In this document: positions 1 through 64,000 of the stretch, one piece after another
Position numbering within the stretch: position 1 is the stretch's first letter
How the letters are laid out: every line of letters starts with the position of its first letter
NCBI RefSeq assembly: GCF_003918875.1
Contig: NW_025767101.1
Coordinates: 434,001 to 498,000 of the forward strand
DNA length: 64,000 nt
DNA from: Haliotis rubra
Lineage: Eukaryota
Direction of reading: 5' to 3'
The notes under the pieces: generated by a model
What the model was told of the DNA's origin: nothing
What the model saw: only the letters and a program-made list of their open reading frames with translations
Database searches by the model: none
Made by a program: the position numbers and the translations under genes

Positions 1-3000
1 CATTCCCCAACCTGGCACAATAAAACACGACCATTAGAACCACCATAGCTCTAAAACTGCTTTCTGGATTTCTAAATCTAGGATTTCATAAATTCACGCC
101 AACAGTTCAACACAAACAAATCCTTTGAAAACTGTCTCATTGACGCTTAACAGTAACCATGGTAACAGAACATTAACTAACAAGGAATTATCCTCCCCAA
201 TAAACATGATCAAGAATAATGACTCGTCTTTTTCATGACAGATCATGCATGTTTCTACATTAAGCAGAAGCATGCAATTTCAATTTACTGAGCAGCCACC
301 TGAACATGCTACCTGCACGCTGCACTGAAACACGTACAGCTGACATACATCTGCAGATATTAGTTGTCATGTTATAAACACGTTTTCAAACCAAACAAAG
401 GAATGAATGATACATGAATTACTTCAAATAAAACAGAAAGAGATGCTACACCAGCAGAATCCAACGCTCCATGACACACCACTGTGTTTTACACATGCAC
501 CTATAGTACTCTACTCATGACCGATGAATCAGCTGAGTGTGACAATACACCAGATGCACTCCATAGAACTCGGCAATCTTGCAGCAAGGTTGTGGAGCGT
601 TCAAAACAAGCCACTGCATACAATGTTACTGGGTGACTGGGTGCACAACCACTACCTAGTACACAGATACACACAGTACCTGGACAGTAGACTCAAAGAG
701 TGTACTTTCTTCAACAAGTACAAGCATTTTTTCAAATGCCTTATTACCATCAGTCTATGACGACTTTGGTGTCCACAATCCCAACATGGCATTTACTAGA
801 ATATTTTGCACATTTTAGTGTTACATGGATTATTGTGAGCTGATATTACAGATTAATCAGAATTTTACTAGACGTGAGTTCCAGTTGTTTGTCAAAGACT
901 GTTACCATAAATGTGTTAGATGCTAGAAAATCCATCTGAGCTAAAACACAAAATTCATTCATTATCTCAACAGTTTCAGGTACGGTAAGAATATATATGT
1001 AGTTCTCAACACATTTAGTCACAGTATGGAAATGTTGCTCAGCTGCATCTACAAATAGGTGGGCTCCTCAAATGTACTTCAATTAGCAGTAATTACCTTA
1101 ACATATGACTTATGTACTCTGACAAAACAGCACGCCTCTTAGACCAGATATAATTCCAAATATATTCACGCATTTCAATAACACTAAAAACAGTTAATTT
1201 TTAATTCACACTGATATATAAAATATTGTGAATGATTAGTAATCCAATCTGTTTAAAAATAATAAGATATTCACACTAAGTATTAGTTGTTCAGTTTTTC
1301 TATATGAACCATTATTGACTGCTCTTAATGGATGTAACATTCCTTAGACAAGGCTTCAGGAACCAGGGATAATTTTTACTTATTGACATCTCTATATCTG
1401 GAGTGTATATCAGAAATCGAACTGTAGGCATACCAACTTACATCATGTTTTACTTGCATGGACTCTACATGATTCCTGGATGTTGATTACTTAACATTTG
1501 GTCTTTAATCAAGGGTTAATTTTCTCCTTTGTGTACTTCATCAGCAATCAGTTCTACATTTGGTCTTGTATGCCAATATACATTATTTACTGTACATGTG
1601 ATTAGTGGTGAATGAGGACACGTTGACACAGACAGAGTATTCCACTTGTACCAAGTATAGGCACTATTAAAGCTATTAATGGAGATCATTTTGTTATGAC
1701 ATCGGTTTATGAGACACCAAAACCTTCAGATCTTGCAACCAAGCCCTATTGTTGTTTCCATAGTAATTCACTGTTTTTGTACCATCCAGTTCTGTAACAC
1801 AATCATCCAGTGTTTGAAATTATCAAAGACCTTGTCATAAAATTAACGTTAAGAATTGAACATTATGTGAGTCAAGAAGAAAATACTAAAGAGGGGGGAA
1901 AAGACAAGGACTCTTTGACCCACTTGACCACTGGACAATATCATTGGCGCCAGATATTCATTACTGACCACCAAGCTGACAACAGGGCAGTGTTACACAC
2001 TCAACACCATTCCATCAACATGTACATACCCAATGAAATAATCAGTTAAAAAAATTCAATAGTCTAATCACAATGTTCAATAACAGACAGTATCCAGTAT
2101 GATCACCATGGTTACATCACAAGTCATCAATATGCTAATGACCATCTGGGAACTCATCCACTTGTATCAATACACTCAAAGTTATCCACTAATCCCCAAA
2201 ACATTGATCAACAACATCCTCCACAAAGAACATTGATTTCAATTTAGATCTTCGTTCCCATCTCAACACTTGTGTTTGATAGCCATATTTTTTTCTGCAG
2301 CACGACAGCTTCATCAACAACGTTACCTTGATCCCAACTGCCACACGGCATGCAGAGGTCCTGATTTACCTACGCTAATCAATCCCACGAGATTGATACA
2401 GCCAGACTGCACCTACACTGATTGACTGTCTCCTGATTTACGGCTAGTCATTTTATCTACACATGGCCAGCTAATGGAGAGCTACACATCAGTCAGGATA
2501 CTGTCAAGGATTTGGCAGCTCAAGTACTGCCAAGCATCTTGAGTAATGATCCAAATATTGAACAATGAGATAAAAAAACAATATCCCTGAGGCTGATGAT
2601 GGTGGTTAAGTATATGCCTATGATGTACTTATATACATGAATCAATTTTGTTGTTTGGGAACTATAAAGAACATGGCTGTATATATTGAGTATACACTTT
2701 GATCCATGTGGCAGCACTCATCAGAAACAAGTTAATGGCCCCATATGTCATATTTCCTACCCAGACAAAACAGAGTGAAATATGTAGGCAATTAGATGAA
2801 TAACATTCTGCCAAGCAGTTTGGTAAATGTAATGGTATAGCCCTGAACAGTATTTCAATCTAAGTACATCCATGACCAAGACAAGGACCCCCTAAGCCTT
2901 TGATCATGTTGACCTTAATCACGCTTATTTTGAACACTGACTTCTATTTCTATTCAATCATTCTGGGGTTGTACCTGTAGTACTGGGTTTGTTTGTGGCT

Positions 3001-4167
3001 CTCATGGCATTCTCAGAAATCAAACAATGTCATTTGATTTCAACATATCATCTGTCCGTATGACTCCTACATGCAGGCACAAATGACAGTCAGTAGTTGT
3101 ATCACAATGTTAAACAGGAACATCAATAACAGTCCAGCTGATTGCAAACATGCTATTCATGAAACACACAAGGCAATACCACAAACACTGACAAACTGCA
3201 GCCATCCATCTAAATCAAACTGGAAGCTATTCAAACTTGAAATTATTCTAGAATATTCTTCAAATATGACCAAATTGACATTATTCAATCACATCTCTAC
3301 ATCCTAACCACAGTTGCAATACATCTGCAATGAGAGGCTCTGTTGTCCTTGATCATTATTCAAGTAATTACCAGCTGATTACAAAGCTAAGAAAAGTTAA
3401 CATTTTTCCATTGCTATGCTAAAATAAAGGTTCCTGAACCCCTAAAACCATTACCATGGTTACAGTGAGGTTTCATGTTAGTAATCAGCAAATGGAGATA
3501 GCAGACTGATTAACAGACCTGCCCACAGCACCAAAAATCAGTGCTCAGTGAAATAATGCATCTATAATAGAAAGCAGATTTTAAGTATATACATTTACCA
3601 AGCTGGCAAGTTGATCATCCTGGACAAACTGTTTTGAGCGCAGTGACTTGCCACAACAATATAGAGAACATGCCTCACAGGTCTGATGAACAGCATCAAT
3701 CATGCCAGCCTTTATTGCTAACAATCGTTTATGACATGCTCGTCATCGTCTGGGAATTGTGACAGTTGACTGACAGGTAATCCATTACAATAGTTCATTT
3801 AAGTCATATTTATCACAATCAGGTCAAAGATCACTGTCCTCAGCTTTTGAAAATTCAAAATTAACATTAAACTTTCAAACATTGGTTTGCAAATTTACCT
3901 GGACAAATTTTGAATAAAGTGACAGGACAGTAAGTCTGATCAAATTTTAAGAAACGATCAGGTTTATTCGATATCAAAAGGATAGATGAGAATTATTAAC
4001 AGTCATGCAATCTGTAATAATGGTAAGTAAATTGATGTATTGTTGGGTTCTTCACAATAACAATTCCAGGTGAGCTGCATAGCTATGTAAATTATGCAAA
4101 AACAATGTTGAAAACTCAGTTAAATGGTTAGTTCCAGGGATATACAGTTAAGTCAACAACACGTGTG

Positions 4168-4418
4168 AACATACCTGTAACGTTTATCCGACACTTGTGT
4201 GTGTAAACATACTGACAGATGCTCAAAACAACATCCTAGGATATAAAAAACTGCATATAATATAGCGTTTTGTATGTGAAAATGATGCTCAGCCATCCGG
4301 ATTACGGAAAACAGATTTCGGATAAGTTTCGGATAAGTAATTTTACAACATTGTGAATTCGTTCTGGGGGGTTTTTGTTCGGAAGGCGAGTTTTCCGGAT
4401 AAACGGGACAGGACTGTA
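4168..4418. mobile_element. Degenerate Tc1/pogo-type MITE
   Basis: cgtttatccg / cggataaacg...actgta inverted ends; internal cggata repeats. Confidence 0.4.
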
Positions 4419-4823
4419 TTTATTGGAGACTGTTTGTCAACTTAAATAAGAGTTGTTATTGAAGAAAATGCACTGCACAACGTTTGTTTTGGGGTGTTTT
4501 GTATTTTGTTTACTGGGGGTTACTTGTGGGCAGAAGCATTGCAGAATCAACCTTGGTTCACAGTACCAAGCTGACACTTTCAGGTTCCATTACAACACAT
4601 TTCCATAGCATTGGTGCAGCCATTCTACTCATCCTGTGACTGGTGAAATAACTGAAAGAATGTTGTCAGAGGCACTAACCCTGACTCTTCAATCAAAGAT
4701 CTTTACCTTTTAATAAAGTGCCTTCTCTGTAGCTCATTTTGAAAAATACTCAATAGAGCCGAGTTAAGGAAAGTAAAATATATTTGCTTTTTAATCAAAA
4801 CTTGGGATAGCCAACTAAAACGA

Positions 4824-5034
4824 TTGGTTTGTTGTTTTATGCCCCACTCAGCAATATTCTAGCTATTTGGTGGTAGTCTGTAAATAATCGAGTCTGGACC
4901 AGACAATCCAGTGATGAACAGCATGAGCATCGATCTACGCAATTGGGATGATGATGATGATGACTGTCAACCAAGTCAGCGAGCCTGACCACCCAATTCC
5001 GTTAGTTGCCTCTCAGGACAAGCATGGGTTGTTG
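4824..5034 (-). mobile_element. SINE family A, 5'-truncated
   Basis: Matches the 7879-8118 copy over about 200 bp. Confidence 0.85.
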
Positions 5035-5387
5035 CAATTCAAATACATCCTCAATGACACAGACACAATAACCTGGATGTCTGTGAGTTAGAACAGCTCA
5101 CATTATCGTGTTACACCAATTGTATACAGGAGGCAAGACCAGACAATAAGTGAATGAATCCATGTTGATATTACCTTCTCATACGAGTGCGGAACATGAC
5201 ATGACTCACTGAATACTTACTGCCATAAATATAACAATGCCCCACAGTATAGTGAACTAACAATAAGTTATATACAAAAGCGGAAAACCAGTCAAAATAA
5301 CAAAAGGCACATCCTGATAATGGAAGCTTGGCAACATGACTTTATTGTGCTTTTGTGATAGCAGGATACAGATAAAAATGCACTTAG

Positions 5388-5415
5388 CTCACCTGCACAG
5401 AAGACACTGTTAGTA
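5388..5415 (-). other. Candidate recursive splice site (branch point + pyrimidine tract + CAG|GTGAG)
   Basis: Minus strand reads TACTAACagtgtcttctgtgCAG|GTGAGc, junction at 5393|5392. Confidence 0.4.
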
Positions 5416-7878
5416 AGTTTAAAAACAAATTTTAGAAAATGGTCGCTAGCAGAACCACTTATTAATGAAGATACACATAAAAATAAACGAACATCTACAA
5501 TCTGACAAGATTATGGGAGCAAAGAGGCACCATGTGGATTGTTTGGCCTGATAAAGATCCCCAGATGGTGATATGGTAGGAAACAACTTTTTGTGAACTC
5601 GATCAGGCTAGTTACAACCAACTTTGGTCACCCATATCACAACTTCATCTTCGACAGTTTCCTAAGGTTGAGTTGGGTTTTACGCTGCTTTTAGCAACAT
5701 TCAAGATTTACCATAGCAGAAGACACATAGAACATTTTCAAGCATTGTACTCATGGAGTGAAGGGAATTCTGGGCTTTGACTTGACAATCCTACACATTA
5801 ACCACTTGGCTAACCAACCCAGTTTCAAAATAACATTATACTACAAAGTACAAATAGACAATGACAAACTTACATGGATCTAGCACATGCAAGGGAAAAA
5901 GAGGATGCTGCCCTTGAAAAAAGTAGTCACATACAATGATAGGTGAAAAAGCAGATTGACTTCAGCAGGGAATTCAGCTAATGCACAGAACTGATGCGAT
6001 TCTCACCTGTGGCTAGTCATTATTGACAGCAACCACACAGTACAACTCTGCACAATGCATGTACAATGCATCCAGCATAACTAATGAGACCTGGATATCT
6101 GTCTACCACTTTATGCCATCCTACCATAAACCATACTCAAATGGCCACTAATGTCTCATTTTCGAACCTACACTTTTTTCCTTCAAGTAAACTTCCTGCT
6201 TGGCAATATCATTTCAGACATGTTTGCCTTCCCACAAACAAGATCACATTATCCTCTGGTATCTACTTAACCACACTGACAATGTCAGAGCTTGTGAAAA
6301 ACTACTTACACACACCCTTCATAAGCTTTCTATTTAACATGTTTAATGAGACACTGCAAATCACAACTGGCATTTGTCTATCAGCCTCACAGAACACTTC
6401 ATTCACAACTGTTAATAATTCCGTAATGTTTTTCACCATGTACATTCATCATACCGATATTACAACATTTGTACATCTCTATCATTTTCTCCCAAAGTTT
6501 TGAAAAATACTTCCATAAAAAGATCCATCATTATATTAATTATGATTAGTTTTAGGCATGCCAAGTCAAAGAGACTGCAAGAAATGAACAGGAATGTGTA
6601 ACTGAATTAACATCAGGCACTTCAATACTGTATCATTTCCAACAAAACCATAATATACAAATAAATGACTTCAGTCTAGTGCTCGGGAATGTAGATAACA
6701 AAATGATCACAAAATTGCACACATCATAAACTTTAATGACATTAATCATGTAATGTCCTTTCAAGGAATGCCATTAACACAAATTCTGGATATGAACTAT
6801 CACTACTACACAAGCCATAAATAACGCTATACACATACCGACACAGAAAAAAAAGAATTCTTTACAAAATAACATTACACAGCCACAAAAACACAGCTAA
6901 GGACGAAACAAGGTCAGTCTGCAGTATCAAGGGCAAACAGGCAAGGTATTTAATGTGAGGAGTGAGTGTGTCACAAATGATGATTTCACACACATAAGCA
7001 AACCAGGTAAGATAGGAATACCAGGATATGTTTCACGATTAGCCTGTATATGAGGTGACATGAGAAACAGTTGTAATGTTCCAAGAATATGATATCAAAT
7101 TATTGTGAAGCAAGAGCAAGGGCAGAAGAATTGTTTCACAATGCCACATGTACCGTACTTCGAGTTGTAACAGGGCTTAGAGACAACCCACTGATGACAT
7201 CCGTACCATGTCAGCTTGCAGATTGGGTTAATCTCTTCAGTCATTTAGACAATGGTTTTGACCTCATAAGGTCTGTGGTTTGAATCCCATTTCGGGACTC
7301 GGACAATTTATGGCCCATGAATGTTGGGCTGAATACATTCATATCAGATTGGAGCAAAGTAAGTCTCATTGCCCTACTATGAGGACACTGACTTGCCTTC
7401 TGTAGATGGGGAGTATGTAGAAGGGTGTGGAGAGAGACATGTCAACTTCCTTGGTCATGTGGACAAGTTGCCCCACCTTTCATTACATCCAACACAAAAT
7501 CACATCTGGGACACCAGAAATAGCTTTGAGATTTTGTAGTCTTACACCTAGCCACACAATGAAACCTGGGACTAAAAGCAAGACTAATATGACACATCAA
7601 CCAGTAATTACTGATAGTGTCTGAAATTAAGGGACTGATTCAATAGTATCTCATGTTTGTGACTTGAATGCCTCAAATCCTCAAGAAAATTCAAGTTCCC
7701 CCCCACCTCAATATCATTATTTTCACCTAATGTTGACATTTTCAGACATTACTACCCATATTTCCCAATAATGCTTTCATCTTAGTTATTAATGGTCATA
7801 ATAGATTAAATTTACAAACCATGGTCTGAAAGTTCTAATTTTACAAAATCATGCATCACTGTTATTTATACTGGTATA

Positions 7879-8118
7879 GTGAGTGAGTTTAGTTTTACGC
7901 TGCACTCAGCAATATTCCAGCTATATGGCGACGGTCTGTAAATAATCGAGTCAGGACCAGACAATTCAGTGATCAACAGCATGAGCATCGATCTACACAA
8001 CTGGGATACAACGATATGTGTCAACCAAGTCAGCGAGCCTGACCACCTGATCCCCTTACTCGCCTTTAACGACAAGCATGGGTTGGTGTAGACCAATTCT
8101 AACACAGATCTTCACGGG
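7879..8118 (-). mobile_element. SINE family A, full length
   Basis: 14-bp TSD tttatactggtata (7865-7878, 8119-8132); (CTCA)n tail. Confidence 0.9.
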
Positions 8119-9660
8119 TTTATACTGGTATAAATTCACACTTTCATCTACAACAAGTTACAACACCTCCATCATTTAATATCAATACCTTATCAGAATA
8201 CCCACTGAGAGTGTGGAGACAAAGGACTTTCTACACAGTACTGACATTCCAAACAAACTTATGAATTCTAGGTCATAGGTCCTGTTCAAAGCAGTGTTGC
8301 GCAAACTCGTGTGGGTGGATAAGTGTCCACTAATCTCGTCCTCACTTCAGATTCACCTTGGCATGCATGAAGGTGTATACAATATGGGTCAAGGTGAAAG
8401 ATGAAAGTAATCCTGTGTATCAGTGACGGGTGACATCTCCGACTTGCACAGTGTTATAAGTCAGTATACTTATCAGTCACTTCCACACCTCGTAATTGTT
8501 CAGATAAGCCCAAAACCGCCTACACATATTGGCTGGGGTACATTCAAAACAGGTGGGATTCTCTTCACCTAGATAGGTAAACCTGGTGCTGCTTATTGGC
8601 AACATGTCACCAGACCTGCTCAGAAAGCTATCAGACATGCTAATGGAAATTCCTACCATACTTGTACCATGCTTTTGCTGCATTGTTCATCACACTATTA
8701 AGAAATGTAGGCTAAGCACAATTCAGTTCTATCCCTGAGTCCAAGCTTGAACTGTGCGACAGCAATCATACATTAGATAGATATACTAAATATACTTGTG
8801 ACTGATGGAAACACAAGCTGTTGCTACTCACTGCATTGTAACTGTCACCTATACCATTAGACCTCTCTTGCAATATGAGGAGTTAGCAAAATGAACAATC
8901 ACAAACAGTATTTAGAGCAACGAACAAGTGGCAAACACCAGCTGTGCTATAAAATATGCATCGAACAGTCCAAATCTGCTTACATAAGCATGCCATTTAT
9001 ATACACCCAAAAGGACAAGCCAATTATAGTAGATTACTACGTCTAGTCCATTTTCATTGCTACTACCTTCTAATTCCTACAGCTTAAGCCATGTCACAAA
9101 CAGAAAATTCAGACACTGTTCTTCCAGTGTAGTGGGAGACAGACAAAGGCACAGATTACACCACATTGGTCAGCCACTGTGGTGATTATGGTGTTTCCGC
9201 AACATGGGCTTCCAAAGTATCTCTTGTATCTGAAAATCAGCCCTACTTTCCCCTGATCGCAGTTAGCATGTCTGTGAGCATTTCATGACTGTGTATTGCT
9301 GTCAACTTGATCAATGCAAAAGAGAGGCTGCTAGTTGTGGTGTAACCTGGTTAACCTTACACAGCACATGAAAGGTGATCTCCACCTACACAATTCCATT
9401 TCCTGGAGAAGGATTGAATGTGACACTTGCTATGTACTGGTTGGGCTAGTGCATCCTACTTAAACAATGTTAAAAGGTTTGGAAAGTTCTAGTTTGCATT
9501 ACAGTTATAAAAGATAAGGTTAGAAGTCAGTCTGATCCTTTTACGTTGAATTCTTTTTCTTCCAATTGGTTATATGAAAGCAGCCTGAAAATACACAATC
9601 CAACTTATTAGGGTATGATGACATGCAGTCAAAGTCAAAAGTCTGACCACAAATGAAATA

Positions 9661-9852
9661 GGAGGCGACTAACAGGATTGGGTGGTCAGGCTCGCAGACT
9701 TGGTTGACACACGGCATCATATCCCAATTACGTAGATCGATGCTCATGCTGTTCATCACTGGATCATCTGGTCCAGACACGATTAATTACAGACCACCAC
9801 CATATAGCTGGAATATTGCTGAGTGCGGTGTAAAACTAAACTCACTCACTCA
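9661..9852 (+). mobile_element. SINE family A, 5'-truncated
   Basis: gaggcgactaac...gctggaatattgctgagtgcggtgtaaaactaaactcactcactca. Confidence 0.88.
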
Positions 9853-12117
9853 TAAAGTCACTACCACCATAGGTAGCTAAGTATAATTTCTAACTTAAAT
9901 CAGAATCAGATCTTGATGAAATTATAGGTACTAATTGGTCTCCAGGAATCAGATCCTGTGTGAGTTCTGGCTAGATCCTTGTCATGACAGGGTTTGTGCC
10001 AGTTTCTAATGCTGTTAAACAGGTTCCAGTTTAAATCACTTAGTTGAAGTCTGGCATTCAATGAGACACAAACCTACAGCCTACTGCCTGACAATTCTCA
10101 CGTTAACCCGCCAGTACTTACACACGGGAGGGGCATATTCAGGGCTGGTGATAGGTCAAATAATGCAATATCTGTGCAGCATTACATGGGTGTGTAACTA
10201 CTGTTACAGCATACCTAAAAATACACATCAGGAGATCACATGCAGTGTCGCCCTGATTTCTCATTCACTGAGCACCAATACAAGTAAAATATTTATGTAC
10301 ATCAAAACTTAATTTTCATTTGAAATGCATTATAAATTGATCAACTGTTCAAATGTATTTTTTTTCCCACACAACATTTGAATAAGGTGGAAATAGATTG
10401 GTTTCTAATCTGATTTGATCTCATTTCAGAAGTATCTATTAATCATGTTTATCATGTAACCATGGTAACAGGGACAAGATAGATTGTGATGAATTGGAAA
10501 CAAACTATTTAAACTCCCAATAACCATGTTTAAACTTTAAAATGTTCTGTTAAACACTGACATACAGTGGAACACTGAAAATCATTAGTTCAGTCAACAA
10601 GCCATAGTTTTCACTAACAACATTTTCTTCAGTCTTGGAAAAGCAATGTATCACCCTATTAAACTTGTTAATCCACACCAGTACAAAATGGAAAGCATCA
10701 ACAACTGATTAGTGAATCTATATTCATGGATGGAGAATGAACACGATAAAGTAACAGAGAATGTTTTTGCCCTTCTGAGCAATATATTTACAGATGTACT
10801 GCACATGTATTAACATATGCCAGGTATGGGAGTGACCACTGACCACTGTCACTTCTTGTGACAAGTACTCTTAAAACATTAAACCCAGTAGCTCATTTAC
10901 CTCACTCAACATCAATAATGATCAAGGATAACAGCCTACGACTTTAGCTAATGGTCTGATGCCCATGTCTCTTAATATTCTGTTTGGCCTAATGTAAAGC
11001 TTAGCTCCTGTCCACATCGTAACCCTAAAATCTACTGAAAGTGACGCTAAAAGGATAATTTGGACTTAAACCTTCCTGACACTGACTGGTTTAAACTAAA
11101 GAAAAGAAGTTACTGATAACAAAAATTTTGGGATGATGTTTTTGTAGTGAAGACTAAGCACCCAATTTCTGAAAATACCCACCAAAGATATTCATGATCC
11201 TCAATTCTTTTCATTCAGTTTGTATGTTTCGTATACAGGCACACATGGAGGTGATACATGAAACCAGAAAGACCTTTGGCATTTGCCATGTACACTTGTG
11301 GTACCTCAAGAACCAGCATACCTTCCTGACCTAATGCTAGTCTCTAATGCTAGCCTCGCATGTCTCCAGATCACAGTGTCACTACAAGCGTAAAGGATAC
11401 ATGGATATACATTCCAAAGAACTTGTGGCCATGGACATGAACCCTGATAAATGTAAACAGTCAGCTCTAGCTATGTTTGTTATTCAATATATAGGCATCA
11501 AGAATACCACACAATTACATAAAAAATAACATATTTCAATCACATTATCACATTTATAATATAACTTCCCAAATTAGCCTTGAAACTTTGTGAACAATAT
11601 AAATAAAATAAACGAGTCAAGATCTAATAATACTAACCGATAAACATAAACAACATACTGTAAACTACTACACTAACCACACTGATCACACGAACATTAG
11701 ATCAGTAAACATTAGGACAGACCATCTATTCTTTTCAAATTCCTTCAAAAACTGACCAATATGACATCCTCAATGGTGTTACCTGACCTTGAAAGTGATT
11801 ATTATTGTGTGGTCATCTTGAACTCCACCCATGCCGAAGACCAGGAAGAAGCAGTTGTTTATCAACATGTTTACCCACTTTATCTACTGACATCAAAGCT
11901 TCCTCAATATCAAGTCCTAAGTCAGGATATCTACTCTTACCGTCCTGTCATCCACCAACCAACTACATATATACAGCCCACACGACATAATAAAGGAGGG
12001 GATTTACCACCATTTGCCAGCCTTGCTAACTATAGATTAACAATTACATATAGACATAATGCGCTTTAAATGTACTCTTTACATTCTATTTTCTACTCGC
12101 ACACATCAGCCTTTTAA

Positions 12118-12267
12118 GTGAGTGAGTATGTTTACGCTACTTTTGGCAAAATTCCAACAATATCATGTGAAGGTGAAAAGACATGGGCTTCACACATTGT
12201 TCTCGTGTGGGCAATGAACCAGAGAGTTTGGCGTCACGAGCAAAATGCTGTAACATCTAGGCCACCC
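12118..12267 (-). mobile_element. SINE family B, degenerate
   Basis: gggcttcacacattgt core and gtgagtgag tail. Confidence 0.7.
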
Positions 12268-12429
12268 AACAGCATTTTCACCATACCAAGTGGTCTTGAA
12301 TACAAAGTGGACACCAACCTCACCGTTTTTACTTCTTTTTATGGTATACAAACATGTCAATACACATGTATCCTCATTGATAACATTCCCTCAGCATGAC
12401 AAAACACCAATGTCAGGGCATCTACATGA

Positions 12430-12588
12430 GTGAGTGAGTAAGTTTAGTTTTACGCCGCTTTTAGCAATATTCCAGCAATTTCACGGCAGGGGACACCAGA
12501 CACACATTGTGCCGATATGGGGAATCGAACCCGGGTCTTCAGTGTGACGAGCGAACACATTAACCCCTGGGCTACCCATCACCTCGCG
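12430..12588 (-). mobile_element. SINE family B (tRNA-derived)
   Basis: TSD tctacatga; B box GGTTCGATTCC on the minus strand. Confidence 0.85.
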
Positions 12589-13254
12589 TCTACATGAAAT
12601 ATGTATACATGTGTTTTACAGGAGTTTCTTATTCAAACAGAATATTTTAATAATTCAGAACAGTGTTCTAAATTAAATGGGCCCTGAAGTCTTCTATTAA
12701 TAATTATATTTGAATTTTAAATGTTTAACGTTTATCTTTTCAGTTCTGACAAAACCCCTCATCTATCATGCTTGATGCAGAAAACTGATACTTGACACAA
12801 AAACTGAAGATACATATTTCATGATTTCATGATGCTTATTATCACTCAGATGAGGAAACATGAGACTGTAACACAAATCAATACTACTGGACAGCTCCTG
12901 GTAACTGAGACTCATAAATTCCAAGTAAACCTATAAACTATGCCCAGAAAGACAGCACCATTAACAGAAGAATAAGTTCCAGAAAATGTCATAAGAACTG
13001 TCCACTAACTTTGTTCTTCAAAAGCTGAACAACTGCATTCATAAAGACAGGAACTAGAGCTCATCTTCTTGTACACTCCTACATGTTAAAGAACCCAGCC
13101 TTGGATTTAGACTTGGATCAATCACCTTGACTTTAAGATCCCTTGCTCAGAACCACAGGCTTTATTTACTTAGGATTGAACTATTGCAGACTGCATAGTT
13201 CCACCGGGCTCATTTATCCACGTTTAATGTGTCAGAAATGTCATGAGCCGAGTC

Positions 13255-13480
13255 GAGACAGATTTCTATAAATTAGGACTGCAACGAATCCACTCTGAGG
13301 CAAATATGACACATAATGAATATGATTATTGGGTAACAAAGTCAGCAATTGACGTATTATTAAATATAGTCTATGAAATAATTATAAAATATTTATTTGA
13401 CATTTTTTCACCATGTTGACAGTGTTAACTTATTATGACAATGACCAGTGACCACATGAATGTCAAATAAAAACATGAGA
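13255..13480 (+). repeat. Old dispersed repeat; inverted copy at about 26360-26670
   Basis: tgacaatgaccagtgacc and gtcagcaattgacgta blocks match the reverse complement of the 26.4-26.6 kb region. Confidence 0.55.
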
Positions 13481-13684
13481 GAGTTGGCTATCATCTTGCC
13501 TGTCTTGGATATATTCCATTTTGCATATCTCATTTTGATAAATCCAAACTCAATAAAAAAAATAATATTAAACTTTATTTAAAAAAACCCATGAATATTT
13601 GATTCTAGTGATCATGAATAACAAAATGAAGAGATTAATTCACATCTGTTTGTTTGATTCACTGAATACACAAGTGAATGGTAA

Positions 13685-15441
13685 CCAGTAGAGGACGAAA
13701 CGTGTACGCGAGACGGTCCTCCGTTAATTGGGGTCTAATTAGTTTGTTTTTCTTCATAACTTCTCGGTGTCACTTTACAAACTGATGTATCAACAACGGA
13801 AAAGTGTTATAGAAGCATATTCACGGTTCTAAAAAAATATCCATTTTTGAAACTGCTTTTAAGGGGGTTCAGAAACGTTTTAGCAACATTATCATTTGGT
13901 TGAAACATTTTGCACAACATTCCATAAATGCTTCTGAAAATGTTATGTTTATCTGTTTGCGATATATCACAAACAAATAATAGTACTTAAAATACACTTG
14001 CCGTATGTATGTGAACCTTCAAACGATCGATATCGGTTCCAAAGACACGAGCCAGGTTTACAAGTCTGTTTGCTTTCATCGTCTTGAAAAAGAATTAATG
14101 CACGTTGATACCAGTGAAGATATTAACAAAAATATGTATCATAGCCTTAAATTCAACCTTTTTGGGATGTGTTTACAAAATCCATGTGCATGCCGATGAA
14201 ACTGGGCGCTTCCGATAACACCTCACATATGATGGCTTCAGGCTCCATTTGATTGGCTGAAACAGTGTCGCGCACGCTTGCAGGGTATTCTGTAAAACAG
14301 CATACACGGCTAATGCGAGTACAAGCTGAAAGATCCAATATCGACACGTCAACATCACGAGCTGTCGTCAAAAGTCGAAGAAACGGCGCTGCATTTGGAT
14401 TTAACACTAATTTTGATTAGCACGAGATGTCAACTAAGACTGACATTGACTTCATTTCGGGATTCAATTTCCGAATATACCCTTGAGTCACTTTACATGC
14501 TATAACAAGCAAAGACAACTTTTACGTAAGTATTGAATTGATAGGTTACTTTTACGATTACAAATACGTGAAAATTAATGAGGTGAACAGGTAAGAATTC
14601 GTAGCTGTGTAATGCCGAAACCAAGACACTACAATCCGGGTAGCAGAGACATGCATCATGGGACCCCTCCATTTACGCGATAGGTAATGTTATTGGTATC
14701 GGGATTATGAACGCTTATTGACATTTGGCATTTTTTAAAATATTAACGGTTGACTGATGTTTTATCTTTAATTCTGTCGCGTATAATGTGGCAGATAGTC
14801 GCAACTCATTCAACACGATGACAATATACAAACCATTGTCAAACATTTACTTAGGACAATTAACGAATCTAAATAGTTTAAATTATTAAAAACTACTTAG
14901 GAATTTCGGGAATTGAGATCAGTAATATCATAATGTTTTAACCAAAACATTTGAGACTTCTATTCATTTGGATACACGATAACAATAATTTTTTCCGCTT
15001 TTTCAAAACCGAGCCGTGTGCTGTATTTACTGGTGAAGTTACACAGTACGTCACTTCCGGAAAATATGTAAATGACTTTATAGTTGTCGCAGGATTACTC
15101 TTGACGAAGTAAGTTTTGATTCATGCAAGATGCAATGGCAGTAGAGGTCATATTAGTTTCAAAATGTTCCAGAACTTACTTTAAAAGATGAATACTTTAA
15201 CATTTCTAAAATTAGCCATGACATTCCACTGAAATATCACTTTTTCAAATGCGATGAATTGTTTTTACGTAATTTGCAATTTACGGGACGCTGTAATCAC
15301 CCCGCACCGTGTTCGCACCCAATCGAGTTGGTGCACGGTAATTGAATTAATTAGGGTCAAGCGCTTCAGTTAGTACCACTGCACCCGTCTCACGTACAAG
15401 AGACGATAGGCCGTCTCGCGACACGTTACGTCTCTGACTGG
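13685..15441. mobile_element. Non-autonomous TIR DNA transposon with TAA TSD (PIF/Harbinger-type)
   Basis: ccagtagaggacgaaacgtgtacgcgagacgg / ccgtctcgcgacacgttacgtctctgactgg, each flanked by taa; CpG-rich interior without a long ORF. Confidence 0.72.
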
Positions 15442-16910
15442 TAACAGCCCTGGTATAAATCAGAAATCCATCATTACTAATAGAATCTTCATATTACCCC
15501 TTGCTGACTTCATAACCATGCCTCAGATCAATATATGATCTTATTTGGAAATGTAAGTATGTGAGTATTGTCTCCAAATATCAATGTGTAGAGCATTTTA
15601 AACTAGGTTCCTGTGAAGATTTTACCTGTCCAAGGATAAACATAAAACAACACAGACCTGTTTGGAAGACTAACAGAATGCAAGGGCACAATATATCAAC
15701 TCTGCTATAAGTTATTACAGGGTTAGACATCCAAATTACATCCCCAGACAGGTGACAACAACTGGCTTCATTCATTCAATGTTAACACCAATTTCCCCCA
15801 TAGAAAGGCAGGAACCCTAGCTTCATTCATACAGGGCAATAGCCCAATCTCACCCAAAGAAAGACTAGAAGCACTTGACTCATTCATCCAGGTGTAAAGA
15901 CAGACTGTATCCAGGTGTATCTGACATTCACTGGCCCACTGCGAGCTATATAAACATTGTGCTGAACATACCAGACTGGGAGGGGAGACTAGGTCACAAA
16001 GCTGTGACTTCCCTTCGCTACCCTCCCCTACCCATACTTCCCCACACAAACACACATCCAGGTGAGAGGTGCCAAGGACGATGGCGGGATCTGTCTACAC
16101 CGTGTGACCCCCTCACCGACATACTGAGATACCACCAAATGGCAAAATACACTTGACTACATCACACAATGTCTTTCAGTTGTTTGCATTGTTCTATCAT
16201 CTGGATCAAATACTACACACCCAATTACACAATGGTCAAGATAGTCTGACATAACATTTCTAGAAATACATTCTCAAAACACTCACAACTGGTTTGACCG
16301 ATATCCTTTTCCCAGGAAGGACAATTTATTGTTTTGTTTTTTTTGTTTCAGATTCTAAAAATACAAAGATAGCGAGGGAACTATGATCAGACTCAGAAAT
16401 AAATCCTGAGCCAGATAGAAACATATTCCTTTAGAGAAAAAACTAAAATGTGAAGCAAATTACAGCTTTAACAGATTAAACATATTAGGGAAGTGGAAAT
16501 ATTAAAACCGGTAACTGAAAGATATTGACAGGTAAACAGAAAAAATCCACTTGTCTGTAGACTGGAAATGGTGTCTTAATCATACAATCAGTCTATTTTT
16601 CGTTTGGCTATCAATGAATCAGTTTTTGTCTCTCCATTGCTTTTCCACTCAGAAAATGAAGTCTTCCATTTCTAGGATAGTAGGATGTAATCAATGAAAA
16701 CAACATTATTACAGTTGCTAGTGCAATGTCTTACGTATATTGCACAACTGCCGTTACAGTATTCTTATCAACCAATCAGACAGTGTGTCCTAAAATGAGA
16801 TTAAAATCAGGACAAGGAAGTGACCCAAAATACCCTACTGTCTTTTGGAGTAGTCATTATATTTAGTAAATGTCATGAAATATGTTTGCTTTATCCAGCA
16901 ATCATCTTAA

Positions 16911-18304
16911 CTCTTTCAACACCAGTCAACCAGAGGCTTTTACTGCCATGACACCGAGATCCCATAGACTCTGAGGTCATAGATGGAGCCTATGTTTATC
17001 AAGGAAAATATCAGCTTGTAAAACATTATTGCTACTACAGACATACACCATTTGAAAGGTCTAATCCTACTGTTTATAAATATGAAATTTATTTTTGATC
17101 ATATTATTCAAATAATCCAACTACAACGTAAATAATTTAATTTTTACTGAAAATGCAAGCTTAAAAAATCATATCATGTCCAGATAAACCACGAAGGGAG
17201 CAAAAAATGCGGCAATTTTTTCGATTTGTTACATGTCATAATATCCCCTTACCTTTTTCTTCTATATTTTCATTTTTACGTAATCAGAAAATTATTTTAA
17301 AAAAGATTTCTCAAATAATATGTATGGTCGTCTATTTCCCGATATCAGTGACTTTCCGCTCGGTAACGTGATACAACAGCGGGAAATACCTCGGTTTTCG
17401 AAGCTTCATATGAATAACATGTGAGGCGATTCGTTTGATGGCGGGTATCGTTCGAAAGCTCTGAACATCAACAATATCACTGTAAGAGTATTTTCACAGT
17501 TGTAAGAAGCGATTTTATTGGATAAAAATTGGTTTCTAATGACACTTTTCGCCACAGTCTGATATAAGCATCGTGATTGGTCAAAATCGTACACGTGACC
17601 TAAGGCAGCCAATCATATTACAGCAATGGATACCGTCCTCGTAAACGAAAACTAATGTTTCAGATGAAACTTTGGGTAAAATCACGCTAGTCTGAACATG
17701 TTACGCAATAAATCACCACCTATACGTATATTATGGAACTTAGTGGACGTATCGTGCTAGGTTATGACCTGTGACAAAAATGCTTCATGCATATATTTTA
17801 GCATTAAACATCGTGTCCGAGCGTGAAGTTCGAGGCGACGAAAGCCGAGATGTCACTTGAATTACAATACACGATCGCTCAAAAGATGGAAATAGTAAGT
17901 TATAATGTACGTTTGACAACTTTTATGAGTACTGTTGTGGATTTTATTCTTCAGTTTATTCAGTTTGTTTAATTATTTTCTCGAAACATCGTTACTTTGC
18001 TCTTTGACAACTTTGCTGTGGACCCTTGCCGAAGCATGTGTCCGAGAATTGTTTTTTTCAATAACATTGCGAAAAATAGTTTATAATTCTAATCCTGTCG
18101 ATAATATATGGACATTTGAAATTTAATAAGCTTTTTCAGACATTGTGAAAAGTGATAGATTTGATAAAAGAATCATATGTTAGTTAGGTTCCTAAAATTA
18201 TAGATCATTTTGATGCGACTACTGCCTGGCCAGTTTACCGGCCTACGGTGTCTGGGGGACTCGTGACGTCTTGGTCGGTTTTCCGGCCTACGGTGTTGAA
18301 TGGG
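16911..18304. mobile_element. piggyBac-type non-autonomous element
   Basis: TTAA at 16907-16910 and 18305-18308; TIR ctctttcaacacc / ggtgttgaatggg; subterminal direct repeat ccggcctacggtgt twice. Confidence 0.72.
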
Positions 18305-18307
18305 TTA

Positions 18308-18432
18308 AACATGAAACTAATGTTTTTACTACAAGCATGTAACTGATTTTAGGACAAGCATATATCTGATTTTACCACAAACATGGAACTGATTTAAGTA
18401 CAAACATATACCCAATTTTAGTACAAACATAT
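18308..18432. repeat. 23-bp degenerate tandem repeat, about 5 copies
   Basis: acaa(a/g)cat....ctgatttta units. Confidence 0.65.
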
Positions 18433-19624
18433 CTATTTCTATCCAGCTTCAAGACAGCATACAGGTGAATGGTGATCATCGTTTTTAGGTGACTCACTGT
18501 ATGAGAATTTGAGATGAACTTCAACCCTTACTAATCCTTACAGTATGCCTCATCCATGAACCTTCAAAGCTTACAGCTAAAATTTCATATATTTGAACAG
18601 CCTATGGTTTCAGTTACTGTAATTACAATACCAACATATCTGAAACCTCACAGATAGCTGGTAAACAAAAGCATGACTGAACCCTTTCAACGACTTGTAG
18701 TTGCTTTTATTGTGTTTTAAGTTGGGGTTCCAGAAGTTTAACTATTTTCTTTTCAATAATCTTTCTCAACATGCTTACAAAAAGTTCTAGAAACAAATCT
18801 GAATTGTTAGGGTCCATTTTCTTGTGCTAAATTTATCCATAAAGATTGGTTTGAGAGCGGCAGACGTGGAATTACTTCAGAAGCTTGAATACTGATCTTA
18901 ACTAGATTAGACTGTTCATGTTATTTAGGTTACTTTTTCTTGCATCATCTTTCTGAAGCAGCACCAAGCCAAGCCTAAACCTCATCAGTTTGACATTAGG
19001 TAACATTTCTGCTAGTCTCGGTGGAAGGCCAGTGTGACAAAAGCATCACAAAGGAGCAAGTAGGTTAGATCCACAACATCCTGTGTCCACAACGTATATC
19101 AACCACACTTAAACGTGAAACCTTTCACACTAGGAAGTCCTATTTAATTACAATCACTATTTTTCAAAATGCTCATGGTCATAATTACATCTTCCTGTTA
19201 ACATGGACAAGCATTTAGAGTATTATTCCAATACTGAATAAACAAAACAAAAAAGAAGTGGCAATAAACACAGATTATTCGGATAACGGCTCTTAAAACT
19301 CCAGTGTTTTGGGATCCAGTGTCTGAAATATAGAGGTCAATCTCTCAGCCTTGAAGCTTCCCAGATTGAAAGTGGAGGCACAAACAGCTCCAAGAAAATC
19401 AATTCGGCACAAAGGACAACTAATTTTTTGTTGTGGTAGTGTGACAACTAATATCATGGTGTTACCATCCATTGTACTTTGAAAATCTGATCCCGACAAC
19501 AATAGAACAGTAGACTTGAACTGACATAAGAATCCATCTTCGGTACCAGACCAACAGTCATCCCCTGCATGCCCCGAGATACCTGGGGAAAGTGTACTAT
19601 TATAGATTCTTCATTTATATTACA

Positions 19625-19790
19625 GGGCGGTGGGGTAGCCTAGTGGTTAAAGCGTTGGCTCGTCACGATGAAGACCCAGGTTCGATTCCCAAACATGGGT
19701 ACAATGTGTGAAGCCCATTTCTGGTGTCCCCCGCCGTGATATTGCTGGAATATTGCTAAAAGCGGCGTAAAACTAAACTCAGTCAGTGAG
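19625..19790 (+). mobile_element. SINE family B (tRNA-Asp-like head), full length
   Basis: A box TAGCCTAGTGG, B box GGTTCGATTCC; 14-bp TSD tcatttatattaca. Confidence 0.92.
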
Positions 19791-20275
19791 TCATTTATAT
19801 TACAACACACAATCACAATAATGTCCAAGCTGTCCATGCTCTAAAGGCTTTGAATGGTAGAAAAGTGAGCATTTTATATCACATGATGAATTGAAGAATG
19901 TTATCACATGATCAAACCAGGCTTCAATTTGTCACTTGGGCAGTAAAGTAAATGAATTCCATCGTTGGTGAGAGAGACAGCTCTGTTTGTTTACCATTGC
20001 TCACTCGTATTCAAACCACATCACTGCAACCAGTGAACCTGTACATCATCATGTCATGAGACGCTACCAACGACTATATGCATAAGCAACAAAAAATCAA
20101 CAAGTATAGGTTACTGTAGACAACTGAGAAATCCCCCATGGTGTCACTGCTGGCATGGCTGTTATTACCTGCGATATAGTAAAAACATTTCTACAAACAC
20201 CTAAAACAATAGTTACTCCTACTGACACATAAACCTCCCTGTACAACACAGTTACTGCATGTGGAACTTTCCTTA

Positions 20276-20601
20276 GGCCAGACCAATTTTATTTCTTGTT
20301 TTACGGATTTTTGTCCTCAGAAAACCTAAAGGCAGGAGGAAAAAAATAAATAAATAAAATCACCAGTCAAAGTAATATTCCTTCTAAATACTCAAAGTAT
20401 TTTACTTTTGGCCATTTATGAAGTGTAAAGGGGGCAAAAAACAATCTAAAAAACATTTTTCTTGTAAGTTTACATTTTTGGCCAATAAAAACATTAGGAT
20501 TGTATTTTTTGAGCAGGGAAAATTAATTTTTATTTTTTTTCTTATTCTTGAAAAAATACGACAGGAGGATCCATAAAACAAGATATAAAATTGGTCTGGC
20601 C
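20276..20601. mobile_element. Tourist/Harbinger-type MITE
   Basis: About 33-bp TIRs ggccagaccaattttatttcttgttttacggat, TTA TSD. Confidence 0.8.
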
Positions 20602-21585
20602 TTAGCAACATTTGCAATGTCTTTTGATGCATGCATGCACAAAAACACCATTTCATGTACATAGCATGAATAGCATCACAATTCGCCAGGGATATTATTA
20701 CAAGTGCTTGTTCCAATGCAGTTACCATGGTGAAAACATTACATAATTGCCCTGATTTGCCCTGCACGAGAAACGTACCTGCTGAACATGTCTACTGCAT
20801 CATTAGTGATGACTAACACACTGATACTGATCATGATGACACTTTAATCACAGGATTCTAACAACTGTATTAACCACAAACAATAATGTCATGTGATAAA
20901 AAATAAACAGGAATATCATCTGTAAAAACATAACTAATAACATTATACAAAAGAAACTTCAACAGTGTCTTTTAGCATGGTTTGGGTTCAGTCCTACAGG
21001 AAGCATATTCAATAACCATACTATTACTAGTTCATTGTAAGCATAGTGAACAAATCAAACGGAATATTGAAAAGTTATGTTATTCTAAACACTGTGAAAC
21101 ATTGAACCATGCGAGCAAGTAACAATCTAGTACAACATGAGTACAACAACTCCTACATGCTGCCTGTGGAACAGCCTTACCGTTGGCAGAACACAACACC
21201 AGTAGTGAGTGATCAGTCGTCCCAAATAACAGTAAGGCGACAAACCACCTGTACTACATAAAACATTTCTCCCCAACTTTCACCAACAAGACTCCCTGTA
21301 AGCAACATGATCTCTGTGCCATTCCCTCTCTTGCCTGTGCTAGTGGCCTTTACACAGATAGAAAACAGACCAGCTTCATCTAGATTACTGTACATTGTCT
21401 ATGTGGTCATTGCTTGAAGGGCACAACATTCAAACCATCTTCAGGAAAACAAATGTGCCCCAGCTTATTCCCTCTCACATGTACTGACAACTATCACGCT
21501 TTCAGTCCAAAAAGAGTTGGCATTTCAGTTGAAGACTATGACTCCTGAGTTACTAATCAAAAGATGAAAAAAGACAACAAACAAG

Positions 21586-21743
21586 TGAGTATGGTTTTAT
21601 GCCGCTTTAGCAATATTCCAGCAATATCACGGCGGGGGACACCAGAAATGGGCTTCACACATTGTACCCATGTGGGGATTCGAACCCAGGTTTTCGGCGT
21701 GACGAGCGAACGCTTTAACCACCAGGCTATCCCACGGCCCCTA
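21586..21743 (-). mobile_element. SINE family B, full length
   Basis: 12-bp TSD acaacaaacaag. Confidence 0.92.
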
Positions 21744-24700
21744 ACAACAAACAAGAAATCCCACAACCAGTGATTATTCTTTGCCTGAAACGAAACCTGT
21801 TTCGCTCAAACACAGATGCTACAATCACTATCCATGAAATCAGCCATGACAAGACAAAAAGGTTCATAAACACGTAAAAATGTGAAAGACACAATCGTCT
21901 TTTCCAGCAAAAGAAATGTCTTACAATACCTACACTCTGGTATCAACAATCCCATTCGATGTGACCCGTCAGTAACTATGAATATATTGGGATTATGGTC
22001 CACCACAGGGAGACATCACGTGTATATCACTTAACCTACATGTGAACCCTACAGACATGCTTCTGCGTCTCATGTCATTTTGTGTACAGAGTATGGCCAA
22101 ACCATGCAGTCACTGGATGCTCCTCAGAATAATGACTAGCTCCTGTTTCATATACAACAGAACAGTGTAACCTACATTGTGATAATAGTACAGAAACCAT
22201 TGTGTACAGTATACAGTGTTTGGCACCATCTAAACGGTATGTTGTGTAAAACTGACAACAGTGTTACATGATTAACAACCTACGATCTAAGCTGAACAGA
22301 ACACCATGGACGGAATGACCTCTGAGAAAGAGCACATTCATGATTATCTTGCTCCCATCTAAGAAGGTGCATCAGTGTGATTAGTACAAAAAAGAAAACT
22401 TGTTCAACGAGATCAGATTATCAAAAGAAGATCATTTCTTTCCTGTCTTATACGTCTATCACTGTCCCTTACTGACAGTCTGTCTAAGTAGCACACATTC
22501 CTCTATAATTCCACATCAGGGCCCAAAGTGTCCATAGAACATCACTGTAAAGCAAACATGACGAAGTGTGTTAAATGATAAACAAGACCTGGTGCCGCAC
22601 CAACTTTCTACAATGTCAATGAACTCAGCTATGTTAACTTCTGATAGATGTGAGAGGGTAGCTGATGTCAAACACGGGCATCATATTGGGTATAAATTAG
22701 AGTGCCAAACTGTCCTGTGAACAATGCACCAGGAAGTTGTCAGACTAAACTGTCACTCAGAATTACTTGAAATAATTCGTCGGTATACTGTAGAGAACAT
22801 ACAAACTTGGACACTTCTTTTCCTACTACCATATCATTCAGTACCCTGACTTCTACATCAAACTGTAAGTAATCTTCATATACACTCCATATCACATTTT
22901 CTAAGACCGAAAATATATGATGGTCCATATTTTCTAATATTTCCCTTTTGGAAACAGTGCACAAGTGTATCATTAGAAAAGATTTAGTTTGGCCATTGTT
23001 CAACTACCTTTGTTTACTATCACTGTAAACATAAGCATAATAAGCACCATTTTTCTAAATCTTCTACACATGCAGGGAGATTGTTATGATCTAAGACATA
23101 TATCATTGCTTGTAACTGAGTGTGGCACTACATATTTACAACACAATCATCAGGTTAAACCACTGTATAGGTTCAGTGAGATCAAAACAATATTGATGAC
23201 TTAATCGTGACTGCAAAAACAGGAGTATGGGTCACACTGAGCGAGACTGGCTAAAAATCCCGGAAGCAATTAATTATTTATCTAAATACTCCTGTTCAAA
23301 TTTGTACATGCATCCTATAACAATGTCTATTGATTGAATGATAATGTCAAACTGGATAAATTGACTAAAGCTAAAGGATTACGAAAGGAGACATGATAAA
23401 GGTTAGAACTAAAAAACACTGGAGGAAACAACTTCCGAAGCCTTATCAAATTATGAATGTATTCGAACATACAATTGGATAACCAGAACTGCCTACATGG
23501 CAAGGATATGAGATCTACACATTTTACCATGTTAACATCAACAAGGGATTTACCATCTATTTTACATCCAGCAGACTCAGTAACACATTTCATGGGTCCA
23601 AGGTATGAATATGGATGTCGTAAGCAGGCTACCTCTGACACGCTGCCCATTGTTTTCGACACGATATTAGTTATACCATTTACATTTTCAGAAGCCTTAA
23701 TACCGTTTAAGATGAGGATTCTAATGTTAGACTGACCCACTGACACCCTAACTTTGAGTATGACCACAAAAGAAATGTTAGTTATATCAACTACATTTTA
23801 GATAAATATAATTATTCAGTCTTTACTTTTGTGTCTCCAAGGACTGGCAGTTTCAATTAGCTGCATCCCTTCTTAATGTGTATGCATATGGATGCAAGAT
23901 TGTTGCTGGTAAAACCTTAAACAATGTTCATATTTGTTCTTGTGAACATATTGGAGAAAGCTACTACACAATTTGCACACACTGAGTCTCTGTCATCAGT
24001 TTGTGTTTCAACCTTCAGCCGGAAACCTTCCTGAAACTATACACAGCCAGTAACCTTACCTAATAATACCCAAAAAAGGAAAATCTGTGCAATTGAAATT
24101 GAGGCTACACAGTGAACTGTGCAAGAGAGTTGAAGTTATTTTAGGATAAAGGCTGTGTCACTAACACAATTCAAACACCATTTCATACCAACATGCTAAA
24201 CAAACATGATAAATCCAGTGCAAAACATCCATGGCGCGACTCTGGCATGTTAAATCACCTCAAGAGAAGCTTCACCTGATCACCAGGGTCATAACAAACC
24301 TGGCTCCTATCTGTAAGACCCCAGGATGGACCAAAACAAGTGGTAATTGGTCAGAGCCACTTACCTAGCCCTCACAGCTGCCCACTGCCACTACATCAAG
24401 GACCTTCACGTCCATCAAGTCTCTACTGTTACACCAGTGACAGTGCATTGACACAGGTAAACTCAAGTGCCTGTCTAGCAATAGAGGGGACATATCACGA
24501 CTCAGGGGAGAAATTCCTCCTTGATATACACCGACTGTGGCCAAGTACAAACATGATGTAAACACTCCGCTGTAGCCTACACATGCCCAACACATGAGCT
24601 CCCTCGCCTACTCCGCTATTTTAATCCTAGACCATTGCAATGCCAGAGTCACCTTGTAGACAACACTGTTGCATGTGAAGACACACATCAAGCTTCTATA

Positions 24701-25233
24701 TTATCTAGTTAAAAACATGGGGAAAATAAAGAGAAAGCAACACAGAAACTCTAGCCCTTGTCTGTCCAAGACTTATATTAGCAATAGAATGTCAACAAAG
24801 CTGTACCTGTATACCTGTATATTTTTATGGAAAATTGAAGGAGATGGAAAGAACTTTTGGGGAAGATGTAAATACAAAAACATGATATTTATATTTTTAA
24901 AGTTTCACATAAACGATAAACGCTGTGTTTAAATGCCCTGGATAAAAATATTCCACAGACAACAATACACTTATCATTTAGTGTACAGCTTACTTAAAAC
25001 GATTTCAGTGCTCTTGATGAAATAACACAAAAATGCCTGCCAGCTCATTAAAATGTTTAATGGTAAGTATATATAACAACGATACTAAATAGACTGGAAA
25101 GTAGACAGACATACGACTTCTTAATCTTAATAAAAAGAATGACTATCAATGTTAAGTTAAAGTACTGCCATGATCTGAAAAGATCAATCGGATCTCCAAT
25201 GGACTATTAACATGCATCAAGTCTTGTTTTAAA

Positions 25234-25311
25234 GTGAAGCCCTTTTCTTGTGCCCTCGTCGTGATATTGCTGGAATATTGCTAAAAGCGGCGTAAAACCA
25301 TACTCACTCAC
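25234..25311 (+). mobile_element. SINE family B, 3' half
   Basis: TSD tcttg(t/a)tttaaa. Confidence 0.8.
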
Positions 25312-26442
25312 TCTTGATTTAAATGTATTAATGTATTGTACTGCTATAGAGTGTGGTGTCAACAACTGAGCTGCAAAATTTGCCTATCACCTGACCAGAA
25401 GCACGCATGGCTGCCCAGGAATGTCTCCACACAAAGGCCATGCATGGACTAATGGTGGTGGGTTTCACTTAAGTATCTGTCAATGACTATCCCCAGCCAG
25501 ATTCTACATAGCCCTGACAAATGGCTAACAGTTAAATGACCTTTGGACATTACAATGTAGACAAAAATAAGAAATACAAAACATATTATTATTACCATGA
25601 ACATGATTAAGCCATTTAATATGTTCTAGCATGTGTTAAGTTATGTGTGAGATGGTGGAGTGAGAGAGTGGGGTGGGGTGGGTTGGGTTAATGCTGCATG
25701 CAGCAATATTCCAGCTGTATGAATGCAGATAATCTGAACCTGACTGATATTGTGAGCATCAATCCGGTATACAGGTATGGTGGCATGCCTCCAGTGTGAA
25801 ACCCAATAATTAAAAAATACGTCCGTTTCCGGGTTACCCGACCCAACCTATCCTAACCCTCTAACCCAACAAACTGGAGTGCATTTTAACTCATCATTTT
25901 CATCCAAATCGAGTATGATATTATCATCTTTTTTCAGCGTATATAGGTCTAAAATGGATTGCACTGAATTGGCACAATGGGTTCCCTCTGACAAAACCTG
26001 CAAATAATTAGCATGAATAATGATTTGATATAGAAATCTTTCAATTTATCACCACACAGAATTGTCACTACATGATATCATACTCTTTAAGGCATTCTCA
26101 GGTGTCCACCTGGTGCTACTAAGGTGCCTTAGGAACCTTAGGAACCTTTGGAACCAATTCTTACTAGGGCTGTTATGATTCACGCACTTACTCAGTGAAT
26201 TAAACCATATCACCCATGAAATCAATTCATTATTTGTGATCAATAGAATCACGACATTTTATTTTTCTGTAAAAAGTGTTTTACGTGAATTTCAGTGTTA
26301 TTTATCACAAGACATGCTAAATGGAATATTCCCAGCCAAGTCAGGGTGATACTGAACACGTATATATTTAATCGGATACTAATGGGGTCACTGGTCATTG
26401 TCAGGATAAATTAATGCTGTCAAATAATGTATTTAGTTATTG

Positions 26443-26535
26443 AACCTAGAGATTTTTTCTGGGTTACATCTTCTTTTTATTCTTGAGTATAACGTTTCAG
26501 GGCTTGTTCTGGTCCCCCCATCATCAGGTAATCAC
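26443..26535 (-). mobile_element. Solo Penelope-like fragment with a hammerhead core, related to the 32.8-kb element
   Basis: UAC CUGAUGA...GAAACGUU AUA at 26488-26530 followed by aataaaaagaagatgtaacccagaaaaaatc; 12-bp TSD atttagttattg (26431-26442, 26536-26547). Confidence 0.6.
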
Positions 26536-26853
26536 ATTTAGTTATTGTTTCACTGAATATACTGAATAGTACATCAACTGCTGACACGTTATTGTATTTA
26601 TTAACCAATATTCGTGATATGTATTATATTCTCCACCTCGTGGATGTGTTGCCCTGATTATAACTCAGAATCCCTCAATGGGTTACGTAGCTGAAGCAGA
26701 GAGACTTGTGAATATATATTACATGAACAGTATTATTGAATGTACCGTGTCATGTACATAACACAGGAAATCTCCAGGGCACAGACGTCTCATAGGGACC
26801 TATCTAGAACTGATTAGTGGTTGATATTCATCCCTAGGACTGTACCTAGTAAG

Positions 26854-27297
26854 TAGTGTTGGGAATTGGTTAAAATCTCATAATTGATGATTGGTCCATT
26901 ATGACCGATCAATCATCGAAAATAATTGGTTAGCGTCATTTATCAAATCAAGGTTTGTAAAAAATAAAGAAAAAAACATGTAGTAATTTGGGTTGTTTTT
27001 TTCAAATTAAACAAAATCCATTTGCAAATTTCGCATATTTAAAGGATTATTAGTATGTTAGAAACACAGATTTCCTGGATTCTTTAAGATAAATTCAATC
27101 ATGACTTGGAACGAGCTTGTTGTGCTTATGAAATGTAAATTTAATGGCACAGACAAAAGCAACCTTGTGAAAAATATTGTTGATGCAAACAAGTGTTCCA
27201 AGATTGGTTGTGTTCGATTATGAGAAAACGTTCGATTGCTTGGTCGTTTAGTCACTGCGACCAATCTTCGATTATTTCAAAACTCGGACCACCACCA
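26854..27297. mobile_element. hAT-type MITE
   Basis: 8-bp TSD ctagtaag (26846-26853, 27298-27305); degenerate TIR starting tagtgttggg. Confidence 0.55.
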
Positions 27298-27824
27298 CTA
27301 GTAAGTAAAACTTCCCAAACTGGAATTTAACATTGTCAAATTCATATAGTTAAGCTCTTAGTCTTAAGTAATGTTCAGTGCCTGTAAGTGTTTTGTCTTT
27401 CACTGATTAGGACTAATAGTAATATAGAGGAAGAGGCTTAAATACTTAGTTTAGCCATACAGGATTGTAATCTATGTTGAACTTGTATTTTTAACAAGAA
27501 AATACCTCTGGATTCAACAACAACATATAATAAATCAACAATTTTAAAAACATTCCAATTTTGAACAAACTTTCAATACATTTCTTAGGTAGCCACTTAG
27601 TTTGGAATTCCTGACACTTGAACATGATAAGCTCACAAGCAAGAAATTCTTATTCACGGTCCTTAGGCATATTTGGAAATGATGATCTGAATAGATGTTC
27701 ATAACACAAAATCAATTTCATGAAAGTCTATCATGTACATGCAATAGTTAGATTCTATTCAAATCCTCTGGTTTGGGTTGGCAATGACAGTCTGAAACTG
27801 ACGCATGGTTAGAATATATAGAAA

Positions 27825-27904
27825 GGCTAAAAAAGGGTTGGTTTTTTTAAAAACATGTAGACAGGGCTAAAAAAGGGTTGGTTTTTTTAAAAACATGTAG
27901 ACAG
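27825..27904. repeat. Perfect 40-bp tandem duplication
   Basis: ggctaaaaaagggttggtttttttaaaaacatgtagacag twice. Confidence 0.9.
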
Positions 27905-29484
27905 GTCATCACAATTATCATTATAATTGGCAACTGATGTTAAATTAGTTCAAGAGACACCAGTCTGTGTCCAGTGAAGAGGTGGTAAATGCTCCAACCC
28001 AAGACCCAGTTATCACAACCATTCCTCTAACACATGTTCACCTGTTGTCTAAGACAACTAAGCCAATGTCAGGCTACCCTCATAAGCCAAGTAAACACAG
28101 ATCCTTGAACTCTCGGTGGCATCACAAAGATCATTGCTAACCATGCCAACTACAGAATATTAACAATAGTACTGTTAGCTACAGACACCTCAAAATCTTG
28201 GCACAAAACCACCAGCTTACCATTCTATGCCTAATGAGCAGGGTTCTTCGTGGCGTTCTCCCGTGTTCTGTAAGAAAAAAGCTGTTATTGTATCCCAACC
28301 TTCTCTGTACCAAGAGTAACCTCCCTTTGTGTGATTGGTTTAAGCTCTTTTGGATAATAAAATGATCCTGCAATATGTGTTGTAGTAATCCTGCCCTCTG
28401 CTACATTGCTTCAATCCCATTCTACCATCACTTATCACAATATCATTTCGTTGTTATGGATTCGGAGCATGGATTACATTCGTTGTCATGGCAACAACAG
28501 AAACTTGCTGAAGCATTGAAGATCAGTGGTGGTCTGGTGATAGCCAAGTTAGACGATTAAAACAGAAACAAGAAAGGAAAAAGGGAAATGATTGATAATG
28601 TCTGAGACTTACAGGATAATAATTCATCAATCACCCACAAAAATAGCTCCCTTGAAATGTAAAGCCAGGACATGGAAGAGATGAACATGATGAAAGATAT
28701 TTAAAATTGCATGACACAGTTCAAAGTATGAAAACAGCAGAGCAACTGATGTGGTCTTCTGTTGCTATGACAAGTCATTAGACAAAAGAAAGTAGGTATC
28801 TGGAGAGTAGACTTTCCATTTAGAGCTCTTAGTTCAACCACATTACACGGACTATGATTGGTTGATGTAAAATGTATAAGTTGTAGAGAATAAATCCACT
28901 GTCTGGTGCCCATGTGACCTTCACAGCATATAACCTATAATACATTCAAACTCAAAGCCTGGAAAACTGTTCTTTTAACTTCAAGCTTTCAAATAAATAT
29001 TGTCTGGTTATTTTGTGGTATGAATATTTAATTGACAGAATAAGCCATGGATCCACAGTACTACATACTGTATGAGCATCAATACTTCAGATTTGTATTA
29101 ATAATCATGATAAGTGTGTGTTCGTGCACGACAGATGGTATAGAAAGCAATACTTGAGAATCATATAATTTCTCTTCTGTAGATTCTGGTATACAAAGCA
29201 ATGCAGTAACAGATACCCTGCAAATTTCCTGAGAATATACTAAATGTGACTTAAGGAACAATATTTTTTTCATATACCGTCTAACTTAACTTATACAGAA
29301 ATTTTTATTTTCTCAAATATTGTCAGGATATAATTAATTCTGGCGAGCAAGCAAAAGAATCTGCACATGAAACAATTATAATATCAGAAATAATATGTTC
29401 CAACATTGCAAAATTTGACTCCAAATATATATTATATAATAACATTCTGAGAGGCTAAGAAGGTTAAGAGCCTCATTGTCATCT

Positions 29485-29525
29485 CAACCTACTGGGTACC
29501 CATTCACTGATGGGTGAACAGAGGC
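29485..29525 (-). mobile_element. Fragment of a Deu/Nin-type SINE central domain
   Basis: Minus strand ctgttcacccatcagtgaatgggtaccc resembles the conserved CACCCAGCAGTAAATGGGTACC motif as I recall it. Confidence 0.4.
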
Positions 29526-30052
29526 ACACTTCAAACAAAGTCAACAGCCCAATCAACAACCACATGTGCTTAATGATGAGACAGAACTGAAGCCCTAAAA
29601 ACTCCCAGGAGACAAGCAACCAACCAGTCACCCAACCAGGACTCTCTTCAACCAACATTGCTGAACATCACCTTTATGACCATGTGTGCTGTGCACAAGA
29701 CCATATCCTACCATTATGAATAAATATATTACAGACAGTTTCCATTGCACTCTGGACATGCCATGATCACTTCAAATAACCCGAATTAAATGAACGGTGG
29801 TGGGTACATGATACCCATTCCTTTGAGGCTGGATGCCAGGTGATGAACTGAAAGACAAACATCATCCCTGATCATTAGTGGCTGTCCACTAAGTGGGACA
29901 CGGAAGTGTGTATGTTGCATTGTTGGTAATAGGAACTCACTGTCCAGATCTGGAAACCAGATTTCCAGATAAATGAAACCATTTCAGGCAGTATTTGCTC
30001 TATTCCACACAGCTGATGTTGAGAACTATTTTGTACCATTAAGTCTGTTTGA

Positions 30053-30169
30053 CTGACTGACTGACTGAGTTTAGTTTTACGCCACTTTTAGCAATATTCC
30101 AGCTGGGGACACCAGAAATGGGCTTAACACATTGTGCCCATGTGGGGAATCAAACCTGGGTCTTCGGCG
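30053..30169 (-). mobile_element. SINE family B, truncated
   Basis: TSD taagt(c/t)tgtttga. Confidence 0.82.
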
Positions 30170-30622
30170 TAAGTTTGTTTGAAGCCATCCTTCGCTCTCT
30201 GAATCAACAAAAACTTTAACCAATTATATTCCTAAACACCTGTTGGAATAGTTTGATCCAAGATTTCCACAGACAATCGAGAAACTAATGGTCCACAGTA
30301 CACAGGTTGCGGCCAGTCTTGTTAAGTCTGCTAATTCACTGAATAACTTCACCCCCATGACAACTCTACAATTGCAAGTCTCACAATGCAGTAGTATATC
30401 AAAGTGGTATATGCAGTTTATTTACATGGTTCAGACCACCCTGGAATATGATCAGTTTGAATTTGTAGAGAATTATAAACATGATAAAGTTTAATAAAAA
30501 GAAACATAAGTTTGAAAGGCATTGTTTAAAAGCATGTTGGTATTACATGCTCTCATCATGGATAGTTATTCTGCAGAGAGAAAAAACTCGGTGGGACTGA
30601 AGAAGGTTTGCATTAATATTTA

Positions 30623-30891
30623 CAGGGCTCGATTTAAGAGATGTTCACCCACTTGCACCAGGTGCAACCTAAGATAAAAACCTTGTTGCACCAGTCAAAT
30701 TCCAGTTGCACTGTTTTTATTGCAATATGTAATATCAGAAATATGCTATTGAATTATTTAGATATTTTATTCAGAAGTTTACCCACTCAAAAATTGATTT
30801 GAACCTGCTGCAAGTTAGACTAATAACTAGGTTGCACTTTGTAAAATTGGGTTGCACCAGTGCAAGTAACAAAGCACTAAATGGAGCCTTG
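30623..30891. mobile_element. hAT-like MITE
   Basis: cagggctcgattta / taaatggagccttg termini; internal ttgcac repeats; TSD unclear. Confidence 0.5.
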
Positions 30892-32134
30892 ATTTATCAC
30901 AATACTATTCCTTTCACATGTTACATAATCAGTCAATTTTAGTTCCTTAACTACTAATAACACTTTAATAGCAATTAACTCATTGTTTCAAAATTCAAGA
31001 ATTTTCTACAGAAAAGGACTTAATCATGTTAATGATTTTAGAATGTACAATCTACTACAAATATGACGGCGCCTTCAACTTTTGCTGGAACAGTTTGTTT
31101 GACATTATCCTGTAACCTTTGTTTAAATACTGAAATGAAACCAGAGAAATTACCAATAATTAATTCTCTGTAATGGCAAAACACATTGTGCATCAATGTA
31201 CTCTGATACCTATTGCAATATATTGCGAGCTGAACTTTTTGACAGTGATTGACACTGATAGCACTACAGACCCTGTTTTCTACATACTAATGTAGATATT
31301 ATGATGTCAAAATCAGCAAGGTAAGTCGACACTATTTTGTAGTCATGGTTACAGGTGCGATAAGGACGTGAGGTAAATCACTTCCACGGTATTGTCAATC
31401 AATTTCTAAAGGAAACATCATTTGTGAATATTCCAGTGTAGGCTTTGGGTTATACAATCCAGGTAATAACTATACTTATATTCTTTTACACAACACACCA
31501 GCAAAAATACTGCAACTCATATCATTTAAAAACATATTTCAGTATTCCGGTAACACAGTGCAGTCCTACCATTAATCTACATCCGTAACTATGTACGATC
31601 CTATAAATAACATTTATAGAGAAACTTGAAGTGTTTTACTCACTTTACTGGATACAAATTACAATACAACAATCCATATACTCAGTCTTACCAAACCTTC
31701 TTGAATTTATTGGCAGTATTTTTGCTTACCTCTAAACTAGGCTAAGGTCAAGTCAAATTAAAAGGACAGTAAGTCAATGGTTCTGTATGTTTTTAAAACA
31801 CACATGATATTATTTCTGAGTGTGGTAAAACACCATCAGTTCAAATAAATTCTCAAACTGAAACAACAGAGCTCCACACAAGCGCTGCACAGAGTAAACT
31901 GGCTTCAGTCATGTCTTTTTATTTGAAGCAAATTAAAGAGAAAGCTAGTGTTTCTTTCTTATCATGCTTATAGTTGAACTTATACAAAATACTAATTATT
32001 ACCTTCATAAGATTAGATGTCACAACAGATTACAACATAAAGCTTTTGTGGCATCCTCACAGTCTCTTCATAAGCAGTAACCTTTCAAATATCGAAAGTT
32101 TAAACTCACACATATTTTAACATGTTTAAAATGA

Positions 32135-32285
32135 GTGAGTGAGTGAGTATTGCTTAACGCTGCTTTTTAGCAATATTCCAGCAATATTACGGCGGGGGAC
32201 ATCAGAAATGGGCTTCACACATAGTACCCATGTGGGGAATCTAACCCGGGTCTTCGTGACAAGCCAACGCTTTAACCACCCGCCC
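32135..32285 (-). mobile_element. SINE family B
   Basis: Family match; flanking tgtttaaaatga repeat. Confidence 0.85.
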
Positions 32286-32852
32286 TGTTTCAGTGTTTAA
32301 AATGATGACTATCTCAGTTTTCATGTTCACCACAAGTATGTCAAGGTATAAACTTCATGGAGCAAGTAGGTCTAAGCAGGTAAACCATGACTTTTAGCTG
32401 GAGCAGTTACACTTTAACAATACCAAATAACAAACTACTGATTTAACCATAACATATTCACAGGAGACTGAACATTGAACTGAGCACATTGATGGTGTTG
32501 ATGAGAAACCCTTCACAGGTACTGTTTGTTGTGACTGTTAATCAACAACGAGCTCGCACTTCAACCAGTGCTGCAAAAGCTGCGGCTAGAAAAAAATCTT
32601 CTGGTTTAGTGAGATAACATTATATATTAGTTGATTTACTCAGACTACAAAAATAGAAAATTAATTTCAGGGTTGTGGAAGTATTTTCACTTTAGAAGCT
32701 CGTGAAAAGTTTCATTTAACATATTTAAACAAATAAATGTAAAAAGTAATGTACTGAGTTTAGGTTCTTCACTGTTTTTAAAAATGATTATGAAATTTAA
32801 AGCATCTTGTTTTTGATATTTTTATGGATTAAACTTCTTTTTTAATTTCTCT

Positions 32853-32892
32853 CACAGCGTTTCGAGACCATTCCAGGTCCCTTCATCAGGTG
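32853..32892 (-). ncRNA. Minimal type I hammerhead ribozyme motif (U16.1 mutated to C)
   Basis: CAC CUGAUGA A GGGACC UGGAAU GGUCUC GAAA CG CU GUG. Confidence 0.65.
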
Positions 32893-32901
32893 AACACTAT
32901 G

Positions 32902-32940
32902 CACCTGATGAAGGGACCTGAATGGTCTCAAAACGTTGTG
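32902..32940 (+). ncRNA. Minimal type I hammerhead ribozyme motif (G12 mutated to A)
   Basis: CAC CUGAUGA A GGGACC UGAAU GGUCUC AAAA CG UU GUG. Confidence 0.62.
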
Positions 32941-33169
32941 AGAGAAATTAAAAAAGAAGTTTAATCCATAAAAATATCTTGGACATCAATGTACAACTTC
33001 TAAATGCCACTGAAAGACATCATCTTGTTTTTGTTCTGCAGCTATCATGATCTTACATTTTCAGAGTTATCAGATAAACATTAAAGGTCACATGTAACGT
33101 AACACATAACTTTGCAGATTCTGATATCTTTCGGTATGGACTTACAGTAACAAATTATCAAAAATGCAA

Positions 33170-33380
33170 ATTCAACTTATAAAGTTGAAAAATAACGCGA
33201 TGAAAATAAATCCCACGAAATCGGAGTTCAAACGATTCACTAAATTTACCCCAGCTGGGGTGAAAAGTGGTTTCAAAAGCTGTGCTGCGCTCATGGCGCA
33301 TGCGCAGTGAATAGGCTTGCGCAGCTTGAAGCGAGGATCCTCAGAATATAAGGTCGTGAGCAGGAGTAGTCTAATCTTGG
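33170..33380. promoter_or_regulatory. CpG-rich element with an NRF1-type site; possible alternative promoter or enhancer
   Basis: GCGCATGCGC at about 33296-33305, with clustered CpGs in otherwise CpG-poor DNA. Confidence 0.4.
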
Positions 33381-33410
33381 TTGTGTACACAAACAACAAA
33401 ATTAATAGTA

Positions 33411-33575
33411 CTGACTGACTGAGTTTGGTTTTACGCCGCTTTTAGCAATATTCCAGCATTATCACGGTGGGGGACATCAGAAATGGGCTTCACACGTTGT
33501 ACCCATGTGGGGCTTCGAACCCAGGTCTTCGGCGTGATGAGCCAATGCTTTAACCACTAGGCTACCCCACCGCGC
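33411..33575 (-). mobile_element. SINE family B, full length
   Basis: 12-bp TSD aaattaatagta. Confidence 0.9.
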
Positions 33576-34999
33576 AAATTAATAGTAAATAATCTACTCG
33601 TTACATAAAAGAACCTTGTTAAGGACACGTTCTTCTTACAGAGTCACTTTCCCAGTTTGATACTTAAAAGCAACGTCATTATTTAGTATTGTCAGAATTT
33701 CAAACTGTCATATGGATATGCCTCTGTCACAGACAAAACTCAATGTCTGTTTTATTGACACCTATGTCTCTGCCTGCCTGTCTGCTAATGACAATATGCA
33801 ATTTACAACTTTGATCACTGACTATACACCATAAACAAAAAACATTGATTTATGGCTCGTGCACCCGAGTTTGGTCTCTGTCACATTACGTAATTACACA
33901 GACAGGCAGGTGTGATACTTGAACACATGACATGAAATGATGTTTGTTGATTGCAAAATGTTATACACACAAAATGAGCATGTATTTACAAAACCCAACA
34001 TCTCTATACACACACAAAGAGCCCAAGCATATCGGCAAAGGAACCAGCCAAAGAAAGGCTTCGTTACACTTTAAGTGCACTCCCACCCGCTCTGACTGGG
34101 TTTGGTATCCCGGGTGCTTCGTTTCGAGGGAAGTAAACCCAAGTACAAACTTTTGCACTTTTGATTTGCAATTGTACACTTATAATTTTGTTTATTTGGG
34201 TTTTTTCATTATCAGCAATGTATATTATATGTCATGAATAAGTGATAATTGTGTTTTAATTATGGTTGTTTTTTTTGGTTGCATGGGGCCTTTATATGAT
34301 TTTAAGTGGACCCATTGTAAATTCTTGACATCCCAAAAGGCTCCAATTTGAGAAAAAATATTTTTTCAAAACCTATTAACTCCACCAGATTGAGTTTGTC
34401 GTTTGGTATCATTGTCAGGTCTTTGTATATGGGCTAGTACAAGCTTATCTTACTTGACTGAAACAAAATTTAGCAGACTCTAGCATGGGAGTAGTGGCTA
34501 CAACTGTACGATCGCAGACTGGACAAAACATATCATATCTCCCATATCAAGTATACATACATGGTCAGCTGATTTGGCCACTCGTCTAAAATCTGTTGAA
34601 ATAATACTTGCCAAGGTAGTTAAGTCAAAAGGTTTTGGCACAGACTGTGTATTATGGTCAGTCTTGGGTGATGAGTATGGCTTACCATGGTTACTTTTGG
34701 TTAGGCCTAAAACATTCCTGATACAGAGAACATGTGTGATTCGGCATGACAATTTCGCCAGTAAAAAGTAATGTTAATAAATTATGTATTTCAGAGTTGA
34801 TTTTATTCATGCCAATATTTGTCAGATGAGCTGTGGACGTTATTAGATGACACTATCTTGACAGAACAGGAGGGGACAAAAACTCGGAGTGTGAGGTAGT
34901 ATTTCACTAATCCACACCCAACAAACATATGTACGAGACTTCACGAAGAACAGTAACCAAGTTGTAACATAAATATGACATTTTGCTGCATTTTTGGCT

Positions 35000-35520
35000 G
35001 GTAACCACTCGGGTGATATTTCACATCGATGTCTCGGATTGTCTCATAACTGACAACAGACAGCTGTCATTTCGGCGGGGAAGGTCCGCACTTCCTGAGC
35101 GGGAAAAGCCGAACAAACACAACACCTAACCTTTTCATAAGAGAATTCTTCCCACAATATAACTGCATAAATCATTTACAGTTAATCTAGACATCAAAAC
35201 CTTCCCCAAACAAGACAACATGGCTGGTTTAGGTGATGAACATTCGTGACTTACCATCGCCATCCGAAGAGGAGTTCGGCCTAACTAAAAAACTACTGTA
35301 TGTCGTATCTTTACATAACGAAGAATATACACACTTAGGAGTGATCAGAACTGACTTACCACGATGTTTCTGCACATTGATCGTTGCAGTTTTGTTAAAC
35401 TCGCTGTATCAGCGAGACTCCACACAAACGTATGGTCGGTGTTCCTGTTTCGCCAAAATGGCCGCTCGTGATTGTGACGTCACAAGTTTAGGAATGTCAT
35501 ACAACTATCTCACGTGGGAG
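35000..35520 (-). promoter_or_regulatory. CpG-rich promoter and first exon of an unidentified minus-strand gene
   Basis: CRE palindrome ttgTGACGTCAcaa 35472-35485; YY1-type CAAAATGGCCGC 35454-35465; ETS/E2F-like CACTTCC and GCGGGAAA near 35090-35105; two perfect minus-strand G|GTAAGT donors after 35360 and 35255. Confidence 0.6.
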
Positions 35521-36388
35521 AGCTGTCAGATTTTAACAAAACAACAGAAATCGTAGACGGTAGCTTCTGGCATGCAGTTTGTAGAGAGTTCATATCGTTC
35601 TTATGGTATATATAATTATTAGTTCTTTATTCATACACTGACTAATCTGTTGATGGGAAAACGTGACTAAGTATCCCTATTTATACAATGCCGTTCATCA
35701 GATGATTGCTCGTGGTGTCGTCATGATTGACATTTCACAGCCAACTGCAATACAACCAATCTTTGTTCTTTTGGTCTCGGAATTACGAATTATTACAGGT
35801 TTTCAGTTTTGAAATCCCAATCCTTTCTGAACATAAAACCAAACGAAAAATAAGGTAAAACGAAAAAAAGTGGCGTACTATTAATACCAAAAGGACAACC
35901 AAAAAAAAGCCATTTTTCACTTTTTTGTAATCCAGTTGAATCTAACTTGGGTGAAAGAATAAGTTGGGTTAACATCGCTTCGAACAGCAGTTAATTTATA
36001 TCACGTTTAAACTTTATTTGTTTGCCGTTTTGATGAAACCAGCAACCTTGGGGACATCTAGTCAGACATGAGACTGGTTTTTGTGTGTTTACTTGTTGGT
36101 AGGGTGAACCTGTTAGTTCCGAAAAGATTTATTGGGCGTTTATGATGTGCGTAGATTGTGGTGAGGTGATTTATATAAGCCGCCGATGTGACGGTACCGA
36201 ACCTACGTGACAAATATATATTAGTGCATATACCGCATAAGTAGATATAAAGTTTATATCTACTTACATTACCATAAACACCGGTTACTGGGGTGTTATA
36301 ACGATGAAGAAAGATGCTTGCCGAAATAACGTCAGTAATCTTGAGTGCAGATCTACTGACATTCTTCAAAAGACAAGATAGTTTCTAA

Positions 36389-36554
36389 GAGGCTGGTCAT
36401 TTATAATTGGGGAGGGGATTGGAGGTGCATGGACTGGTCTTGGGACTAAGTCATATTTTACTGCACGATCTCCCACTTCATGTAACATTTTCCATGCCCT
36501 CCTGTCAAATAATGAAAATTCATACCCAAATCCCTTTCATAAATGACCAGTCCC
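36389..36554. mobile_element. Short Harbinger-type MITE
   Basis: gaggctggtcatttat / ataaatgaccagtccc, TAA on both sides. Confidence 0.55.
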
Positions 36555-37799
36555 TAAACTGTTTTCAGATCAATTAAATCTATTTTTCGAAAAAATAAAA
36601 CTGTGTTATTTTTCATTCCCAGCCTCTTTCGCTGTGCCATTTCTTTCTTTCGTCACATCAAATATATAGTATGCCAAGGATGAAGCATGTGCCTAAATCG
36701 ACGAAATATATAATGTCATTTTCAGGTCAGCTTTGACCTTCTCAAGCAACCAGACAAATATTCCAGCATGAAATAGAGGATATTTGGTAACACCATTTTT
36801 CATTAAGTGACACGACAAAAGCGATATTTTCATGAGTGGCGAAGTTATTCGGAAAGAAAGCAAAATGTTCTTGCTTCGTATTTTCCAATCGGTCTTCATA
36901 ATCTTACACTGAAAATCACTTTCAAAGTTGATTCACAAAGACATAAAAAGACAGTATTATGCTACAGTAGATCCAGATATAGCATAATACATACACGTAT
37001 TGTCACCACCCTCCACCCTTAATGTATCAATATACAGCATATAATACGTACACGTACAGTGTTAAGTGGCTGTATGTTTGTCACAGTTTATTTCTGATGA
37101 TCTGTAGTGGCAGCTAATATTGAAGCGCTCGTAAATTAGTGTGACCTCCCTTAGTTGTTCACTCGTGCCTAAATATCGGTATATCCCTCGCTCGGGCAAT
37201 ACCAACATGTAGGCACTCGTGTCGTAAACATAGTATGATATGGACACGGATATAATATTCTGTTTATTACCGAAGTCGTCAAATTGAAAATATACCCAAA
37301 TCTGCTTTCAAACACAGGCTGACAACCCGCCGTCGCCGCATGTAGAACGCAACGTCACAGAAGAAACGTGACGTCATAGCATTGTTCATGACGTCACGTC
37401 ACCATGACAAAGTGATATTTTGCCCTAGGGCATCGTATGAAAATATGAACCCCAATATTTTCGCCCTCGAAGGTAATAAAATAGTAATACTCAAGGTTTG
37501 AATCGGTCTTACGCAACTCATGACGTCATTGGATGATCAGTCTCGCCGATGCGGTTGATGCATGTCGTCGTATCCAAAATACGTACGAAGATCGATGGTC
37601 ACGATGAAAATCACTGGATTGTTCGGTCTTGCCTCACTTATTTACACACCGCTATCATATAAAAAGGAATATTGCCGAGTGCAACCTTAGGCAACAAACA
37701 AAGACTCTCCAACAAGCTTCTACAAAATAAAGGAGAGTGCTCTACATAGGATATAGAAAAATGAACAAGTAATCAACGTATAACGCTGACTGTGGAATA

Positions 37800-37947
37800 G
37801 GGGCGGTAGGGTAGCCTAGTGGTTACAGCGTTAACTCGTCTCGCCGAAGATCAATGAGTGAAGCCCATTTCTGGTGTCCCCAGTCGTGATATTGCTGGAA
37901 TACTGATAAAAGCGGCGTAAAACTGAACTCACTCACTCACTCAGTCC
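37800..37947 (+). mobile_element. SINE family B with the B box deleted
   Basis: 10-bp TSD ctgtggaata. Confidence 0.87.
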
Positions 37948-38769
37948 CTGTGGAATATGTGGGGTCTCCCCGTTGTTGCCGATCGAGCCCAAGGATTAAC
38001 CGTCTAAATTAGCATTTTGTGATACAGACTATGGCTCACCTGGGCCAATATTTATCAAAACATTAACCCTAGTCAGCCAAATCCCTGTTTTGACAGAATC
38101 TGGCTCATTGAGAGGACACCGATTAACCGGACTCTCTTGGGCGGCGTTATGGAGTCAAAGTAAGTAGTGATTTTCAGTAAGATCAAAATTGATTTAATAC
38201 ATACGTTTTTCATCTGAATGATTCCTTGTCATTCCTTGACGTGTATACGCCATTGACTTTATCTCTCCGGGTACACGTGATAGTGTTTAGTCTTCCTATT
38301 CTAACTGCTGATCGTTTGATGTCATTGATATGTACATGACGCGAGTTTCATTCATATCTCACGTGACACGTGACCCAGTTACGTCTGTCATACTTGGAGA
38401 CATTTCATTCAGCTAAACATGCTTGGCCCACAGGTCGGGTGCTTCGTGAGTCTCCAAGCTATAATTAGACACGTAGGTAACTAAAATGACTATATATAGT
38501 CTTATATTGACTGTCACATGACGTGAAAGGTCAGCTGAGATTGCGGGAGGTCCGGGTTGTGTTTGTCGAGACCTAAAAGCGGCAAAGGGTACTTCAGATT
38601 CGTGTTTCAGGAAGACCACGCCCCTCCTGCTTACCAGACTCTGATTAACAGTGGGGGAAGGAGATAAACAAACACTAGGCATCAGTTTCGAAATACATGA
38701 TATTAAATAAACTAAATTCGTGAGTGTTGGAAGAGATGTGGATAATGTGTAGTCCCTGTACTGAAACAA

Positions 38770-38949
38770 GAGCGGTGGGGTAGCCTAGTGGTTAAAGCGT
38801 TCGCTCGTCACGCCGAAGACACTGGTTCCGTTCCCCACATGGGTACAATGTGTGAAGCCCATTTCTGGAGTCACCCGCCGTGATGTTGCTGGAATATTGC
38901 TAAAAGCGGCGTAAACCATACTCACTCACTCACTCACGCACAGTACTCA
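38770..38949 (+). mobile_element. SINE family B, full length
   Basis: 14-bp TSD ctgtactgaaacaa. Confidence 0.92.
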
Positions 38950-39611
38950 CTGTACTGAAACAACTAGCATAGTTGTACATATCGAACCTAACTGTGGTAT
39001 CAGTGTCAGCAGTAGCAGAAGACTAACATTATACATGTACTTCCTTCTGACCATTCTGATAGCAATATATGGAAACTATGGTCACTCCTGCAGACAAAAT
39101 AAAATGTATGGGCGTGCCCGTTTGTCTCGCGACATGTGATATCGAATACATACATGGATACATTACTGTTTGTATACAATGTATCAGTGATATGGGTCGT
39201 TTACTGAAAGATTATGGAACAAACTGCTCGTAAACAACCGCTGACGGCGAAAGGCGCAATTACAAAAGCTGCTAGGGAAAACCCACTGTTATCAGTGCCG
39301 TTGTTTGGAGAGTTCTGATTGGCTGATCAGCTAGGGACATGTAAAAACACCCACATCAATTGTGAAAGATTCAGTAGAGAAAGATTTAGAAATACATACA
39401 CTTACAACTAAATTTCGGGAGTGTTTGAAGAATTATAGAGATGCTGTACTGAATGAAAACCAGTATAATTTGACATAGCGATCTTGATAACCTGAGTTGG
39501 CAAGATAATGACAATAACCTCATTATATAAATAATATATAACTAACATATCGATACTATGACGATATCATTTCATACTGTTAATACATAGAAATATATGA
39601 CCACAGTGTAA

Positions 39612-40188
39612 TACACAATGCCATTTTAGAAAGTGGTCAAATGTAACATTTGTTATATTTGGGATTACACTTTCTTAGTAAAGTACAGATTCTAGTACTT
39701 TTTGGGTTGAGTCCCATCCGGGATTCGAACCTGAACCCTCAGAGTCTGGCACCTAAACGCAAGCACACAAAGTCAGACGCCTAGACCGCTCAGCCACCGC
39801 GGCTTCCACAAAAATTGAAGTCGGACAACTGGTAGTCTAGACTGCCCAAAAGTACTAGAGTGAGTGAGTGAGTTTAGTTTTACGCCGCACTCAGCAATAT
39901 TCCAGCTATATGGTGGCGGTCTGTAAATAATCGAATCTGGACCAGACAATCCAGTGATCAACAGCATGAGCATCGATCTGCGCAACTGGGAACCGATGAC
40001 CCTGTCAACCAAGTCAGCGAGCCTGACCACCCGATCCCGTTAGTCGCCTATTACGACAAGCATAGTCGCCTTTTATGACAAGAATGGGTTGCTGAAGACC
40101 TATTCTACCCCGGATCTTCACGGGTCAAAAAAGTACTAGAATCTGTACTTTACTAAAAAAGTGTAATCCCAAATATAACATATGTTAC
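39612..40188 (-). mobile_element. tRNA-headed inverted-repeat element, interrupted by a family A SINE
   Basis: About 63-bp inverted arms 39643-39706 and 39845-39859 plus 40141-40188; tRNA-like core 39710-39803 with A box TGGCTGAGCGG and B box GGTTCGAATCC; 31-nt unpaired tail 39612-39642; TSD (ac)cacagtgtaa. Confidence 0.7.
39860..40126 (-). mobile_element. SINE family A, full length, nested in the tRNA-headed IR element
   Basis: 12-bp TSD aaaagtactaga (39848-39859, 40129-40140); internal duplication of the agtcgcct...gacaag module. Confidence 0.92.
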
Positions 40189-40246
40189 CACAGTGTAAGG
40201 TGTAAATGAATATTTTGGACCCACGTGGATTCGTAGGTATAAATGA

Positions 40247-40561
40247 GGTGAGGTGAAATTGGGTTTAACGTCGCGCTGGAGAATAATTCGCTCATATGAC
40301 GACGTGCATGCGTGTGTATGTGTATGTGCGGCTGCTTGTACTAGCCCAGACTTAAGCTGGTTTTATAGCGCTAGCCCACTGAGATACCATGCCGCAGTGA
40401 AGCATGGATACCCCACTCAGACACATTATACTGACTCCGAGCCGACCAGTCCTTGTTGTACCCATTAATGCCGAGCGCCAGGCAGGGACCAACAAGTACC
40501 ATATTTTAACGTCTTTTGGTATGACGAGGTCGGGGATCGAACCCGCGACCTTCCGCTCTCG
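40247..40561 (-). mobile_element. SINE family C (tRNA-derived; central domain resembles the Meta domain)
   Basis: B box GGTTCGATCCC; ggactggtcggctcggagtcagtataatgtgtctgagtgg; 11-bp TSD ggtataaatga. The Meta-domain assignment is from memory. Confidence 0.8.
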
Positions 40562-40784
40562 GGTATAAATGAAGCATTAATTCACACAAACCATTTATCA
40601 AATAAGCAACAAAACCACATAAAACCAAAACATCGCAGAAAACACCGGTTATAATGTTGATATCGTAAGGTATAGTTACGAGTTCTTGTGTTAAAGTTCA
40701 CTACGTCTGATAATGATGTTCACGGCTACTATGATTTGCAGACGTCCAATACACGCACCTTCTGTTATACATACACGTACTTAC

Positions 40785-40922
40785 GTCCGCTCGTCATGCT
40801 GAAGACCCGGGTTCGATTCCCCACATGGGTACAATGTGTGAAGCTCATTTCTGGTGTCCCCCGCCGTGATATTGCTGGAATATTGCTAAAAGCGGCATAA
40901 AACCATACTCACTCACTCCTAG
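40785..40922 (+). mobile_element. SINE family B, 5'-truncated
   Basis: TSD gtacttac. Confidence 0.88.
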
Positions 40923-41350
40923 GTACTTACAGTGTAATAATCACAGACGCGGTCATCTTGTTGACACGTCACATTGCTCAGCGGTACTGTCTGAATGGTA
41001 TCATTGGACCAGCCCAGCCCCGCCCCTTACTGTCTATACCATGTATGTAAGTTAGTTCGCAGTAACACCCCTCCATTATCCGAAGTCCTCTGGTACAAGT
41101 CAGCGGGTACAACACTGAAGGTGATCTTTAATGCGTCGTATGAATATTCATAGTCAATGTTCTTTTCTTTTGTTTGCTTGTAATTAGTTAGTGAACATTC
41201 AATGTGACGCTCATACTCGCTGTTGTCCTAAACCTAAAATACATTACATTCTCTTTGTTGATTTTTATTGCATCTACTTGAAATGTTTTACCACATCCGA
41301 ATATCGTAATAACTGCAACTTTGCATTTTGAAACCTATAATTGTACATAT

Positions 41351-41574
41351 TTTGTTGTTTAACACCGCACTCAGCAAATATTCCAGCTATAAGCGGTTGT
41401 CTGTAACTAATTGAAGTCTGGACCAGACAATCCAGTGATCAACAACACGAGCAATTGGGATGCGATGGCATGTGTTACTCAGGTCAAGCGAGTCTGACCC
41501 CCGGTTCCCGTTAGTCGCCTCTTACGAGAAGAATGGTCTGCTGAAGACCAATTCTAACCGGGATCTACATGGGT
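41351..41574 (-). mobile_element. SINE family A, diverged full length
   Basis: Family match; flanking ataattgta(c/t)atat repeat. Confidence 0.82.
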
Positions 41575-41867
41575 ACATAATTGTATATATAATTTATGTT
41601 AATGTGCCTGTCGACAATGACAGAAAGAGAAGTATCCATCAAAATTACCTTCCACGGTGACCCGGCCATCAGTTTCCCCGTTTCAATCAGTAGAGGGGAA
41701 TTATTGTTATTTGATAATCACTCATTTTTTAACTGACCAATCAGATTCCAGTTTCATAGTATAGTATTGATTTATAGGTCTCAATATTGTTACTATTGAA
41801 TTTTGAAATATCGTTGTTTACCGATTGCTATTTTATAGTAAGTGGACCTATCCTTTTTAAAGAAATA

Positions 41868-41906
41868 GTGCGGCGTAAAACTAAACTCACTCACTTACTC
41901 ACTCAC
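41868..41906 (+). mobile_element. Tail-only SINE insertion
   Basis: gtgcggcgtaaaactaaactcactcac flanked by taaagaaata on both sides. Confidence 0.75.
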
Positions 41907-41986
41907 TAAAGAAATAAGTTATCCAGATTATAATTCCTATAATCGTGGTTTTATATTGTGCTTTTGTGGTTATTTGTTTTAATCTT

Positions 41987-42155
41987 GGGCGGTGGGGTAG
42001 CCTAGTGGTTAAAGCGTTGGCTCGTCACGCCGAAGACCCGGGTTCGATTCCCTACATGGGCACAATGTGTTAAGCCCATTTCTGGTGTCCCCCGCCGTGA
42101 TATTGCTGGAATATTGCTAAAAACGGCGTAAAACCAAACTCAGTCAGTCAGTCAG
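41987..42155 (+). mobile_element. SINE family B, full length
   Basis: 12-bp TSD tgttttaatctt. Confidence 0.92.
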
Positions 42156-42165
42156 TGTTTTAATC

Positions 42166-42311
42166 TTATTGAGGCTCCAGAAATAGACATGGTTTCAATT
42201 TCATGGAATCCTGAAGATTGTGAGTGGGAAGCGACTCTGGGGAGTTGAACACGAGGACAGCGCTCCGGTCTTCCGACATCTGTAGGCGGTCGCGCATCCA
42301 GTGCACGGAAC
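42166..42311 (-). CDS. Candidate alternative terminal exon, possibly of the aquaporin
   Basis: Strong acceptor tctaatatacattccctccattttatag|G; GC-rich block; in phase 1 it reads RSVHWMRDRLQMSEDRSAVLVFNSPESLPTHNLQDSMKLKPCLFLEPQ then TAA. Confidence 0.35.
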
Positions 42312-42821
42312 CTATAAAATGGAGGGAATGTATATTAGACGTACCAGAATTACGTCCCTTGTTGTAGCGGCGACGGAAAAATGGATTGTTCGGTATGAAG
42401 AAAATAGGAGTTTCCACAAACAATGATCAAAACGTGCCCAGGCAAATAACACACAATTACACAAAGTATTAATCAGCATAACATGAAATACTCCTCATCA
42501 TGCCCCAAATGACGAAGCAATTAAAGAAGGGCATGTCATCGAAATCAACTCTCGTGTCTGTCTCATGTATATCATTAAGTTAGAATATCTTTACAAGCAT
42601 TGTATATATTGTATCCTGAAATATTTCCTCTCGATCTTTGGGTAAGTAAACCTGATCCTTGTTCGGAAGACCAAGCACAGCTTTTGGGATAAGTGAGTGA
42701 GTATGGTTTTATGCCGCCGATAGAAACACTCATAGTATCAAGGCAGCGGGTGCAGCAGAAACTGGAATCGAAGAAGGGTCTTCAGCGTGACACGATGATA
42801 TCCGCCGCCCTATGTAGGAAA

Positions 42822-43054
42822 GTGAGTGAGTGAGTTTAGTTTTACGCCGTACTTAGCAATATATACAAACTATATGTCGGCGGTAAATATTGGAGCCTGG
42901 GACAGACAATTCAGTGATCAACATAACGAGCATCGATCTGGGAACCGATGACATGTGTCAACCAAGTCAGCGAGTCTGAACACCCGATCCCGTTAGTCGC
43001 CTCTTACGACAAGCATGGGTTGAAGATCAATTCTAACCCGGATCTTCGCGGGTC
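42822..43054 (-). mobile_element. SINE family A
   Basis: Family match ending gatcttcgcgggtc. Confidence 0.85.
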
Positions 43055-44857
43055 CCCTACAGAATAGATCCAGTGCCTTATTGGCTGCATGGGAGGGCAG
43101 TGTCAAGCTGTAATGCGGCTGTGGGTTTACACACAAAGTTCTGTTGTGACTTTGACTCCTGTCGTGTCACCACCTGTATGTTCAGGGTTGGGCCTGAACG
43201 GCCACCATAGTATAACTTTAACTTTCTCACAAAGGGTCGGATCCACTGTTATCAGATGACATGCCTTCCTAGTAGACCTCTGTGCTACTTGTGACACGTC
43301 CTGTTACTTATGTCATATAATATTTTTGCAAAACTCCATGGTCCTTAACAAATGTTGAACAGGATATCATTGACTTCTTTTGGACATTTTAGAAGTTAAG
43401 GTGATTTAGAATCACTTGCTTGACAACGACATTATAATTTATGTAGAAACGTCGCCTTTCACAGAATAATTTAAAGAAGTTGCACTTATATAAAATTATC
43501 ATCATTCGTCAGTATACTAGTATCATTGGTTGTGGCATATTCAAGGTACTCACCCAGCGTGTACGGATTATACATGTCGCATAAACCTCAACTAGTACAG
43601 TATCCCCACTATATTGTTGGGTGGCAATACTGTAATTTCCTGACAGAAATATTTAGACGATGCAACAACACTCCGTGAATCATAGAAATACTGAAAAAAA
43701 GGTTGTGAGGGTAGTTTTTGATACCTTGAGGAAAATCACATTGTTTGATTGTATTAGAAAAGCAGACTCCTCAATCTGCTTGAAAATACCTGTAGTCAAG
43801 TCAAAAGTCAAAAGATGTATGAAAGGCCTCCGACCCATATTCATGAGAGTTACAGTGATAAAGGAATATTTTGGATATTTACATATATATTTAAGGGTAT
43901 ACAATTCGTTTTATAAGAAGATCTCTTTTAGCTAATGCATGCTTTATATACAAAGACAATTGAACAAGAATATTTTCATTATTAGTTTGTATTAGCGCCA
44001 TCATCTGTCATCAAAGTGGAAGCGTTACAAATTTTAATTGCTGGTTCATTGATTTCTGAATTGTTTCTTGTTATTTTGCTTTTGTTTGTTTGATGTTGAT
44101 TACTTCTCTATTAGGCGTGCGTGCGTGAGTCTGTGTGCACTTATTTTTTCCAGTGAATGAAATGAATGCGAAGCGCACATAAAATCTTCATTATGTCCCG
44201 CTCTTTATTCTCCGTTCGCCTCGTTAATATGTACGGTATTTATATGATCATATTTATAGATATACAGATGTGTCAGTATGGTATTAAGTTGTTACATCAG
44301 ACTCAGCAGCTTTCAGAATCGATTACTTGAGCAAATTATTGAAAGTTCCTCCACTCCATAATTCACAACGGACAGATAATGTTTAACGCCAATAACCTGC
44401 ATCGTAATAATTGTTCGATATTTTAACACGGGGATTCAAACGTTTCTCATAGAATGTCTTGATGCCTATGGCAGCATTGTAATGTTGACAGTGCCATATG
44501 ACCATATGATGTAATTTCACTAGTCGCCAGCTCTCCTTGTCATAGTGAAGCCAATGTACATTTCAATGTGTTAGATTCGTTTTAAAACACATTTGGTGAT
44601 ATCTTAAGATGCACTTATGATATCATAAAACGTATTTCTACATCGCTAAACCGAACCTTTGATATCTTAAAGTGATAAGTGAAGATTGTTTTTCATCAGA
44701 AATCCGACTAAGTGATAATATTTCCTTTTATGGTATTTTATACTTTATTGTTTATTTTGCGATATCTTAAAACAGTGGTGAACAGGAATCTTTACGCCCA
44801 GTTCTCACTATAACAGCACCACTGGATGAGTGGATTAGAAGGATTGTGAGCTGATGT

Positions 44858-44958
44858 TTTGTTTGTTTGCTGTACAATTCCAGCTATATGGCAACGGTTG
44901 GTAAATAATCGAGTCTGGACAAGACAATCCAGTGATCCATCCGCGCAATTTGGATACG
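44858..44958 (-). mobile_element. SINE family A, 3' fragment
   Basis: ccagctatatggcaacggttggtaaataatcgagtctggacaagacaatccagtgatc. Confidence 0.7.
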
Positions 44959-47900
44959 AACAATCCTGCAACCGAAACTTAGCAATGAAATGGCCGTTTC
45001 CTCCACCACATAGATTATCACAGCATAACAAACATCAGGATAAGCAGGGATGTATGTATTACCAAACATAACTCTATACATAATGGTAAATACTATGAAG
45101 AGTACATCTATATGGTACAATCAGTCCCTTGGGAAATGGAGGTAGATCATCTATCATAGCCATGTTCCTGTATTTGATCACGTGAATAGTCTGGAAGTTG
45201 TACTTGTTAATAGCTTACATCTGGCTGTCAATAGCTGTCAATCACATAAACATACGTAACATTGCATTGAATTCGAGGTTTTAAAGGAACACTAACCTCA
45301 CCTCGTCATTTTCTGAATGAACACATGTGGGTTGACAAAACAGACGCGGACTAACATTGATATGGTATGTCCACCGGTAGCCCGAAAAAAATGATGATTT
45401 CACGCACTTCAAGGTGTTTGTGACGTAAGTAAAATGCAATATTGTCATGTTTGATGGTGTCATAGTACGTGATGATGTCACAGTTTATCATAGGGTTGAG
45501 TTTGAGGTATTTGAGTTATTGCCGATGTTAATAGACATACCCAGAAGCAAATACTCAACTGCTGAGCTGCAGCAACTCTCAGTAAAGTTTCTCTTCAAAA
45601 TCTGTACACCATGATAAAATGACACTGAATATAAGGAAATCATTTTTAATCATCATTTCCATTTAATTTTCTATATGTACTTTCTTGTGGAATCCTAATT
45701 TACATACAAACTTCCACAATACTGGACTTCATGAACTGCCAGCGTTTATGTACAGGTATGTCACAGCACCAGAACACAAAGAAGATCCAAGATACAGTCT
45801 GCACCTGTACACTAGCTGACCCATCTTCCAGAAATAGGAAACATGTGATGCCAAATTTTGGAACAGAGAATCCACAGTTATTCGAACAATTAACTAGCAT
45901 TGAAATAGAATGTTACACAAAATACAAATGTAGATCTATTGTTTTTTCATCAGAGATGTTTAACTGCTAACTACTAGTGTAAATAAGGTGCAAAGAATAT
46001 ATCCTATGTTCAAAGCCTTCTGTCAATACAATTATTGCTTCTTAATTAAACAATGATAATCTTTGTTTTATTAGATCTGAGACCATATCCTAGAGGACAT
46101 AACACTGATTTTGATCTATTTCCTTTTCTGAGATACTTACTGGTGTCATAAAAATTATAGTAAAGTTGATTCAAAATTTGGTAAAAGTCATAACAAAGGT
46201 TTAGGAAAACAGACATGAAAATGTCCTGAAGCGTTCACCTCCTACAAAACCAGTGTGCAATTTAATAAGAAGCTCATTTTGCAAATAACCATCAACAAAC
46301 CTTGAACAATTTGTCCAAATCCACCATCTTAATAAACACTAGCTTTGGCTCAGTCTTCAAATAGTAGTAACCTCCTAAAAAACTTATGGTTTATCAGAAG
46401 AACTATATCAAATATGGATTAAATATATGTTTCAATCTTTATTCCGTTACATGAAAAGTCACCTGAGATTTTTGTAAGTTATTCTGTTCCAGAACTAGAT
46501 AATGCCTGACCAGGGTTTGACCAAAAACGTAGCCTTTGCTTTTTCAAATTTTCTGGATGTTGAAATAACTTTAATGAGTTATGATACTAGCAATCACTTT
46601 CAGAATTATCTTATTAGTAAATGTAGTATTTAAAAAAAGACATCTAAAAGCAGGAGCCAAGAAACTAAGTTAATACCAAGTGATTGTCCTGCCTTGATAT
46701 GTATGGTGTTTGTTTGCCTAGTTCTGCCTTAAAATCTAAAAAATCTGATATGTCAATCAATTAAATAATTATTTATTATTGATTTGATTATTAATTTTAT
46801 TACCCTTCCACGTTTACTAAAAAAAGCAAGATTCTGAAAACATACCTTGATATCATTTCCAGTGAATTAATCAAAATTACAGTTGTAATATTACTCCTAA
46901 AATTTACCATTATATGTGAATAATTTATGTGGTAACAAAACTTCAAATAATGTTCTCATAATTAAGATATACACTTTATTTCACTCCGTCCAATACTCCA
47001 GAAAGTCACTATTCTTCTCACATAGTTTTCGTATTCGATCAACCTGGAGGAAGGTAATTCAGTTCAAAGTCCCATGCAATTCTTTATAAAAAATCTGAAA
47101 TATTTAAAGCATGGTTTTATAGGCACTCATATGAACTAATTTTGATACTTGGATATTGCATGATAGGCAACTGCTGACACTGACAATACTTCCGTTTGAA
47201 TAAAAAATATTACTCCTCGAATATTTTGCTCTGTTAACAAGATACTGTAGGCCTTCAGATTGTGCTTATGAAACTTAAAACATCCTAAAATGTGTGACAA
47301 ATTGAAGAATATCTAAGAGCGAAGGGGACAATATCCGCCACATTGTTCTTTCATGTAACATGTTTTGCTATTTCGGTTGACCCTAACCGAAATGAAGATT
47401 TGTTTACATTGTGTCACGGCTTTCTCGCCTGTCTCTTATGCGCTTTGAGGCGTACCAACTCAATGCCAAGTAGTGACTAAAAACGTTAAGCAAAAACAAT
47501 TTTGTAGTTACAAGAATTGTCCGTGTTTATAACACTTGCAAAGTCTTAAACTGCTATTTGTTGTCATCAATTGGTAATAATTTTGCACATGTGCAAAAGT
47601 GTGCAAATTCGTGCAAATTCTCATCAGCAGGCAGACGTAGGTTTCCTGAACGATGGTGCAGACATTTAACTGATCGTCAGGCCTATCGCGTTTCTTGATC
47701 CGCCTCCATTTTTGTTGTCTTGGCCGTAATGGTTTTGTTAAGGTACACATCAAATCGCAGCAATATGTAATAAATATAGCGAGTGTAAATGGCATAATTT
47801 GAAGCACATCGCTTCGGATGCATCGTTTGACCCCGGAAATAAGTCTGACAAATCCACACAGCGCGCCTGACCTGCTGATTGGCCAAAATTGACGCATGCG

Positions 47901-48428
47901 CCAGTTTTGATTGACAGACTGGATCGGTCTATTGGTCCAGTTCTTGATTCCTTCTTTGTTGAGAACAATACGTGAGATGTCATCCACTGTTTATGACGTC
48001 ACCTATTCAAAGTATTACGTCATACGAACAAAATGTTAACTTCAGTGATGCCCGTCGTGATGGAGATCTTTGAAACCAGCGAATACCGATATGTTAATAA
48101 CAAATCCTGGAAACATTAATCCCAGCGAACTGGGATTCGAACCGACAGTGAAAGGTGACTGCTTGATCACGGGACGCAACTCTGCATAGCGAATTGCGGT
48201 GCCTTAGGTGACTGGTAACTTTCCCTTGGAATGACGTCTGAGAAAACAGAGACACACCGACTGCGAAATATATTTTCTCAACACAGGGGCGACACTGGCA
48301 CAAAATGTTAGTTTTGTTAGAAGGTATACCGTACATCCATTACACTATGCCATGACGCGATAGGTTTCATCGCTATCTAAAGCTATTCTTGTTTCCTATG
48401 GCCAATCCGTCACTAACAGGAAGTGACG

Positions 48429-48514
48429 TCACAGCTGAGTGAAGTTATTCACTTCCTCCTTCTTTTCGGGCGTGGCATATTCTCGTGGCACAACGATGAA
48501 AGACCCATCTTGAA
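48429..48514 (-). CDS. AQP4-like: Aquaporin terminal coding exon ending in a class I PDZ-type motif (TQL)
   Basis: gttaccag|TT completes CTT; QDGSFIVVPREYATPEKKEEVNNFTQL then TGA; phase matches exon 5. Confidence 0.85.
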
Positions 48515-48668
48515 CTGGTAACAATTAAAACAACAACATTCAACGAAAAAGATTACAGTGAAAGTTGCATGTTTAAAAATGAGCAACGTTTATTGATAAA
48601 ATTACTCATGATAATTAATTTCTCATTGCTAAAAGTATTTCTAACAATTATGTATAAATAATAATAAC

Positions 48669-48703
48669 GATGATGAAGATGATGACGACGATGATGATGA
48701 TGA
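48669..48703. repeat. (GAT)n microsatellite next to the exon-5 donor
   Basis: Imperfect gat/gac run. Confidence 0.8.
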
Positions 48704-48714
48704 TTTTGACTTAC

Positions 48715-48826
48715 GCAGTGTTTTGACAGCTTCGTCCATCGTAGGTACACCTCTGTAGGGGTTGATGGTCCACTTGTAGAGGACAGGTGCCACAGCCCCT
48801 GCAAGTATGGGCCCTGCCCAGTACAC
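48715..48826 (-). CDS. AQP4-like: Aquaporin exon 5 (TM6)
   Basis: tatttgcag|GTG acceptor; VYWAGPILAGAVAPVLYKWTINPYRGVPTMDEAVKTL; donor C|gtaagt, phase 1. Confidence 0.94.
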
Positions 48827-49165
48827 CTGCAAATAGATTACATTTGGGTCGGTTAAATTTATCAAATCTACTAAACCATAAGACAGTGTTCGTATAGCAT
48901 CACAACACGTCTCAAAGAAATGTGAACTTAGCATCGAAATTGTCTGATTGAAACAATGACACAATGGACAGCAAACACCTACTATATACTAACATACTGA
49001 TGGGAACGAATAGGGGAACACATGAAAGCACAAGTTCTCCGTTATTCTTTTCCAGAATTTCACCCACAGAACAATACAATGCTTGTGAAGAAACCTGGAA
49101 AAGAATATAGGAACACTTGTACTTTCAGGTGTTTCCTTATTCGATTCCATGAGTATATAGAACAA

Positions 49166-49415
49166 GAAACTTGTTCTATACATGAAACTTGTTCTATACA
49201 TGAAACTTGATCTATGCTTAAAACTTGGTCTATACATGAAGCTTGTTCTGTGCATAAAACTCGTTCTATACATGAAACATATTCTATGCAAGGAACTCGT
49301 TCTAGACATGAAACTTGTTCTTTACATGAAACCTGCTCTATGCATTAAACTTGTTCTATACATGAAACTTGTTCTATGCTTGAAACTTGTTCTGTATAAG
49401 AAACGTGTTCTATAC
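49166..49415. repeat. 18-bp minisatellite, about 14 copies
   Basis: Unit gaaacttgttctatacat. Confidence 0.9.
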
Positions 49416-49447
49416 GATTTATTTTACATTCTCCTAATTAGATATAA

Positions 49448-50925
49448 TACTGAACATCATTTAAAACGCACCACTATAAAAGTTCAGATTATTAGTAGCA
49501 CGTGTAAGGAATTGATAATTTTTTTAGTGGATAATAACAGATGGACGACTGACAAAAACAACAACACTGAAAAGACGCTCATTCATTGAAATGTTCCACA
49601 GTCAGAAAGGATCAAACACACGTGGGGTCAAATCGAAAAGTCAATATCGCGTGTGACCGCCATTTGCATTGACACATGCAGTTCAACGTCTCCTCATTGA
49701 GTCAATAAGCGTCCGAATAGAGTTCTTCTACAGTAGTGAAGCCTCAAGTTCCCGGATGTTTCACATCTGTTGTCGCCGCGAAAGACTTTGACCAATTTCG
49801 TCCCACAAGTGCTCCACGGGGGATACATCTGGCGACTGTGCTGGCCAGTGATAACCTGGATGTGTTGCTGGGCCAGATACTGCATGGAAAATCTTGTTGT
49901 GTGTGCCCGTGCGTTGTCCTGTTGAAAAGTATGGACATCTTGGTGGTGATTGATCTGATTCTGAAGAATCTGCTCACGGTAATAAAGGGCAATAACTCTC
50001 CCTTGACAGACATGAAGGCAGTCCTGTGATTGTAATTTATTCCACCCCAGACCATGACACTCCCACAACCCAAAGGTCTGTCTGAACCACACAGTCATCA
50101 GCATAACGTTCACCACGTCTACGCCAAACACGTAATCGGCCGTCAGCATTACGTAGATGAAGAAGTGACATGTCAGTGACTACCACACCATGCCATTGTT
50201 GTAACCTTTACTGAAAATGCCTGCTTGTCCATTGTATACGCTCATGACGGTCAGTCAGAATAGGTCCAACCCGTAAGGACGTCGAGCATGGAGCCCTGTA
50301 GCGTGTAGACGGCGTCGCATGGAGTCAGCGCTGATGACCTCCACGTCAACCTTGAACTAGTGCAGCAGTCCTGGCAGTCGGCAGTGTTCAATCACTGATG
50401 TGGACAAGGTCAATATGGCGATCCTGATTGAGCGTCGTAACACGTTGTTGCTAAGGTCATTGAAGGTCACGGGTGCTGCCTGTCTACTGATGTCGTCTAT
50501 GAAGCCTAACGATGGTGGAGTGGCCAAGTCCAAGTTGTCGAGCAATATCCCTGCTGCTGGTGCCAACCTGAATAATGCCTAGTGCACGTTCCCTTTCGTG
50601 AGGTGTTAACCTCGGCATCTCTGTCCTCGTTTCACAATAGTTAGTGAAGCAATGAGAATCGGTTCTCATACACCTGTTTTTAATGTCACAGTCAGTATGA
50701 TTTCAGAATGAAATTCGCGTTTTTTTCATGGCGTGGCTTCATGTTGATGCATTTTGGAATTAAGAGTCATACTGTGGACAGGAATTTGTTTCTAAAGCAT
50801 TTTTTCAACTGGACATGCCCTTCGACTTCATGTTAGTTATATTCATTGATCATTGTCATGCTGAAATCCATCTTGATGAAAATATGGACAATTTTAGACT
50901 GGTGCGTTTTCAGTGATGTTCAGTA
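49448..50925 (-). mobile_element. Decayed Tc1-family (DD34E) DNA transposon in aquaporin intron 4
   Basis: About 34-bp imperfect TIRs tactgaacatca...aaaacgcacca; internal transposase remnants. Confidence 0.9.
49700..50618 (-). pseudogene. Tc1 transposase pseudogene
   Basis: MPRLTPHERERALGIIQVG (HTH), GSVMVWGGI, FQQDNARAHT and WPALSPDVSPVEHLW lie in different frames with stops; the D-to-E spacing is 34 after frameshift repair. Confidence 0.88.
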
Positions 50926-51271
50926 TATATAAGGTGCTGTAGTATGGAATGTGCTGTGGGCTGTGATATGGTCTGGGTTGGATACGTGATACAGCATGTG
51001 TTGAAGTGTGTGTTGTACATATTGTGTGGATTGTGCTGTGGATTGCCCTGTAGTATGTGCTGTAGTGTGTGCGGTAGTGTGTATTGTATTGTCTGTTATA
51101 GTAGTATTTATATCTTAGTAGTTCTATTTTCTTGCAGAATGTGTTGAGGTGTGTGTTTGTTGTAGTCTGTGTTAACTATGTGATTCACATCTGTTGTACT
51201 CTGTGTTGTGATCTGTGTTGTACTCTGTGTTGTACTCTGTCTTGTATGTACTGATGTTGTGGCGACTATAC

Positions 51272-51352
51272 CCAGTGATCCTTCCAGAAGTTGGCGGCGA
51301 CTGCTGGCCCCAGAGACCAGGCGGGGTTCATGCTGGCTCCCGTGTAGGAGAT
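51272..51352 (-). CDS. AQP4-like: Aquaporin exon 4 (loop E, second NPA box reading NPAW)
   Basis: gcccccag|ATC acceptor; [27 protein letters not shown]; donor TGG|gtatag; 81 nt, phase 0 at both ends. Confidence 0.94.
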
Positions 51353-51406
51353 CTGGGGGCAGATTATACCGTACAGTTAGAGGCACCATACCAGCATCCT
51401 GTACTA

Positions 51407-52153
51407 TTCATACACATAATGTCATCTACAGTATCATACACTTAACGACATGTCACCTACAGTATCATACACTTAATGTCAGCTACAGTATCATACACTT
51501 AACGACATGTCACCTACAGTATCATACACCAACGACATGTCACCTACAGTATCATACACTTAATGTCAGCTACAGTATCTTACACCTTACGACATGACAA
51601 CTACAGTATCATACACTTAACGACATGTCAGCTACAGTATCATACACTTAACGACATGTCACCTACAGTATCATACACCAACGACATGACAGCTACATTA
51701 TCATACACTTAATGTCAGCTACAGTATCTTACACCTTACGACATGACAACTACAGTATCATACACTTAACGACATGTCAGCTACAGTATCATACACTTAA
51801 CGACATGTCAGCTACAGCATCATACACTTAACGACATGTCAGCTACAATATCATACACTTAACGACATGTCACATACAGTATCTTACACTTAACGACATG
51901 TCAGCTACAGTATCATACACTTAACGACATGTCACCTACAGTATCATTCACTCAATATGTCACCTACAGTATCATACACTTAACGACATGTCACCTACAG
52001 TATCATACACTCAATATGTCACCTACAGTATCATACACTTAACGACATGTCACCTACAGTATCATGTACTTAACGACATGTCACCTACAGTATCATACAC
52101 ATAACGACATGTCACCTACAGTATCATACACTTAACGACATGTCAGCTACAGT
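51407..52153. repeat. 31-bp minisatellite, about 25 copies with shorter variants
   Basis: Unit cacctacagtatcatacacttaacgacatgt, head-to-tail with no spacers. Confidence 0.93.
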
Positions 52154-52846
52154 TGAACGTTGTTCATTACTTCAATCACTGGTTTTTGGTAGTTCCCTAA
52201 CGTTGCACTATAATATGCAGTATTCCAGCTATGTGACGGCGGTCTGCCCGTGTCTGGACCAGACAATGCTGTGCCTGTCTAGACATTACCTGCTGTGATT
52301 TACGATAATGTAAGTTGATTAGCGTTTACCATATGTGCGTGTATCAAGTCTCAGTCCACTCAACTTACTTAGCCTACTTATGTATCTCGTGAAGGGAACC
52401 CAGTCTTCGAGGCAGGATTAGTACAGTGATACTATATCTTATATCGTACTTCATGAAATACCACAGCACGTGTCTGTTACAGTGTTTTACCCGCGTCAGG
52501 TTTGCCAGTCAAAGCAAATGCTAAGTGATGTCTATAAGTTTTAGAATTCTAGAAGCAAAACGGCACAGAGGTTAAGGAATAATTCTGTGACTTCTAGCTC
52601 TAAGTGCAGTCATCTTTCATGACGTCATGCTTGCGTCTCCCCTTCTCCGAACAAGACAGGGCGATTATTCCTTGGTGTAAGATATAACTTACGGAAAAAA
52701 ACATCACTGATACTAGATCACAGGACAAGTCAATATCAGATTACATCTAACAAACAAAGAAGCGGAATTAATCGCGTTTTAGTCAAGAACAATGGTCGTG
52801 TCTGATTTTGTCATTTTGCCGGATTTCTAACATGTGTCTTTTGATC

Positions 52847-53055
52847 TTGGTTGGTTGGTTGTTGGTTAACGATGCACTCAGCAGTATTCCGGTTATATGG
52901 CGGCGGTTTGTAAAACATCGAGTCTGGACGAGACAATCCAGTGATCAACAGCATGAGCATCGATCTACGCAACTGGAGTACGATGACATGTGTCAACCAA
53001 GTCAGCGAGTCTGACCACCCGATCCCGTTAGTCGCCTCTTACGACAATCATGGGT
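52847..53055 (-). mobile_element. SINE family A, 5'-truncated
   Basis: Family match with (CCAA)n tail. Confidence 0.85.
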
Positions 53056-53853
53056 CAAAGTAGATTTATGTATATCTTCGGTTGATCTAAAGATTGAGGT
53101 TACTCTCATTGAAATATGTCTATACAGACAAAACTTTGCTCAGAGCATATCTGTCAGTGGTATAACTGTAGTAATGGAAATACCTTACCAGAATTTTAAC
53201 GGCCACTGTTTATCTTAAATTATTATATAATCCATCAGTCTGTTCTAAATATCTATTATGTCACACAATGATGCATATATCATATTTGGGATTATACGTC
53301 GAAGATACGTTTAGAAGGTTGAGCCCCATCCAAGATGCGTATACAAAGTGTACCTTTAAAGAACACTGAACTCGAGAGGGGTTGTGGGTTAAGGTGTTCA
53401 ATATCAAAGGTCCGAATTTTATTCCCTTTAAAGGCAAATGTGTGAAATCTTTTTTCTGCTCCCCTCCCCTCCCCCCCAAAAAATCTGTGTAAAATGGCGA
53501 GGAGTGAAAGCAAACATTCACGCATATTTCTATATATTTCATATTGATCCCGTGAAATAAATATAAAAATGTTTACAACAAATCGCACAAATGAAATGTA
53601 TGTGGTGGAGTTGTGGTCTGTACATAGAGATTATGTTTTATCACCCAGCTGTTTTACTTTAACATGTTTAAATAATGTCATTTGTATATTTCAGGAAAAA
53701 CAGTAACTAATACCTATATACTGGATTAATTTCAGATGTATCAGTCATCTTTATTGATTAATAAATAATCAAATCTCTCATTTCAGGCGGCATAAGATAT
53801 TTAAGCAGTTGTAAATAAAGTAATATTATTAAAGCTATTTTCTTCTGCCTTAC

Positions 53854-54064
53854 CCCCGAGAAGTGCAGCATGCCGACAGTGAGGCCTATTGCCAGGGAGT
53901 GACTCCCCATGTTAGGTTTATTAGGGTCAATAGTGGCGTGGATGGTCATGATGAGGGTGAAGGCCAGGAGAAACTCCACCACTGCCCCCTGGAACGGAGT
54001 GATCCCGAAGCCTGTGTTGACATACGCAGCGCCCAGGTAGCCTTGGAATTGCTCAGGTGTGACT
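53854..54064 (-). CDS. AQP4-like: Aquaporin exon 3 (loop C, TM4, TM5)
   Basis: cccactccag|A completes GCA; VTPEQFQGYLGAAYVNTGFGITPFQGAVVEFLLAFTLIMTIHATIDPNKPNMGSHSLAIGLTVGMLHFSG; donor GGG|gtaagg, phase 0. Confidence 0.93.
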
Positions 54065-54069
54065 CTGGA

Positions 54070-54286
54070 GTGGGAAAGTGAGTTTAGTTTTACGCCGCAA
54101 AAGTCCAGCTATATGGCGGCGGTCTGAAAATAATCAGGCTGGACCACACAATCAAGTGATCAAAAGCATGCGCATCGATCTACGCAATTGGGATGTGTGT
54201 CAGCCAAGACCACTCGATCCCGTTAGTCGGCTCTTACGACAAGCATGGGTTGCTGAAGATCAATTCTAACCCGGACCTCCACGGAT
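54070..54286 (-). mobile_element. SINE family A inserted at the aquaporin exon-3 acceptor
   Basis: 13-bp TSD gtgtgactctgga (54057-54069, 54287-54299) spanning the intron/exon boundary. Confidence 0.9.
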
Positions 54287-54608
54287 GTGTGACTCTGGAA
54301 ATAAGGTACTATCTATTTTATGTACACACAATGAAGGAGACTCTGGGTATGTCCTCCAGACACTGTATTGTAATAACGTGTAATAGAAAGTCCCAGAAAG
54401 AAGAACTCGTTTTGGAGGGCACAAAATGAAGGTAATTTCCTTATTTTCTCCAAGTGGGAACTACGAATTGGAAAATAACTGTAACTCGCCAATAGTCTAT
54501 TAAATGCTGGTACACGGCAATGAATACCCTGTACCTAACAATACCTGATGTTTGTTGTTTCTATACCCATCACTGGAAAAGTTGCGTCAGAAAAAATAAA
54601 TGTTGTTA

Positions 54609-55015
54609 CAGGGGTTCAATTTTTTTTTATAAAAAGCCACTTGCCACAGGGCAAGTGACTTTAAGAAAGTAACTTGTCCTGACTAATTTTCCACTTGCCC
54701 TGATTTTATGACATAATTATGATGATGTAATTACGAAAGAAGAAATCAACATGGTATTTATTTGATGTTAATGTTTACTGGACTATTTATTGAAAAGTGA
54801 TAAATAGCAAAGAAAGATAACTCTTTATTATCATTGCGAAATTTAATAGCTACATTTTGAGCAGATATGAAATTAAATCAAAGTTTATTTGCAGTTTGAA
54901 AACATAAGTGGAAATTATCTAGTAGCCCACTGACAAGTAAGATACCATTATTTGATGGCCCGAAATGAAAACTGACTTGTCCCGGGCGTCGGGCGATGGG
55001 ATTTGTGAACCCCTG
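54609..55015. mobile_element. hAT-like MITE in aquaporin intron 2
   Basis: caggggttca / tgaacccctg TIRs flanked by ttgtta; internal acttg(c/t)cc repeats. Confidence 0.65.
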
Positions 55016-55473
55016 ATTGTTACGTGTACATGTTGACACCATTGACGGATTGGGATCACAACGGTAACAAGGAACAGCGCAAACACGTCGTTGTTGATTG
55101 AAAAAATATTATTAATTTCCAATTCATCGTTCTCATTAGGAGACAAACACACTATTGTATTATAGTACGACTACACAAATGTGTTCGGATAAAGCGCGTT
55201 CACACGATACGACTTGTAACAACTTGGCACAACACACTTGTCGTAACGATTTTGAATCACATACAACTAGTTACATCTGAGTTGTAATTCATAGCCCTAT
55301 TGTGTTACATAATTCCTACTACAAGTCGCAGGCTCTCGGCCAATCAAAGACCCGCGGCCACCCTAGAGTGGCGTCCCTTTGTGCTGCCATCTAACTAGGT
55401 CCTTGGAATTGCTCAGGTGTGACTGGAATTACATAGGTATCAAGACGAAACCCAGAGAAGAAATTATACATAC

Positions 55474-55661
55474 GCCTTCAGAATGTATGCGCCGACGATG
55501 CTTCCGCCGCACTGAGCAACGATGTACAGCAGTCCCCGGATGAGGGAGATATTCTGGGCCACAACGAAGCTGACGGTGATGGCGGGGTTGACGTGGCCTC
55601 CTGACACGTGACCAATCATCTGTATCAACGCCATGATGGCGAGGCCAAAGGTCATAGAAAT
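55474..55661 (-). CDS. AQP4-like: Aquaporin exon 2 (TM2, first NPA box, TM3)
   Basis: tctttcag|ATT acceptor; ISMTFGLAIMALIQMIGHVSGGHVNPAITVSFVVAQNISLIRGLLYIVAQCGGSIVGAYILK; donor GC|gtatgt, phase 2. Confidence 0.95.
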
Positions 55662-55702
55662 CTGAAAGACGGTGGGCATAAAGGCAATTTAATCTTTAAG
55701 TA

Positions 55703-56629
55703 TACTACAAACAAAAAGTTTGGGAACACCCTAAAATTTGATAGTCATATATAAACTTAAGCGTGGTGAGGTCATTTATACTCTAGGATCAATGCAACTT
55801 TTTGTGTGCTTAATGGGCACTTTAAACGACATGTTGGAACACGAAGTGAAGCAACTGATACAATATTCGTTGAGTTTGAGTGAAATGAAATATTGTCAAA
55901 AACAGCGACAACCAAGGGTGCTGAAACACACCAGCACCATGCTTGATTCGAACACCCAAACAAACCAACCTAGTGCATGTGGAAGACAGACTGCCCATGC
56001 AGCCTGTGGCAACGTTTCCTTTACAAGAAGCTACTGACAGTATTGAAGCCTCACGACGTCTTCACCATGTCACAGCCCAGACCGTTAAGCGCCCACGACA
56101 GAAGCAGGGCCATTGCTTGGTTACAGGACGGTGAATCCATAAGAGGTGTTGCTCGCTGTCGTCAGGTGTTTTCCTCTGTCATTCACAGACTGAGGGACAG
56201 GTTCCAGGTAGAGTACAGGACAGACTTCGCTCTGGAAGACCCAGAAAAACATCAAGATCAGATGACAGCTATGTTGTGCTCCAAACCCTTCGGAACCGAT
56301 TCACAACTGCCAGTCCCCAGTTGCCACAAGCTGCATAGGAAATCTGTCTTCCACATGCACGAGGCTGTCGTGTTTGGGTTTTTCAATCAAACATGACGCT
56401 GGTGTGTTTCAGCACCCTTGTTTTTCGCTGTTTCTGACAATGTTTCATTTAACTCAACTCAAAGAATATTGAATCAGTTGCTTCACTGCATGTTCCAACA
56501 TGTCGTTTAAAGTGCACATTAAGCACACAAAAAGTTGCATTGACCTTAGAGTATAAATGACCTCACCACGTTTAAGTTTATACATGACTATCAAAGTTTA
56601 GGGTGTTCCCATACTTTTTGTTTGTAGCA
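55703..56629 (+). mobile_element. Internally deleted Tc1-like element with long TIRs (about 260 bp)
   Basis: TIRs about 55703-55963 and 56371-56629, TA at both ends; remnant MSQPRPLSAHDRSRAIAWLQDGESIRGVAR...RSGRPRKTS. Confidence 0.9.
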
Positions 56630-57330
56630 TACTATCGATATCCTAGGACAAATGTTCAAGGACATTTAATGTATGGACAACAACGTCACTATAATGATGA
56701 TCACATTGACAGTGTGAAACCGGTGTGAAATTAGATTTGTACCAAGGATCTATAGACTTTTGCGTTGAAAAGTGAAATGCTGGCCGAAAGTCTAACTAAG
56801 CCGTTGTTTGCACGTTCATACATGTCTTGGTCCACGTGCTGGTATAGGATAGTCAGGCCTTGACATGCAATTCTTATTGCATTCCATGTCTTTGACTGGA
56901 ATTACATAGGTATCAAGACGAAACCCAGTGTCAAGACGAAACCCAGTATAGCTCCACTGATGACTCCGTAAGAAACACCACAGTACGACGTATCACTGAG
57001 CAACGCGAGAACACGTGTGTGTAATTAACATGAGTAGATTGTTGTGTCATGATATTTATCCCATTCGCTAATACTATTGATAGCGATATGAAAACCAACA
57101 GCTTCAAGATACTACAATCGATAATTGTGTAACCAAATTGCGCGTCCCAACTGAATTTATGTTTTTAAATTCAATCAGAATTGTGATAAAACCAGGCAGA
57201 GGAAACAAGTACATGAAAGCGACACACCCACTTACATGATCACTACGCCAATAAACAAGCATGTTTGCATGAGCTAGCATCATAACAGTGTTCAGTGTAA
57301 ATAAGTTTGCTAGTGGAAGCGGCAATAAAC

Positions 57331-58099
57331 TAAACTGACGTACAAAAGAAACTACCCACCTGTTTGGGGGGATTATTTTTTTTTAAATAACGTAAATATT
57401 TGGAAACGTGTTTTGATTGTAACTTACAAGTCACAGACACTGTGTACGTGCTGCCAAAATGAAACACCACTGAATCAATTTGGGCTTTTCTACCAACTTA
57501 ATCTGTGCAACTTCACACCAAACTAAGTCTCTAATCAACCTTACAAATGGCCTTTAAATGTGTTTCTGTCTTGAGGACTGTGAATTGCTGGTTGTAGGAT
57601 CTATTTACCAATGTTTTCATGTACAGTCAGCGATGCAGAGACGAAAGAACAGCTCATCGACAATACTATATATTCATAGCAAAATGACCGCAAACACAAG
57701 AACTCAACAACCCAACACGTTATGCGATGACATATAGAAATGAATGTCGCAGACAATGACCAATAGCAATTATAACACTATATGTTCATGTATTACATGT
57801 AGGGGTAACAAACACAGCGAATACATTGGGGAATGTTACACACATTAAACAAATACATCAATACATCAACAAAAGGAAATGCGTTTCGCAATATTTAACG
57901 ACGCTAGTGACATTTAGCTGTTTGGATCCATGATGTAATTATCTTACTGCACTAACGGTAGTGAACGATATTGCAACATATATACATGGGACTGGCTTCC
58001 GGCTGTACAAACAGTACAATCATAGTAAAAACACCACCTTGTAAGAAAAAAAGTTGCATTTTGTTTTGAAAGGTGACGTTTCTTTTGCGGTTCAGTGTA
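57331..58099. mobile_element. Possible old Tc1/mariner non-autonomous element
   Basis: Right end ggtgacgtttcttttgcggttcagtgta resembles the 61788 TIR; only a degenerate partner near 57331. Confidence 0.3.
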
Positions 58100-59211
58100 G
58101 TTAAATGTTGTTATATGATTAGATTTTGTTAGTTAGCCCCTGTCTATCTCGTTATTTACCATGAAAAGGCAAAGTTATTAATATCGTGTTCCTTTATTCC
58201 TAAGACAACCCGACGCGAACTTTGTTCATTCCATTCCACTCTTCATGCAGGGCAGCACAAAAGTTTCCTTCCGTTATGTTGCAGAGACGTCGAGGAAGTC
58301 CAAAGCAAACCCTGATTAATCCGAAAATACAACGTTCGCCTTACGATTGGTCCAGCTCTGCCGCTCTTGTCATGAACGACGCCTAGTAGTAATGTGACGG
58401 TCCGTCCAATCGTTGGTTAGATAACATGTTGACCTCGGACAGGCAGGGTCCATCTATGTAGCCGATTAAAAATCGGTTTTGTGCGCCAGTTGTCGCCCTT
58501 GGTCGACCTGACCGACGTCTGTCATCAACGTTATTTGTCTCTCGATAACGTGATTTTCGTAAATCTTCTGTCTGTCTGTCTGTGATACGTTAGGAGCCCG
58601 TACCACAATGCCCAGTCATGTTCCAAATTGCCATATTTCAGCTGCACGTTCCGGACGTAACAGGCGCTGCATGATAACAAAACCCCGTTTAACTGAGCTT
58701 AAAGAAATATCAGCAAAAGTTTTAGTCTGTTCTTTCATCACTGAAATTTACAGCATTAAATGGTTCTGTCTCCCGACCACATCATGATAAATGCTTGCAC
58801 GAAAGTGGCGAGTTTACTCGAAATTCATAATATGTTGTGAATGGAATCATCGTTTTCCAGGCGCGTAGCAAGCCAATTGTTTCGTGTAAGCCCGATAGGT
58901 TGCAAAGCTTCATATTTAGATAGTATTTGAGGTATTTTTGGCAAGTTTTAGAAACAAAATAATTTTTAAGCAAAACATCATGTGTAACCACGGGCTTTTT
59001 TTAATAATGCTAGCTACACCCCTGTTTTTAAATCTATATACAATCATACAATTTGGTTCCCTAATAATACCATCCCAAAATGCAACACCCCATTCTGTTT
59101 AATAGTATACATAGAAACTAGGGGTTACACTGTTACAGGGAATTATATTATGAAAATCTACTTCACAAATGAGTCCAGGGGGCTATAGTATTAGCCTATT
59201 GATACAAATGG

Positions 59212-59660
59212 GTGCAACTATTATATTTTAATACGAACAGTGTCACTCCTATACTTTAACATAGTGCACATGTTATATTTTAATACGGACAGTGTAGCTC
59301 CTACATTTTAACATAGTGCAACTATTATATTTTAATATGAACAGTGTAGCTCCTACACTTTAACATAGTGCAACTTTTATATTTTAATACGAACAGTGTA
59401 GCTCCTACACTTAAAACATAGTGCACATGTTATATTTTAATACGGACAGTGTAGCTCCTACACTTTAACATAGTGCAACTATTATATCTTAATACGAACA
59501 GTGTAGCTCCTACACTTAAACATAGTGCAACTATTATATTTTAATACGGACAGTGTAACTATTACACTTTAACATAGTGCGACTATTATATTTTAATACG
59601 GACAGTGTAGCTCCTACACTTTAACATAGTGCAACTATTATATTTTGATACGAACAATGT
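59212..59660. repeat. 52-bp minisatellite, about 8.5 copies, decaying to about 59890
   Basis: Unit gtgcaactattatattttaatacggacagtgtagctcctacactttaacata. Confidence 0.9.
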
Positions 59661-60529
59661 AACTTAAACACAGGTAGTGTAACGTTTACTTTAACATAGT
59701 ATAACGCCCTACAGACGTTTTTTACCAGAGACTCCAACACTGTAACATAGAATAACACCACGCACTTTAACATAGTATAACACCACGCACTTTAACACAA
59801 TCAGTGTAACAATTTAGCATAGTATACCACAGATCGTGTAACCCTTACACTTTTACATAGCGAGCGTAAGTCCTACACTTTACCATAGACAACAAAGCAC
59901 TAGCCCTAGGATCTGTTTGCCTGTGATTCAGGTCTCTGAGTCAGTACAAACGTTTAGGTCCACGGTAAATGGCTCACTTTCTGATCATTTGTCGCAATAA
60001 TCCAGCAAAATGCAGGAGATTAACTGTCGTCCTACACCAGTGAAATGCCTATCAATGCTCACTATACAGACACATTGAGACATCTGGCGTCAAGAGTTCG
60101 GGAGAAGCCGTTGAATATGCAAATGTGAGCAGGTATTATATCAACATCAATATACAGCAACTCCTGACATGTATGTTTGTATACACCATTCACTATACGG
60201 TGAGGGCACACTAGTCATACATACGTTGACAAAACCATTTCTTAACAGTATGACTGCTAGTTCCCAAGTCTACAGAGATGCATAGAAATGACATAGTTGA
60301 AAAATGAAAAATCGGGAGTACGATGAGAATGTGTTTCAAATAGTGAAACTCTTATACTTGAATATGGAAAGTGAAACTCCCACAATTTAAAATGTCATAG
60401 GTTGTATACTTTAACATAAACGGTGTAACTTCTACACCTTAATGCAGTGTAACGCATACGCTTTAACGTAGTGTACGTTTCTATTCATCAACACAGTGCA
60501 ACTTATATTTTTACATATTGTAACGTTTA

Positions 60530-60877
60530 GAAATTGACAGAGTATTGCTTCTATACTTTAATACAGACGGCGTAACTCCTACACTTTAACATAGTGTAAC
60601 TATTATATATATACTTTAACACAGGCAGTATAACTTATACTTTAACACAGACAGTGTAACTCCTACACCTTAACACAGTGTAACTATTATACATATACTT
60701 TAGCACAGACAGTGTAACTCCTACACTTTAACATAGTGTAACTATTATATATATATACTTTAACACAGGCAGTATAACTCCTAGACCTTAACACAGTGTA
60801 ACTATTATATATACTTTAACACAGACTGTGTAACTCCTACATATCTACATACAGAGAGTATAAGTCCTAAACTTTAA
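60530..60877. repeat. Minisatellite related to the 52-bp array
   Basis: gtgtaactcctacactttaacatagtgtaactattatat units. Confidence 0.8.
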
Positions 60878-60989
60878 GAGACAAGGAAACTTGTGCACTA
60901 GGATCTATCGGAAGTTCGATGAGAATGTGTGTGTTTCGTGTGTTGTGTGTTCAGATGAAGGAACTGACTGATCGACCCAAGCCGGGGAA

Positions 60990-61200
60990 AGCTGTAATAG
61001 TCCAGATGTATGCCGGTGTTAGAGTGCAAGTCCAGTGAGATACCATGCTGCAGTTCAACATGGATACGCCCTCCTATAGTGTATTGTGACTCCGAGTCAT
61101 TATAACATGTCACAAAAGGTACCATCTTTAACTTCTTTTGGTGCGATGCGTCCGGGACCGAACCACACACCTTCCACAATTAGGGCAGACACTCCATCCA
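60990..61200 (-). mobile_element. SINE family C, degenerate
   Basis: tgagataccatgctgcagt...catggatac...gactccgag shared with the 40247-40561 copy. Confidence 0.65.
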
Positions 61201-61787
61201 CAAGACCCACGTGGGTAAACTGTATGATGCCCATTTCTGATTTCACCGCTGTGATATTGCTGGAATATTGCCCAAGTCACTCACTCAACTCGTTATCGAC
61301 AAGAACATGGAGGCAGGCTATCATGTCAAATAGTGCTGTGAAATATGTAGCGTTGGACCTCGTAGTCTCCACGGTTAGAATAGGTCCGAAGCAACGTTCG
61401 TGCTTGAGGGGACTTAATGAGTCGTTGCTTATGATATTATTCACTGGTTTCTCTGATTCAGATTAGATTTGTTATTGTTACAATAAGTAAATGGCCCTTA
61501 GATTAAATCACGCAAATAAGCCAGAAACATGTTTTAAGCTGTTACAGCTGTTGTGTTGTTGTTGTTTACAACAACACAACATCTTTTGCACGGTTGGTAA
61601 GTCATGAGAGGAACAAGTTATATGCATGCACATGATATCTCGCTTTCAAATCTGTAGAATAAACATGTGCTTAGTGAAGGGCTAGCTAAGAGGTTAACCC
61701 TGAAGTGAACCAGGTTTGATTCTCCTGAGGGGAATATTTGCTAAATCGAAATGAAACAGAATTCACTTTTTGTTGTTTGCCGATATA

Positions 61788-62638
61788 CACTACAAGCCAA
61801 AAGAAACGTTACCCTCCTACCTTTATAAATAACTGAGAAACTATGAAAGATATGTTCGAAGGTATTAGTTTACAAGAAAGCTGAACAACACAGCTTTATG
61901 CAAATTACGAAATAGATGTCTCAAATGCATTCATATTTAGGTGAAATGCATCTTTTTCAGAAGAGTTACATTGTCCTATTTTCGTCCATGCCGAAATAAA
62001 TCAATAACAGTGATTTAGACGTTCAAAAGAAAGGTTGAAATAAATTCTGCTTGGAGACGAAGATAAACAATTTAAAGTCACCATTCTTCAAATATTAAAA
62101 CAAGAAACAACTGTTGTAGAGTGTGTAAAATCGTAAAAACATCATTCCTATGATTTCAGTCTTATAAAACATTTTCTGCTGATTTGCATTAGTGAAAACA
62201 AGTAAAACGTGTCTTTGATATTGTGAAAAAATGTTAAGGAACATCTAAAATTATCTTTGTTAACATTTTTGCTTGCAAAATAACATTTTTCCATTTTCTG
62301 TTTTCACATAGCAATATCAATCTAATCTGATTCTATAGGGTATGAAGAGAGTCTAGAATACATGATATGATACACAAGTACGAGAAATATGCCACGATTA
62401 ACAGCTGAAGGGAGAGAAATAGCCATTGGGATGGTACAGATGGGGTCGACGTACAACGCTGTTGCCAACGCCCTCGGATACCACCGTATCACGGGTATAA
62501 GACTTATTTAGGGCTTCCGACAGACTGTGGTCACCGTAGACAGACCAAGAAGTGGACGTCTACGCATCACAACGCCAGCTGAAGATAGGTACCTCCATCA
62601 TTAAGGAAGGAGGGTAACGTTTCTTATGGCGTTTAGTG
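61788..62638 (+). mobile_element. Internally deleted Tc1-like element
   Basis: TIRs cactacaagccaaaagaaacgttaccctcct / aggagggtaacgtttcttatggcgtttagtg with TA TSD; remnant MPRLTAEGREIAIGMVQMG...DRPRSGRLRITTPAEDRYL from 62389. Confidence 0.85.
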
Positions 62639-62993
62639 TATATTGGACACGTACCGCGGCCTTTGCTTTTATCGGAAACTTCATACGATTATACAAAGGA
62701 TTTAAACCTTCTGTTTTATGATATGATAAGTTCCATTGACTTTCTGAGAAGAGATTTAAAATAGTTCAAATATATAAACTGAAACAAAACATTATGTTCC
62801 TTAGACAATAAGATGTCTGGATATTTCCTTTCTAATAAGTACAGTAGTTTGAAACGTGCATGGAAACCGAGATGAAACGCGTCGTACTTTTTCACCCCAA
62901 TATTCACACGGGTGAGATTTTTTTGTGAACAGCTAAAGGTATTCAGTCCTCAATAACATGTTATTATAATTTTTTACCAATACATTGATATGG

Positions 62994-63148
62994 NNNNNNN
63001 NNNNNNNNNNNNNNNNNNNNNNNNNNNNNNNNNNNNNNNNNNNNNNNNNNNNNNNNNNNNNNNNNNNNNNNNNNNNNNNNNNNNNNNNNNNNNNNNNNNN
63101 NNNNNNNNNNNNNNNNNNNNNNNNNNNNNNNNNNNNNNNNNNNNNNNN
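62994..63148. other. Assembly gap (155 N) within aquaporin intron 1
   Basis: Run of N. Confidence 0.99.
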
Positions 63149-63898
63149 TGAGGAGATGGGAGGGGCGGGAAGGAATTGTTACTTCAGCTGTTTGGGATTC
63201 CCTGGGAATTCCAGGTTTGAATTGGTCCCGATGTGACTTCAGTGATAGGGTGGTCAGGCACATTTAGCGTGGGTTGTTGTGTGTCCCCGTTGCCCCGCAG
63301 TGTGGCACGATGTTCATAGCTAGGATCACCATTTTGTCAACCCCAGACTGAGTGCGGCGTTGAACAACAATCCTTCTGATATTTAACAAGTACACTCTTA
63401 AAACGAAAGTAGGGGAAGCTGAACTTTCAATTTGGATAGGAAATATAAACGTTAACAAACTTTTCAAAGACATACCTATTATGAACGCACCACCATTTCT
63501 TTTTATCACCACCCCTAAACACAACGCAGGGGATGCACGTGCACAACGCCGTAACCCCATACACGTGCATGGAGCGTCATTCTTGATTTTGACGGTTTTT
63601 AAGAAACGGTGCACATGCAAATTTCACGTCATACACCAATCATCTTTCAAGAGCGATCACTGCACAAACAACTATGGTCATAGGGGAGTGCAAGTGGTGA
63701 TGCACTCTCAAAACATTCATTATTATCATATCAACATTGATTGATCCGATATATATCTCCCAATTCTTTCAGTCGCAAATTAAAAATGAAGTTCCCCTAC
63801 TTTTTTTTTAGAGTTTATATCCGTGTAATGGCTTCTGTGAGGAACAAATCTAACCATAGCCATATGTGTTTGGCGGTTAATAACGGTACATGTCTTAC

Positions 63899-64000
63899 CG
63901 TTATTTTGTTGCCATCAAAGAGCACAGACGCAGATCCAACAAACGTCAGCAACAGCGTGCCCAGGAACTCGGCATAAACTGCCCTCCAGAAACAGGGAGT
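63899..64000 (-). CDS. AQP4-like: Aquaporin, first visible coding exon (TM1); truncated by the window edge
   Basis: Reads TPCFWRAVYAEFLGTLLLTFVGSASVLFDGNKIT, containing the MIP-family AEFLGT motif; ends at donor ACG|gtaaga, phase 0. Confidence 0.93.

Follow-up and report, generated by a model that had tools for sequence, protein, structure and literature searches.

Insertions of Penelope-like elements (PLEs) are 5'-truncated and form partial tandems, often with an inverted, 5'-truncated copy beside the 5' end, and they carry a tail of 30-40 bp at either end of the unit, never at both (Craig et al., PMC8557442). Purified PLE protein cuts and extends both strands of its target (Frangieh et al., PMC11167929), and reverse transcription by the purified protein of an Anolis element starts at two adjacent internal sites of the RNA (PMC11167929). 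The parasites of this machinery proposed in the literature that we found are hammerhead retrozymes, non-autonomous Chlamys derivatives, and Schistosoma elements that combine Pol III transcription with a hammerhead. In Chlamydomonas, MRC1 and other non-autonomous derivatives of Chlamys PLEs have pseudo-LTRs and occur as head-to-tail multicopy insertions (PMC8557442). The SINE-like elements of Schistosoma (Sm-alpha type) are apparently transcribed by Pol III from an internal promoter, and in tandem insertions the upstream unit transcribes the next one (review PMC6765202). Metazoan non-LTR retrozymes are short non-coding units of ~170-400 nt, often arranged in tandem and flanked by target-site duplications (TSDs) longer than 4 bp; they are considered to depend on PLEs and possibly to form a new kind of SINE.

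SINEs are defined by their dependence on LINEs. Two SINE families of Haliotis, MESC and LP, end in simple tandem repeats and were assigned to LINE partners, according to the available passages of the paper that describes them; its text makes no mention of 'Penelope' or 'inverted', and the 12 available passages that contain 'tandem' or 'Haliotis' do not concern tandem or inverted insertion structures. The element described here was recognised at positions 39600-40198 of a window of 64,000 nt (the whole stretch of DNA that was analysed) from the genome of Haliotis rubra. It probably borrows a Penelope-type enzyme, and no description of a hammerhead-less, tRNA-derived element that inserts in the Penelope style was found in the literature.

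Anatomy of the window copy and of the 298-bp unit

The insertion occupies 39612-40186 on the minus strand, between 12-bp target duplications, and a later SINE is nested within it. The TSD (accacagtgtaa) is exact over its 12 bp; it lies at 39600-39611 on the element's 3' side, in its own minus orientation, and is repeated at 40187-40198 on the 5' side, where the first two bases overlap the end of the element as microhomology (about 1e-4 exact 12-mers are expected in the scanned flanks). Followed from its 3' end, the element opens with a one-sided tail of 31 nt (39612-39642, minus strand; unit ~262-295), which ends at start site 1 and has no counterpart in the other arm. As far as start site 2, the 3' module of the direct copy (39643-39705, minus strand) forms the left arm of an inverted repeat; it contains the palindrome aacaaatgtt and is homologous to the 3' module of a second element at 32815-33020. 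Next comes a degenerate tRNA-derived domain (39710-39803, minus strand; unit 99-192), with a B box (ggttcgaatcc, 39721-39731, minus strand, 11/11 match) and an A box (tggctgagcgg, 39786-39796, minus strand, 10/11 match). Beyond it lies a leader remnant (39804-39845, minus strand), which corresponds to unit 57-98 of a 98-nt leader and includes TTTTT at 39810-39814, the only place on the sense strand with at least four consecutive T, 6 nt ahead of the tRNA-like domain. The copy is 5'-truncated at ~39845, part of the leader being lost, and from there an inverted, 5'-truncated partial copy runs on the plus strand. Its inner part is 39845-39859 (unit ~197-212), and its outer part, 40129-40186 (unit ~200-259), is the right arm, which ends at start site 2 and has no tail. 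A repeat search placed the inverted arms at 39643-39703 and 40128-40188 (61 nt, 97% complementary).

The two parts of the inverted copy are separated by an unrelated SINE (39860-40128, minus strand), whose 3' end, at 39860-39872, is of the (tcac)n type. This SINE is flanked by a 12-bp TSD of its own (aaaagtactaga), at 39848-39859 and 40129-40140, of which the latter is the duplicate arising from the nested insertion. The SINE landed in an inverted arm that was already there, so it is younger than its host element. Copies resembling the nested SINE were also seen at several other loci (L027, L081). Arms, core, 31-nt tail, TSD and nested SINE had all been read from the window in the earlier note, and every part was recovered, positions included.

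Read in their own orientation, complete copies of the element are 298 bp long and non-coding, and the window copy is shorter at the 5' side. The unit consists of a leader (unit 1-98, sense) with TTTTT at 88-92; a tRNA-like domain (unit 99-192, sense) with an A box at 106-116 and a B box at 171-181, spaced 65 nt from start to start; and a 3' module (unit ~207-298, sense) with a 10-nt palindrome at 248-257 and two alternative cDNA start sites ~38 nt apart. At its 3' end the sequence is fixed (...gtgtatttcatag) and neither A-rich nor a simple repeat. The earlier note called the element tRNA-headed; in the full unit the head does not stand at the 5' end, since the 98-nt leader precedes it and belongs to what is copied. 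The window locus is read as a dead copy, truncated at its 5' side, of a non-autonomous 298-bp retroposon with many copies.

The A and B boxes proposed for the tRNA-like core at 39803-39710 are present, but the core is not a recognisable tRNA. ARAGORN called no tRNAs in the window or in 30 family copies, and the best Rfam match to the unit is tRNA-Sec, whose 18.5 bits (E 0.31) fall short of the gathering score of 47. On manual reading, no more than 4 of the 7 positions of the acceptor stem are paired. The domain is a degenerate, type-II tRNA-derived sequence, weak as a fold, and not a tRNA gene. A subfamily copy with 74% identity keeps four blocks (the T-run plus the beginning of the head, each of the two boxes A and B, and the 3' module) and differs in the remaining leader and in the anticodon region. 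Elsewhere in the window, 33507-33565 (minus strand) and 38774-38840 (plus strand) match tRNA models at 22-24 bits, below the gathering score, and are probably the heads of other SINEs.

No hammerhead was matched in the unit by Rfam up to E 10, and its sense strand is without a CUGAnGA...GAAA core; the Rfam hammerhead models also miss the fold-back element at 32815-33020 and the UTR of PLE family A, so that absence from Rfam is weak evidence where minimal variants are concerned. An antisense CUGAUAA...GAAAGC was considered as a hammerhead and rejected for its wrong spacing and its lack of an Rfam match.

Insertion scars of the family

At least 3,295 first-look candidates are present in the 1.38-Gb genome of Haliotis rubra, a figure that is not a copy number, and the scored copies are 94-97% identical; the family is put at no fewer than about 3,000 copies. 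The first-look counts for the thirds of the unit are thus unusable as a truncation gradient. Anatomy was read in the 30 best-scoring loci, which are not a random sample, with junction coordinates taken from BLAST HSPs and imprecise near short palindromes such as agtact. Clear TSDs were found in 15 of these 30 loci, exactly at the composite boundaries, with lengths of 8, 8, 8, 9, 10, 11, 11, 11, 12, 12, 12, 12, 13, 13 and 14 bp; by chance, ~0.02 repeats of an 8-mer or longer are expected per locus in the scanned flanks. The main copies start at varied points of the 5' part (unit 7, 15, 19, 21, 23, 28, 35, 36, 39, 45, 45, 57 and 59). An upstream 5'-truncated tandem copy, joined exactly from unit 298 to unit 1, is found in L003, L004, L006, L009, L013-L015, L018-L020, L023-L025 and L028-L030. 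In addition, about 19 of the 30 loci carry an inverted, 5'-truncated partial copy at the 5' side, with inner ends at unit 86-255 and outer ends at unit 257-265, and across the family the inverted arms range from 19 nt to more than one unit or are absent.

Taken alone, the window copy, with 61-nt arms (97%) around a core between direct repeats, resembles a MITE or fold-back DNA transposon that had captured a tRNA fragment and was moved by a transposase acting through the arms. The family tells against this: its arms vary from 19 nt to beyond a full unit or are lacking; the tail is one-sided, so the ends are not mutual inverted repeats; the TSDs span 8-14 bp instead of being constant; and the copies are 5'-truncated and also stand in tandem. 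The earlier note had set variable-length inverted arms, a one-sided tail and variable TSDs against the fixed symmetric TIRs and constant TSD of a MITE, and the copies display the former (TSDs of 8-14 bp) and, in the 30 loci, not the latter. The MITE reading is refuted by the variable arms, asymmetric ends and variable TSDs of these loci, and we give it practically no credence.

Insertions end in either of two places: site 1, at unit 292-298, or site 2, at unit 257-265, just past the palindrome. In 11 TSD-verified loci, site 2 forms the end on the left (inverted) side, and site 1 that on the right (direct) side. L003 is reversed, with the tail on the inverted (left) side and the direct side stopping at site 2. 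The tandem arrays in L003, L009, L012 and L019 terminate at site 2. Microhomology of 1-5 nt with the target is present at both junctions. These scars, comprising variable TSDs, 5' truncation, tandem and inverted copies, two termini and a one-sided tail, are the published signature of PLEs. Both strands of a staggered cut of 8-14 bp primed cDNA on the RNA of the element, one strand at site 1 and the other at site 2, each with 1-5 nt of microhomology, and the two 5'-truncated cDNAs were joined head to head, so that the inverted arms differ in length between insertions and just one end has a tail. Elsewhere, head-to-tail joining has left a partial tandem copy upstream, or arrays of several units. 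Like canonical PLEs with a C-terminal GIY-YIG domain, the family has partial tandems (pseudo-LTRs), an inverted copy, a 30-40 bp tail, two start sites and variable TSDs; unlike them, it is 298 bp long, has no ORF and no hammerhead, contains a tRNA-derived domain, and has a 3' end that is not significantly similar to those of four resident PLE families.

The same loci bear on whether the element could be a classical LINE-dependent tRNA SINE whose inverted and tandem forms arose through twin priming and template switching by a LINE reverse transcriptase. Such a SINE would have the tRNA-derived head with A and B boxes, the variable TSDs, the 5' truncation and the microhomology at the 3' junction, and no PLE with a matching 3' end was found among families A-D. 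However, the 3' end is neither A-rich nor a simple repeat, two fixed termini lie 38 nt apart, the inverted and direct copies repeat the same 3' region, the tandem junctions are exact, and the 3' module is common to a fold-back family with a minimal hammerhead. Twin priming yields contiguous, non-overlapping segments of one template. LINE twin priming is therefore unlikely, because the same 3' region is repeated, an A-rich or simple-repeat end is lacking and the termini are fixed; overall, we judge dependence on a LINE improbable. As far as the available passages on MESC and LP allow comparison, the present family is like them in being short and abundant, in having TSDs of variable length, and in its tRNA-derived head with A and B boxes, whereas a fixed 3' end with two termini and a leader ahead of the head set it apart.

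Further observations concern the internal junctions. The insertion at L009:1407-1992 is circularly permuted, running from unit 262 (just after site 2) through a full unit to unit 253, a layout that would be the expected product of a multimeric or circular template; a clear TSD was looked for at this insertion and none was found. The 5' ends of partial copies bunch on the 3' side of the tRNA-like domain, with ~14 of 35 at unit 185-212 where ~3.6 would be expected if they were spread evenly, and a smaller cluster lies at unit 118-130. This clustering could reflect a block of the reverse transcriptase at a folded or modified tRNA-like RNA, or RNA processing at that place. The junctions of partial copies also tend toward the short palindromes agtact and tctaga.

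A 3' module shared with a fold-back family, and the search for a partner

The comparator at 32815-33020 (plus strand) is a fold-back non-autonomous element with arms of 59 nt and 19 nt and a tail of 42 nt on one side; its 13-bp TSDs lie at 32803-32815 and 33021-33033. The earlier note, which placed it at 32816-33020, had assigned it the same layout as the locus at 39600-40198, and its unequal arms, one-sided tail and duplication bear this out. The family to which it belongs numbers at least 1,256 candidates; its TSDs measure 10-15 bp, and its tail is on one side. Local alignment of the 3' module of the unit with the element at 32815-33020 scores 37, against 18.4 +/- 3.3 for dinucleotide shuffles, a score reached by 3 of 3,000 shuffles, and the alignment is collinear across both termini. 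When the window copy is compared with the 3' region of the same element, 7 of 2,000 shuffles reach the score. The resemblance of the 3' regions, at first reported as tentative, therefore exceeds chance, and, judged by these alignments, the two modules are homologous.

In the majority sequence of 20 fold-back copies, both arms contain CUGAUGA, an extra A, a 6-bp helix II, GAAAC and GU(U/C), and the motif closes with a 5-nt strand complementary to the bases before the core. By its sequence, this majority form is a PLE-type minimal hammerhead, in which helix III is only the 2-bp palindrome ACGU. Minimal hammerheads of such a kind have been reported for PLEs and are thought to work as dimers. In most of the 20 copies the minimal core is still canonical, and the cleavage position is U or C. 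In the window element at 32815-33020, both hammerhead motifs have been hit: the sense arm carries G12 to A, and the opposite arm U16.1 to C; these are changes in the conserved core or in an adjacent base pair. In most fold-back copies, the tail-less arm is 8-9 nt longer (through cttggacat) than in the window copy.

It is a fair description of the 298-bp unit and the fold-back family to call them two sister parasites with one shared 3' module, the former carrying a tRNA head where the hammerhead sits in the latter. The unit is also like the metazoan retrozymes in being short, non-coding and often tandem, with TSDs longer than 4 bp; retrozymes, however, are defined by a type I hammerhead and circular RNA, and the unit is without a hammerhead by Rfam. 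Like MRC1 and the other Chlamys derivatives, it is non-autonomous and has pseudo-LTRs and head-to-tail multicopy insertions, whereas those derivatives share their 3' end with autonomous families and are without a head derived from a small RNA, in contrast to the tRNA-like head of the present element.

Canonical PLEs are abundant and young in the genome, with 140 GIY-YIG matches (Pfam) and a C-terminal EN domain, and were grouped into families A to D by their GIY...YIG motifs. Family A has two termini of its own, 54 nt apart, and families B and C also have alternative ends. Copies of family A end at L052:1935 or ~1989, and in L033 the 54-nt stretch in question is inverted at the 5' junction. 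The 3' UTRs of families A and C (L052:1783-1989 and L093:440-600) contain a hammerhead-like motif to which Rfam is blind, consisting of cugaaga...gaaac, a palindrome acaugu, and then ggag, which pairs with an upstream cucc.

Comparison of the unit with 50 PLE 3' regions of families A-D (blastn, Smith-Waterman with shuffles, and nhmmer) yielded nothing significant. The best signals are a 17/19 block shared with family A (z ~4) and a 9-mer, cactttcta, that recurs exactly within the family C tail, with p ~0.04-0.14 in shuffle tests, which is marginal after multiple testing. In this setting nhmmer is low-powered and misses the positive control of the unit against the fold-back element. The partner search was confined to PLEs detectable by the Pfam GIY-YIG domain, as opposed to Naiad-type PLEs with an N-terminal EN or to LINEs. 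When an ORF of family A was compared by tblastn with the window and with 50 loci of the SINE and the fold-back element, no adjoining PLE coding sequence was found. A 1,060-aa 'open frame' at a GIY-YIG match (L081:1509-4691) was discarded as a purine-rich low-complexity stretch and not a gene; a fragment of family A lies next to this stretch, at L081:4365-4922. The earlier proposal of a PLE parasite with a tRNA head in place of the hammerhead is thus supported in part, by the insertion scars and the shared 3' module, but a significant similarity of the 3' end to families A-D did not emerge.

Transcription, template and distribution

Taken together, we consider it likely that the family is a non-autonomous 298-bp retroposon that is copied by the reverse transcriptase-endonuclease of a PLE, with the tRNA-like domain as its putative Pol III promoter. 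The domain would act as an internal promoter for Pol III. The transcript of a solo copy would run into the flank. From a tandem copy, transcription by Pol III would begin at one unit's head (unit ~93-99) and stop at the TTTTT of the next, and the product would be a unit-length RNA in which both start sites are internal, with a trailer of ~90 nt behind them. The leader and the TTTTT ahead of the head suggest that tandem copies are the transcribed masters. By analogy, a unit-length RNA with internal sites would fit the requirement of the Anolis PLE for internal initiation. The tRNA-like head would then fill the place held by the minimal hammerhead in the sister fold-back family. This predicted tandem logic, in which an upstream unit is needed for the next, would be like that of the Sm-alpha elements of Schistosoma. 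Sm-alpha elements rely on an active hammerhead to cut multimeric transcripts, whereas in the present family the T-run ahead of each head would set the length of the unit.

One feature speaks against transcription by Pol III, in that the leader, which lies ahead of the supposed Pol III start, is found in new copies, T-run and all. With the leader copied, the template must read through the T-run or be made by another polymerase, or else the copies must arise by template jumping between RNAs. This bears on a different account of the element, equally dependent on a PLE, in which the tRNA-like domain is a processing or structural signal (for RNase P, RNase Z or a block of the reverse transcriptase) or a passive relic, and the RNA is made by Pol II or by reading through tandem arrays, a mode proposed for retrozymes. 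Such an account is in keeping with the 98 nt upstream of the head that are copied into new insertions, with the clustering of partial-copy 5' ends just 3' of the tRNA-like domain, with the permuted L009 insertion that runs from unit 262 round to 253, and with the poor cloverleaf. However, the A box, the B box and the adjacent upstream T-run are among the blocks conserved between subfamilies, and the sole sense T-run stands exactly where the Pol III transcript of the previous unit would have to stop. The junction evidence, moreover, comes from a small sample, with HSP-based positions that are imprecise near the palindrome agtact. We therefore regard a domain without promoter function as rather unlikely, though less so than dependence on a LINE, and retain the PLE-dependent retroposon with a candidate Pol III promoter as the preferred reading.

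A more far-reaching version of the preferred reading holds that the family represents a true class of Pol III SINEs that depend on the reverse transcriptase of PLEs and not on that of LINEs, with tandem dimers as masters, a permuted unit-length RNA as template, and a tRNA module that functionally replaces the hammerhead. We offer this version tentatively and would sooner doubt than assert it. If true, a family with thousands of young copies and clean scars of the PLE type would mean that the PLE machinery is open to hijack by a transcript derived from a small RNA, and the element would provide a natural 300-nt substrate, with two mapped start sites, for the study of the poorly understood insertion of PLEs. 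Annotation is affected as well, since an automated pipeline would break up insertions of this kind and label the pieces as MITE-like hairpins, satellites and SINEs.

The element was also found at 90-99% identity in contigs, of uncertain kind, from four organisms (L003:1343-1999 compared with runs X1, X5, X6 and X9), and the family is therefore common to several related species. In those four organisms, loose contig ends accumulate at both termini of the element, and one contig of 228 nt (organism B) spans the tandem junction with only two differences.
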